DNA of 63,456 nt, filler included, from Dirinaria sp. TL-2023a (lineage: Eukaryota), in the NCBI GenBank assembly GCA_051941275.1. It is 12 parts of 12 records of this genome, joined end to end, with 100 filler letters (N's around TTAATTAATTAA, not from the genome) between each part and the next. Parts side by side here need not be neighbours in the genome. Positions count along the whole stretch, not along the records: positions 47,776 to 52,943 come from JAVEBF010001709.1; 11 more parts are not named here. One strand, written 5' to 3'. The notes under the pieces are model-generated. The model saw only the letters and a list, made by a program, of their open reading frames with translations. It had not been told where the DNA came from and did not search any database. Position 1 is the first letter of the stretch; each line of letters opens with the position of its first letter. The translations under genes were made by a program, and so were the position numbers. Below are positions 1-63,456 of the stretch, in pieces.

Positions 1-2
1 AC

Positions 3-806
3 CGTTTCGTCCGTTCCCGCGCTAGCGGCAGGCATTACACTTCCAAGAGTCTCCCGCACATTCCAGGCACCGATGGCGTCGGAGTCACATCTGAGGGCCA
101 GAAAGTCTTCTTCCTCTCCATGACTCCGGCCACCGGTGGGAGCTTTGTGGACAAAATCAACGTTCCCAGGAGGGACGTTACCCCTCTCCCAGAAGGCGTC
201 GACCCGATCCAAGTCGCGGGGCTCGTGAACCCAGGCTTCTCGTCCTGGATGGCGTTACGCAAGCGCTGCGAGAATCTTCCCGAACGGTTTTCCATCCTGA
301 TCCTGGGCGCGACATCGAAAAGCGGCCGGCTTGCCATCCCTCTCGCACGGCATCTGGGCGCGCAGCGAGTAGTTGGTGTTGCCCGCGACGAGGCCGCTCT
401 GAGTACCTTGGGTCTGGATGAGACCATTACGCTCAAAGAACCTGTCAAGCAAACCGATTATTCCAAGCTAGGCCATGTGGATGTGATACTCGACTACGTG
501 TACGGGCCGCCCGGCGCACATCTATTGAAGAACATCAAGTCGGAGGGACGGGTGCAGTATGTCCACATTGGAGCTCTGGCGGGACCGGAGATGGCTGTCC
601 CTGGGGATGCGCTGCGCAGCCACGATCTCGTGATCAGAGGTTCCGGCACAGGAGCTTTCGACTCTGGGGCCATTGCAAAGGAGTTACCAGCATTGTTGGC
701 TGCGCTGGTGAAGGCGCCGGTGCAGCAGGTCAAGGTAGAGAAATTGCAGGATGTGGAGAGGGTATGGGAAGAGGAGCAAGGCGAGAGGGTTGTGTTTGTG
801 ACTTGA
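3..806 (+). CDS. MDR-superfamily NADPH:quinone oxidoreductase-like protein, 5'-truncated
   Basis: Frame is open from base 3 (RFVRSRASGRHYTSKSLPHIPGTDGVG) into ORF 120..806. GroES-like PGxDGVG motif and Rossmann ILILGATSKSG; no catalytic-zinc ligands seen. Confidence 0.85.
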   Translation, partial: RFVRSRASGRHYTSKSLPHIPGTDGVGVTSEGQKVFFLSMTPATGGSFVDKINVPRRDVTPLPEGVDPIQVAGLVNPGFSSWMALRKRCENLPERFSILILGATSKSGRLAIPLARHLGAQRVVGVARDEAALSTLGLDETITLKEPVKQTDYSKLGHVDVILDYVYGPPGAHLLKNIKSEGRVQYVHIGALAGPEMAVPGDALRSHDLVIRGSGTGAFDSGAIAKELPALLAALVKAPVQQVKVEKLQDVERVWEEEQGERVVFVT

Positions 807-1388
807 CCGTGCTTCTTACCTCCGCTGCCGAAGCAGCACGATCAGGCATCAGTTGAGAAGCTGCCTTTAGTAAGAACGGATAGAAGAGCATCTGATTATT
901 CTGCTGCCTGTTCGAACATACTGTATTCTTACCTTTTAGTCAATAATGGCTTGCTGCTTGCTGATTGCTGACCAATGTCAATGATGAAAATGTTGGCGCC
1001 TGTTCGCAGTGCGTCTCGCTTTCGTCTGTTCCAACCCAACTTGCCCCGCCAAACCCCTCCATCTTCAATTCCGCATCACAGCGCCGCGTACCACGCTCCC
1101 AACTCACAACCGGTGCTCAAACAGCCGCTTCTTCTCATTGGGCCTTACTACTATTCATCGTAGGATAGGAAAAAGCCAATTTCCCGAGTCTTACGTATGC
1201 TTCTCTTTTTCTCCGGATTGACTTCTTCGGACGAAAGACCAAAAATCGCTCTCTCGACGAATTCCACTTGCCTATAAGAAGATCGAATTTCCCCTTTCCT
1301 ACTCGGATTATTTGGTTGCAAAAATATTGCGTTTGCTCGAGTTAGTAAATCGTGCACTCAAACGTACTGTACTGCATTCTCATTGACA

Positions 1389-2891
1389 ATGTCTCCTCAA
1401 AGGAATCGACCCTCCCCCGCTCAATCAAAGTCCCAACCACCCAAGCAGTCATCCGCCGCAATGGAAGACCAAGCACCCCCACCGTATACTCCCAATACTT
1501 CGCATTCGTCGGTCGTGACATCGGTCGATCCCTCCGGATCTTCGCCCGAGGGTTCGGCAACCCGGACAAGCCTCCGGGGTGGTTACGTGCGCCGAGATGA
1601 TGTACCAATTGAACCGGCTTTCCCTTCTGCAATGCCTTACTTCAACGAGAGGCCGTACCCAGCGCAGTCCCATAGCTTCGTTCTCCAATATTCGCTGAAT
1701 CTTATACCCGGCGCAACAAGAGATGACCTTTCCTTCCCACAGCCAGAAGCTCGTTACAGGAGCAGGAATCTCACTGCTGCCGACTGGGATACTTTTGTCA
1801 ACTACCTGCTCCCAGCAACCAATGTAAACGAAAAGAGTATCCACGGATCCTTTGTGGAGCCGGATTCTCCAGCTCAGCAGGAGCGATTTGCCGCCGTGGT
1901 CGCGGAATGGAACGAATGGTTCTTCAGTCCTCGTGGCATTCACCTCCACTACGAGCCTTCATTGGTTCTCTCTTCATCTCGATCAGCAGCTCCCCAAACA
2001 GAGGTTTACGGCGTGCCGCCACAGCCAAACCACTCATATGGCGAAGAAAGATCATTTGGTAATGACGACCATAAGCGATGGCGGCAGGATCAGAAGCGCC
2101 CGTCACATCGCCGCTCACTGTCTTCATCCTCTAGCTCCTCATCATCTTCGTCATCGTCTTTGTCCTCTGTCGACTCCATCTCCTCACGAGAACTCCAAGG
2201 TCTCAGCACTCAACAAATACAGAATTCTTTCGCCATCTTCCGGCAAAATGCCAAAACCGACCTCGTCGGCGCCGTTACTCAACTTCGGAAAGAGCTTCGC
2301 TCTCAGACTCGTGCACCAACTGGCCTCTTTGCGGACAAAGCAGCCAAATCCCAAGCCCGCGAGTGGCATCGCGAGCTCAGAGGCGAAATCCGAGCACTTG
2401 ACCGGTCCCGTCGCGACCAAAAAAGGGCTTGGAGGCAAGAAACGCGGACGCTAAAGCGTGAAAGAAGGCAGGCGAGGAGAGATCTGAAGAGAGAAAACAA
2501 AGCGCTATGGAAAGAGGAGAAGCAGAAGTTCAAAGCTGTGAAAAAGGAGGCAAAGCAGGAACGCAAAGCCGCGAAGAACGAGAGGAAGATGGAAAGAAAA
2601 ATGGGGAGAAGGGCTGGCCACTCTGGGCCTAGGATGCCGGAGCAGGGCCAACGAGGAATATCCCTCAGAGGGCAGACTGATGGTGGCATGCCCAGCGCGC
2701 ACAGTCATGACATACCATTTCGCGGTCAGCAGACGGGCGTTGTCGCCGCGGATACGGAGATGCCCAGAGGGTATCATCGTGACATGCCCTTCCGGGGCCG
2801 GCAGACGGGTGTCGTTGCTGCGGATGTTGGGCCTTTGGGTGAATTGAGGGGAATGGAGAAAAGTGACAAAGCAAAGGAAGCGGGCTTCTGA
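1389..2891 (+). CDS. Uncharacterised fungal protein with PPxY motif, poly-Ser tract, K/R/E coiled coil and C-terminal RGQQTG-type repeats
   Basis: Intronless ORF of about 500 aa from the ATG at 1389. Contains APPPY and a conserved-looking core DWDTFVNYLLP...EWNEWFFSPRG. Confidence 0.75.
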   Translation: MSPQRNRPSPAQSKSQPPKQSSAAMEDQAPPPYTPNTSHSSVVTSVDPSGSSPEGSATRTSLRGGYVRRDDVPIEPAFPSAMPYFNERPYPAQSHSFVLQYSLNLIPGATRDDLSFPQPEARYRSRNLTAADWDTFVNYLLPATNVNEKSIHGSFVEPDSPAQQERFAAVVAEWNEWFFSPRGIHLHYEPSLVLSSSRSAAPQTEVYGVPPQPNHSYGEERSFGNDDHKRWRQDQKRPSHRRSLSSSSSSSSSSSSSLSSVDSISSRELQGLSTQQIQNSFAIFRQNAKTDLVGAVTQLRKELRSQTRAPTGLFADKAAKSQAREWHRELRGEIRALDRSRRDQKRAWRQETRTLKRERRQARRDLKRENKALWKEEKQKFKAVKKEAKQERKAAKNERKMERKMGRRAGHSGPRMPEQGQRGISLRGQTDGGMPSAHSHDIPFRGQQTGVVAADTEMPRGYHRDMPFRGRQTGVVAADVGPLGELRGMEKSDKAKEAGF

Positions 2892-4081
2892 GGTGAGGAA
2901 TGAAGCTTTGCCGATGTGATGTATCTAAACAGGACGGTCGTATTCATCAAATCTCTCTGCTGATATAAACCAAGATGAATATTGGTCTTTGCGTCTTGTA
3001 CGAATCAGAAGCTCAAAACCACAGTACCTGAGCTGGTGTGCAGGCACAAACAAGTGCTTCGGCTCGACAGTGTGTAGTACCATGATTGACCTAGCGCATC
3101 TCGTCAGCAGCTGCTCCTTCGTTCGGTATTCTCCATCTACAATCTCCATCCCCAACCAGCTGCTGAGCATCCCCCACGCGGCTCGGCTTTGTTTCTTTAG
3201 ATAACAGACAGATAATTCGAAAAATCAGTGCTGATCCTCGTGAAGATGTTCGCTTCGCTATCATCCACAACTCTGATTGGCGCGCTTCTAGATCTTTGCA
3301 CCAATCCGCGCGCGGAGCGGCCCACGACCGAACCACCGATCTATTAATATTGTGTTTCCGGCCATGAAACAAGTTTTAAGTACTAACAGCACATTCTTAG
3401 CTTCTATCTGCAGACCGTAGACGTACAGGCCGCCCGTTTACGTTAGCCGTTGCTCTTCGCCTGGTGCTGCATGGGTGCTTGCAGATACCACGAGGATTTC
3501 TACGAGCCGGCTTGCCCTTGGGGACTATGTTTTTGCTGCCGCACCCGGCAGCGTTTAGTACACCACTACCATCTTCTTTCCTACTCTAGGCTTCGGGGAT
3601 GCCGTCCTTCGTTGAAGGGATTGAGACTGGAGTGCCTTACGTGCAGCTGAAACATTCCTCGAGTATGGTATCCCTCGGTAGATGTTCGATGCTAAATCGT
3701 CTCTCTCTCCCTTTGATTAGCTATTACGTTTCTTTATCAATCAGTCAATTCGGGAGTGGCTGCGGTATATGCTTCAATGTGGCAAAGCATTCGTTATTCT
3801 GATGATCAGCAAGATGCAGTCCTTGGGCTGTCAAGACCCGTTTCGCCCGCCTGCTAGCGGAAGAGCGCACCACGTGCTATTGTCTCTTCCGTGCTGCTTT
3901 TTTCTTCTTAAGGAACCATATTACTGTTTGTGCCTTGCAGAAATTTTCCGGTAGAAGTTTAGAGCATCCTTAGCCAGTGCTATGAGTGCCCTAAGTCTTT
4001 AGTAAACAATCATTTCTATCTCCTACAGCTCGATATATGTATGAGGCATATTCTTGAAATTCATCTGAGCGTATCTTCACG

Positions 4082-5181
4082 ATGCCCCAAGTCTACACTG
4101 TTACGGCGCCGGCCCGTCCAGGCCTGACTCCGCCGCCAGGCGTCGTTCCGAGCTTTGGCGACCCGTTTACCGTGTCAACGTATCAGACATTGGCTATAGC
4201 GGGGTGCATTATAACGACTACGGTCTTATTAATAGCGCGCATGTACACGAAATGGAGAATTATGAAGATTGTGGTCTGGGAAGACTGTAAGCCTCATTAT
4301 ACCATGATTGGCATCATCCAATCAATTGGCAACATCATGCTAACAATATGTAGGGACTTGTTGCCTTGGATGGGTATGGTTGTCTCTCTTGCAGAGCTGA
4401 ACCCCTCATCAGCCGACTTAGTGATGTTGAGGAAAGCTGATCAATGCCGTTCCAGGCTGCATTCATGGCGTTCATGGGAATACAATTGGGAGTGGGAAAC
4501 CACGGAGGTGGAACTCACCAATGGAACATAAGCTACGACCAAGCCCAGTACAACTGGCTGGTAAGATTTTCCGACGTCACTGCACGCCTGCCCCTCATAC
4601 CATTCATAGTACTCCAACTACGGCGACATTGTCTATAGCATCTCCTTAGCCGCGACCAAGATCTCTATCATGTTGCTCATCTTGCGCATCTTCCTCTCCG
4701 TCCAGCGTGATGCGCTGTGGTGGCTCACGCAAGGCCTGATCGCCGTCAATACCATTTTCTACACCATATTTTTCTTCGTGCCCATCTTCCTGTGCCATCC
4801 GCGCAGCAAGATCTCGAACCCGGACGAGCCGGGCCGCTGTCTCAAGATCTTCGACCTGTACATCACCTCGGCCACCTTCAACGTGGCCTCCGACATCGCC
4901 ATGCTGAGCGTGCCTGTCTACCTCATCTGGAACCTGCGCATGTCTGTGCGACGCAAAATCGGCGTGTCGCTCATTTTCGGCACGGGCGGCTTGTAAGTTC
5001 CTTTCCCTAGAGAAAAAGGGGATGATTTCATGCTCTCGGTCTAGAATTGGCATCGAAGGAGATCAAATTCTAATCTGGCACACAGGGCATGCATCGCCAG
5101 CATCTTCCGCCTGTGGGAGTGTGTGGAATTGACCAAAACCGAAGACTTCACCTACCGCAAGATGCGCTCCACAATGTGGGC
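4082..5181 (+). CDS. PTH11-like (fungal rhodopsin-domain) integral membrane protein, 3'-truncated
   Basis: Spliced exons about 4082-4286, 4354-4373, 4456-4560, 4610-4992, 5086-5181 with GT..AG introns. Motifs ARMYTK..WED, GGGTHQWN, KISI..L..RIF, FNVASDIAMLSVP..IWNLRMS.RRKIGV..IFGTG. Confidence 0.88.
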
Positions 5182-5237
5182 GTATGTTCATCCTCCTCTT
5201 TCCCCCTCTTTCCACCTTTCTAATCCAGAAAAATCCC

Positions 5238-5337
5238 NNNNNNNNNNNNNNNNNNNNNNNNNNNNNNNNNNNNNNNNNNNNTTAATTAATTAANNNNNNN
5301 NNNNNNNNNNNNNNNNNNNNNNNNNNNNNNNNNNNNN
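5238..5337. other. Artificial contig linker (N44-TTAATTAATTAA-N44)
   Basis: Exactly 100 bp; six-frame stop palindrome between N runs. Confidence 0.99.
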
Positions 5338-6272
5338 CTTCTCGTGCTTTCGCACATTTACTTTTGAGGACTGGGGCATGTACAGTGATGTCAATATTGC
5401 ATTATCAAGTTATGTGCGTGCAGAAACATATACTTTGGGAGAGATTGGGTTTTGGAGATAGTGGAGTCGTGTAAAGGAATGAGATTACTTATGTTGGTTA
5501 TTTTACTCCTCTTCTTGCCAAAGATGGGAAAAGGGTTCATCATCAAGGCTGTAGCAATGGATAGAGAACGCCTTTATTATACACTGTTTTTAGGCTGTCA
5601 TGGGATTTGAGATTTTTCATTCAGACTTGACTAGACACGACAAAACCTCAATAGTGCTAATATGAAAAAAGGATGACTTATATTTCGTGCTGTGAAAACA
5701 TACAATAATTTGCAAGCACATCTGCATCTTTTCACAAAAGTGAATAGATGATATGACCATAAGTCGATAACAACAGCGAGAGATCATCGTTAATTCAACA
5801 AACCATCAGAGCTGTATCATTTTGCTTTAATGATCATAGAAAGATCATCAAAGAAGGTGTGCGCGACGGGGAGTAGTTGAGATCATATACGATTAGCCGA
5901 AGGACGACTACCTGTACAAATAAGGGGGCCGATTGAAGCTATAACAGATACAGCTTTTGATGATTCGATTCATCTATCGATCGAGAAGCATCAGCGATTA
6001 CGTAAAGGGTAGCAATGTTTAAAGCATGCATGCCATTGCTCTAGCCGATGCTAAGCACTTACGCATATGCCTTCGTCTGGTAAAGCTGGCTAGAACGAGC
6101 GGCGTTGATGAATTCGCATTAGTTTCGTTGGAAAATACTTCTTAATCTGATAAGTCTAATTTCGAGAAATCCATTTCGGTGCTTTGGTCATGTTTCCAGC
6201 CATTGAACTTAAGGTACTCTCTGCAAAGACATCCTCACCAATGATTGGATAACCATTCGTCAACCTGAGACT

Positions 6273-7157
6273 CTAGGCATCAGAGTGTTTAATGTTCTTC
6301 CAGTTGTCTAATGAACCCAACAGGCGGACCATATGTGTGGCGATTGCCTCGCCCATCATCTTGTAGCCTTCCTCAGTTCTGGGATTGGTTAGTCTTGCTA
6401 TTCACCTGTGGCCGAGCGACATACAGATGCAGACCATCATCCCAGACATCGTCGCGTTTCGATTCTTCCAGAGCCAAGTAGGGCACTGCACTTTTTAGGT
6501 CCATGGTGTACCTAGAGCGCATCAGGAATTGAATACCGTGGCTAATGCTAGAAGGCCACTCGGACAAACCATCGATCCTGTTTATGGTTTGCGATCAAGG
6601 TATTTAGGGCATCTCGTCGCTGTACGATTGTACCAATTGTGAAGGCTGCTTCGATCACATTTAGTGCAAGTACATTCGCACCTGACGCGAGACCGATGTC
6701 CCAAACTTTTTCTATGAGTCCATCAGAAAGGATTCTTTCAATTTTCCAGCCAGGCGACATGGTTCAATTCTTCGACATAGAAGCTGGTGTAACGACATGA
6801 TTTTCTAGAATTATACTCACGCAGCTCGTCGTATATTTTCTCAGGCTGCTGTCCCCAGCCCAAGTCGTTCGTTCCACCCAGCACTACAATCCAATCGTAA
6901 GGCTCGCTTTTCGCTTTTGCACAAGCTCTACTCAGACGACCCGAGAATTGGCCTTGTACTTGAGCTCCGCTCATACCTTCGACGTCAACGTGCACCTTCG
7001 TCGAAGGAAAGGCGGCCTGGAGAGGCTCATTCAGATGAACGGCGTAGGGGAAATGCAACATCCCATATCTGGAGTAGCCGGCGGTCAAGGAATCGCCAAA
7101 GCAGAGTATCTTCAATGTCGAAGGGCCTTCCTCATGTGTACTGGCTGTGCCCGCCAT
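6273..7157 (-). CDS. SGNH/GDSL hydrolase (esterase)
   Basis: Four exons. Block I CFGDSLT, block II GMSG, block III GGTND, block V DGLH followed after the intron by TEEGY; stop TAG at 6273-6275. Confidence 0.9.
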
Positions 7158-7375
7158 TTTTCTATTATTCTCCGCAACACTAGGAAATGCTTTGCATGTA
7201 GGAAGGGTTTCGGAGCTTGACATGAATATGACATTGAAAGGAGAATAGGCAAGTACACCTGTATCGCAAGCTGAATAGGCAGCAGCGCCTGCATTAGCGG
7301 CGTGCACACAAGAATCAACGAATGGAAGAATGCTGCACAATCTCATGATAAGACTGTGGATCCCAGCGCCTCTCT

Positions 7376-7382
7376 TGAGTCA
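7376..7382. promoter_or_regulatory. Putative Gcn4/CpcA site (TGASTCA) between the SGNH gene and LEU4
   Basis: TGAGTCA about 520 bp upstream of an amino-acid biosynthesis gene. Confidence 0.4.
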
Positions 7383-7737
7383 TGCTGAATACTGGGTTAG
7401 GAGGATGCATCTATCTCAGCCGTGATGCATGCTGGAAAGTGACTGCTATAGAAACGTACATTAAGACAGGCACAGTAAGTAAGGTATTGTATGTAAGGTA
7501 GGTAAGGTATGTTTCGAATTTTGGCACCATCGAGGGACTCACCGGAAGCGAGCCTTGGGCGTTGATGGCACCATCCATTAACCGTATCTACATCCGGTTC
7601 ATCTAGTAGGGGACCTACGGTTAGCCATAGCGGCACCGATCACACTCACCAGCGGGGCAAGCCAAGTGACACTATGGGCACCAATGACACTGTGGCAGTC
7701 ACCGGTTAGGCGAAGACAACCTGCGGCAATACGGCTC

Positions 7738-7760
7738 CCGGTCTCCGGTCCGGTAATCGG
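7738..7760. promoter_or_regulatory. Tandem CCG-N5-CGG elements, putative Leu3/LeuB Zn2Cys6 sites
   Basis: CCGgtctcCGG (7738-7748) and CCGgtaatCGG (7750-7760), about 140 bp upstream of the LEU4 ATG. Confidence 0.5.
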
Positions 7761-7898
7761 ACGCACCCCACATTTTAATTCGCTTTAATGGAAAGTTTGT
7801 CCGAAGCGCTCAACTCTGACGAATATTTAATACTTATGACATTTCTCCCCTGAGCCTGCTCTGGGCCAGGAAAGCTGCCGGCCATTGTCAATAGCACA

Positions 7899-9985
7899 AT
7901 GCCTATGTAGGTCTGATTCACTGACTTGGACACCTGGAAAGATGCTCATTGCTACTCTCTAGGCTTAAGAACCCCTCCAAAAAGTACCGACAATTCAAAC
8001 CCCTCGACATACCAGACCGAAAATGGCCCTCCAAAACGCTCGAAAAGCCACCCAGATGGCTTGCTACAGATTTAAGAGATGGCAATCAGTCTCTGGTAGA
8101 CCCAATGGTGCGTCGAGATCCAGGTGGGAATTATTTGGACAGTACCAAATATCACTGTGAAATGGTCGCTGAAAGATAGGATGAGTAGGACTCGGACGGG
8201 AAATACCGCTACTTCAAGATGTTGGTTGAGCTGGGCTACAAAGAGATCGAAGTGTCGTTTCCCTCAGCATCGGAGACCGATTTTGACTTCACTCGCCGCC
8301 TCGTGGAGGAGCCGGGCACTGTCCCAAACGATGTCTGGCTCCAAGTCCTTTCACCCTGTCGAAAGGATCTCATACGCAGAACTGTCGATTCTCTGAAAGG
8401 CGCAAAGAAAGGCCTTTTGCACCTTTACCTCGCCACCAGTGAATGCTTTCAGCGCATAGTGTTTGGCTTCACTCCAGAAGAAAGCATAAACCTAGCCGTC
8501 GAGTGCACGAAGTACGCCCGCTCGATTACCAAAGATGATCCTTCACAAACAGGCACTGAATGGGCTTATGAATTCTCACCCGAAACCTTCTCGGACACAT
8601 CCCCTGAGTACGTCATCCGGATCTGCGAAGCTGTCAAAGCAGCGTGGGAACCCTCTGAGTCAAATCCAATCGTCTTTAATCTTCCTGCGACAGTTGAGAT
8701 GTCGACGCCCAATGTCTATGCCGATCAGATTGAGTACTTCTGCCGCAACATGACCGAACGTGAGAAGATCTGCGTCTCTCTTCATCCTCACAACGACCGT
8801 GGATGTGCCGTAGCTGCAGCTGAGCTTGCCCAAATGGCTGGTGCGGACCGCGTGGAAGGCGTCTTATTTGGAAATGGCGAGCGCACTGGCAATGTTGATC
8901 TAGTTACTCTGGCTCTCAACCTCTACACCCAAGGCGTTCACCCGAAGATCGATTTCTCGAACATCAATCCGGTCATTGACATTGTAGAACAAAGCACCAA
9001 GATTCCAGTGCATCCTCGAGCTCCGTATGGCGGACAGCTTGTTGTTTGTGCATTCAGCGGATCTCATCAAGATGCCATCAAGAAAGGCTTCCAGGCACGT
9101 CAGGCATCGGGTGCATCAGAGGAAGACACCTGGCAGATGCCATATCTACCCCTCGATCCACAGGATATCGGGCGTACTTACGAGGCCATCATCCGTGTCA
9201 ATTCACAAAGCGGTAAAGGGGGTGTGGCGTGGGTTATCCTACGAAGTCTTGAGCTCGATCTTCCCCGTGGCTTGCAGATCGCTTTCTCGAGAATCGTGCA
9301 AAAGGAGGCTGACCATGTCGGTCGCGAATTATTGCCAAGAGAGATTCAGACGTTGTTCGAGAGCGCGTACCACTTGAAGACGAATCCTCGATTTACTCTT
9401 GTAGATTACAATATCGCGACTGACCGCCTCCCCTCACCTGCTCCAGGTGAAAAAGCTCGGAGCCCGAACCGACAGAACCTAAAACGCCGATTTGATGGCA
9501 TCATCAGCATTGACGGGGAAGAGAGGTCTATCCAAGGTGTCGGCAACGGGGCTATCTCTTCGCTTGCTGACGCGCTCAAGGGCCTAGGGATCGATTTGGA
9601 CGTCACTGATTACAAGGAGCATGCCATTGGCGAGGGCAGAAATGTGAAAGCGGCTACCTACATCGAGTGTACAGCTGAAGGGACGAAGGAGAGACACTGG
9701 GGAGTGGGCATCCATGAGGATGTCGTCCAAGCGAGTTTGACAGCTGTGTTAGGCGCAGCGAGCAACGTAAGCCAACCGTTGGCTATTTCTCGGATCTGGA
9801 AATCATACTGATGATACTTGTAGTTCATCTCAAGCAAACCCAACAAATCAATGCCATTCCTGGCACCTATTCCGCAAAGAAAAACTCTCGCCAATATCGA
9901 GAACTTGAAGGTCAACGGAACCGCAGTGCCAGAGAGCGCTCCGGATGCTGTTGCAAATCTCGAGGCAAAGGTGAACGGAACCTAA
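7899..9985 (+). CDS. LEU4: 2-isopropylmalate synthase
   Basis: Four exons starting [11 protein letters not shown]. Motifs [73 protein letters not shown] regulatory domain. Confidence 0.97.
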
Positions 9986-10566
9986 AACCAATACGTGAAG
10001 TCTTGAATAGAATGACATCAAGAAAATTTCGAATAGGGTTAATATCATCGGAAGCAGAAAGCAAAGGGGTTTCACCAGAAAAAAAAGAAAGAAATGAGCA
10101 ATAGCTTCGGAACCCTTACCCACCATTCAAATGGTTCATGTATTTATTATGGAGCACCAGTCAGCTCACACACGAATTAATTGATTGCCATTGCATCTAA
10201 TTATTCATTCCAATACCCTATTGGCATCTTTCCGGCAGGCTTCCTCCTCATCAGGTGAGTAACCTGTATCATAACTGTGAGTCAAATCCAGCATTCATGG
10301 GGTCTTTGTAGTCAGACTTTCTCTATGTAAAACATGATACACAAAAGAAGTGAAGTGCCACTGCTGCTCTCCTATATCATACGGACTCTCTCCTTTAATT
10401 TTCCTCGTCACTCAATCTCTCTCTCCCACTCTCCACAGCATTGATCTCCCACCAAACAAACCCTCCCTTTAAAATCACCGGCCCAACAAAAATGTCCCAC
10501 CAACACCAACACCAACAACAAAAAGACTTCGACCTCTCCCTCCCCACCCTATGGTTCACGCAGAAC

Positions 10567-10666
10567 NNNNNNNNNNNNNNNNNNNNNNNNNNNNNNNNNN
10601 NNNNNNNNNNTTAATTAATTAANNNNNNNNNNNNNNNNNNNNNNNNNNNNNNNNNNNNNNNNNNNN
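10567..10666. other. Artificial contig linker
   Basis: N44-TTAATTAATTAA-N44. Confidence 0.99.
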
Positions 10667-10835
10667 CTACCAAGAAAGTAGGTGAATACGAGTATAAATT
10701 ATACAAACATTTAATTTTTAGACTACTTCCATAATGTTGCCTGCCAGTGCCCTATTATTTTTGTTCTTTTTTTTTTTGGTTCTTTTGTTTTTAGAAAGTC
10801 GAATGTATGCAGAAAGGACTCGCCGCTACCAATGG

Positions 10836-12497
10836 TTACAATGGCCTAGGGTGAAAAGAGGCTTCGCCAATAGCCTTAGCGGCCTTGGCTCTCTGCCTCT
10901 CCTCGTACATCTCCCGGCGTCCCACAATCCTTTGTACGATATCTTGCGCATTAACATGCTGAAAAGCATGTTCCCCGACTTCTTGATAGATACCAAAGCT
11001 TTTGGCTGCCGTATAAGGATCGTATTTAAGGGGCATGAATGATGTAGGCCCATGGTATATGGCGGAAGGTAGACCGAACGGAAACGCCTTTAGGTAAGAG
11101 CCACTGGGAGTAAAAGGAGCGCCAAAGATTACCGATGAAATGTACTAAAAGATTTGTCATCATGCTGTCTAATAAGGCTCAAAAGATTCTGACAAGATCC
11201 TAAGACTGTCGTAACCAACAACTTTAGCTGGAAAATGGTTGCTTTATCCAAGCACTTTCATGCGCGATTTTTGTGAGCATAAGAAGCTTCTAAGGGACTC
11301 GTATATATCTTAATAGATGGAGATGGCTCAATCCACCAGCAGAAATTGAATTCGTTGAGAATGTCACTCACTTTGCACTGAAGGACACAAAGGCCACGCT
11401 CAAATATGTTCATAATGGGGTAGTTCACACCTTTCCAGTAGTTGATGACCTCATCATCATGCACACCTGCTACGATGAAAGCTGGCCCATAGTCCTCTCC
11501 AGATCTGGCAATTCGAGCGTTGATTTCAAGTTCTTCATACCACCCATTAGTGCGGCCAAGGGTCTCTTCTACTTTGACGACTTGGTGAAGGAATTCAATG
11601 TGTCCGGATGAAAAGAGGTCGAAGCCTCCATCCACATACACAATACGCTGATTCGGCCTCGGAGATCGCCCTTCTACCATGGTGAAGTAATGGCCAGCCT
11701 CCTCGTGATCATTGTGCTCTTTCGCGGACTTAGAAGCATCCCAACTCATGACGCTCGGGCCGGGCTCCAGACCAGATGCGTCGGTGGCATAGTCCTTGAT
11801 CCGCTGGGTCATCTCCGCCCCTCTCTCGCGCCGCTCTTCTGCGTTCCCAGGACCTTCTTCTCCCAGGAGTACTTGCTGCAATGATTTGATGAAGTGACTT
11901 CTCGAGTATAAGAGCATTCGTCCGACCAAATCTGTGGTGGAGATGCCAGGGGTCCGCTTGACGACCAAGAACCGCCCTGCTGCTTTCACAAATCTGTAGC
12001 AGTCCTCTCCACTGCTGTCAGAAGTAATATCATCGCCATGCACAACATAGTGACAGCCATAGCGAGAGATAAATTGTAAGTCAGTCACATAGGGAGCATA
12101 CGGCACAGACTTCGTTGTCCACCGACAGGCATCAACGGCAGCAACGCTGCCATCGGTTGTCAGCCATTCATGTCCTAAGCTGCGATAAGCCTCAAGACAA
12201 ACCGTTCCCTGAGGGTCATGACCGTAGGTCCTTTGTTGTCGAAGATTTCTTCATCCGAATGGATGCCGACAAAAAGCTCCTTCCCGAGACGACGGGCCTG
12301 CAGCATTGCTCCAGCATGTCCTATTGTCAAGACTTAGCTCCTTTCCCAGCACTGACAATCAGCACAAGTATACCATGATGGCTAAAATCGAAACATCCGT
12401 CAACCCAAATTCGATCTTTCGACACAGGTACGTTCTCTGGAGAATCGACGGGACATTGGTCCTTCTCCAACCCCTCCCTCATATTTTCTCTGTCCAT
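10836..12497 (-). CDS. ECT1: Ethanolamine-phosphate cytidylyltransferase
   Basis: Two cytidylyltransferase domains: RIWVDGCFDFSHHG|HAGAMLQAR, VVHGDD, KRTPGISTTDLVGRML, then VYVDGGFDLFSSGH and NYPIMNIFER. Multi-exon. Confidence 0.95.
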
Positions 12498-13213
12498 ATC
12501 TTCAGCCAAGTATCGATTGATCGGGATTCAGCAGTACTAATAGCCCAGCGCCAGAAAGTGTGCAAAGTGCATTCTTTGACGGGCTCAAGACATCATGGCA
12601 CCTGTACGTTATCTCGATTTCGCGAGTGTTTGGTTGTCAATGCCTCATTAAAGAGCGTTCATGGGCTCAACGCCAAGCTTATGATATGCTCTTCACGAGA
12701 AGCGTTTCTCTACTCTACGAACTTGTGGAATACTTTGTAAAATACATTTACAGAGGAAAGTAGACAAATGAATTGGTATTTGTACCTCACCCGCCGACGT
12801 TGGGCGGTGGTGCAGGTGTGAATGCCTTGCATTAGCGACAACCTTAAGGTACTACCTTAGTACTGTACGTAAGGTAAGGTAAAGTACGGAGTAAGGTGCC
12901 TTTAGTGAGGCTGAAATGGAAAAGGGAAAGGGGATGCATGAAAGCGGCGCCAAAGTATGCGAGCTGAGAATGTCGGAGATGAATCTTATTTCAACATCGA
13001 CAACAGTCACAGGCTATTAATCATGCTGCTGATTCGTCAGTAGTAGCCTTCCCTCTCTGTCGATTATTTTGGAGGTTGCAGACTCTCTCTATTAAGATTA
13101 ATTATTGGTCATTATTTTTCCCTTTCCCCTAAATTGACCGTCAGCAGGGACCGAGGCGGATCCCTTCACCCTTGCCAGTTGCCACCGAGCAGGCACTACC
13201 TCAAGTAGTACGA

Positions 13214-13276
13214 GTACCTTACGTACCTACCTTACTACTTTCAGATAGGTAGTAGTAAGGTAGTAAGGTAAGGTAC
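13214..13276. repeat. Imperfect inverted repeat built from TACCTTAC/GTAAGGTA units
   Basis: CTACCTTACTACT (13227-13239) pairs with AGTAGTAAGGTAG (13251-13263); outer arms GTACCTTAC/GTAAGGTAC. Confidence 0.7.
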
Positions 13277-13317
13277 ATGTAAGGTATCCCTGTTATTACA
13301 ACTGACGGGACCGTGGA

Positions 13318-14793
13318 ATGGCGCCGAGCGGGGACAGCCATGCTCGTTCCTCGGCTGCCTTCGTTTCTTCCATCAAATCTTCCGCCAAACGCTTAACAAG
13401 CACAATCTCGCCTGTGAAAGAGACCACTCCCGTGTATTCCTTGACCGACACCGAGTACTCGTACCAACCCAGCTTCAGTACTGATCGGTCGTCCACATCC
13501 TCCAGGTCCTCCAACCGTACCGCCTATCGCTCCAAACCTGTTTCAGGGAGCACGGCATCGCTTCCTTATATCCAAGACCGTCCTAATAAGTCCGCCATCA
13601 CGCCGCAATACGAGCAAACGTCGCCCATCTCGGTGCCGAAAAGGAAGCCATTACCTTCACCACAACATTTCACCGAAGCGCCATTAGCAAGGGCCTTCAC
13701 TTCTTCCGGGCCGCTCGCTCATATTGGGACGAAACACAACATGGCTGGCTCAGGCACAATGACGGTAACCCCGTTCGCACCATCATTTCGATCGGGATCA
13801 GATCAAAGCAAGCCTCCCAGTACCGCACAATCCAACGTCAGTTTTGGCCAAGCGGGGAATGCTGCACATGTCCCTCCTCCAACTCTGCCCTCTGTTCAGG
13901 GGTCCTTCAGTCCAGCCACAGTCTACCAGCATATACAGGACACCTCGTCAAAGCGGATATCCACTTTGGAGTATTTAAGGAAGAGGTAAGGCTCTGTTGG
14001 AGCTCGACAGACCCAGGCATTTTACTAAATAAAGTCCAGCCATGAGGGACGGATGTACTGGTACAACACACTGCTATTCAGCAGGCCTGACTTGGCCAAG
14101 TTACCCTACTTCGAGCCGAAGAAGCTTGCGCGACGAGCTACTAATTATCTGCTTCTTGGCCTGTCACTGCCCACCATCCTCGATTTGAATGCTTCAAACA
14201 TAACGGACTACTTGCGCGCTCTCAACGCGCTCCTGGTGGAGTTTGAATCATATCAGCAATTTCACCCCGCAGAGGGTTCTTCGGCATCCTCGTTATCTCG
14301 CGCGCGGATACCCCAAATGTTCAAGCGCGCCACCCAATCGGCAGGTGCGAAAGGAAGACGAGCGAGCTCAGCCCAAGAGATCGGACTTCCAATGAACTCC
14401 AGCGACCCGACGGATCTGAAATCTATGGTCAACGGGGGAGCTTCCACAGGTCCCTCGACGACATCGTCTTTTCCAATCAGCGAGCAAGAGCTCCTGCCAG
14501 GGGAAGAATACACCCATTTACTTACACCTTTTTTACCTTTCGATCCGGACTACTTTGAGACGTTCGCAACTCTATGTGACGTACTAACCGACTGCTACGC
14601 GCGTATCATCAGTTTGGTACCTTCGCCTGCGCAATGCGTCCCGGGCATCAGTGAAATCTTCACAAAGGCCGATTCCAAACTTCGCAAGATCATTGTGTCC
14701 GGTCTCGTCAAAGAGTTCGAAGAGGCAAGCAGGAACGGCGCCAAAGCTGAAATAGCCGGGGTCGGCAAAGTCGTGCTTGGAGGGCTGATGTAG
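13318..14793 (+). CDS. Uncharacterised fungal protein with disordered S/P-rich N-terminus and helical C-terminal domain
   Basis: Exons 13318-13985 and 14040-14793 join to give KRISTLEYLRKSHEGRMYWYNT; FDPDYFETFATLCDVL motif. Confidence 0.8.
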
Positions 14794-15894
14794 TCATCAT
14801 GTTTTCTGCCCTGGGGCGAAAGCATCATTTACAAATTAGTCTCTTTGTTGAGACTGGCTTGGAAATCCATTCTGGCCAATTGACGACCTACAACCCCCGG
14901 CCAGTCGGACGAGCGTGGCCTGCATGAAGATCCAAGAGCAGTTGTTCACTGTCAGCAATTCCGAGAGGCATATTGACTGCTCGAAAGATGAAGCCTCTGC
15001 AACGATGACCTTGCAGAGTGGTGATAGTGCTAGTCCAGCGCCACGTCGCAGGCGGACAGGGGAACCAGCACCACAATAGTGGAGGCATGCAGGTACCAAA
15101 AAGCTGAGTTGCGTTCATGTGCGGCGCGAAACATGAGAAAAGAAGACGGCGTACGTACATAATGGATCTGGCAGACGTACAGGTTAAGGAGGGTACAGTA
15201 GGTTAATAGTATGAGAATGCAAGGAGGCGCACCCTTCGTCGGACGCTCTATCTCGTTACAATAGACGGCCATGTTAGGTGAAGTGGCCTGGTCCAGGATA
15301 GTTTCTCTTTATTTTATCGGCCCCGCTTCCAGTCACGGGTTTCTCGACCATTTGCGAAGTGCAAATCAGATGCAGCTTTTGCCATGAAGTGCAAGGTTCC
15401 ACGCTGCGGCTGAGGTTCTCGGGTTCTTCAACCATTCACTACGTTTCCAAATAAGTCCATAAAACGCTCTAGAAACCAAATCAGGTTTTTCTTACGTTGC
15501 AATGCCGAAGTGACTGGAGAAGAGTCCATGTGAAAAGAAGCCTTGCCTGCTAAACTCTGATGGCAAGATATACATGAGATAGAATCGGCTTTTTCTGTGC
15601 ACCATACACTCTTGAGTAGGTTCACGTTCGTAAGCAACGGCCGAAGTTAAAGCCCTCTATATTTACTATCCTCGACGCTCCAATCGTTCCCGCCCCCCAG
15701 TTATCGATCATTGAGACAGGTTCGACCGGGTGTGGCCGGGAATCAGCCTGCATCGCAATGGACAACAGAGTCTCTGTCTGTAATATTCCCATCATCTCCT
15801 CTCGGTTCTCTACGACTCTCAGCAACGACGAGCAGATGTCTGGGAAATCAGATGGGGACCATAATCACTGTTTGGCGTGCCCTGGGTTTCTCTC

Positions 15895-15994
15895 NNNNNN
15901 NNNNNNNNNNNNNNNNNNNNNNNNNNNNNNNNNNNNNNTTAATTAATTAANNNNNNNNNNNNNNNNNNNNNNNNNNNNNNNNNNNNNNNNNNNN
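15895..15994. other. Artificial contig linker
   Basis: N44-TTAATTAATTAA-N44. Confidence 0.99.
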
Positions 15995-16153
15995 TTCGAA
16001 GTTGCTGTGGGCAGGAATGGTCTTGTTTGGGTCAAGGCTGGGAGTGTGAAGGAGACTTTACTAGTAGGTACCGCACTGCGCGAAACAGATGCAGAGGTGT
16101 TGGGAGTAGAGGAGCAAGAGAAGCTTGCTAGGAGGTTATTAAAACAGCTTTAG
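15995..16153 (+). CDS. RRP40: Exosome subunit Rrp40, C-terminal KH fragment
   Basis: FEVAVGRNGLVWVKAGSVKETLLVG...RRLLKQL* matches the Rrp40 KH motif FE.AVG.NG.VWV. Confidence 0.8.
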   Translation, partial: FEVAVGRNGLVWVKAGSVKETLLVGTALRETDAEVLGVEEQEKLARRLLKQL

Positions 16154-17947
16154 TGCCCACTCGAGCAGGCTCGATGTTCACACTGGTCTACAGCCAGCCC
16201 GGTAGGTTGAAATCTCAGAGACATACTCGGAGATGGCGGCCGATTCTCTTTTGAGTCGTTCCTGCAGCAGTCTCATATATGCAGAACAGTGTAAAATTCA
16301 CTGGATGTAGTTCATTAAATTACTTTTATCGATCAGTTTATACTCAAACTGGGAACGCTTTTTTTGCTCTATTCTAAAGCTACAGTGATCATTATCCATT
16401 CCATGAAAAGCAGTCCAAACAGTAACATCCTAAAACTGAAGAATAACCTAGTTTGAATCTGACACGCATCCAAAATCATCTGTAAAAAGAAGTAGCAAGT
16501 AGAACGAATGCGAATTTGTATTCTAGTCTCCTCCAAAATAGCCATATCCTGTTTCCTTTTACAGAATCCCAAAATGAGTCGGAAGGATTTAAGCACCTCT
16601 AAAGTAGGCCTTAAGCTGGAGGCTCTTCCAATTGGGAGGGATTGGGACCGAATGGCGAATTTGTCCTTCCTCTATCTCAACATCGTGATCCAGGGTGTGG
16701 GGATCTGCCCTCCTGACCGGCTGGTTCCTTAGCAGTGGCAGCTCTTCTCCAACATGTCATACTTCTTGCCACACAAACGATCAGTGTTGAATGCCGTGCG
16801 AACTCAGTTAGCTAAGCCATCTGCGGGACTATTGATATCTTGACTGTGTCTCCGCATTGAATGATCAATATCCCGCTTAAAGGCTGTTCCAGGTCCTGAA
16901 TGTTTCATTACGATATTAATACTGATTCAGATGGACTCGCAGTCAATTATAGTGTCGAAATCAATCATTCCAGTTTCTGTGAAGTCTCAAGGCCAATTCT
17001 ATAGTGAGCTTAAGAAACTGGTGCTGAAAATGCTTCCGGTGCCAAGTCTGGCTCCTTCGCCATTTCAATTCACAAGGGTTTTCGCTGTCGAGTCGTCACT
17101 GAGCATCCCTTGCTGAGTCCTTCTTTCATCAAGTACAAAAGCTGCAAGATTCGGAGCCGAATTGACGACTTTGGGCCGATTGACGAAACCGAACAACAAT
17201 GTTGGTTGCTTGCATGTTGTGTGATTCTTGTGACTTCATTCAAGAAATTGTCGATTTAAGTGCACTCGGAGTGATAAAAAACAAGTCATTGCGCACGCAT
17301 CTTTTATTTTTTGTTCTTTGGTTTTGCTTCTGTCGACGTTCATCTTAGGCCCATCAGTTGTCTGTGACACAGCATAAGAAGCAAAGCCCTCTTCTTGATA
17401 CACACCAACTTCGGCTGTCGCTAAAGAGCCCCGACTCATGGAAAAAAACATAACTTATTTCTTAAGCGATCGAGAAAGTATTGAGCAACGGCGTTCACAC
17501 AATCATCAGTAAGTCGCGTGATTGAATTTGATCTTTACTCTTGCTTTCTTTGGTGTCGATGTTTGGACACGAGAATGAGAGGCCCGAGGCGTCTAAAGCA
17601 TTCCTATCCAAGAACACTTCTCCAGCTGACTGCGAGTAACGTTATAGTACTAAGCATCAGAAGCTGCATCATAGCTGTGTGAGCTTGGAGTCCACAGTAT
17701 CTTTGTAAGTCTCTCCCCATCCTGTCATAGTGTACAAACTCTAACACGATACCACGAATATGGCGCCGAGCCTCAGCCGCACTTGTATCCACATACTGGA
17801 CTAACTGAAGAAGTATCGGAGCACATTGAAGAATCGACCTTTCCGCCAGAAGCATTTGCTACCATAAGCAGTGAAACGACAGCTTTATCTTATGGGATCG
17901 CTAAAATCGGTGTACCTGGCCTTGATTGCTTTATGAAGGATGCAATA

Positions 17948-18420
17948 TCAACATTGATGTAAGTGCTTCGTGTTACGGCGCCACCCACTGTCAGAGTCTT
18001 TCTCCTTCTCTTTATTTGCCTCTTTGCCCTTCTTCTCCTGGTTCTTGTATCGTTGCTTGTCTTTTGCCAACTCCTTGGTAGCTTCTCTGGCGTCCTTGCT
18101 TTGGGCTTCACTGTGTTGCTTGTTGCTTGAATCTTGTGGACTCCTTGGCCGCCTCTACCTCCTCCGCCTTCTCCGCGTCCTCTTTCTTTGACGCTTCACG
18201 ATTTTGCCTGAAATCCTCCAACCCTTTGGCCACTTTCTTCGTCTTCTTCTTCGCTCTGCGCTGCACGATGTTCTTTAACTTGCTTGACTCTCTCTACTTC
18301 TTTTGCATCGGGCTCGTGAAAGAGATCTTGTCGAGCTGGAAGAGCACTTGTCTGTACTTGTGGCCAATTCCTTCAGGCGCTTAATGAGCACTTGTCTGTA
18401 CTTTTGGTCCTTTGGGCGCT
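17948..18420 (-). pseudogene. Disrupted K/E-rich coiled-coil ORF
   Basis: Frame HKYRQVLFQLDKISFTSPMQKK*RESSKLKNIVQRRAKKK...EKEKDSDSGWRR has an in-frame TAG. An 18-bp local duplication lies at about 18342-18359 and 18386-18403. Confidence 0.4.
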
Positions 18421-18969
18421 GGCTTGGATGGAGGAACTGAATACTTTTGAAAAGTCTCCATCGCCGTACCTTCAAGTCCTGGACCTGCTGGTCCATCACA
18501 GTGGAAGTACCGTGGTGGTCAGTATGTATGTAAGGTCGTTGCGTTAGGAATGGTGGCCATGGCTGATGCTGGAAAAGCCCATTTCTTTACCAACAAGCTC
18601 TGAATATCCGTGGATGTTGGAATCTTACTGATATTTCTTTCGATCCCGCCCGCTTCCGCTTGCCTCCATTATTCGGAGGCGTGGCCATGGAGCCACCAGC
18701 GGCGGTTTCCATTCAGACACGTTACCTAGCAGCATGTTTGCCAGAGCAATCAGCATGTACATCTTTGCTCGACGACGAGACATATCCAGGCATCTCTACG
18801 CTGAGATCTGCTCACGTAGTTCTATCGATCAGCATCGCCAGCCCAAGGATTGGGCATGGACACCTCGTCCATCCCGTGATATCGAGATGGGTCATTGTAG
18901 TCAAAGCCAGCTGGCCGAGCCCGCAAGCTGCGAGCCATGATGTCAATAACGGAAACGGGCTCGGGCGAT

Positions 18970-19158
18970 CGCTCGAAGAATATCGTTGTGTGATATGGCC
19001 GCTGCTCCGCCGAATGCCATCCTACAGGCCCGGCACGCCTTGCTTGGCCATGATGCGACAGCTCCCGCTCGAAGAATATCGTTGTGTGATATGGCCGCTG
19101 CTCCGCCGCATGCCATCCTACAGGCCCGGCACGCCTTGCTTGGCCATGATGCGACAGC
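18970..19158. repeat. Tandem duplication, 96-bp period, two copies
   Basis: 18970-19062 and 19066-19158 are near identical (one mismatch seen). Confidence 0.95.
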
Positions 19159-19229
19159 GGAGTAGCGGCCAGATTACTGACTATGAACGCCCTTGATGGC
19201 AACCAAGCTCTGCATCTGGCGTTCTAGCC

Positions 19230-20130
19230 GTGCAATCCTTGAAGTCACTACATGCTGCGGCCTTGAGCAACGCCTCTTCCGCCGTCGTGCTCCCGTTGTA
19301 GAGGAGCCTCAGGCCTCGCGGCCTCTTGCTCTCGAAGCTGCTGTTCGAGTGTGTCTTGCGACACTGAAGTTCGTTGTGATGAGGAAGAGATATGGCTATG
19401 ATCTCGTAAGCAATCTCTTCGATTTCGGCTCGATTCTGACACACGAACAGGGAAAGCCTCTTCCGCCGTCGCGCTCCCGTTGTAGAGGAGCCTCAGGCAT
19501 GAGGCCTGCGCCTGGTTAATCTTCGCTTTGCCCGCCTTCACGATTCGCATATCCTGGCCCCGGAGCTGCTGCTCCACCTTTTCAAACTTTCTTGAGTCAA
19601 GCTTGCTCCACTGAAGTTCGTTGTGATGTGGATCCTCTTGGATTTTCCCGTCTTCACGATCCGCATATCCTGGCCCCGGAGCTGCTGCTCCAGCTCCAGG
19701 TATAGCGCCCGCTCGACGGGAGTCTGCGCAACGGTGATGACGATTAACTCGGACGGAGGTCGTCAATCTCCGCCCGGTTCTGTCTCAAGACGGAGTCCAA
19801 GGAGTTTTCGAAATCTCTTGAGTCATGTGTGCTCCACTGAAGCTCGTTGTGATCTGGCTCCTCTTCGATTTTCCCGTCTTCACGATTCTCATATCTTGGC
19901 CCCGGAGCTGCTGCTCCAGCTTCAGGTATAGCGCCCGCTCGACGGGAGTCTGCGCAACGGCGATGACGATTAACTCGGACGGGATCTCCTCGATCTCCGC
20001 CCGGTTCTGTCGCACAAACATGTCCAAGAACCGCTGGGCATGCGCGTGGCGCTGCTCGTACCACTCGTGGGAGTGGACGTCGTTAAACGCCCGGAAGGTC
20101 TCAGCCGAGCTTCTCTCGGCGCGGAGAATG
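19230..20130 (-). pseudogene. Scrambled, multiply duplicated fragments of a DNMT5/Rad8-like SNF2 gene
   Basis: Peptides AETFRAFNDVHSHEWYEQRHAHAQRFLDMFVRQNRAEIEEIP..PVERALYLKLEQQL and NGSTTAEEALLK resemble, from memory, the DNMT5 SNF2 region (FVRQNIAEIDEIP..AERAIYLELEH..SAEEALLK). Three to four partial copies with frameshifts. Confidence 0.7.
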
Positions 20131-21209
20131 CTGCATGATATGTTTCTGTCTTCTTGTCAGAGATTGTGCACTTTTAGTCGAGTTCTGAAGCGCCGCGGAG
20201 TTGAAGATGATGTGGAAGTAGCGGGAATTTCTCGACAAGAAAAAGGACTTTCTGCGCGGATCCTGGTGTCGGATGCCCTCTCGTCTGCTGTCTAGTCAGA
20301 GGTGGAGCGCCTGTGACGTTGTGAGGAGGTACTTTACCCTCAAGGTTGAACCGGGCCCCCTTGTGGCGCCTGGTGGGGAGGCGCCGAATGAGCTTGGGAT
20401 CACCCTGATTGGTAGACCTCGAAGACTACGGTTAGCAAGTGCTGCAAGAGCTGTGATGAGCAACCTAGCTCAAGGAGTGGAAAATGGAAAAGCAGAAGCA
20501 AGGCAAGAAGTGATGGCCATGAAGAACTGCCGCAAGCTCCTACAAGAGCAAGCCAGGGTGTTGGCGCGGCTGACGTTCGGCTTCTACTTACTCATGATCC
20601 CTCTAGATCGACTGACGCGACGTATCTACAAAGAATGACTCGACTTGAGCAATCTTTGAAGTCGATGTCGAGTATTGACTACGTGGAAAGATAACGGTGG
20701 GGTGGGGGTTCATACCGAGTTCAATCGAGCAAGCTGCTCTCGATGCAATCGAGAGCAGCTTGCCACAAGACCGCGATCTCCCGAAGGAATATCTTAAAAA
20801 GGTCGTGTCAATATTGTTCGTGACAGATTGTGGCATCGAAAGGAATATCAAGTCTAGTGCCAAGAGGCTGGCTTGAATGCTTAAAGTACTGCAAGGCTTG
20901 TTGGGTGATCTTGACAAGGTCGGGTTTGGCTGGCTGGGAGTAGGAATCTGGCGGTAAACAAGAGCGGTATCATATACCTCTTGAGAATTTGGTCAAGATC
21001 ACCCCAAGCAACTAGGAAGGAACTTCACAGCAAGGCAACGGACCCATTTCTTTTCAATACATCAATGAATCGAGCGCTTTCTAAAAGATCATATGGACAT
21101 CGGACGTTTGATACGACATTTCACATCACTGCTCATCTGTTCGATCTCCGCATTCAAGGTAATGATACTGCAGCAGCTTGTATGTCTATCACCATCCACC
21201 ACCCACACC

Positions 21210-21309
21210 NNNNNNNNNNNNNNNNNNNNNNNNNNNNNNNNNNNNNNNNNNNNTTAATTAATTAANNNNNNNNNNNNNNNNNNNNNNNNNNNNNNNNNNN
21301 NNNNNNNNN
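21210..21309. other. Artificial contig linker
   Basis: N44-TTAATTAATTAA-N44. Confidence 0.99.
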
Positions 21310-22045
21310 GGGCTAGGAGAGGGTCACTGAGGTGGGGACTGGAAGTTGACATGGTCTGTAAGAATTTCTATTCAATTGATAGACCTGCTGGTATGATAGT
21401 TGTCGTGACTATCGAGTCATCCCGCTCGGAACGAACCTTCGCATGGTAGATAATGCAAAGTCTGAAGATACAGAACTGATTGGCTGCCATTATCGGTAGT
21501 TCGTGTCGCCGGAAAGTTCCCCGGGGCGGATTCTAGGCACTAAATTGGGGGTGATAGGGAAGCTAGAACCACCCGGGGTTAGGCAGACATGCCGCAGCCT
21601 TACAGATGAGGGATGCCTGGTAAGATACAGTAAGAGTAATGTACTCATACAATAGCCTTGCTCGTCATGCAACAAGTTCAGCCTCATTGTGTTAAAGCTT
21701 GGATCTGCGGAAGTCCTTGTGTAAGATGAGTGAATGAACAAGCAGCTCCTCCCTAAACCTAGACACCCATGTTTACTACTGGTTTACGATCACAGTCTCG
21801 GATGAAGTGATCAGTCACGCAACTTCATCACATCTTGCTCTGATAACACCTGATAATAAGACTGAGTCTTGTTTATTTACTACACTGCTGAGCATTTTCG
21901 CATGGCTCTTTCTCTTACCCATCTACAACGGTTTCTCAACATACCTTCCTTTTGTACAGACAACCACGTTGAGCTTCTGCCTCCATAGCGCGACCTGAGG
22001 TGATTGTCCTTGTTGGTTCTCTGTCATATCAAAACCGTAGGAATC

Positions 22046-25000
22046 ATGCCTCGGAAAGCCTTCATTGCAGATCTTCAGCAGGCTGTGGAAAATCTCGAGA
22101 CTGAACATATTTCGGACCTTAAAGCTGGGGATGAAGATGGCACCATCACCTTCAGATTCCATGCCGATCCAAATCCGTCCTCCTCCTCCTCCGAAGGCGT
22201 TAAGATATCTGCTATCGTTCCTGGTAAGTCTTGGGTTTTTGATCAGATCTGGCCTCTTTGCAGGGTAGGACTACTAACAGGTAGGGCAGACGTCTCCGAT
22301 TACCCCACATCGCATGCATACATTATGTGTACAGATAGTGCCGACGTGCCTGCGTCAATCAACACCGCCATGCGTGATATTGGCGATTTCGCAGGAGCCC
22401 CGATCGATCAAATGCTTCAGAAAACAGCCAAGATACTTTGCAAGGCTACAGCAGGCTCCCGTGCAAACCCCGTCAGCCTGGATGACGATCCCATGATCAT
22501 TGACAGCTCTGACCCAGATGACGAATCCGAGCAACTACAGTCCGAAGACGAGGAGGACTACGAAGATCACGGAATCTCTGATGAATGGTGGGACCCCCAA
22601 GGACCAGTTGTGCAGGCATTGAAGCCTAAAGCCACCTTTGCGCGCCCAAAGCATCGGGCTGAAATTATCGCTCTCAATCAACGAATCCGGCAGGATCTTC
22701 AGACCGCGAAGCAGGCAGGTTTCAGGGTTGGACACCTGGGTACCCTCATGAACGGTGGCGAGGGCTCGTTTGTTACAGTCTCGTGTCGTATATCGAAGCT
22801 TGGTATATCCGAAGAAGCGTTGCGAGCCTGGCACCTGGACCCCAACGAATACTTCATGCTGATCATTCGCTACGCCTCTGGTTATCAGACATATTCACAG
22901 CTTGCTCAGGGCCATGACGGTAGTGGAGATAGCGTTCATGTCCGCGTCGGTCTCTCTCGGCGATATAAGATCTCTATCACTGAAGCGATCGAAGCCTTCA
23001 GCAAAACAAATGATAAAGCTAAGGAGCCGAATAAACCGGAAGACCTTGGAAGGGATGAGAAGAAGGAGGGACTCATGCCGTTCTTCATCAGCCGGCCTCT
23101 CAACGATCTTATGAGCTCCCAGCTTCTTGCCTGCTTGAAGTACCGCGAGAGATATGCTTTTACATGGGATGGCGCCGAGGAATACTACTACGTTCATCAA
23201 GGCATGAGTATCACTTCTTCTGATCAGCTCGATGAGAAATACTGGAAAGAGGAGGCTCCTAAAATATTCTTGCCAAAATTGGTGACTGGAGACCACCTCG
23301 CTGACCTCAGGAGCCAGAATGCTGCCACTCGCGACGCCTCTTTTCCTCTATTAGCAATGCAGTTTGGCCTGAGACATCTTGTTCGATGCACAGAATTCTG
23401 TTTGGTCTGCCATTGCCGAGTTGCTGCAGACTTTGAGGCTCTTCGGCCATACGTCTGCGATAAACCGCTCTGTCTCTATCAATACATGGCTTTGGGATTC
23501 GGTCCAAGCATCGAACATGAGATCACGGTACAGCCCTATGTTGTGGACCTTTTGGTCAGCTTTTGTTACAGCAGTGCCTCTACCACGAATGCTCTCAAGG
23601 CCTTTCCTAATGGTATGGGTCTTACCGTACCTTCGCCCAAACTCGTATCAGCCCCAGCACTCCAGGCAGCTCCAAGATCCCTGCTGAACACTAGTAATGC
23701 TGGAGATACGCCGCCAGATAAAACGGGCACCGCTGCTGTCTTGGCGGCAGGAGAACATACGAGGGTTCGTTACTCGGCACGATTCGACATACACGGAATG
23801 GAGCTCATATTCCCTCCGGATGATCAAATCCGGCCGCTGCGGCTGGGTAACTGGGTCTGTGTAACAAATCCTGATAATAACGAGCAGAAAATGCATTGCC
23901 GAGTCATCGAGACTCTGTATCCTGTAGTGCGGCTGAGTCCTGCCATTGTTGGAGGCAAAGCCACTAATCCTCGAGCTGGAGCTCTTGTTACCAGCTCATT
24001 AAAGGGCACTACAATTACACCGGCAGCTACACCTCCTCTGGAACAGCAACGTGCGTCTACAACTACGAAACTACCAGCAGTCGAATTCGTCGTTTACGAC
24101 CAGAACTTCGATGAGTTATCAAATGAAGACAAGCAGAAATGCATCCGAATGCTCCTCGATACGATTCCAGGTGTCCTAGAAATGAAGGAATACCTGCAGA
24201 GCGGCAGACACAAGACCCTTCAATCATGGACCGATCGACTGAGCCCAGCAGCATTGGGGGTCCTCCGTTGGATCATTGCATCTAACCGATCCTGCATCAT
24301 CCAAGTGGATAATCTTGAAGGTGGATTGAGAAAGTCTGAAGAGCGAGTATCCGGCATGCCGGAATATATGCAATTCCGGTTCGCTCAAGGAGCTCCTGAC
24401 AAGGAGCAGAGGTTTATGACTTCTATGCGAAGTGAGATTCCGAATATGTCGAAGCCCCAGTATCCTACTCTGTTCGCGTGGCACGGTAGCTCGCTATACA
24501 ATTGGCATTCTATTGTTCGAGAAGGGCTGCATTTCAACCAAATAATCAATGGAAGGGCTTTTGGGAACGGCGTTTATTTCTCTCCTCAGGCAAACACCAG
24601 CCTTACTTATTCTGGATCTTTGAGACGGTATTCCTTGCTTGGACCAGCAGGCGAAGAAACAGCGTCACCCTCTTGGATGTGGCCTCATAGCCTACTACGC
24701 ATCTCTGACGCTTTGTCGCTCAACGAGATCATCAATCGACCAGAACAGTTTCAGTCCGCTTCTCCGCATTTTGTCGTTGCCCAGCTCGACTGGATCCAGA
24801 CGCGTTATCTGTTCGTGCGATGCAACAACGCCGCTCTGACGGGTGATCTGCTGAAGACCGACGTCGTGCCAACGAACGCGTACGCACAAGATCCCAAATA
24901 CAGAGTCATAGGAGTACTGGACAAGGCAATCGTCATTCCGTTGACGGCAGTCAGCAAATCCCGCCGACCATCCACAAGTGTCAAAAACCAAGGCAAGAAG

Positions 25001-25846
25001 AAGGCCAAGCTCTCCCCGGACGAAGAAACGGTCATCGAGCTCAGCGAGGACACTGACGCTGAGGATCTTGAGATCTTCAATCCCACTGCAGAGGAGCTCG
25101 CACAGGAACCTACTACCCTCTCTACCGCAAGTAAAGCAAAGGCTCCCGCAGTGGCGGCCACGGCATTGGATCCTTCCAAAACCGACTTCCGCCCGGGAAC
25201 CCTCGATCATAGTACCCTCCCGATCCTCCAACCGCCAAGCTACGCAACCTCAACCGCGTCCAGGACTTTGCAGAAAGAACTCGCCGCGACGCTTAAGATC
25301 CAAGACACGCACGCAGCGCACGAGCTCGGCTGGTATATCAATGCGGAGCTGGTCACCAACTTTTACCAATGGATTGTCGAACTGCATTCCTTCGAACCCA
25401 AGCTTCCACTAGCCAAAGACATGAAATCTCGAGGTCTGAAGAGCGTCGTCCTGGAAATCCGCTTCGGCGGATCTTATCCCATGAGCCCGCCGTTCGTGCG
25501 CGTCATCCGGCCACGGTTCCTCAGCTTCATGGCCGGCGGCGGTGGGCATGTCACTGCCGGAGGGGCTCTGTGCATGGAGCTGCTCACGAATTCCGGATGG
25601 TCGGTCGCGAGCAACATCGAGAGCGTGCTTGTGCAGGTGCGGGCCGCGATCAGCAGCACGGATCCGAAACCGGCGCGCTTGGAAAATGGGCCTGTGAGGG
25701 ACTATGGGCCGGGAGAGGCCGTCGAGGCGTATATTCGCGCTTGTCAGGCGCACGGTTGGCAGGTCCCGGCGGATTTTCGGACGAATTATGGGGAGAATCG
25801 TGGTGCTGCTGGTGCTGGTGCTGGTGCTAGTTATGCCGTTGGTTAG
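22046..25846 (+). CDS. PARP6/8/16-type ADP-ribosyltransferase fused to a UBE2Q-like ubiquitin-conjugating (E2) domain
   Basis: ATG at 22046; probable 66-nt intron 22224-22289. Cys cluster CTEFCLVCH..PYVCDKPLC; ART motifs FAWHGS..NWHSI.REGL and GRAFGNGVYFS; UBC motifs YPMSPPFVRVIRPRF and GGHVTAGGALCMELL..SGW. Confidence 0.92.
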   Translation: MPRKAFIADLQQAVENLETEHISDLKAGDEDGTITFRFHADPNPSSSSSEGVKISAIVPGKSWVFDQIWPLCRVGLLTGRADVSDYPTSHAYIMCTDSADVPASINTAMRDIGDFAGAPIDQMLQKTAKILCKATAGSRANPVSLDDDPMIIDSSDPDDESEQLQSEDEEDYEDHGISDEWWDPQGPVVQALKPKATFARPKHRAEIIALNQRIRQDLQTAKQAGFRVGHLGTLMNGGEGSFVTVSCRISKLGISEEALRAWHLDPNEYFMLIIRYASGYQTYSQLAQGHDGSGDSVHVRVGLSRRYKISITEAIEAFSKTNDKAKEPNKPEDLGRDEKKEGLMPFFISRPLNDLMSSQLLACLKYRERYAFTWDGAEEYYYVHQGMSITSSDQLDEKYWKEEAPKIFLPKLVTGDHLADLRSQNAATRDASFPLLAMQFGLRHLVRCTEFCLVCHCRVAADFEALRPYVCDKPLCLYQYMALGFGPSIEHEITVQPYVVDLLVSFCYSSASTTNALKAFPNGMGLTVPSPKLVSAPALQAAPRSLLNTSNAGDTPPDKTGTAAVLAAGEHTRVRYSARFDIHGMELIFPPDDQIRPLRLGNWVCVTNPDNNEQKMHCRVIETLYPVVRLSPAIVGGKATNPRAGALVTSSLKGTTITPAATPPLEQQRASTTTKLPAVEFVVYDQNFDELSNEDKQKCIRMLLDTIPGVLEMKEYLQSGRHKTLQSWTDRLSPAALGVLRWIIASNRSCIIQVDNLEGGLRKSEERVSGMPEYMQFRFAQGAPDKEQRFMTSMRSEIPNMSKPQYPTLFAWHGSSLYNWHSIVREGLHFNQIINGRAFGNGVYFSPQANTSLTYSGSLRRYSLLGPAGEETASPSWMWPHSLLRISDALSLNEIINRPEQFQSASPHFVVAQLDWIQTRYLFVRCNNAALTGDLLKTDVVPTNAYAQDPKYRVIGVLDKAIVIPLTAVSKSRRPSTSVKNQGKKKAKLSPDEETVIELSEDTDAEDLEIFNPTAEELAQEPTTLSTASKAKAPAVAATALDPSKTDFRPGTLDHSTLPILQPPSYATSTASRTLQKELAATLKIQDTHAAHELGWYINAELVTNFYQWIVELHSFEPKLPLAKDMKSRGLKSVVLEIRFGGSYPMSPPFVRVIRPRFLSFMAGGGGHVTAGGALCMELLTNSGWSVASNIESVLVQVRAAISSTDPKPARLENGPVRDYGPGEAVEAYIRACQAHGWQVPADFRTNYGENRGAAGAGAGASYAVG

Positions 25847-26465
25847 AGTGCTGATGGTAGCTGAGAGTCTCGAAACGGCTTATGGGGAAGATGGGTTCGA
25901 TGCGCGGTGGGAAGGTGAGATGATGGAGAATGCATAGTCCTTGTCTAGGAAACAAGGGGAAAAGCCGAAAAGGAAAGAAAATGGAGACTTTTGAGAGCTG
26001 AACCTAGCTCACTGAGGAAGAAACGATAAGATGCATAAACGCATGAGGGAGAAAAATGGAGCTAAGCAGTGCGAAAAAGAAAAAAATTAAATTTGCACAA
26101 TCGATCGAAGAAATCAGAGTTCGATTCAGTTCTAGTTTTACGGGTACGAAGGACAGCAGTAGATAATACAACGGAACCGATCAATTTGCGAAGTGGATAT
26201 CTGGGCGTCATAAGAGATGCTTGATATCCACATGAGGGAGAGAAACGAGTAGGATCAAGAAAACAAAAAGAAAAGAAAAATGGAATAGAGAGAAACAGGT
26301 TCCGATATTTCTACTATGATTTTACTTGATAATGCAATGAAAACTTAAAAACTGATTCTTTTCTCTCACGCCCCTTCTTTAAAAAGATAGAGAGAGAGAG
26401 AAAAAGGATTTGAATCTTTTCTCGACTTTCTGTATATTTCTTTTTTTGGACTTGGTTTTATTGGT

Positions 26466-26508
<43 letters not shown>
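26466..26508. repeat. (TTG)n microsatellite, about 14 units
   Basis: Read directly, at the contig end. Confidence 0.95.
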
Positions 26509-26522
26509 GATAAGAAATTATC

Positions 26523-26622
26523 NNNNNNNNNNNNNNNNNNNNNNNNNNNNNNNNNNNNNNNNNNNNTTAATTAATTAANNNNNNNNNNNNNNNNNNNNNN
26601 NNNNNNNNNNNNNNNNNNNNNN
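26523..26622. other. Artificial contig linker
   Basis: N44-TTAATTAATTAA-N44. Confidence 0.99.
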
Positions 26623-26862
26623 GTGGTAGACAGTCTAACTTCATTGGGGTTTTGGGCTTGGCTGTTGGAATCAGAAGGTCCGGCTGACTCGGCTGACACC
26701 GATGACACCGGCAATATCAGTGATATTTCTGCATTTGCCCCGCGATATCAGTGATATTTCGGGAGCAACTGACAACCAAATTATCCCCTGCATATACCTT
26801 ATGGCTCCTGGTGCCACCTCGTCGCCGGTATGCTGGTTAGTAAGCATATTTTGGGGGCTGAG

Positions 26863-27184
26863 ACAGTAAGGTAGGTAGTAAGGTTTTTCGCATGGGTTTT
26901 CGCATTTGTTTTCTTATGATATTTCCTATGATAGGCAGTATGGCAAGCAGTATGACAGGCAGTATGGCAGGCAGTAAGGTTTTTCGCATGATTTTTCGCA
27001 TGGTTTTTCCTATGGCAGGCAGTATGAAAGGCAGTATGAAAGGCAGTATGAGAAGCAGTATGGAAGGCAGTATGATTTTTCGCATGGTTTTTGGCATGGT
27101 TTTTCCTATGCCTTTTCTTATGGTTTTTCGTATGGCAGGCAGTATGGCAGGCAGTATGGAAGGCAGTATGGTAGGCAGTATGGT
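26863..27184. repeat. Compound 12-bp-period minisatellite (GGCAGTATGGCA / TTTTCGCATGGT units)
   Basis: Alternating blocks of the two 12-mers; overlapping ORFs show a 4-residue periodicity. Confidence 0.85.
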
Positions 27185-27480
27185 TGCTCGTTGCAGCCGC
27201 CGCCTTCCTTTTCCCATCGAGCAAGTTCGTCGCTTGCCTTTTTTCCTATGGTCATGATCTGGCAATTATCAACGAAATACTTGAGCATTGCTCAATCTGT
27301 TTGAAATCTGGATGTTAATGAGGAAATGATTTGTTGTGGTAATTTGAGTGGCAATTGATCAATTCTTTTGGTTCTATTCTATCTCTAAGATCTATGGAAA
27401 GCCTCATGATATCTACCCAATTTGCCCAGTGCAGACATGAGGATGACTTGAAAGTGCTCGCTTGTAGTCGTGCGAACTCA

Positions 27481-28496
27481 TCAATCGGTCATCGAGATGT
27501 CCTTGATCGTTTTCTTTCCCTCGCTACGATTACCGGTTAATGAAGATTAAAAACGACGATTGAGGATGACCCACTAGATTGCTTTCGTAGCAGCAAGTAT
27601 CGACTGCCAATCCTCGAAGACTGTGAAGGGAAGACCCTCACGCTCACAGTATGTTACGAGGTCTGAAAGCATGAGCGCAGTCACTTTAGCAGGCTTCGGA
27701 AAATGAGCACTCACCCTTGCCCTTCTTTGCAAACAGCATGTCAGTCTCCCGTGCCGCCGAAAGATCAGACACACCATCTCCCGCATAGAACAGCGTGGGC
27801 CTAGGCTCGTCCGGATGCTCAGCAAAATGTTTTGCGTACGGTCGGATGGTGAGCGACTTGTCATGGCCAAAGTCGCTGTCGTCGTGGTATTGGATGTTCC
27901 AGCCGCCCTCTTGCTCTTTCGTCTTGCCTGGCCTGTCGACAACCTCGTTGCATACGATCTCGATATCTTCCGCTTCCGGGCCGACTAATTGAAGGAGAAG
28001 TGCACGTATGATGGGTGTCATGCCGGAAGATAGGACAATGACGGGGACTTTGGCCTCACGTGACCATTTGTAGAAGTCGTTGAAGTATGGGTCCAGCTTA
28101 ATATTCTTGCAGAGGAGATCGATGCACTCAGGGAACGGGGTCTTGACACTATCTATCATCTCCTGAAAGGAGTCTCTGTAGCCAGGCTAAGTATTCTTCA
28201 ACCAGAGAATGCAGATTCGGCGGTACCGGAACGTTATCTTGCCATTCAGAGTGTCCAGGTTGCCCTGTTTGCGCAACTCTTTGCCGAAGCCCAGATTGTC
28301 TGTCTTGCACAATGAGCGTGGTAATGGGAAAGGTCCGTGGCCTAGGCTCTACCATCCAGTCATTGCCTGCGGGCATTAGTTTTTGCACTGGTATCTAAAC
28401 ATTGGCTTGCTCACTGTCTTTGAGCGTAATTGTGCCGTCGAAATCTGTAAAGAAGATGCACTTTGGCTTGCTCTTCAGGGTCTCCGGGTAAGGCAT
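27481..28496 (-). CDS. HAD-superfamily phosphatase (MtnX-like / yeast Pyp1 YNL010W-like)
   Basis: Multi-exon. Motif I FFTDFDGTIT, motif II VLSSG, GHDKS, motif IV YAGDGVSD; ends IYEGKKTIKDISMTD*. Confidence 0.9.
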
Positions 28497-29323
28497 GATT
28501 ACGACTTCTACCACACGGAATCGAGAGAGGCAGGAGTAGGCGCTGGCGCGGTAGCAAGAGTGGTAGTACTTGATGGTCGAGTAAGAAAAAGTTTGGAGCA
28601 AATTGTACGCGACACATATTCTTAAAGGCGCACAAGAATTTTTTTTGGTGCTGGTGGGGGAGGGGTCTTCCTAGGGCTTGCTCCGGAGCACGTTCTTTAG
28701 CGGTGCTGCCGGGTTGGCTTAAGCACTGGTCCCACCTAAAAGCCACCAAGCAGGAAGCAGGCGCTAGCTCTTTATTGGGGGCCTACAATGACTATGTGGC
28801 TACAGTGTACGTTCGGGGGCTTATACCACACTGAATGTTAAAATTTATACATACTGTTGGTAGACCGTAAGGAAGCAAGTACCGTTTCTGAAGTTGATTG
28901 AAGAATTAGCTCCAAGGGAGAAACCTTTTCATTCGGGTCACTTTTCGTAGTAGCCTTGGTGGTGGAGATACCAGATACCTTTGATATCCAATACTCCGCT
29001 TGCTTGTAACTAGCGCCATGACATGGTTCTGATGACAATGTCGAGGCGCCCAGGAGCGCGGCTTCAGTTAAGCTCCGGGCAGCCCTTTACCCCCGACCGC
29101 ACTGCCAAAATTCTTTACTCGTAACACACGAAAGGGCCATCACTACGAAAGTCCTTGACTACTTCCTCTAAGACATTGCAAACGATATTCAAGCAGTCAT
29201 CACAGATTACATTAGTCGGGGCACATTCCACCACATCTCATAATTCTCAAGTACGACTCTCCATACCTTGTGATTGCCGAACAGCCCATATTGAGCGACA
29301 AGTAGTTACCCACGGGCGCAACC

Positions 29324-31454
29324 ATGGCGCCTAGAGAGACGTCGCAAGAACGTACCAATACCCCGGATGTGGTCGAGAAAGGCTTCGCAACCATCAACAC
29401 CCTCAGGTATGTGTCCAAATCCGTGGCTCTAGATGTCGCATAGCCTTCAGAATCATGATCAGTCGCTCAGAATTACTCTAGGATCGGTGTGAAAGCTTTC
29501 GTTGAAAAGGTAAGCCATTTCCTACTGAACTTTTGCGACCGGCTCGCTTGGAGGCGGCGCTTCCCTCAAAGTGATTTTTTTTTACTACCTCGCGGACTTC
29601 ATTGGGTTCGATATCTTGCTTTCTCTTTACATGCCTCATTCCTTAAGCGCTCTTTCTGTGTCACAAGAAAACCTACATTCCTTGTATCCTTCTTTTCCAC
29701 TTTGCCGCTACAGAGATCTTTCTATGTCAAGATCACCACATCCCTTCTCCCAGCCGTCACGGAAAAATAGCTAGATGCTGGGTCTGACCTCGCATCCAGG
29801 ATGGCGAGAAGCGTAAGGCCGAGATTCTGTCTATACAGAGCAGAAAGGGGCAGCCAAATTACTAGTACGGATTTTCATCCATATCATTTTTTGATCCAGT
29901 CCTGCACTAACAGGCCCCAAGTGTCCACTATGAAGAGTTCAACAAGCGTCTCGATGGTACAATCTTCCCCCTTCCCAGCACACGAACCTCAATCTGAACA
30001 CCCGTTAACAAACGTCAGAATGGATTCCTGCATCCCGCCTCGACCTTACTCAAGAAGTCGAATGGCCTGTGCCAGAAGCCCCTTCCAAATCAAAATCCCA
30101 GAAAGCCCCGCCCACGAAGAGCCAGTCGGCGCCCAAATCCACCGCCGGTCAGAAACGGCCTCGAGGGACGGCCAGCCGCAAAGGGTCCGAAGCGCCGCCA
30201 GAGTTGAGCACTACAACCGGCAACGCCGCGCGACCTGCTCGGCCCTCGCTCGTGGGCGGCAAGGAAAACCGGCCTGGCAGCGATGGCTCGATCTCAGTGA
30301 TTGCGCCAGAGATCGTGACGGGCACGCCGCGCGAAGGCGAAGGCGAAGATTCCGAAATCGAGCTGAACGACCTCCAAGACGCAGCCGCAGCGGCGAAAGC
30401 ATCGGCGCCAGACTCGCGGCAACCTTTCTCGCGGGAGGAAGAGATCGAGAAGCTGCGCACGGGGGGATCGATGACGCAGAACCAGACGGAAATCTCGCGC
30501 GTGCGCAACCTGTCCAAGATCCAAATGGGCCGGTACGAGATGGAACCGTGGTACTTCTCCCCCTACCCATCCTCCTTCACCGACGCCGAGATCGTGTACA
30601 TCTGCGAATTCTGCCTGTCGTACGCGCCCGGGCTGCGAGAATTCGAGCGCCACCGCTCCAAATGCACGTTGCTCCACCCACCGGGCAACGAGATCTACCG
30701 CGACGACTACGTCAGTTTCTTCGAGATCGACGGGCGCCGCCAGCGCCGCTGGTGCCGCAACCTGTGTCTGCTGTCGAAGCTGTTCCTGGACCACAAGACG
30801 CTGTACTACGACGTCGACCCGTTCCTCTTCTACTGCATGACCACGCGCGACGCCAACGGCTGCCACCTGGTCGGCTACTTCTCGAAAGAGAAGGAGAGCG
30901 CCGAGGGCTACAACGTCGCCTGCATCCTCACCCTGCCGCAGTACCAGCGCAAGGGCTTCGGGCGGCTGCTCATCGCGTTCAGCTACGAGCTCAGCAAGCG
31001 CGAGGGCAAGCTCGGCAGCCCAGAGAAGCCGCTCTCGGATCTCGGGTTGCTGGGTTACAGGGCGTACTGGGCGGAGACGGTGGTGGATGTGCTGACGGAC
31101 GAGGCGCGGGGAGGGGAGATCAGCGTCGAGGATGTGGGTTCTTTGAGCGCCATGACGACGGCGGATGTGCTGCACACGTTGCAGAATATGAATATGTTGC
31201 GCTACTCGGTAAGTCCTCCCCTTTCCCTTTCTTCTCCTCTAATGATTTCATAAGCGGCGGGGAAAAAGTGGCTGATGCAGATGAAAACTATACAGAAAGG
31301 CCAACACGTCATCGTCCTGACCAACGCCGTCCTCGACGCCCGCGAAAAGCAAAAGGAGAAGGAGAAGATCAAGGGCAAACGCCGCATCGACCCGGAGCGC
31401 CTGCAGTGGAAACCACCTGTCTTTACGGCCAGCAGCCGCACTTGGAATTGGTGA
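29324..31454 (+). CDS. ESA1: MYST histone acetyltransferase, NuA4 catalytic subunit
   Basis: Tudor-knot [79 protein letters not shown]-terminus [15 protein letters not shown]. Confidence 0.97.
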
Positions 31455-31820
31455 TTTTTCTCTTTTTTTTTGTCCCCCTTCTTTTATTGGTTTTTTGGGG
31501 GGGGGGGGATTTTCTAAGCATGAGCATCAGCATCTCCCTTATATCTCTAGCACAGTACAGTACAGCGAAGGAAGTTTTCGGGCATGGAGTAAAAAACTTG
31601 GGGTGCGGGGGGATTATCTTTTTTTTTTTTTTTTTTTTTTTTGCGTGTATGTGTATGTATGTGTTCGGATTCGGATTTCATGATACCCCTAATTATCATC
31701 ATCATCATCATTGTTTTAGATAGTTTATTTCAGTCTAGATAGGTCGCTCTGTCAAAAAAATTTAACCTCTGGTTTTTGTTTTCTCTCACTTGCTCTCTCC
31801 CCAACCCCTCTCTTTTTGTG

Positions 31821-31920
31821 NNNNNNNNNNNNNNNNNNNNNNNNNNNNNNNNNNNNNNNNNNNNTTAATTAATTAANNNNNNNNNNNNNNNNNNNNNNNN
31901 NNNNNNNNNNNNNNNNNNNN
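31821..31920. other. Artificial contig linker
   Basis: N44-TTAATTAATTAA-N44. Confidence 0.99.
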
Positions 31921-33168
31921 TCTTGGCATGTCAATTTACAGCGGCATCGGTGCATTCTCATGCTTCAAAAGTCCATACTTATTGCTTAAGCATCTCATCT
32001 CTCTCTGTCCCAAACATCTAGTCAGGCTGCAAGGTCCCATTAAATGTAATAGAAAGCGAGAACAAATAATTGATTGGTTGCTCCAATATGTCAGTCCTTG
32101 GCTTGCACGCACTCTACTTTCTCCACTCTCTGCCTGTCTTCTGTTTTTCTTCTCGCTCCCCCGTTTCTGCCTGTCCTTCGTCCCATTACTCCCCCTTCCT
32201 CCATCTCATCGTAGTTATTCTCTGCATTTCTGCCCCATCTTCATCCTCTTCTCTCGACGTTGAGGCCTTTGTCTCCAATTTCAATTCGGAAAATCCCGTT
32301 ATCGATCGGGAGGCGCATGACAGACTTATCGGGATGTAACTGGAACATCCAGGAAGTTAATTTGCATAGGCCGCTGTCGATAGAGTTTTTGAAAGTACGC
32401 ATCATCTGGCATGTTTCCATCTTTATAGATTTTGAAAACCCGTGCCCAATGCTCACATTGTAAATACCAGTATGATACGAATCGACTGGCGAATCAGGTA
32501 TTGATTTTTTGCTGTTAAATTCCGGCAGAAGAACTTTCTTACTAGCCTTGGCAAGGACAAAAGTTTCCCAGTTGGCCGGCGGGGACTGCTGTCTTTTGCC
32601 ACTTTCTTAGCCCACCTTGCAGCTTTAATCTTCATAATCCTCGCTCTTCTCTCCTAAAGCGGCACGACGAAATTACTCGATCTTGAAGATCGTGCAGAAA
32701 TGAATATTTTCAGTCCGAGGAAGGGAGACTCTTATGCTCATGGCACGATATGAAGAAAAAAACTGAATAGCTTTTCTTGGCAGCAGTGAGACTCACTATT
32801 GTAATAAGAAAGTAAAAGAGACGCAGCAGACAATAGGCAAAGCTCGATTTGACTCTTCGCAAAGAAGAGATTTACTGGTGTAGAAAGAGAGGTAAATAGC
32901 TTATGACGTGGTAGGGAGAGATTAATTCAATTGCTCTGGTCGATAATCATTAAGTCAACCATTGCAAAGAAGGGAAAGAGGGAGTTCGTGAAATCGTTTA
33001 GTGGCTAGTAAACGGAAGAAGGTATTCGAGCTGGAGAATACAGAGTATAAAGTAATCTTACGATGCCGAGGGCAAACTGAGCAATAGGAGGTTGGATATC
33101 TAGCTAGCTTTCTTTTCAACATAAGACCAGCAGCATCGTAACAACAGAGACCTCGCGATGGTAGCAAT

Positions 33169-34074
33169 TCAGAGAGAACGAGGTAAGTCAAGGCTGATGA
33201 GCCAGGGTGCATTTTCGGGCTTGTTATCCGCAGTCATGATAGCCGCATTGACAGCCAGTGTTCGGTCTCCATGACCATCTTTCCACACGAAAGGGTCGGG
33301 GTAAGGATTTTGAATAGCGTTCCCTTCGCCAAAGGCTTCTCCTGTGGCTCTCTTCCAATCAACTACTTTGATGCCATTCCCCTCGTGAATGTGACCAAAG
33401 CAGTGCATCATCGGCTTTACGCGACGTATAGCCTGGAGAATGTTATCGCAACCAGCGTTGCCCTGGGCGCACCCGTCGAGAATGCCTTTAGGTGGTCCAT
33501 GTGTCATGACGATGTCAACGTTTTCCGGTATTGGATTCGTAGCAACAGAGGTCGCGCCGGGTGCAACTTGATATGGTGTATTGAACCGGTCTTCATGATG
33601 CGGGTATGCAAAAGCCCAGTCGCAGAACGCTGGGGTGTAAGGGGATACGTAGATCGAAAATGTTGCTCCACTCCTCAATGTCAACGAATGGGTTCCTTCA
33701 TCTAGGTAGGTGACTCCTGCGTCTTTTGCGAGCGGTCCTGTCATAGCCTCGACGGCCAGAAGGTGGTCTTCTGGGTCTTCTGGGTTACCATCGTAATCAG
33801 TTTGCGCTTCCCAGTAATGCTTGTCGAGTTCCAAGTCGTGATTGCCCGGAATTATGAGCTTCAGCTCTGCGTCGATGCTTCCGAGCATCTTCAGCGCCCT
33901 TTTGAAAGATGAGACTCCACCGCAATGCGTCAAATCGCCACAGTGGAGAAGTACGTCGGCTGTGGGTACCGGTAGCTGTAAAGGATGTGAGGTTTCAGCT
34001 GAGTCATCAAACTCGAAATTGTGAGTGTCGGAGATGACAAGGAACTTCGTTGAGATAGTCGATTGCAACGCCAT
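33169..34074 (-). CDS. Calcineurin-like metallophosphoesterase (239FB/MPPED-like)
   Basis: Intronless. ISDTH, HCGDLT, PGNHD, THGPP and FGHIHE motifs. Confidence 0.92.
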   Translation of the reverse strand: MALQSTISTKFLVISDTHNFEFDDSAETSHPLQLPVPTADVLLHCGDLTHCGGVSSFKRALKMLGSIDAELKLIIPGNHDLELDKHYWEAQTDYDGNPEDPEDHLLAVEAMTGPLAKDAGVTYLDEGTHSLTLRSGATFSIYVSPYTPAFCDWAFAYPHHEDRFNTPYQVAPGATSVATNPIPENVDIVMTHGPPKGILDGCAQGNAGCDNILQAIRRVKPMMHCFGHIHEGNGIKVVDWKRATGEAFGEGNAIQNPYPDPFVWKDGHGDRTLAVNAAIMTADNKPENAPWLISLDLPRSL

Positions 34075-35188
34075 CGCGGCTGGTATCAAAGAGCTCCTTG
34101 ATTGTGGGCGCTGGATCTGTGACTTTTTAAGGGATGGGTATGAGTAATAGCACTTAAAATGCGGTTGTGGCGAAATGTCCCAAGGTTCCAGGCGTTAGCT
34201 CTGACAATGACTTGGCGAAGAGAGCTTAAGCAAGTTTTAATAAGACGGAGAGACTTCAAGCAATATGTAAAAATGAGTGACGTTTAGAGATATCTGTTCG
34301 GCAGAATCCACACATATTTTAAGGAGAACCGAGAAATGGCACATAGAAAATTTCGAAGTGAAGATGCCAATCGTTCACCGAAAGTGGTACGATTGAGCTC
34401 TTCTAGAATGCCGCTTCAGACCAAGAAATCTCCCTAGAGTTCTGACCAATCCTTCGTCACATTCTTTGCCTCTTCTAGAGCTTTTCCATGCGAGGACCGG
34501 AGAGTCAAATCATAAGGAGAGCGCCGAAAAAGGAAAGCATGTGTTTCTAAAACATAGACTCCCGCTGCCGGCACACCCTCTACTCTGCTGACACGCCACC
34601 CTTCCTACTAAGTACTCGTTTTCGTATGGTGAGGAATCAGACCTCTTTGATGCCTCGGGCGTAAGTTTTTCCATTTCTCTAATTCGATACTAGTCGAATT
34701 TCAGGCAAAAACGGTTCAACGAAGTGACGACAGACTGATTAAAGACGAAAGTGCCGCTTTAAATTGACAAATCGTTAATGATTAAAGAAGTGAGAAAAAG
34801 ATAGATGAGAATGAATAGAGGGAACGAGGGCTTGGCAGCAAAGCTCAAGTGGTTTGGCGATAGCGATCTCCAAAAATGTATTCTTACATTGATCATCCAT
34901 GCATTTACATGCTCAACAATTTTGCCTCCACACAAACCACCATGGTTGAAGCACCCAAGGTAAGGAGCCTCTACATATGCTGAAAGTGGTTTGAATATAC
35001 TGTAGTTGTTAGAAGATTAAACCTAAATAATATTCAGTAATCCATGCGTTCTTTACTTGCGGAACATACAGGTGTGTACTGCAAAGCAACACCTTTCCAG
35101 CACACTAGATTCATCAAGATCAAGGCTAGCAGGCTAGCCAGATATGGCGCGCTTTACCCGATGAGGGAATTCACTATACGCACTTACT

Positions 35189-35200
35189 ACGCGTGTCGCG
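35189..35200. promoter_or_regulatory. MCB (MluI cell-cycle box) element
   Basis: ACGCGTgtCGCG about 210 bp upstream of the RFC3 ATG. Confidence 0.55.
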
Positions 35201-35404
35201 CAAACCATAAAAAAGGCAGCTAAGGCATGCGATACATACAATCCGTCAACCAACGTCTTGTCAAATAAATCCACCTCTCCTAACTCGGAACCTTGACCAT
35301 TGCTGATCCATCTATCACGTCAATTGAGCTTACTCATCAGTATCTTCAGGCTTCATCTTTCCCTAGGCAAATTCAGGCTCTTTTGTTTATTTCCGGGTTG
35401 CAGA

Positions 35405-36843
35405 ATGTCAGACTACGATGATGACGATGGGATGGACATTGATGTACCTCCTGCCAAAGACTCCATAACATTCAATTCCGACAATACCAATGCGAAAGGG
35501 AAAAGAAGCGCAGCGAATTTGCCCGTAGAAGCAGAGGACAGCCTACCTTGGTAGATCGAAGCCCGAGCCAGATTCGTATTGCTTCGTGGTTGATAATGAC
35601 AGGGTAGAGAAGTATAGACCGGATACTCTCGACGATGTCTCAGGGCATCAAGATATTATTGCTACAATCAACAAATTCGTAGACTCGAATGTAAGGTGCT
35701 TGTTCTTTCCACCTCGCAATGTCCATGCTAAGACCCCCGACTAGCGACTACCACATCTCCTACTGTATGGACCGCCGGGTACAGGGAAGACATCCACCAT
35801 TCTAGCGTTGGCGCGGCGAATATACGGTGTGAAGAACATGCGGCAGATGGTACTAGAGCTCAATGCCAGTGACGACCGCGGAATCGATGTCGTCCGAGAA
35901 CAAATCAAGACGTTTGCCAGTCTGTTTATGAGCTTCAGAAACCGCTAGCTAATAGGTGCTGATGCTCTGATGCAGGCACGAAGCAAATCTTCACCGCTAT
36001 ACCTAAAGCAACCGAAAACCCTTCCATAGCGTCGTTCAAGCTCATCGTTCTCGACGAAGCGGACGCAATGACATCGACCGCACAGATGGCTTTACGTCGC
36101 ATCATGGAAAAATACACCGCAAACACCCGATTCTGTATCATTGCAAACTACACTCACAAGCTCTCGCCAGCATTGCTCTCCAGGTGTACAAGGTTCCGAT
36201 TCAGTCCCTTGAAGGAACCAGACATAAGATCCCTTGTGGATCTAGTCATCGAGAAAGAAAACATCAAAATCCAACCTGATGCTGTCGAGAGCTTGGTGAA
36301 GCTAAGCAAGGGAGACATGCGGCGAGCCCTCAACGTTCTCCAGGCCTGCCATGCGAGCAGTAAGATCCACCAACCTGACACACAAAGCTCCTCATCCCAC
36401 CCTCCCTCCTTTACTAATAGTCACGCATAGATACCCCTCTCCCCACAAAATCCAACCCTAAACCCGCAGCCTCCACGGACCCGATCACAAACACTACGAT
36501 CTACACCTGCATCGCGGCTCCTCCCCCCTCAGCGATCCACACCATCCTCTCGACCCTTCTCTCGACGCCCGACATCACCTCCTGCCTCTCTACAATCAAC
36601 ATCCTGAAAGCTACCCAAGGCCTGGCCCTCGCAGATATATTGACTGCGTTGGGGGAGGAATTGAATAAATTGGATGTGCCGGCTCCGGTAAGGATATCCT
36701 GGCTTCAAGGCTTGGCGGAGATAGAATGGCGGCTGAGCGGTGGTGGCGGAGAAGTGGTGCAGACGGGGGGTTTGGTCGGGGTGGTCAGAGGAGGGGTGGA
36801 GCTTATGGAGAAGAATGGGAATGTGGAGGGCTTGCTTAAATGA
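35405..36843 (+). CDS. RFC3: Replication factor C small subunit (yeast Rfc3 / human RFC5 type)
   Basis: [46 protein letters not shown] motif; multi-exon. Confidence 0.93.
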
Positions 36844-37113
36844 TGACGGTTGGGACCGATTTTGTTGCACCGATTGATCCCTTCATAGCGCACGCTCAAT
36901 CTAAGCATAGTTTCAAGAAAGGGGGAAGATTCTTTTATATGCCTTCTCCAGGCTTATATGCCCCCTATCTTGCTCTTGTAAAAATATCTTATACCCCACC
37001 ACATAAAGCTTCAAAAAAATAAGCGAGCCAGCGATCATGAGTTGTCAGCCATGACACAGAAGAATCCGGAATATCAACGATAGGTTAGGAATTTCCATAT
37101 TCCTAATTAAACC

Positions 37114-37213
37114 NNNNNNNNNNNNNNNNNNNNNNNNNNNNNNNNNNNNNNNNNNNNTTAATTAATTAANNNNNNNNNNNNNNNNNNNNNNNNNNNNNNN
37201 NNNNNNNNNNNNN
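37114..37213. other. Artificial contig linker
   Basis: N44-TTAATTAATTAA-N44. Confidence 0.99.
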
Positions 37214-38865
37214 GAAAGTGGGGGGCGTGAAATTAGAAAGCGGGGGCGTGTAATTAGAAAGAGGGAGGGAAGATTGTCGAGCGAGCGCCTTTTGAAATTG
37301 ATTTCTAATTGTAAATTATCAATTTCCAAGCACATTTGACGATCCATCCCCCTTCACAATCATAATGAATCGGATTCCAGCATTCGAAATCATTTTTAAA
37401 TTTTTCCATTCCGCGAAGTAGTTCAGCACATAGTCTCTCTTTCCATCGAACGCCTCCCAATCTCGTTCCCTTATCTGCACCCATCATTTCTTCTTTCGAT
37501 TTCTTCTTCTCAGCTTGAGACAAGACATTGCTCATCGTTGTATCTCAACATAGTTTCGATAAAAGATTCTCTCATTCCTTGATAACGCTGTTCCTGATTG
37601 TGATCAAGCGAAATCAAGACAAAGACTAATCCTAAGAATCATTCCATTCTCCAAATGGGGTAATTTTCCTATGTCCACACTCTTTTATTCCAAACGAAGG
37701 ACGAAGAAAAGTCGGCACAGCACGCAGTCTATGTGCGCAAGTGGAGTCATCAACCCGTATTTTGCAGAATGCGGGGTGTTATCCGCTTGACATTCCGAGA
37801 TCGTTGTCAATTGTGAAACCCGATATGCATTTCGCTTAAAGGTATGCCACTTAGAGTATGTAGTCAGACACATTTTCGACATTCGAGACATTCTTTAATC
37901 CTCATGCGGATGACCTAATGCGTCCCGGGTCTGACATCCGCAAGCCGGTGTCATGATTATCGGTGGACGAGTAGAAATCAGTCATGCTATCTGAATACTG
38001 GCTTTTATTATTGCATTCAATCCCCACACGAGTCTTGATGAGACTGGTGAGAGACCGTTGCTTGAATCACCCTTACTTTCCTCTGTACTGAAAGCAATCA
38101 TGAAATGTATACCAGGAATCAATTCCTGATTCCATCATCCTTACTATAGAGCGATACTAACCCTTGAGCTTGGGTGTCGCACTGTGACACGGTTGGCTGG
38201 ACTCTCTTATTGCTCACATCCTCTTTTGCTGCTGATCACAGCTGGCAAAGTCATCTTCGATTCGAGACTCGGCAGGCAGTACCCTGCAGAAGTGCTGAGC
38301 ACATCGTGTAACCTGTTTCATTTCGGTGTAAAGCCTCGACCCGCTCAGCCTTCGGGGACCTTGAGACCCTTGGAAATCCTTCTTTCCTAGAACGCCTTAT
38401 TGTCCATAGACTTCTGTGGAGCGGTGAGCTCTTATCGTATTCGCGGACCATGCAAGCAAGTCTGGCCTGATGAATGAGTTGTCGTCTGTGGTAGCACTGT
38501 GCCGTGTTTGGACCAGTCTACCAACATAGACGGGATGATTGTCGGCAACGAGGGCCAAATCTTCCTTTCTCCAGATAGACACGGTCTCTTCACCACCCTT
38601 CGTCATTGGTCAATGATATCCCAAACCAAGCTTGTGTGCCTATTCTCCACTCGAGATGCGGTCAGCACAATCCTTCCCAACGTCTATAAAACTCAGGTCC
38701 ACGGTAGGAGGGCAGCCTCGTCGTGCTATCCACCAGCGCCACCAGTAAGGATCCAGCATGTACCAGGTCCCGGAAGAGCGGCGCGCTCATCGCTTGCTAT
38801 GCTCTATTAACCATCGAATCGCTTCTCGTATCTGAATTAGATATTCATCACAGGTTTCGTTGGGG

Positions 38866-40281
38866 ATGGAAACTCCAGCAACTGACACTACGCCTGCAAG
38901 TGTTCGGAGAGCGTGGACGCCTCAAGAGGATCAAATCCTGCAACGTGAGGCTGGGCTCCAATGTGTGTAAGTTTGATCTGGTAAAAGAGATGTTCAGTAA
39001 CACGTATTCTCTTAGTGCAGAAGGGAAGCCTCCGGGACTGGAAGTTGATCGCAACAAAGTTGCCTGATCGGACAAACAAAGATTGTCGGAAAAGATGGAG
39101 CAAAATATGTGATAGCATCAACAAAGGCCCTTGGAACCGTCGTGAAGACAAGATGCTGGAGGAAGCAGTTGCACAGGTCGGACCTCAGTGAGCCATTTCG
39201 CTTCAAGCAATTGAACAGTCATTAATTGTAGGCTTACGATGTGAAAGATGGATAAGCGTAGCAAAGCGGGTCGGTACACGTCATGCGGACCGTAAGTGCA
39301 CCAGTGCGTAGTTATGATGATGAAGCTGATTTTAAGCAAAGAATGCGCCAAGCGATGGAGACATTTCTTAGACCCCGATCTGGATCACAGTCGTTGGGAG
39401 CCGGAAGATGATGCTCGTCTTTGGACGGCGGTCCTCAAGTACGGTAGTAACTGGAGGAAGATTGTTGAGGAAGTGTTTCCGGAACGAAGTCCCAACAACG
39501 TGAAGAATCGGTTGGTAGTCCAAATTATCAATCCTTTCTGCAAGTCTTACAAACAGCACATAGTTATACGGTCATTCAGAATCTTCGGCGACGCGGGAAG
39601 GAAATCGGTGCAACATCCGAGGCTGAACCATCCGATTCTTTGTTTGTCAACAATGTCAGCGATGGCATTTCGAACTTCGATCCTTTGACGACTGATCTCA
39701 ACACGCCTCCAGAACTCGAGAATACAATTTATCCAGGAGACGTTCTGGATGATGACTTCGGGCTCTTTCTTAACGATTCTTTGACCTCTAAAGCGCTCTC
39801 GTCATCGCAAACTACCACAACAAGCTTGGCAGGTGCAGTGGTCTCGAACAGTAGCTCTGTCGGTGTCCCGGAGCTCGGTGGTACGATACTAAGCCCAGCC
39901 TCCGTTGAGGGTACGCAGCCCTGCGACACTACGAGTGGGCCATCAGCAGAGACGCTTATACTAAAGGATGGAAGTTGCGGGATTGAGGCATCTATGGCTT
40001 TCGGGACCCACTTCGGAAGCGAAGCACCGGTTGAAGTACTTTGGGAGCCGCATAATAGCGGGTCCGTGGACGAATCGGGCTGTTCTGCTACTCATAAATT
40101 TAACAACATTGAAAAGAGCGCCCAAACAAGGTCTATCGCCAAGCTATCACAAGATTCCGTGGCTGAGACAAGGAAAGTTTCGTTAGTCCTTGAGGACATG
40201 CACCCAGAGACTGCCAATAGGGTGACGTCTATGCTGCTCAATAGCAATGTTGACGTGAAGATGAAGATGACTGTCCGGTGA
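38866..40281 (+). CDS. Three-repeat Myb/SANT transcription factor (Bas1/BasR-like)
   Basis: Spliced repeats WTPQEDQIL..DWKLIA..LPDRTNKDCRKRW; KGPWNRREDKML..WISVAKRVGTRHAD|.CAKRW; RWEPEDDARL..NWRKI..FPERSPNNVKNR. Acidic S/T-rich C-terminus. Confidence 0.88.
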
Positions 40282-40626
40282 GGGACAACCTTCGCATCCA
40301 TGTATTTCCACAAGTAGTGGCAAGAATAATAAAGCGTGATGGATAAGCATGAGTTTTGCATCGGCCAGTTTTAGTATGCTGCTATTTATGAGGTAACCCC
40401 TCCCCTCCGCATGCAGAAGGAGGTGCTATATCATAAACGACATGACACTAAAAGTGACCCATGAAATACATAGTCTCATGATGGCTTTTCAATGCCGATG
40501 AGCGGCGCCAATGACTTATGATTACCAGGCGCTCATTTTTACTTCAGATTAACAATAATGAGAGAAATACACGAACACTGAGGCGCTACTTTCTATCGGT
40601 CTAAAATTTCAATTTGAAAATCCGAT

Positions 40627-41767
40627 CTAACGCTTCATAGGCCACAAAGAGCCCCAATACCAAGCCATCGCCCCAATCATCGACGCAGCCACGGCAGCCA
40701 GCGCCGCTTTCTTAGCAGCTGCTTTGATGACTCTGATAAGATAAAATATATGGACACCAACAAAGAAATCTTCATCGGGAACCTTGGGAAACGGCGTGTC
40801 GGGCACATCTTTGTCCAGAAACCCACAGAGCTCCTTCCAACCCGACTTCCCCGGCGTGAATTCCAGTAGCCTCTCCTTCGGACACACTCTCCGCACGGTG
40901 GCATTGTGCTCAAAATAGTTGGCCTTGGCCCTTGCGGGCTCGGTCCAGCCGATGATGCGGCTTGTCAGACGCATGTAATCCCACCACGGCTTGACGAGCG
41001 TGGGGTCTGCCCAGACGAGCAAGGGCCAAGATTTCCAGGACATCACGTAGCCTACGGAGCGGGAGACGCCAGCAACCCATTCTGCGATTCGGTTGAAGCT
41101 TACGTGTCAGCTGTTGTCGCTTGCGCTCAACGGCCCTGAAATTTGGTTGAGTGAGAGGGGCAGGATACTTACCATCGACAGGCATGTCGGAGAGGACAAC
41201 TTTCGCGTCGGGGTACATCGTTATCAGCTCTTCGGCAAAATTCAGGCACGGGACGTCCAGAACGGCCTATTTTCCAGAGACATGAGAATCTCGCAAGTCA
41301 GGATATCGAAGTAGGCTCAAACATCCGAAATACTCGAAGTCTCCATGTTGCCTCCTTCCTCTCTTTTCTCGATGTCTCATTTCCGGAGCCGAGGGGGGAC
41401 AAAAAAAGCTCACATCATGCCTGCCCAACATCTGATCAAACTCCTCCTTCCCCCACACCTTCCCTTCACCAAGGAACTTGGCCTCCTGCGCCTGCTTCCA
41501 GCACGGGAAATGCGTCGGGTTCTGCGACACCTCGGCGAGGTGATATGCGCGGTATCCAAGCGTTTCGAGCGCGATGGAGAGATTCATTGTCCCCGTGCGC
41601 GAGTACCCGAGACAGAGCACGCGCATGGGCACCTCGCGCGGATTTTTGTGCAGGAAATCGATGGGCCGGAAGGGAGTGGGCGGCGTACCAAGAATAGTAG
41701 TGACGATCGAGTCCATGAAGATCTTGGTGTCCCGCTCCGCCGGGGACAGCGGCGTTGTGGGGGCCAT
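40627..41767 (-). CDS. P-loop sulfotransferase-like protein (Sulfotransfer_4 type) with C-terminal hydrophobic anchor
   Basis: VLCLGYSRTGT, ALETLGYRAYH, YPDAKVVL, EHNATVRRVCPKERLLEF, GWKELCGFL..VP..PFP. Confidence 0.85.
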
Positions 41768-42400
41768 TATTGAAGTTGCTGCAGAGGGACCGGAGGAGGG
41801 GCGGGGATTAGATAATTTTGTGCATTTTGGTTTCTGCGTTGATAATGGATTTGCCAAAACACAAAGCGATATGAAAAAAAAAAGAAGAAATTGGAACGGA
41901 TACGGAGGCGGCTCTCTTGGAAAGCGTAATACTCGGGTCTTTTCTCACAACAAGAATACGGACGAAATCCAACGAGCAATATGTAATTGTATTAGAATTC
42001 CTCCCTCAGAATTCATTCGAAGGAAATTCTTCCCTCGATCTGTTGGTTCTTACGTATGTCCGCGAACGACCACTGTACTAGAACATACGCAATAGGGTAT
42101 ATTCCTTTCACTCCGTAGACTGGCGTAAAATAACTGTGTATGCTAAGGGGTCCTTTGGGCAGGTCCGCGAACATCAAGATCATTGCGTGTCAATAGACCA
42201 ATCGACCATGATTTCCCCATCTGGATCTGTCGTATCGCCATTATTCCCTAAGTCCGGGCAAATCCTCCGGAGGAAAAACATCTACTAACGTGATTGAGCA
42301 ATGCTTGTAGCTCCGCGGCTCGTGGCGGCTCGAGTTGCTAGTGTTCGCTTGCAATAATCATAACAGCACCCCGTTACGTTCACACCCCCCGTTCCTAATG

Positions 42401-42500
42401 NNNNNNNNNNNNNNNNNNNNNNNNNNNNNNNNNNNNNNNNNNNNTTAATTAATTAANNNNNNNNNNNNNNNNNNNNNNNNNNNNNNNNNNNNNNNNNNNN
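42401..42500. other. Artificial contig linker
   Basis: N44-TTAATTAATTAA-N44. Confidence 0.99.
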
Positions 42501-45500
42501 CGTTACTCGCGGCGTATGTCAGCGGAGTTTCATCCTTTTTGTTCTTGCAATTGAGCTCGAGCTCGTCTCTTTCAAGCAGCAGTTTGACTATGTCCACATG
42601 ATCGCATTGCGCAGCGTATATCAGCGGGGTATTTCCACCTCTATCTCTGCAATTGAGCTCGATCTTGTCTTTTTCAAGCAGCAGTTTGACTATGTTCGCA
42701 CGACCCTCACTGGCAGCAATTGTAAACGGGGTGGAATAATATCTATCCTTATAATTGGGATCGACATCTTCTCGATCAAGCAGCAGCTTTACAATCTCTA
42801 CGTGTCCTTGTGCGGCAGCCAATACTAGCGCCATGCCACATTCTTCTTTTTGGGGATTGAGGGTCGAACCGAAATTTTCCAGCTCTAGCTTGACGATAAG
42901 CTCGAGCCCCAACCAGGCTGCGACTGCTAGACGAGTAGGAGTGGAGAAGTGGTTATCATATGTATGCTGGCGTAGAGCTTTCCAGACATTGCATTGAATA
43001 GATCGAGGATTACATAACTGTAGTGCGGACTCCCATACCTCCCGATCCTGCTTTCGAACCTTAGCTTTCCGAAAGTGAGCATCCCAATTCTCAGCCGCAT
43101 AGTCCAGGAAGCAGAATAAATGAACCATATCCCCGTAAGGAGCCGGCATTTCATAATCATCATAGTGATCTGACGGAGGATAGGATTCGCATTCGAGCCC
43201 TTGTTGCTCGATTTCCCGGAACATGAGAAGAGTAATACATATTTTGCTCAGAAAGAAATTCGACTGTTTTAAATCGAAGGAGTATCCGAAGGGCTGTGCA
43301 AAAAAATTTCGATGACCGCTCGACTTATTGACTTCATCCTTCGAAATCAGGTACTCCTTGGCTGTCTGATGGATTAAGTAGATCTTTGAATCCTTTATGC
43401 TTACAAAGAGGCTACAGATGCTTCTAATCCTATCTGGAAAAGTATCCTCTGGCTCCATTGAAGATGAAAGTTCTTCATATGACCTACAGGGTTCTCTTTC
43501 TTCTAACCTTTCATGTATGGCATATGCCAAATTGAGTTCTCCGATTCCTAGAGGCCTCTCTGCTGCTATAATGATATGGAGAAGTCCTCTTGCCTGTGAT
43601 GCATATCCTAAGTCTTCAGACTTCTTCAAAATCTTTTCATATGCGTCTTCAGCGGTTCGAGGTAATTTACTAATAAGTTTTGTGAGACGGAACTTGGTAG
43701 AGTCCAGGCTTTTCCGAATAACATTCAGAATGAGATGCAACCAAAGATAAGTCTGATTTTGCATCCTTTGCAGATGCTGTATCAGAACGTCTTGGACCTC
43801 TGGCTTGAAAGGGTGCTTGCGGGTGTCAGAAATGCGCCGAATTTGATTTGGTATTGCATTGTAGATTTCCTGGCTAATTGCCTTCGATTCCTCATCCCCC
43901 CTCAGACTGATGGATTCCATATCTGGGATCACACCCCTGAATTCTAGTTCTATATCATGATATGGCCGACTCGTTATTAGGAATTTTAGAGTTCTAGCCC
44001 TAGTGCTGCATTGCGAATAGAATTGACCGAGTTTATCTATGATATTTCTGGCTGACAACTCTTTGCATTCATCTAAAGCATCCAGAATACAAATAATATG
44101 CCCAGCTTCTGGGTCTTGCGACGCTTCTTCCAGAATATCCCACATGCTACTGAACATGTTGTGGAGGCTTGGACCATGTTCTCCGAATTTGGATATTGCG
44201 TATTTGATGAGCGCGGGCTTTTGTACGAACAGCTGGTGCAGTATAGCGGCAAGCGCGCTGGCGTCGCTCTGCCGATTGATGTCATCGTCTTTGAAGAAGA
44301 AGTAGCAGACAGAAGCTTCTGCAGGTTCGAGAGTGAGAAGACTCTCATCCACGAGAGTCCTTGATAAAACTGATTTTCCACAACCTGGATCTGCAGAGAT
44401 CCAGAGTAAGCTTGCTTCATCTTCCTTACGCCAGTGTAGGAACCTTGGATGATCCAAAACCCATTGGCAAGTGTCGGGCACGCGTCTCTCATTTCGGTCC
44501 TTGTCCGCTCTATAGTTCGACGTGAGTGATTGAAGGCATTTCGACTCTTCTTCTGTCAGAACCTTAGGAGCACGAGCTTTGTCCGAAAGTTCTTTTAAAT
44601 AGCCCGCAACGAGTACAAAATTACTATCATGAGGACCGCGAAATTTGTTCATCATTGCGTGACGAACATCTAACGGAATACTTTTATAGCCAACAAGGCA
44701 CGCTGATTCTTTGGATACAAGCTGTTGGCTGCCTTTCAGTAACAACAGAGCCCCCAGTAATCGGTTGAAGCTTACCTGCACTTTTGGAAGGTGATTTGCT
44801 ATGAACCTGTTCATTACCGCATTTCCAATTTGAGTGACACGAGTTTCGTAGAAGAATCGCATATCAAGATTGCGTCGACGAGCCATTTCTGCAAAATTCT
44901 GGACCATATTGTCGAGGGCGCTTCCATTCTCTTCGAGACCTTGAAGCAGGATTTTCGACGTTTCTTTACCCATAAATCCACGCAATCCAGCAATCCATTG
45001 AGCTATACTTGCTGTTGCCGTTCCCCGCAGTGGTGTGCCTAGAAAGAGAACACCAGCTATCGAATGTAGTAGGGTTTTGTACTTGTTAGTCCGATCTCGA
45101 TCTGCTCTCTCCAGTGCCTACAGATAGGTATTAACAAGGGAACTAACGACCAGATGAAAAGTAATGTAGAAGAAAGCGATAACAGACCTGGACAACGACA
45201 ATGCCTCCAAAACAGGATCCAATAAATATGAGCGGTCTTCGTCCGACACCCTGGTCTTTCGCTATCCATAGACTCTCAAGAAAGGTCTCTCCAAGCCCCA
45301 AGATGTCAACTTGTTGGGCATTATCAGAGTAACAATTAGAATTGTAGTCATAGACCCAGATGCGAGCGGAAGGAATCATCCTTGGTAACATGTCATCATC
45401 GCAGAGCCAGTTTATCGCTCGACCTTTCGGTTCCTTATCCCGTTCGTAGGCAGTCCAGGTTTTGGGAGAGTGAGTCTCAATACCATGCACTGCAATGATG

Positions 45501-45679
45501 CTAGACTTCACTTAGTTGTACTTTCTCTTCGTGATGAAGGTAGAGCTCACTCAATGGTGGTATTTTCTTTGCTTCTGTCCTTAGGAAAGATAGGCGCCAG
45601 CCTAGGTAATCCATCTCGGGCATCCTATCAGATGTTAGCTGATAAGCCAAAGTCTCCTATCGATGGTCAAGCTCACCAT
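42501..45679 (-). CDS. Fungal NLR-like protein: alpha/beta-hydrolase (SesB-like) - NACHT - ankyrin repeats, 3'-truncated
   Basis: IIAVHG..W, NWL..MLP..IPSARIWVYDYNS, FIGSCFGG, LFLGTPLRG; Walker A ADPGCGKS (44371-44394); Walker B ILDALDEC; LITSRP; LIHQTAKEYL; ANK repeats run off the contig. Start codon inferred (ATG|intron at 45679). Confidence 0.92.
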
Positions 45680-45907
45680 GGAAGCCTCTGCAGGCGACCT
45701 CAACCATGCATTAAGCGAGGCCAAAGAAGTACTTGGCGAGCTATATTTCTTCTCGCGTGGTTGCCTTTGATATTTACAGTATTGAGGATGCTGACACAAG
45801 GCTGAAACCCTCTTGAAGCGACTGCGCACTTTTGCCAAGCCCTCGGCTGACAGGCTGAAGTAGAAACATCAGGCTCGCTCGAGACATCGACTTTTGTGCG
45901 TAGTCCA

Positions 45908-46983
45908 ATGGACAAAGCACCTTTCTCCCAGGAAATTGAGCTTGATAGCCAATTGCAAATCGATTATTCCAAAGTACCGCTAAGGCTATGTTGTACCAAT
46001 CACAAGTACACTGCCCTCCCAGGACAGCCCCGAGTTCACTTAGATTCCAATGAGCTTGATACATACTTAGCGAAAGAGCTGTCAGTTCCCGAACTCGACA
46101 GACTGGCGCCAAAACTTTGGCTGGTATAAGATAGTGCTCATGAGGTCGAGGCTTGAGACGACTATCTAACACGTGCTAAAAGGTCTCCACACCTCGAAGC
46201 TCGCACATTTCACCCTTGCATCATCAGGCTGTCAGGGGACGGACTATCATAGTGACCGAGCGCCCACAGTTACATCTGGTCTGGTACTACGATCGAATAT
46301 TTATCAAGCCCATTCCAAGATATCTGCTATCATGTGCATTCTGGCATTATCTGGCATCCCAACCTCCTCAGGTACGAACGGCGGCCATTGGATTCATGCG
46401 GTCCTACTCCTATCTTGTATATTCCGGGATCGATTTCAAGCTTGCTGTAGAGAAAGGCCTGTTACCCAGTGATACGCGCACAGCCGCTGGCGAGGATAAA
46501 ATTACTTGGAACTCCTTTGCGAGGCTGATAGCGTCCTTCGAGAAGTATGGCGATGAGGATGTTTCGCCGAGATATCACTACGGCGAACTTCGACTCTCTC
46601 GGCTGAATTTCTATTCTCGCATCTTCTTAGGAAAGCTGACGTTCCACCACATTGATGCCCAGTGGGGAGCCTTCTTGAACAGAGCCATCGCGCCATTCAT
46701 CGTGGTGTTCGCCGTTGTTGCCGTTATCCTCAATGCCATGCAAGTTGAGCTGGCCGTGCAGAATTGTAACAAAGTGCAGTCTTCCTGGGCTAAGTTTGCA
46801 AACGCCTCTAAATGGCTAGCGGTTGTCGTTCTAATTTTCGTTATGCTTGTGATCGTATTTATCTCCGTTCTTATTACATTCATGTTCTTCCACGATCTTT
46901 GGTTTGCGAAGAATGTCATGAGAGGAAAAAAGAAAAACTTGCCTGGCACGTCTTGGAAAACGAAGAAATCAGGTGTCGTTTGA
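45908..46983 (+). CDS. DUF6601-family protein with two C-terminal TM helices
   Basis: Two exons. EL.VPELDRLAPKLWL|..SPLHHQ.VRGR.I.VTE.P.LHLVW..DRIFIKPIP.YL, GFMRSY..L, RYHYGELRLSRLN, hydrophobic ..ILNAMQVELA. Confidence 0.85.
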
Positions 46984-47675
46984 GGGCATGCCAACAGGTA
47001 TGGTTATTAGTTTACTTGCAACATGTATCAACTGAGCCTCCCCCCAACTTGAGCCACCGACTTCGTACAACTTAGTCATGATTTGATCTATCCACGATGC
47101 AAAACATGGTTCATATGTTCAAGCATCTTACATTGTCCCAGCTCAAAACACGATCTTTCTCGCTCCAAATTACTAACAGCTACTATGTTGAAGAAGCGGC
47201 TCAGCCTGGAAATCAAGGAACGCTATTGAAATACTACTCTCTCGCTCTAGTGCCAGACAATCCTCCAAATTGTGGACGAGCTGCACTGCTGTGGAAAGTG
47301 GGATGCTCTGAAACGAATGTTCGAACTACGGGAACTCCGAGCCGCATATATGAAAGGGGAAGATGTGCTTCCTCGAAAATACCTATGTTCCTATAGCAGA
47401 GAAAAGAGGACGCTTGTAGCTCTCAACACGCAATTCAGCCAGAGTTTGGTGCGATCTTGGTTATGTGATCGTGAAGCTCATCGAATGCTAGTCCGCTCTC
47501 CCTACGCGCCAGGCCAACAAACTTAAATGGTGATCCTAGAATACGACCCCTTTTCCTTAACTGATGACTTACAGTGAACGTTTTCTTAACGCACAGTCCG
47601 AACAAAATATACCGTCCCCTCATTCATCCAAATCTCGCGCCTCTGATCATTCTCCAACCCACTTCCGTGCTACAG

Positions 47676-47775
47676 NNNNNNNNNNNNNNNNNNNNNNNNN
47701 NNNNNNNNNNNNNNNNNNNTTAATTAATTAANNNNNNNNNNNNNNNNNNNNNNNNNNNNNNNNNNNNNNNNNNNN
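47676..47775. other. Artificial contig linker
   Basis: N44-TTAATTAATTAA-N44. Confidence 0.99.
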
Positions 47776-47800
47776 ATACTGACCAGCTTTCTGCACACAG

Positions 47801-48704
47801 AAAATCGGACGTCGGTAGTGATCGGGACCCAGCAGTCTTCTTCAATGACTTTTGGAATTGTACGAGATGGCCGTCTTGCGACCAATTCTTAATAATCGAT
47901 TGCTGCTACGCTGCGAGAGCGTTCGTCCGGGAGCCTACTGGAAAACAGAAATTCGAGATACTTTCGTCTGCTGCAGAAAAGGATATAGTGCCTTCACCCA
48001 GGCAGCCTGGCTCATTCACAACATGCTTGACTGCTACCCTTCGAAAACTTCTCCAGGATAACGCAAAAGGATTTTCCACCTCTCAGATATATCGTGAGCT
48101 GTACCACCACGAGGGTATCTCCAAAAGACCTTGGCTGTTTGATTCAGCGCGCCAAGATCATGGCAAGATTTGGCTTCGGCCACAAAGACCTACAACGTCA
48201 CAGAGCCCTCAGGAAGAACTTGGAGAGACCCGTGTAAGCCTGACGCTTAGGCTGCAGAATACACCGGATGCTCTTACCATACTGAACCAAGTTGCCTTGA
48301 AATTGCAGTATCTACCTCACGTGGATCAGGTGAAATTTGAGAATCTCTATGCTCCAAAGCGGAAGATCGAGAAGCTGCGAGGATTCCTGCATCAGGTCCA
48401 CAAGCTGCGGCCTCTAGTCAGAAAATTACACGCAAGGCGTCGAATGAAACGGATTCGCGAGATGTTGACCAAAGAGGACTCCAAGACCTTCGGACGAAGC
48501 TTCGCGAAATTGTTACTAGAATTAGGGGATAACCATGGTGCATACGATTGGAGCAGTGCCATGTTTAATCATGTCGACCATCACGGAGCGATCGTGAGGT
48601 CCTCTTCTCATCTCAGATCCAAGTCCCCAACTTGGCCGCTCCCGCCCCAACCTCAATCTTCCAATATCACGAATCCTTCCAAACGAGTCCGACTTGATGC
48701 ATAG
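47801..48704 (+). CDS. Caspase/metacaspase-like (clan CD, peptidase C14-like) protein, last exon, 5'-truncated
   Basis: After a CTGAC..CAG acceptor the frame reads ..SCDQFLIIDCCYAARAF..KFEILSSAA..PGSFTTCL..LRKL (DCC at 47898-47906) and continues into ORF 47988..48704. Confidence 0.78.
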
Positions 48705-49244
48705 GAGAAGACTTCTTGCGGGAATAGATCTTGCTAATCATTAATCATGTACATTTACAAACACTATCATTCCTGGTTTATAAGAGGGGTATGGTATTCC
48801 ATATGAAGGCGCTCGATTCATTGTTTCGGTGGAGGGCAAAAATTAATGGTGTGACACGGTGTGAGGCTCCCAAAAGTACCACGAGACTAGCAATATCCGA
48901 CTAGAATGTTGATGCAGCGTTGCTTCAAATATATTCGAGCGGGTGCTTCAGCCTAGGTAATAATGCTCATGATCTGATCGATGGCTGCCTTGCGATAGGA
49001 AATGAGTCATGGCATGCAGGGCGGGGTCATCCGCTCGAATCCAAGCCCCTCAATCCGAAGTCTCAGCCTCATCAAGGCATATAAGTATGGTTCAGGCCGA
49101 CGGCAAGGCCAGCACTGGGTAAGTAGATAAATTATAAAGAGTAGCGTGGGGAGGCACAAGTTTCAGTTGTCTCAGTGCGCATTCGCTGCCTTGCCGAGAA
49201 CCAGTCTATTCACTACGAACCCTCGACCCCAGTTCACTACCACC

Positions 49245-49685
49245 ATGGCCCACGTTTTCGCAGAGGTATGCTTTCTTTACCTGTGATCCAGGCGTGACCC
49301 CAGAAATACGAGTACAAACAGGCTTGCTGACTCTTCGTCTCTCAGGGAAGTGGCACGAAAGAAGGTCAACAGCCAGCTGGTCCTGAATGGAGAAGCAAAG
49401 TGGACCCTAAGGATCCGAGTCAAGTTGCCGAGGTAAGGAGACTACGAGATGATCCCTGCCAGAAGGAAGTGTGAGATGGTCTAGATTTCTGACGTGACAT
49501 CTCAGTTCCCTGAGATGCCTTACGAAGAAGGCTCTACAGCCACCGTAACCGGGGGAAGAGGGAAGAAGATCCTTGTGATCCACAAGAAGTTCCCGAACGG
49601 GAAGTACCAAATGAAAGATGGGGACAAAATCCTGCCGAAGCTATACGATGAGGCGGATCTTTCCCCGGCCACGAAGTTGGTTTGA
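49245..49685 (+). CDS. 95-aa three-exon microprotein with a putative SH3/Tudor-like beta-barrel
   Basis: CACCATGG start context and TATAAA at 49133. Exons 49245-49265, 49346-49432 and 49506-49685, both introns phase 0 with GTATGC/GTAAGG donors, CTGAC branches and CAG acceptors. Confidence 0.8.
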
Positions 49686-50111
49686 TTGGAAAGTGGAGGG
49701 GCGGCGGGATCCATTTCGAGACGGGCGTAGATGGAGGCGTTTAGGAAATCCAAGGTTTCGATTTCCGGCGACGAAATAGTTGGCTCAGAACTCAGACGCA
49801 ATGATTCTGATTGAAGCTTTCAAATGCAAGGCCTCCTTGTGATCTCGCGTTCGAGCCTGTAAAGAGGAAAGCCTTCAGCTGGGGTGAAAACTCCAGGCCT
49901 GATCGATTGGTGGCACCGAGAAGGCTCCGGGGGGCTGTGCAAATGGTCTCAGCCTCGTGCTAGTGGTGGGGCCCCTCGGCCGACCCTCCCATTGGAACCC
50001 ATTCCCATCCCACCTATCCAAGTACTTCATCTCAGCCGCACCCATTTAACCCATCGATCATGGACCTGGTGCCCTTCAGTTCAATGTGAATTGGATCATT
50101 GATGGTGAACC

Positions 50112-51751
50112 ATGGCCCGAGATACCCCATCATCCACATTATCTTCTCCTACAATTGTCCAAGAATCATCTCCAAATCCCAATGACCACATTATTAATGT
50201 CGAGGATGATCATGAAGAAAGCCAAAACAAGGAAGGAAATACGGACAGTGAAGAGGATAGAACCGTCGTGAGCCAAGGTAGACCATTGAATTTGTGGTGT
50301 GTACTGTCCCTCTAATAAGCGCAGAACCGTCTGAGAAAACACGGCATTCAAAGCTGTGGAGCTACATTCAAGGGCTTCCCGCTCCACTCCGCTCTCCTCG
50401 TACCTTCAAAGAGTACAGGGAGGAAGACGGCAGAAAGACGCTAGTCCAACGAAGTACGGGCAGTTCCTCATGCTCCATAATTTCTGAACTAATCCGCCAA
50501 AAGTCGATGATCATCCGGAAGGATACCCTCAATTTGCAGCTTTTCTCGACAGCGATGCGAATTTCCTGATCTGCCGAAAATTCGGATGGCTCAGAAGTAG
50601 AGTGCTGCTCTCTCGTCAAGATGAACTGAATCAATTAGAACGACGGCTCCTATCAATGGACGACGAGGACAAAGAAGAATGTCCCTTGGCGCTCCGGTCG
50701 AGAAAGATCGACGATGGTCGTCAAGATATAGAAGAAGAATATTCTAGGAAAACCCTTTTGCAAGAAATAGATGATAAGCTAGAAAAATATGGTGGGCTCT
50801 CCTGTCATTGATCTTGGACAGGCTTCGGCTGACTGAATTTCAGATCAATTGGTTAGCAGAATGATATCTTATGTATCGTTAAAAAAGCCATCTTCTAGGA
50901 ATTACGGCAGCTTCAACAATTGGTTTTGGGACAGAAAACCACTAACTCGCGAGGAAAGCCGCTTCACTCAGTGTGGTGATGATCTCGTTGCACTTTCTAC
51001 GGGCCAAGAAGACGGCTGCTTCGACGGCATGGTTGAAGATGCGCTTGATTGGTTTCCACGGTCACTCGTCAAGGTACAACCATGGCTGTTGTGCCTAGTA
51101 CATGGTTTGGAAACCTGCTGACTTAGAACTGTAGTCTATCTTCACTTCAGCTGAGCAACGTAAGAAGACTGACGACAAATATGTCCACTTGTACAGTAAA
51201 CGCCGGATCGACTTTCTCGTCCGCGTCATCCTCAGCCTTGTGACCGTCCTTCTTCTATTGCTTCCAACAGCACTTCTGTTTATGGTACCGGAAAGCAACA
51301 AGATTAAACTCGTCACCATTTTACTCTTTACTTTGCTCTTCAGCGCGGCATTGATGGTTTTTACCAAAGCCAAAAGGCATGAAATGTTTGGCGCCACCGC
51401 TGCGTGAGTCCTCCCAATGACTTTTACTTTTCTCAAACATGTCTGTCTAGAAGTGTCTTCATATATTTGGGAGAAAGAAAAAGGGCAAATAATCGTAATA
51501 TCTAATATATAATATCTGTTGGACGATGTAAGCAGCAACGCTGTGCTTGACTTTTCGACAAGATATGTCTAATTTATTTCAACCAAATCTGTTTTTGTTA
51601 TGTCAAGAAAACAATACTCTATATATCCTGCTAGTTCTATCCTACATCAATCTTGAAACTCATCAAAAATCACCACTGACCACCTAATCACAGCTACTGC
51701 GCCGTCCTGGTCGTTTTTATCGGTAATTTCGTGCCAAACGGACTGAACTGA
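50112..51751 (+). CDS. DUF6594-family membrane protein
   Basis: Spliced. Signature GYPQFAAFLDSD.NFLI.RKFGWL.SRVLL..QDEL..LE..L..MD; DDLVAL; C-terminal TM helices ending EMFGATAA|YCAVLVVFIG. Confidence 0.9.
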
Positions 51752-52943
51752 CATCCGCCAACCGCATCCGAAAGCAATTCACTTTTTGGAGTAAACCGCA
51801 CGTTGGAAAAGTCGGTTCACTAAAAAGTCTAAAATAGTCATTGGTGGCAGCTTCTTGTACAGAGCCGCTAAGAGGGACATATTTGTAAGCGACAGGCGGC
51901 CTAGCAATGAACGCAAAAGAACGAGTCACGAAATTAACGCTGACGAACATGGATGACGACGAGTTAACATGAGCGACAAGATATAATGATTGTAAACCGA
52001 GACTAGCATTACACAAAAATCGAACGATGGGACTAATCCTATCACCGCTTTCACGATCCTCAAAAAAACGAGCAACTGATTTTCGCCAACATATTCACTT
52101 TTTGTCCCTGCTACTATCATTACTTGCTACTCCCACCTCCCTTCCCCTATCCCTCCTCTATATAGCGTGTGTGGCTCCCAAGCATACCCCCCACTTTTTC
52201 CAAGCAAAGTGACTATATTGGCTTTGCCATGAATTTCCCCCATTTTTTTTTTTTTTTCTTTTTTTTTCTTTCGGGCAGCAAACCTGAAAACACGCGATTT
52301 GACCGTAGAGCGAATGTCAATTATCGATTTGCGAATACGCACAACCTTATGATAGGCTTCTTGATACATTGGTTATGGATCTGCAAACCCTTACCTTGCT
52401 ATATGTGTCATTCTTTCCTGGTCGTAGAAAACTCCCATTGACTCGAATCCGGTTGGCTTTGGTTTAAGTCCATGTAAAAAGACTCTTCTTCCCGACGGGC
52501 GTTATCCAAGTCCAGTTTGAAAAAACAACCGTTTCGCAGCTTCCTATCAACTATTCTCCTTCCAAATTCCTTCATCTGTGCTTGCATTCCTTCTTTTTAC
52601 TACATGTAGATAGATCTTGAGGATTGTGCAGAAGATATAGAGCGAAAAATGGAGATATTTTGGTCTATTTTATAGAGATTGTGGATGTTTGAAGGTCTGT
52701 GAGGAGGGGCTGTTAGAAGGAAGGGGAAGTTTGGGATAGGTACCGTACTCTAGATTGTGTATAGATCTAAAAAGCCACATAACACACAAGTCCGAAATCG
52801 GATACAAAGCAGAGGAAATCACTTATTTCCTCAAATCTACAAGAACTTAAGGAACGTAAGGTAGTTATAGCGTCAATACAAAATCACCCTCAAGCAGAGA
52901 AATTCTATCATCCTAACCCGCTCATGCCTGCATGCCCTAAAAT

Positions 52944-53043
52944 NNNNNNNNNNNNNNNNNNNNNNNNNNNNNNNNNNNNNNNNNNNNTTAATTAATTAAN
53001 NNNNNNNNNNNNNNNNNNNNNNNNNNNNNNNNNNNNNNNNNNN
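52944..53043. other. Artificial contig linker
   Basis: N44-TTAATTAATTAA-N44. Confidence 0.99.
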
Positions 53044-53142
53044 ATGTATGGTGTGTATGCACAGACATTTTCCTCATCCTTTATACATGACCTTTTTTCT
53101 TTTCTTTTTTTTTTTTTTTTTTAGATATGATTAAAAATTCAC

Positions 53143-54303
53143 TCACACCCCCATCTTATCCAAAATCTCGCGGACCCCCCTCTTCCCCTCCTCGCTCTCG
53201 TCCTGCATCGCCTCGACCATGTCCACCGCCTTGCTGCGCAACTCGGCGATCACTTTGCGCGTGTACTCGAAACTGCCCCTTTCCTCCATATACCGCACGG
53301 CGTACCTCTTGACCTCGTCGTCCGTCGTTTTCTGTTTCAGGATGTTGATCAGTTGCAGATTGGACGGGTTCGTGCGAATGGCGTGGATGACGGGGAAACT
53401 GAATTTGCCCTCGGTGAGGTCCTCGCACAGGCCTTTGTTGTTGGTGTACAGCGGGTCGCAGAGGTTGAGCAGGTCGTCGCGGATCTGGAACAGCAGGCCG
53501 ATGGTGTTGACGAGCGGGACGAAGTCGCGGCCCCCCGTCGTCGGGCTCGCCGTCTGCATCAGCCGCACCGCGAGCCGGAATAATCCTCCTGTTTTACTGT
53601 CCACCATCGCCAGGTAGTCGGCTTCCGAGGGGCAGGTCAGGGTGTCGCGCCAGAACAGGTCCATCCCTTGCCCGCGGTGCAGGCTGAGCAGTTCCTCGGT
53701 GTAGATCTGCACGGCGGCCGGGTTTTGGAGGGTAAAGAGCGCCTGCAGCGCTTGGAAGTAGATGTAGTTGGCGCTGTTGATGGTCTGCGCGGTGCCGAAG
53801 ATGGAGTGCGCAACGGGAATCCCGCGCCGCAGAAGCGACGAGTCCTCGACGTCGTCGACCAGCAGCGAGGCCGTGTGCAGCATGCCGATCACGTCTGTGA
53901 TCACGGCCAGCGATTCGGCCGGCACGTGCAGCAGCGTGTTGAAGGCGTCGATCAATTGTTTTCGGATGTTCTTCCCCGGGTGCGCGTCCATGTAGTCGAA
54001 GGGCCCGCGCAGGATTTTTTCTTTTTCTTCTGTCCACGAGTGGTTGGTGAGGGGTAGTAGGGTGGGGCCGTTGACCGGGTGCGAGTCCGTGGTGGAGGTG
54101 GACGGGGTGCCACTGTGCATTCTGTTGCGTTGCGCAATCCAGTCGCCTTCGGGGAGTGGTTTGAGGATGGGTTTGGTGGAGGACTGAGGCTTGGTGGGTG
54201 TGGGAGAGGTCAGGAAACTGGAGGTGATGGCAGCGTTGGTATTGTTCGAGGAGCTCGTGCGCGGAGGGATTGCATTGGGGGATTGCAAGCTTTCAGAGAC
54301 CAT
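53143..54303 (-). CDS. BTS1: Geranylgeranyl diphosphate synthase (al-3/ggs1 type)
   Basis: [56 protein letters not shown]. Confidence 0.95.
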
Positions 54304-55767
54304 TTTGTTGTTGTCCTGCGCCTGCTCGATGCTGTTGCAGGCAGCCGTGACGCAGGTTGTTGGGCTGCAATCGGGTAAGTGAGTTTGTTGTGGGTTCTTT
54401 GTCGAACAGTCTTTGGCTCTCTTTCTTCCTGAGGTTTTCCGGGGACCCCGTTTTAGGGGATCGATCGAAGATCTTTGGTCGGGACACTGGGGCTTCTGAT
54501 CTCTGTCATGATCGTAAGTCCCATGAGGGCAAAGATGTTCGCCCTGACCGATTCGTGCTCTTTTTCGGCAAAATGAATATCCCTGTGGGCTGTCACATGC
54601 AAGGCGGCAAAGACCGACGTGGGGATTGCGGCTCTGCGGTCTTCCTGTTGCGGAATAGGAACTAGGTCGGTCACGTGATTGGAGTTGAGCCTTAGGGTAA
54701 AGTAAGATTATTACATAGTGTCAATTTACTGGCCTGTCGCCTATATTATCATCTGAATTGATTATTAGGGAAGTAAGGTAGTAGTAGATTCTTCTTGAAG
54801 TATCTTATATTTTGACTTTATGCAATCCCGAAGGCATTATTATGGGTGGTTCGATTTCCCCACAGCAGGTGATCCGCAAGTCCGGCGGGACAAGCTACTT
54901 TATCTTTCAAGAGATTTGTAAGCTGTGCATCAACATTCATTGGTATCAAGTATTAGTATGGTGTGTCTCCGTGGAGAACGACGTTGTCTGAGAAAACGAT
55001 GCATTCTCAAAGCAAACCGCTGGAGTGGACTGGAGAAGTATCAAAAGGGTTTTGCCCTCTTCCGTCACTCTTGGCCGGCACATTATCTATAGTTTTTTGA
55101 AGTTCATATCCTCAATGACTAGCATGTCTCTCTGTAGCCTGTCACTGACGCACGGTCTGATATTAGGTCGTTCAAGTGCAACAGAGACCTAGATGCCGCA
55201 ACATAATACCCGCTCTCATAGCGTCTCGACCATTACGCGGAAGAAGCATGACACAAACATACTACAGAAACGGCGGCAACTACATGTCAAACTTCCTGCA
55301 TGTAGATTTCCGACTCATTGGTGACTAGACAATGATCTTTATTCTTTGAAGAGTCACCAAGGATCTTAGATCTTCATCGATCGGATAAGGTTGCAAACAG
55401 CGTTCTAGCTTCACCCAACAACTATCAAGCACGGGCTCTATGAATAAGCAGCAGCTTTGTAGCAGTTTCATCCTTTGCAAACTCATTCCCTTCTTCCTGC
55501 GGCCTAGTAACACATCGCGGATTTGTTTCGATTCTTTGACAAGGAAGATCAAACATGACTCCCAAATCCAATATGTCAGGCCTATATTCTAACTTTTTCA
55601 TACATAAGAGGTCCAAATCTCCATTTCTTGAAGTCTTCAACCAAAGACCTCCAAACCAAAAACGCTCAAAAACAACTTCACCACTCTGTTAAGCGCAAGC
55701 ATCAGCCTCTCAAGTCATTCAAGCCAACCACACAACGAATCTTCTTTCCTAAATACCACGGAAAATT

Positions 55768-55893
55768 ATGGACGATACAGCCTGCCAGAACTGGAAAACG
55801 ACCACCGTCGTCCTCGCAGTTATCATCGGTCTGCAGTTTGTGGGAGTGACTGTCTGGGCAACTGTGGGGAAGGCACTGGAGCGGAAGCTTTAG
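55768..55893 (+). CDS. Possible 41-aa single-TM micropeptide or truncated pseudogene
   Basis: MDDTACQNWKTTTVVLAVIIGLQFVGVTVWATVGKALERKL*. Confidence 0.3.
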   Translation: MDDTACQNWKTTTVVLAVIIGLQFVGVTVWATVGKALERKL

Positions 55894-56512
55894 AAGAAGG
55901 CATCGAATACCTTGCCCAAAAGCACTGATGGACGCTACCAACGCATGTGGAAGGCTAAGGGCAAGAGAAAATTAGGCGGAGGAGTTTTGACATGGGCTGT
56001 GGAAAGACCGATCAGTCATGGAGGACCTAAATTCGTCAAATCCGACCACAAAGTCTACAGAATCAATATTGCGTGCGGGTACAGTCTGCAGCCGTCTCCT
56101 TTGAATTTGATGTTTTAGCAATCATGTACCTCTAATATGTTTGTGGAAACTTTGCACGCTTGTACCATAATGCATCACGCGTCATTCCCCCATACTGCGT
56201 CAAGATGATTTGCGGCCTCTTTTCTCATTATGTTAATTTTTAGGCAATCAGTGGGATGGTTGATCCCTAGTACGCGATTTTTTACTCATCTCGATCTCAA
56301 ATTTGCCAGTTCGCCACAACAAAGCTGTCAAGCATGAAATGCCCCCATTGGAATCAGACAAATGTTTGCGCGCCAAGTTTTTGTCAGAAAAAAGAAGGGC
56401 AAAGCTATGCAGAGGACCTATATAGCCGAAAAACTTTCAACCAATTGCTCGTCAGATTACGATACAAGCACATATCCCACACTTTGTAACGTCCACCGAA
56501 TACGTCCCAGAC

Positions 56513-56955
56513 ATGGCTTGGCCTACATGTGAAATCGTAGCGATAACGCTGGGCACATTAATGGGCGGATCGATCTTCGCATATGCTCTCTATGTGGCGG
56601 CGAAGCAATACCAGAAGCCTATACACCAGGAAATCGGCCATTTGAGAGCGCAGCTTGAAGATGTTCGCAACGAGATATCTAGGCTCCCGAACCAGGACTA
56701 CATCGATGGCTTTTACGACGAATACGCCAATGCGGTCGAGCAGTTGCGCGAGCAGTTTACAGAAACGAGCAATGAAGTTGTGAGGTTTTCGTGTCAACGA
56801 TGAGTGGCCTGTTTACATGGTCGTGCATTGGTAAAGTGGTTGAATATATATGGCTGACCTTGCAACAGCACGCGATGGAATACTTCATACATCATCCAAA
56901 TCGAAGACTTCGTCATCGGATACTGAACGTGTTCCGGCCTCAGTACCCGTGGTAA
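56513..56955 (+). CDS. Small orphan protein: N-terminal TM helix plus coiled coil
   Basis: ORF 56513..56803 with a hydrophobic N-terminus and heptads. A probable intron (GTGAGG..GCTGAC..CAG at 56868) leads to a short second exon; the 3' end is uncertain. Confidence 0.5.
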
Positions 56956-57978
56956 AGGTGCGAAATATGATCGAGCTTGAGACCTTCGAAACGGAGAGTG
57001 GCAGCGAAACACGGACTCAATGAATCGGACGCATCTGGGTAGAAGCGCCGTCCTAATTTGCCCTTTCATTACCATGCTTTTATGTACAATACCAAAGAAT
57101 AATGAATTATGAACCTTCATTCACTCTCTTTATTCGTTTCACAGCGTTATTTCAATCTCCACAAACGGGCTTGTGGATTGTATGTCGATGATAGGGAGTC
57201 GAATGTAAGAAAATTTTCAACAAAGCCTTCCTTTATGCAGAGCTTTGAGAGTTATTACTCATTCCTCGAGGGGATGCTTATTGCCCCCTTTTGGACGCTC
57301 AGCAAATATGCGATAATGATAAGCTTTAGAATCTGCCTGCACTTTGGGAAGTAAATGCAGAACTTCAATGTTGAAGTGCTGAGACGGCCGGCTAGCGATT
57401 TATAGCTTATGCCCTTGGGGACAACTGATATAGATCAAGCAAGTGTGGAGGGTCAAGTAATACATGAATCTCATCACGCTGGAAACCCTGTTCTTCTTTC
57501 TATAATAGTGACTGAAAAAAAAGAACATGCGGAAAGAAGAAGTAATCTTCACTCTTACTTAGATTTCATGTTCAATTATATTTGACTGTGAATTAGGTTC
57601 TATCCTGATTTATATTCTATTCTCACCTCTATTAAATTTCCAATCAACAATGTCACTATCTCTACAAGCTGGCATCTGAGCCCCGTTTAGCAATCTCTAC
57701 CGCACACATATATCATCAAGGCAAGGCTGCCGGATCTCGCTTCAGCAGTGCTAAGAACCATCTCATCCAATTCAAAAACCGACTCACAAAACCTCTAACA
57801 AAGCTCCGCTCCACCCACCACCCCTTTTATCCACGCCGCAAGACCAATTCTGAATCACGAACCAAATGCCATTCTTCCATCCAATCCTCCGCTTAAACTC
57901 AAATTATCATTTACTGCTCATTTAACGATCTAAGCCACTCAAAAGACTTGGATTAGATGGGACTAATGCCCTCGAGAG

Positions 57979-58010
<32 letters not shown>
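57979..58010. repeat. (TGAT)8 microsatellite
   Basis: Read directly. Confidence 0.95.
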
Positions 58011-58201
58011 AAAAGACTCAACCCAGCCTCGCTCAGCTCCGGGTCATTCATGAGTAAGGTAAATTTTGGATGGCTAGAGAGGGATTCACGGGAGTGGGTT
58101 GGGTTGGGTTGGGAATGGGATATTATTCTATGTAGCGTTGGATCAATAAACGGAAGGGTGTCTATCTCAGGTGGCTTGAGAGATGGTGAGGAGGATGGGG
58201 T

Positions 58202-58301
58202 NNNNNNNNNNNNNNNNNNNNNNNNNNNNNNNNNNNNNNNNNNNNTTAATTAATTAANNNNNNNNNNNNNNNNNNNNNNNNNNNNNNNNNNNNNNNNNNN
58301 N
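58202..58301. other. Artificial contig linker
   Basis: N44-TTAATTAATTAA-N44. Confidence 0.99.
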
Positions 58302-59149
58302 GATTTGGACCAGAAAGCGGCTATGACTCAGCAGTCCGGACCGATCGGAGTTGGCCCCGAATTGGATTTGGGCCCAAAACCACTTGGAACTATGGTTAGA
58401 AGATAGATGGTCCCAAACCCGATGACTTCCCTTCATTTTTCGACATCGTCCTCTCATTGAAACGATGTACAGACTCACAGCAAAGAATTCAGACTTGAAA
58501 GAGAATGAAGGTCTGCACTTATTAGAGAAAGCTCAGGGTGTAAGCCAGTGTCCAGACATTGGGTAAAGGAGTACTTAGTGAATTTTCCTTAAATATTACC
58601 CTTGTTGATTGTCAGTATCGTTTGTATACTTCAGACGAGTATGAATGAAGACGAAACATAATACGTTAACAAGAGCCGAGATTTCCGGGCGTACATGGGG
58701 TAGTCTAAAACTGGAAGATCTCGTTCAGGAAAAAGGGAGCGCAAAAATTGGGGAGTAACGAATGTTGGTTTTCCGATTCTGCGTCGAGAATTTAATCGAG
58801 ATGTGAATCTCGATTGCTCCACGAGCTGGGATATCAGCGTCTTTTTTGACGATAGTGCATCTTCTTTAGCAACAGCGGGGATTTCTGGATTTAGAATATA
58901 ATTCAGAGAAGCGATGGACGATGCTGAGTTTTGTGCGTGCTCTGTGCGTGGAGAAGAGAGACTCTGCACTAAGCTTCTCGTGTGGTTGTGATACCGCTGT
59001 CACAAAGTTCCGGTGCAGCGGATAAATTACATGACGGAGAATCCACCAGAATGAGGTCATGTGAAAATCTGCCCCACCCTCACCATCGCTCTGCTTCTTC
59101 CAATTTTTCCACAGGACGAGCCACCCTTACTCGTCGTCTTCAAGGCGTC

Positions 59150-62100
59150 ATGGTTCCACTTCCGAGAAGGCAGAATCCGCAGCGTCAGCCGCTGACCGTT
59201 TCACTGCGGAAAATCTGCGGGGACTATCCAGCCGGCGCTGGCGTCCTCAGAGAGCTGCTCCAGAATGCCGACGACGCCGGCGCTTCCACTCTGGTACATG
59301 CTGAACCATCGTCCTCGGATGTTCATCATTTATCCTGACCAGCTCTAGAAATTCGTCCTGGACACGAGCGCGCATCCGGACTCACCCGTCCTCGTCGAGG
59401 GTCTCTCCCAGTACCAGGGCCCAGCCTTACTGGCCTATAACGATGCACTCTTCTCAGAGGAAGACTTTCGGTCACTGACGTCCTTGGGTGACTCGAGAAA
59501 AATCCACGACAAGGCCGCGACGGGGAAATTTGGCCTAGGATTCAGCTGTGTAAGCTCCTATGGGCTCGGCTTGTTTGTCGCGTGGTCATTCGATGTTGAC
59601 TGGTCTTAGGTGTATAACTGGACCGATTGTCCGTCTATTTTGTCTGGATCCACCTTACTGTTCCTTGACCCTCACCATTCTTGGTCGAGAGTCTTCGATC
59701 CTCCTGGAGGCCCGGACTATGACTTCCGTGCTTCTGCGAAGGATGAGGCCATGGCGAACCACCTCCGTTGCTTTTCGCTTATCAACGTAGAATGGGAATG
59801 TCCTTTCGACGGAACGATCATTCGAATACCTCTCAGGAACACATCGCAGGCGAAATGGAGCGAGATTTCCTCAAAGAAGGCCTCGATACACGACGTTCGA
59901 TACTCGATGGACAGTTTTGCGGGCGAGATGGGTTCAAACGGGTTACTTTTCTTGAAATCTGTCCACCACATCGTATTGTCCGTTGACGATCAGCGACTTG
60001 ACGAGGTTGAAATTCTCAATAGACACGACTTGATTAGGTGAGTCGATGTCCATGATTGTTGTGCGCCTGAGCTAACTCCGAAGAGGCCAAAAGAACGTCT
60101 CAAGGATCTTCTAGATGGTGTCATGAATCACGGAGACCTAACCGGCGGCGAAGCTTACCATGAGGTCCGCCTTCGACACTGGGCCGCGAAGCGAGAAACT
60201 CTGAAGACGTTTGGCGTGTTGAATTCCGTGGAGGGATCGGCTTCCGACGCATCATTGGTGAGGTGGGCCGCGTCGGAGAAATTGTTCCCTTGGGTTGCAG
60301 TTGCAGCTCAAATCACGGTTCGTTCAATTTGCTGCATCTCCTGAATTGGAATCTTACAGCAGCTAGGATCACGATAGGAGCCAGGAGCCCGGGCGTCTCT
60401 ACTCCGTTTTGCCTCTCCCAATCTCAACCGGGCTGCCCGTTCACATCCATGGACTTTTTAGCATCTCCGCCGATCGTTCCAGGCTACACGGACTTGATGA
60501 TAGAGGCGTGCAGGACAGTCGGCCAGAGTCTTGGAATAAATTTCTCTTCAGTCAGATGATTCCCGGCGCATGGGCAAAACTTCTCATCAGCGTCTGCCAA
60601 AACCATCAGGTGCAGGACCTCTTCCACCTATGGCCAACGACTACCACCGAGGTCCATCAGTGGTGGTACGGCATGAGTCGTGCGGTAATAGATGTAGTTT
60701 CCCGAAATAATGACCCTGTTTGGTTCACAGAATTTGGATACGTGTCTATAAGAGATGGACTCTTGGCTTCTGCAGCTACCGATGTCCAGCAAAGAAGAGC
60801 ATGTCGAGAAGCTGAAATTCGAGTCATCTACTTGACAGATCAGTTATTTGGAGAAGCTCGTCAGACACCAGGAAGTCGAAGTCTCTGTCCTGAAACGCTC
60901 TATGAAGGTCTTCGAGAAACTCACAACTCCAAGCGCCTATCGAGCCAATCAAAGTTGGTGGTGCTGGAGTACCTTCAGCACCAAATCCCTCTGACAGACC
61001 TGGCCACCTTAGAGATCTTCCCATTTGAGGATGGAACTTTCCGGTCACTCACATCACCACCAATCTTTCTACATCGCGATGTCTTTGACAAGAAGCTTTT
61101 TGCAAGGCAGCCAGAAAGCTGTATAGATACAGATCGGGTATCGGAAGTCACGTCGACCTGGCTTCATGAGCAAGTAAAAGATGATTCGATCGTCCGTTAT
61201 CGAACCCCCGCAGACCTTTGTGATTATTTCTCAAACCATATAGCAAATGGATCGAGTGACACGCTTGTAATAGGCGAGGAAGAAAGGCCAATGCTGAGCG
61301 AAGTCTGGGACTGGATTATGCGACACTGTCACGGAGATTTGCCCCTCTCAGCCCTCGGATCTTTGTGGTTGGTGCCACTCCACGATTCTAGCTTCCGAAA
61401 GCTGATGCCTCTGGATGTTACAAATTCTGCTACGTGGTTTGACACCGGTGAAGGAAAAGAATTAGCTCTAAAGATTGTCGCTGTCGATCCCAACAACGCA
61501 CCTAGACTCATAGCGGACGACGCTTTGACCGATGCGGCTCTACGACATTTGCTTTCGTTCGCAGAAAAAGAACGTTCACTTCATCTGAAAGACGGAAAGA
61601 AGTTTGGAGACTTTCTCAACTTCTTAGACGAGGGGCGGATCCTGCTCCAGAGTGCTACCGAAGACGTGAAAGATTCGGTCTTTCGGATGGTGAAGGAACT
61701 CTACTTTGCTCGAAATGGCATTGACCTCGATGTCGACACCGATATATTGAGATTCCTGTGCATTTTCAAGGAGATTCAATGGCCGATTGATGCAGCGGAA
61801 TCATCGATGATGGTTCGATCCTCGACCGACTTGACGAGAAATGTTGATTTTGTGGGAATGAGAAAGCTTGTACCTCTCCCGTCGTCATCAGACCAGGTCT
61901 TCCTCGACGCCACTGATGAATGGGGACGCTCGCTCTTCGAGGATTTGGATCTGATGAAATGCTTGGACGAGATACAAATACTAGAAGAACTCGTCATCCC
62001 AGCCTTGCAAGACGGTGGCTATGAGCATATGGCCTCGAAGCTCCGTCTCGATGTGACGGAACTAGTCTTCCAAAACTACTTCCGCCTTTCTCCTTCCGCC

Positions 62101-63456
62101 CAAGGTTGTGTTCCAAACCTTCCAGTCGTTCCACTGGAGAAACGAGAAGATGACGAAAGGCTTAGCTTTGCCTGCCCGGTAGACATCGTGGATCCGCATG
62201 AATCTGCGCTTGTGAGTCTGTACTTTGAAGATGAAATGACCCGACCAGAAATGCACTTCTACCATCGATATTCTGGAGTTTTCGTAAGCTGCGGAGTGAT
62301 GAAAAGGCTGGATGAGCGACTCGTCCTCGACCGCATCAGAACTTACGAGAGAAAGCAGCTCCCGTTTGGTGTAGTAGCTTCTCGAGCCCAGAAACTCCTT
62401 CAATTGCCCCTGTGCACAGACATCTCACGGGCCGATGATTTCGCCCAGTCCGTTCGAAGTTGTGTGTGGTTGCCAGGTCGGAGTCCAGAAAGATCATCTT
62501 CTCTTACTGATTCTTTGGAATGTCGAGATAGCAACGACCAGCCATTTGTTGGTCGTGTGTGGTACACCCTACCATTCCAGGTGGAATCCAGCTGGAGATC
62601 GATATTAGGCTGGCAGGACCCCATCAAGGTCGATGTACTGATCTCTCAGCTCACCAGAAGCATAGAGAAGTCGGACATTCATGCTGTTGAGCATACGCTT
62701 TGCTACCTTGATCGACATTACGCGGTTGGGGATTACGTGGAACGCTTATTGGGGTTGAACTTTGTTTGGAGCAGCAATGGCTTGTTCATCAGCCCCGCTC
62801 AAGCGTCTCGAGAGGGCGCCGAAAGGCTGATGCCGTATCTTTACAACGTGGATCTGCGATTCTGGGATGACCACACTGGAATCTTGAGACACGCCAACGT
62901 CCCCGAAATGCCGGACCTCGGACGGCTGCATGATGTGCAAGAAGCTCTCGAATCGAAAGGCCCCCTGGATGACGCGGATCTTGACGTAGGCATCGAAGTT
63001 GCGCGCATATGGAGCTCTCAGTCTCACAAATCCCATGAAAACCTGAAAGTACCAGATGAGACAGGCTTGCTTGCGGACGTCGATAGCCTGGCGTTCAATG
63101 ATGCGCCTTGGGTGTCAGAGATGAAGTGTTCCTTAGCGCACCCGAAGCTTTCTCGAGCCATCGCGGACCGATTGGAAATGCAGCCTGTGAGTGACCTTTT
63201 GAAGAACAGTGACCTTGGTATATCAGACGTCGACGAGGACGAGTTCAATCAACGTGAGGAGGTCGCCGACGGGATCAGAGACACTTTGGATCGTTATACC
63301 AGGGAATCCACGTTTCATGAATATCTTGCGAATGCGGACGATTGCGGCTCCGCTTCTGCTGTCAACTTTTTGTTCGATGGTACGACTTATAGCACTGAAC
63401 GTTTGCTCACGACAGACTTGGAGGATCTTCAAGGGCCTGCTTTGTTGATTCACAAC
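59150..63456 (+). CDS. Sacsin-like protein with repeated HSP90-like (GHKL) ATPase modules, 3'-truncated
   Basis: YP..VLRELLQNADDAGA, QGPALLAYND..F.E.DF, TGKFGLGF..VYNWTD.P, GTIIRIPLR, GRLYSVLPLP..TGLPVHIHG. A second module, Q.E..IRDTL.RY..FHEYLANADD..LQGPALLIHN, starts at about 63240. The long 3' exon is absent from the ORF track, consistent with no stop before the window end. Confidence 0.9.

Follow-up and report, generated by a model that had tools for sequence, protein, structure and literature searches.

We identified a three-gene locus that we read as one copy of a conserved, expressed module of ascomycete fungi, in which a caspase-like protease would act by proteolytic licensing of a DUF6594 membrane protein encoded beside it; for this statement as a whole, we estimate a probability of about 0.4. 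Its parts differ in strength. Because the three genes are neighbors in distantly related fungi, they probably work together, and we are largely confident that they form a real functional unit; that DUF6594 is licensed by proteolysis as an effector of death or defense is a tentative proposal to which we give somewhat less than even odds. The linked trio offers a testable hypothesis for the function of the large DUF6594 family and also for an orphan clade of C14-like proteases.

Gene content and transcription of the contig

The window, that is, the whole 63,456-base stretch of DNA analyzed here, consists of 12 contigs, each about 5.2 kb long, with N44-TTAATTAATTAA-N44 spacers between them. One 5,168-base contig, at positions 47776-52943, carries the last exon of a C14-like gene, a gene for a 95-amino-acid (95-aa) protein, and a gene for a 379-aa DUF6594 protein (here genes 1, 2, and 3), all on the + strand. 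A first-pass annotation of this DNA had described three co-oriented genes within about 4 kb, and all three do lie inside this contig, with the following features.

47776..47800, + strand: final (3') part of a C14-like gene intron, in which TACTGAC resembles a branch point and CAG is the acceptor; the contig begins inside this intron
47801..48704, + strand: last exon of the C14-like gene (family HMM E value, 4.6e-120; an RNA contig covers 47801-49263)
47886..47915, + strand: catalytic-strand motif FLIIDCCYAA (translation and alignment with relatives)
49245..49685, + strand: small-protein gene, 95 aa, three exons (gene model, relatives, and RNA splice joints)
50112..51751, + strand: DUF6594 gene, 379 aa, six exons (gene model, Pfam PF20237 on three exons, and RNA)
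50112..50452, + strand: N-terminal tail of the DUF6594 protein, residues 1-98 (acidic, low-confidence tract with motifs common to the Endocarpon orthologue)
51198..51730, + strand: three predicted C-terminal membrane helices of the DUF6594 protein (AF2 secondary structure and coordinate mapping)
51752..52067, + strand: DUF6594 transcript, 3' untranslated region of this length or more (an RNA contig extends to 52067)

RNA contigs from a close relative, 96 to 97% identical, cover all three genes in spliced form, and all seven introns (two in gene 2 and five in gene 3) appear in them as GT..AG joints; the RNA sample was an apparently healthy thallus. Position 47801, at which the first-pass annotation had begun, proved to be a true exon start, where RNA contigs join other sequence exactly (a loose end of 252 to 255 nt), and an exon break at the matching family position was found in 11 related loci. 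RNA contigs do not cover 49852-50024, 51409-51581, or anything past 52100, holes that prove nothing in themselves, and one RNA contig links the C14 exon to the small gene, by which a single transcript is not proven.

The C14-like protease family

The open frame of gene 1 runs from 47778 to 48704 and ends in a TAG stop codon (48702-48704). Its last exon encodes the Cys strand and the remainder of the fold, then a helical region that is conserved and a C-terminal tail that is basic and has no membrane helix. Translation confirms that FLIIDCCYAA is followed by the EIL.S and GSFT..L elements that had been reported for this protein, and the corresponding positions (E60, S79, F80, T81, and L84) are invariant or nearly so among 20 relatives. 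Within the D-C-C triplet at 47898-47906, D41 and C43 are invariant across 20 aligned sequences, and the catalytic residue is the second Cys (47904-47906), which aligns with the sole Cys of those relatives that have D-S-C or D-T-C instead. The invariant Asp two residues before it is what we take to be typical of Arg/Lys-specific C14 members. The exon or exons expected to bear the catalytic His of the window copy would lie upstream of 47801, off the contig.

The C14-like gene has 135 representative homologues. His and Cys motifs stand in order in 49 of 239 collected relatives, with a spacing from His (YYGGH[GA]) to Cys of 35 to 88 residues, mostly 49; in the other 190, mostly short ORF calls, one or both motifs are absent or out of order. 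Eighteen loci, two of them bacterial (L017 and L020), were scanned for the motifs as DNA. The Cys motif is present in all 18 and the His motif in 15 as well, the His pattern being unmatched in L013, L017, and L025, and in the 14 fungal loci with a His motif, it lies about 45 to 90 codons upstream of the Cys, introns included. Pfam scores for this family are low: PF00656 matches homologues at 18 to 34 bits (gathering cut-off, 21.4 bits), with 10 of 25 scanned homologues reaching the cut-off and 14 of 25 matching at E values of up to 0.1, and the window fragment matched no Pfam family at E values of up to 1. No CHAT (PF12770) match was found in the 25 homologues at E values of up to 0.1, and likewise none in the window fragment.

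Because the window copy is truncated, the Endocarpon orthologue P0153, which is 54% identical to the window fragment, was modeled in its place (AF2 mean pLDDT, 72.6; above 90 for residues 60-270). The caspase fold suggested for the D-C-C protein is borne out by this model, whose best Foldseek matches are metacaspase 9 (E value, 6e-9), CED-3, caspase-9, a GPI-transamidase subunit, and MALT1, with a probability of 1.00 for metacaspase 9, CED-3, caspase-9, and MALT1. As judged from the predicted structure, the gene 1 family has a caspase/metacaspase fold with a conserved His-Cys pair. It resembles the clan CD, C14 metacaspases, caspases, and paracaspases (Arabidopsis metacaspase 9, CED-3, caspase-9, Candida metacaspase, and MALT1) in this predicted fold (Foldseek E values, 6e-9 to 1e-6) and in having His-Gly and Cys on the strands where they would be expected, at a spacing of mostly 49 residues. 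In contrast to these proteases, to which it is just 10 to 16% identical in sequence where the folds match, it reads D-C-C-Y-A-A at the catalytic Cys, and features peculiar to it are a helix at the N terminus, a helical region toward the C terminus (LQYLPHV...), and, frequently, a C-terminal membrane helix. Such a helix is found in the Endocarpon orthologue and in many other relatives, and the protease tails of L013 and L006 are hydrophobic. At L025, a HET domain and the C14-like region are fused, and the proteases of L012, L018, and L027 have a kinase-like region at the C terminus; P0139 scores 29.9 bits against DUF7580 (cut-off, 27), and L012 and L018 contain an HKELKSxN motif. We lean toward seeing in the fusion to HET and in the kinase-like regions a context typical of fungal death or defense genes.

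The DUF6594 membrane protein

Gene 3 has six exons (50112-50277, 50325-50453, 50504-50791, 50844-51073, 51135-51403, and 51694-51751) that together encode 379 aa. PF20237 matches three of them, at 74.3, 36.1, and 73.8 bits (cut-off, 30), jointly spanning positions 1 to 232 of the 238 in the profile, and on this profile evidence, gene 3 is a clear DUF6594 member. P0142, also of 379 aa, is 97% identical to its product, P0141 to P0145 carry PF20237, and the nearest ESM Atlas clusters are DUF6594 proteins of Ascomycota, that is, its own family only. The first-pass annotation had called it a DUF6594 multi-TM protein with an acidic N-terminal tract. The former is supported by the Pfam match and by three predicted C-terminal helices between residues 293 and 373 (293-321, 326-348, and 353-373, the last of which spans the 290-nt intron), and the latter is present in the translation. 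Upstream of the domain, L006 and L013 have acidic tracts as well, the tail being conserved only in character, and inspection by eye of eight sequences across lineages found no cut site, basic or acidic, that is universal immediately ahead of the domain.

The AF2 model is all-helical and of low confidence (mean pLDDT, 58.8, which is poor; below 50 for residues 1-129), with the DUF6594 domain predicted as mostly long helices, and comparison with 48,161 PDB representatives (VIA-align) returned only generic helical hairpins or bundles (best Z score, 7.8). No gasdermin family was among the Pfam matches of gene 3 at E values of up to 1, and Pfam found no DNA-binding or enzymatic domain; a gasdermin-like or HeLo-like identity was considered and rejected, with no match of any kind. 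PDB sequence searches with the DUF6594 profile and with that of the small protein gave nothing below an E value of 0.29. Prediction of a complex of the C14 fragment (residues 9-308), P0142, and P0001 scored 0.01 against a mark of 0.34, a run made without controls that has no bearing either way.

Recurrence of the gene pair across fungal loci

The first-pass annotation had named absence of the trio elsewhere as grounds against its proposal. Instead, a DUF6594 gene adjoins the C14-like gene in seven of eight judgeable independent fungal loci, with a small ORF in six of the seven. These loci come from a search by tblastn and Pfam in which duplicates and two bacterial groups were removed and enough flank on the relevant side was required; L017 and L019 to L021 were rejected as family loci and excluded from the counts, being bacterial contigs with GlmU, IS1595, AraC, and MatE neighbors. 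The two genes stand in tandem on the same strand in the window, L001/L002, L006, and L013 and are divergently oriented in L012/L014/L023, L018, and L027, protease identity between lineages is 25 to 46%, and flanking genes differ among loci. The protease-DUF6594 linkage persists across deep divergence and change of orientation.

The DUF6594 HMM found no further match in the 240,652 bases of the loci and the 63,456-base window (about 300 kb), and the pairwise identities of protease and DUF6594 protein co-vary (Pearson coefficient, 0.84, for 21 pairs from 7 loci that are not independent of one another). In Endocarpon pusillum, GJ744_009029 (C14-like, 538 aa) and GJ744_009027 (DUF6594) have the same locus-tag spacing. 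In one fungal protease lineage (L009/L010/L028), no DUF6594 gene lies in the 10 kb upstream or in the 4.3 kb downstream. The seven positive loci fall into about four deep lineages; hence, the independent events are few, and inherited synteny contributes.

The small protein and its counterparts

The 95-aa microprotein that had been claimed is encoded by three exons (49245-49265, 49346-49432, and 49506-49685), with both introns spliced in the RNA contigs, and protein P0001, also of 95 aa, differs from it at one position. The last exon encodes its conserved core, which is about 56 aa long. A search of 5.8 billion proteins returned six candidates, five of which are relatives (P0001 and four more). 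Pfam found nothing in four of the five small proteins of the window clade (all but P0002), and ESM Atlas matches, to unnamed viral clusters, scored at most 0.82, which is at noise level. A strand-like pattern, seen by eye only, and the Integrase_p58_C matches given below are the basis on which an SH3/Tudor-like five-stranded beta-barrel is a candidate fold.

At the other loci, the small ORF lies between the C14-like and DUF6594 genes, just upstream of DUF6594 and on its strand, in the same six of seven loci; the seventh has a by-eye candidate only. The distance to the DUF6594 coding sequence is about 350 to 600 nt, position and strand are alike across loci, and the ORFs all share an FP..P start and an ..E.DL end. 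Among 9,412 ORFs, the best nontraining matches of a combined profile were the L001/L002 ORF (E value, 0.017) and the L013 ORF (E value, 0.37), a profile from the divergent loci ranked the positional ORFs of L001, L013, and L006 first to third of 5,024 (hypergeometric P value, 6e-6), and ranks were reciprocally best across four lineage profiles. The ORFs of L012, L018, and L027 are 58 to 62% identical as protein, at loci whose DNA does not align. Single-lineage profiles gave E values of 0.5 to 20, hhalign between lineages gave a P value of 0.065 and a probability below 1%, and the HMM of the window-clade small protein found no relative in 29 loci. Pfam gave only far-subthreshold matches for the six positional ORFs, with Integrase_p58_C at E values of about 0.03 to 0.04, far below the cut-off, in two of them. 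Taken as sequence comparisons, these results make homology of the small ORFs across lineages probable, with a similarity that is weak and points in the same direction in each test.

Proposed mechanism and alternatives

Our results lead us to propose that a stand-alone cysteine protease of caspase/metacaspase fold would be held near or at the membrane, as many of its relatives carry a C-terminal membrane helix. Upon a trigger, it would cut either the DUF6594 protein or the small protein in complex with it, and the cut would change the state of the membrane protein with its cytosolic helical domain, acidic N-terminal tail, and three C-terminal helices. The likeliest outcome would be the licensing of a membrane-damaging or signaling activity of the cell-death or defense type, with the small protein as a possible regulator or adaptor. 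A few effector types are known for regulated cell death in fungi: HeLo-like proteins, gasdermins, and patatin- or TIR-type enzymes. In its fullest form, which we regard as doubtful, the proposal would make DUF6594 a third class of fungal membrane executioner beside the HeLo/MLKL-like proteins and the gasdermins, latent until licensed by a dedicated metacaspase-like protease, with an SH3-like small protein as inhibitor or adaptor and a role in non-self or symbiont/pathogen responses of lichen-forming and other ascomycetes.

The linkage of protease and DUF6594 fits equally well a real but nonlethal module, in which the two would be a membrane-associated processing or signaling pair and the small protein its adaptor, for example with the cytosolic DUF6594 coiled-coil domain released as a signal or with DUF6594 positioning the protease as its membrane receptor or anchor. 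The membrane helix of the Endocarpon protease, the hydrophobic tails in L013 and L006, the long helices of the DUF6594 domain, and transcription of all three genes in an apparently healthy thallus would all suit such a pair; however, Pfam shows no DNA-binding or enzymatic domain in DUF6594, and the HET fusion and kinase-like extensions in relatives lean toward death or defense, and we consider this alternative possible, if on balance rather unlikely. The protease itself might be a noncatalytic scaffold, as the CYAA that follows its Cys differs from the CHSG of metacaspases and its PF00656 scores are low. We hold such a pseudoprotease to be improbable, given that both motifs are present in 49 of 49 complete relatives at the spacing described above and in most of the scanned loci.

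Inherited gene order without functional coupling would be in line with the small number of deep lineages among the positive loci, with the lineage that has no DUF6594, and with the window, L001, and Endocarpon, which could share their order by descent. Against it, the linkage persists at 25 to 35% protease identity and survives inversion from tandem to divergent, flanking genes vary between loci, and no unlinked DUF6594 was found in about 300 kb, which leaves it a highly improbable account. That only two genes belong together, with unrelated small ORFs and a 95-aa gene that is a lineage-specific insertion, seems to us unlikely: the handful of relatives in the protein search, the window-clade HMM and hhalign results, and the lack of Pfam matches above cut-off speak for it, whereas the reciprocally best ranks across four profiles, the combined-profile match in L001, the constant position and strand relative to DUF6594, and the shared FP..P and ..E.DL ends speak against it.

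Relation to known systems

The locus is best read as a protease-licensed membrane module, by analogy with gasdermin-protease clusters. Gene clusters of HET-Q1, a gasdermin from fungi, with HET-Q2-like proteases occur in filamentous ascomycetes, according to Clave et al. (PNAS 2022, PMC8851545) and a review (PMC12881547). As these texts present them, the clusters likewise place a protease gene beside that of a membrane-acting protein, in groups of two or three genes, and some of the proteases are caspase-related, with sensor or kinase-like domains (PMC8851545, PMC12881547). Unlike in those clusters, the partner here is DUF6594, a helical protein with three predicted membrane helices and not a gasdermin, the protease matches Peptidase_C14 and not CHAT or S8, and there is an extra small gene. 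In prokaryotes, a preprint (bioRxiv 10.1101/2025.11.14.688446) describes EACC1 together with a caspase-like protease, a small nonenzymatic membrane-acting protein being licensed by one cut and the protease type being recombined with varied sensor domains. The modular logic of a caspase-like protease encoded beside a membrane protein appears to match that of EACC1 as described there (bioRxiv 10.1101/2025.11.14.688446); the fungal module, in contrast, is eukaryotic and consists of intron-bearing genes that may be transcribed separately, and the likeness to EACC1/Pepco drawn here is one of logic.

A literature search for the term DUF6594 did not find it, and a link to a protease gene was in none of the descriptions found. 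We know of no function assigned to this family and of no clear partners of fungal caspase-fold proteases other than the CHAT proteases of the gasdermin clusters. If DUF6594 were an executioner, this would be a first function for a large family, and if the proposed mechanism is true, the logic by which a protease licenses a membrane protein in bacteria, fungi, and animals would extend to a new effector. All 16 of the 16 named relatives come from genera that we take to be lichen-forming, and this apparent concentration in lichen-forming fungi raises the possibility of a link to symbiosis or to thallus-level non-self control.

Three genes on a single contig

The window is made up of 12 contigs of ~5.2 kb each with N44-TTAATTAATTAA-N44 spacers between them (22 N runs, 5238-58301), so genes that face each other across a spacer are not neighbours. 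The three-gene set lies entirely within one contig, 47776-52943 (5,168 bases), of Dirinaria, a lichen-forming genus of Lecanoromycetes. The first-pass annotation had described three co-oriented genes here, and all are real and on the plus strand.

Features of the three-gene set
47801 to TAG at 48702-48704, + strand: gene 1, C14-like protease, last exon (open frame; RNA-contig joint at 47801)
47886-47915, + strand: FLIIDCCYAA, Cys motif of gene 1 (sequence)
49245-49265, 49346-49432 and 49506-49685, + strand: exons of gene 2, 95 aa (gene model)
50112 to 51751, + strand: six exons of gene 3, DUF6594, 379 aa (gene model)

The gene 2 product and its relative P0001 are equal in length at 95 aa and differ by one change. 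Three exons of gene 3 match Pfam DUF6594 at 74, 36 and 74 bits (cut-off 30), in keeping with the family first assigned to it. A simple repeat of the long poly-T/poly-A type (52166-52441 and 52230-52276) lies downstream of the DUF6594 3' UTR and was skipped when RNA contigs were mapped. The preceding contig carries a plus-strand ORF of 267 aa (46180-46983) that has no linkage to the three-gene set and matches Pfam DUF6601 (E 2e-70), an uncharacterised fungal family whose C terminus is hydrophobic.

Four runs of one lichen metatranscriptome sample provided RNA from a 96-97% identical relative. All seven predicted introns (7/7) appeared as GT..AG joints at the predicted borders when RNA contigs were mapped on the window contig, so the signal comes from RNA and not from contaminating DNA. 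A loose end of 252-255 nt on the RNA contigs is joined exactly at 47801, which makes this position, where the first-pass annotation began, an exon start and means that the window contig opens inside an intron; the upstream exon(s) of gene 1 exist in the relative's mRNA. RNA contigs of 2,094-2,178 nt (47801-49798) run from the last protease exon across 540 nt of spacer and on into the small gene in its fully spliced form, and these could reflect overlapping or bicistronic transcripts, an assembled contig being no proof.

A caspase-fold protease

Gene 1 is a caspase-fold protease gene cut off by the contig end. Its 308-aa fragment itself has no Pfam match; it has 135 homologous cluster representatives (57 at E <=1e-30), and in a scan of 25 homologues the gathering score of Peptidase_C14 was reached by 10, with 14 matching at E <=0.1 and none matching CHAT. 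An AlphaFold2 model bears out the fold originally proposed from the sequence. It was built for P0153, the orthologue in Endocarpon pusillum (538 aa, 54% identical; alignment A2, 55 sequences), and has pLDDT >90 over residues 60-270; its best Foldseek matches in the PDB are metacaspase 9 (E 6e-9), CED-3, caspase-9, Candida metacaspase, the GPI-transamidase catalytic subunit and MALT1.

The expected catalytic pair is half visible in the window, where the Cys motif is present and the contig starts downstream of the presumed His exon. Among 239 collected relatives, 49 carry YYGGH[GA] and then D-[CST]-C, in that order and 35 to 88 residues apart (mostly 49); in the remaining 190 one or both motifs are missing or out of order, and most of these are short proteins of ~250-400 aa that we read as ORF calls without upstream exons. 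In 11 loci the His and Cys parts are divided by an exon break at one shared position of the family, which accounts both for the short ORF calls and for the window exon start at 47801. In the DNA of 18 related loci from metagenome contigs, two of them bacterial (L017, L020), the Cys motif is present in 18 and the His motif also in 15, its pattern being unmatched in L013, L017 and L025; in the 14 fungal loci with both, His lies ~45-90 codons upstream of Cys, introns included.

The Asp two residues ahead of the catalytic Cys is invariant in the family alignment. At this position Arg/Lys-specific metacaspases and paracaspases carry Asp, whereas caspases carry Gln, and a basic P1 preference would be our guess. 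The protease tail varies: it forms a membrane helix in Endocarpon, is hydrophobic in L013 and L006, and is basic in the window and L001. The C-terminal helix of P0153 (512-537) is modelled confidently, and many relatives have a membrane helix likewise; the window (48660-48704), L001 and the relative P0006 have instead a short basic tail, reminiscent of a classical nuclear-localisation signal.

Linkage of protease and DUF6594 genes

Scanning metagenome contigs with the protease family alignment gave 29 loci, nine of which were matched by tblastn with the window DUF6594 protein (L001, L002, L006, L012, L013, L014, L018, L023, L027); the match adjoins the C14-like match in 9/9. Pfam confirmed DUF6594 in all six loci submitted (L001, L006, L012, L013, L018, L027; 150/154 ORFs scanned). 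All-against-all blastn grouped {L001, L002}, {L003, L005}, {L009, L010, L028}, {L012, L014, L023} and {L019, L020, L021}. L017 and L019-L021 were excluded as bacterial on account of their neighbours (149/179 ORFs scanned). Most remaining loci are too short for a judgement, and L003/L005 and L008 are without downstream flank, the side of DUF6594 in the tandem type. DUF6594 is present in 7 of the 8 independent fungal loci with enough relevant flank, in two arrangements.

Arrangements of the linked genes
Tandem type (DUF6594 downstream, same strand): window, L001/L002, L006, L013
Divergent type (DUF6594 upstream, opposite strand): L012 group, L018, L027

The divergent-locus protease ORFs match the family HMM at E 1e-15 to 1e-27 and are thus true family members. 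Between lineages, identity is 25-46% for the proteases and 32-61% for the DUF6594 domains, and the two co-vary (Pearson 0.84 over 21 non-independent pairs), which suggests that the two genes diverged together, as ~four deep lineages with one orientation change. The DUF6594 HMM found no further copy when run on the loci (240,652 bases) and the window, and in the L009 group neither the 10 kb upstream nor the 4.3 kb downstream contains a DUF6594 gene.

Endocarpon pusillum, which belongs to Eurotiomycetes, a class other than that of Dirinaria, carries GJ744_009029 (C14-like) and GJ744_009027 (DUF6594) on equally long contigs with one locus tag between them, making it an eighth positive case by source names (locus tags) only. 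The recurrence on which the original proposal depended holds for the protease and DUF6594 genes; the small gene recurs by position in six other lineages, with homology that is probable.

The protease lineage of L009:9764-10813, L010 and L028, which is fungal and has no nearby DUF6594, scores 27.7 bits for Pfam C14 and is followed downstream by a coiled-coil-like ORF, long and charged, that has no Pfam family. Endocarpon and window proteins are 54% identical for the protease and, for DUF6594, 57% over one exon and 67% over the whole alignment, and most named Lecanoromycetes protease homologues are only 36-49% identical to the window protease, less than Endocarpon's 54%. Paralogy, or a transfer from one lichen fungus to another, could account for this closeness. 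All 16 organism-named homologues come from genera known as lichen-forming (Endocarpon, Caloplaca, Xanthoria, Cladonia, Lasallia, Lecanora and others), in a list biased to close relatives.

The small gene

A search of 5.8 billion proteins gave six candidates, of which only five are relatives of the small protein. The window-clade small protein has no Pfam family, and its HMM found no match in the 29 loci. Each of the six other positive lineages has a small ORF between the protease and DUF6594 genes, on the DUF6594 strand and ~350-600 nt upstream of the DUF6594 coding sequence.

Small ORFs between the two genes
L001:7200-7556: by position
L006:2501-2680: by position; rank 3 in one profile and by-eye similarity
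L013:11610-11819: by position
L012:7901-8230, - strand: by position
L018:8825-9043, - strand: by position
L027:8860-9084, - strand: by position

The L012, L018 and L027 ORFs share 58-62% protein identity while the DNA of these loci does not align, so they are coding. They match the window clade at the start (FP..P), in a G-rich turn, at the centre ([KR]Y.[ILM]K..DG) and at the end (E.DL). A profile of both sets, run on 9,412 ORFs, gave as best new matches the ORFs of L001/L002 (E 0.017) and L013 (E 0.37); single-lineage profiles reached only E 0.5-20. The rankings nevertheless agree with one another: the divergent-locus profile ranked the L001, L013 and L006 ORFs 1-3 of 5,024 (P 6e-6), and the three other lineage profiles each placed 3 positional ORFs in the top 10 (P about 0.001-0.002). 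hhalign of window clade against divergent clade returned P 0.065 and a probability <1%. Taken together, the small ORFs are quite probably homologous across lineages. An SH3/Tudor-like fold is our impression, the sole hint from any tool being an Integrase_p58_C match in 2/6 small ORFs (E about 0.03-0.04).

The DUF6594 protein and possible mechanism

The AlphaFold2 model of the DUF6594 protein (A3, 18 rows) is weak (mean pLDDT 58.8), and agrees with the multi-TM protein with a disordered acidic N terminus first described: 129 N-terminal residues are disordered, long helices span 117-155 and 180-205, and three hydrophobic C-terminal helices occupy 293-373. The N-terminal tail of the window DUF6594 protein can be aligned to that of the Endocarpon orthologue, with motifs around the acidic tract and just ahead of the domain, and L006 and L013 likewise have acidic tracts ahead of the domain. 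No universal cut site ahead of the domain was found among the DUF6594 sequences compared.

The target of the protease may be the DUF6594 protein or the small protein, and the likeliest case, by analogy with two known systems, would be that proteolysis licenses a membrane activity. A role of the module in signalling or anchoring, without lethality, would fit the data equally well in most respects. An S8 or CHAT protease gene is found close to ~80% of 1,884 fungal gasdermin genes, and gasdermin cleavage is demonstrated for two gasdermin-protease pairs (PMC8851545; PMC12881547); such clusters resemble the module in placing a protease gene near that of a membrane-acting partner. The second system is prokaryotic: protease-effector modules, of which EACC1 and a caspase-like protease are one example (bioRxiv 10.1101/2025.11.14.688446).

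The clustering of a protease gene with that of a membrane-acting partner is already known; the module differs in its partner family (DUF6594), in the C14 type of its protease and in having a small component as a third member. The relevant passages of a survey that covers the effector domains of fungal NLRs (PMC9815663) and of a 2025 review (PMC12881547) place only CHAT and S8 proteases with gasdermins. No mention of DUF6594, PF20237 or DUF7580 was found in the literature searched (subscription papers and supplements lay outside its scope), and nothing on the module in that on fungal caspase-like proteins, gasdermins, Peptidase_C14 with NLR/incompatibility or lichen caspase domains.

Domain context in relatives

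A single plus-strand ORF, L025:46-2184, joins a HET domain (E 3.5e-28 in Pfam) to the Cys half of a C14-like domain (E 1.3e-16 with the family HMM), and we know of no description of a caspase-fold plus HET architecture. At L012:10262-11918, L018:10330-11718 and L027:10185-11630 (+ strand) the divergent proteases have a kinase-like C-terminal extension of ~450 aa, with 48-54% identity between the three loci. In L012 and L018 it contains HKELKSxN, which is like a kinase catalytic loop, with Glu where kinases have Asp. DUF7580 matches L012 weakly (E 3.3e-4). P0136 and P0139, which are distantly related to the window protein, match it as well, only P0139 (29.9 bits) being above the 27-bit cut-off. 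An ankyrin-repeat gene adjoins DUF6594 in L012 and L027.
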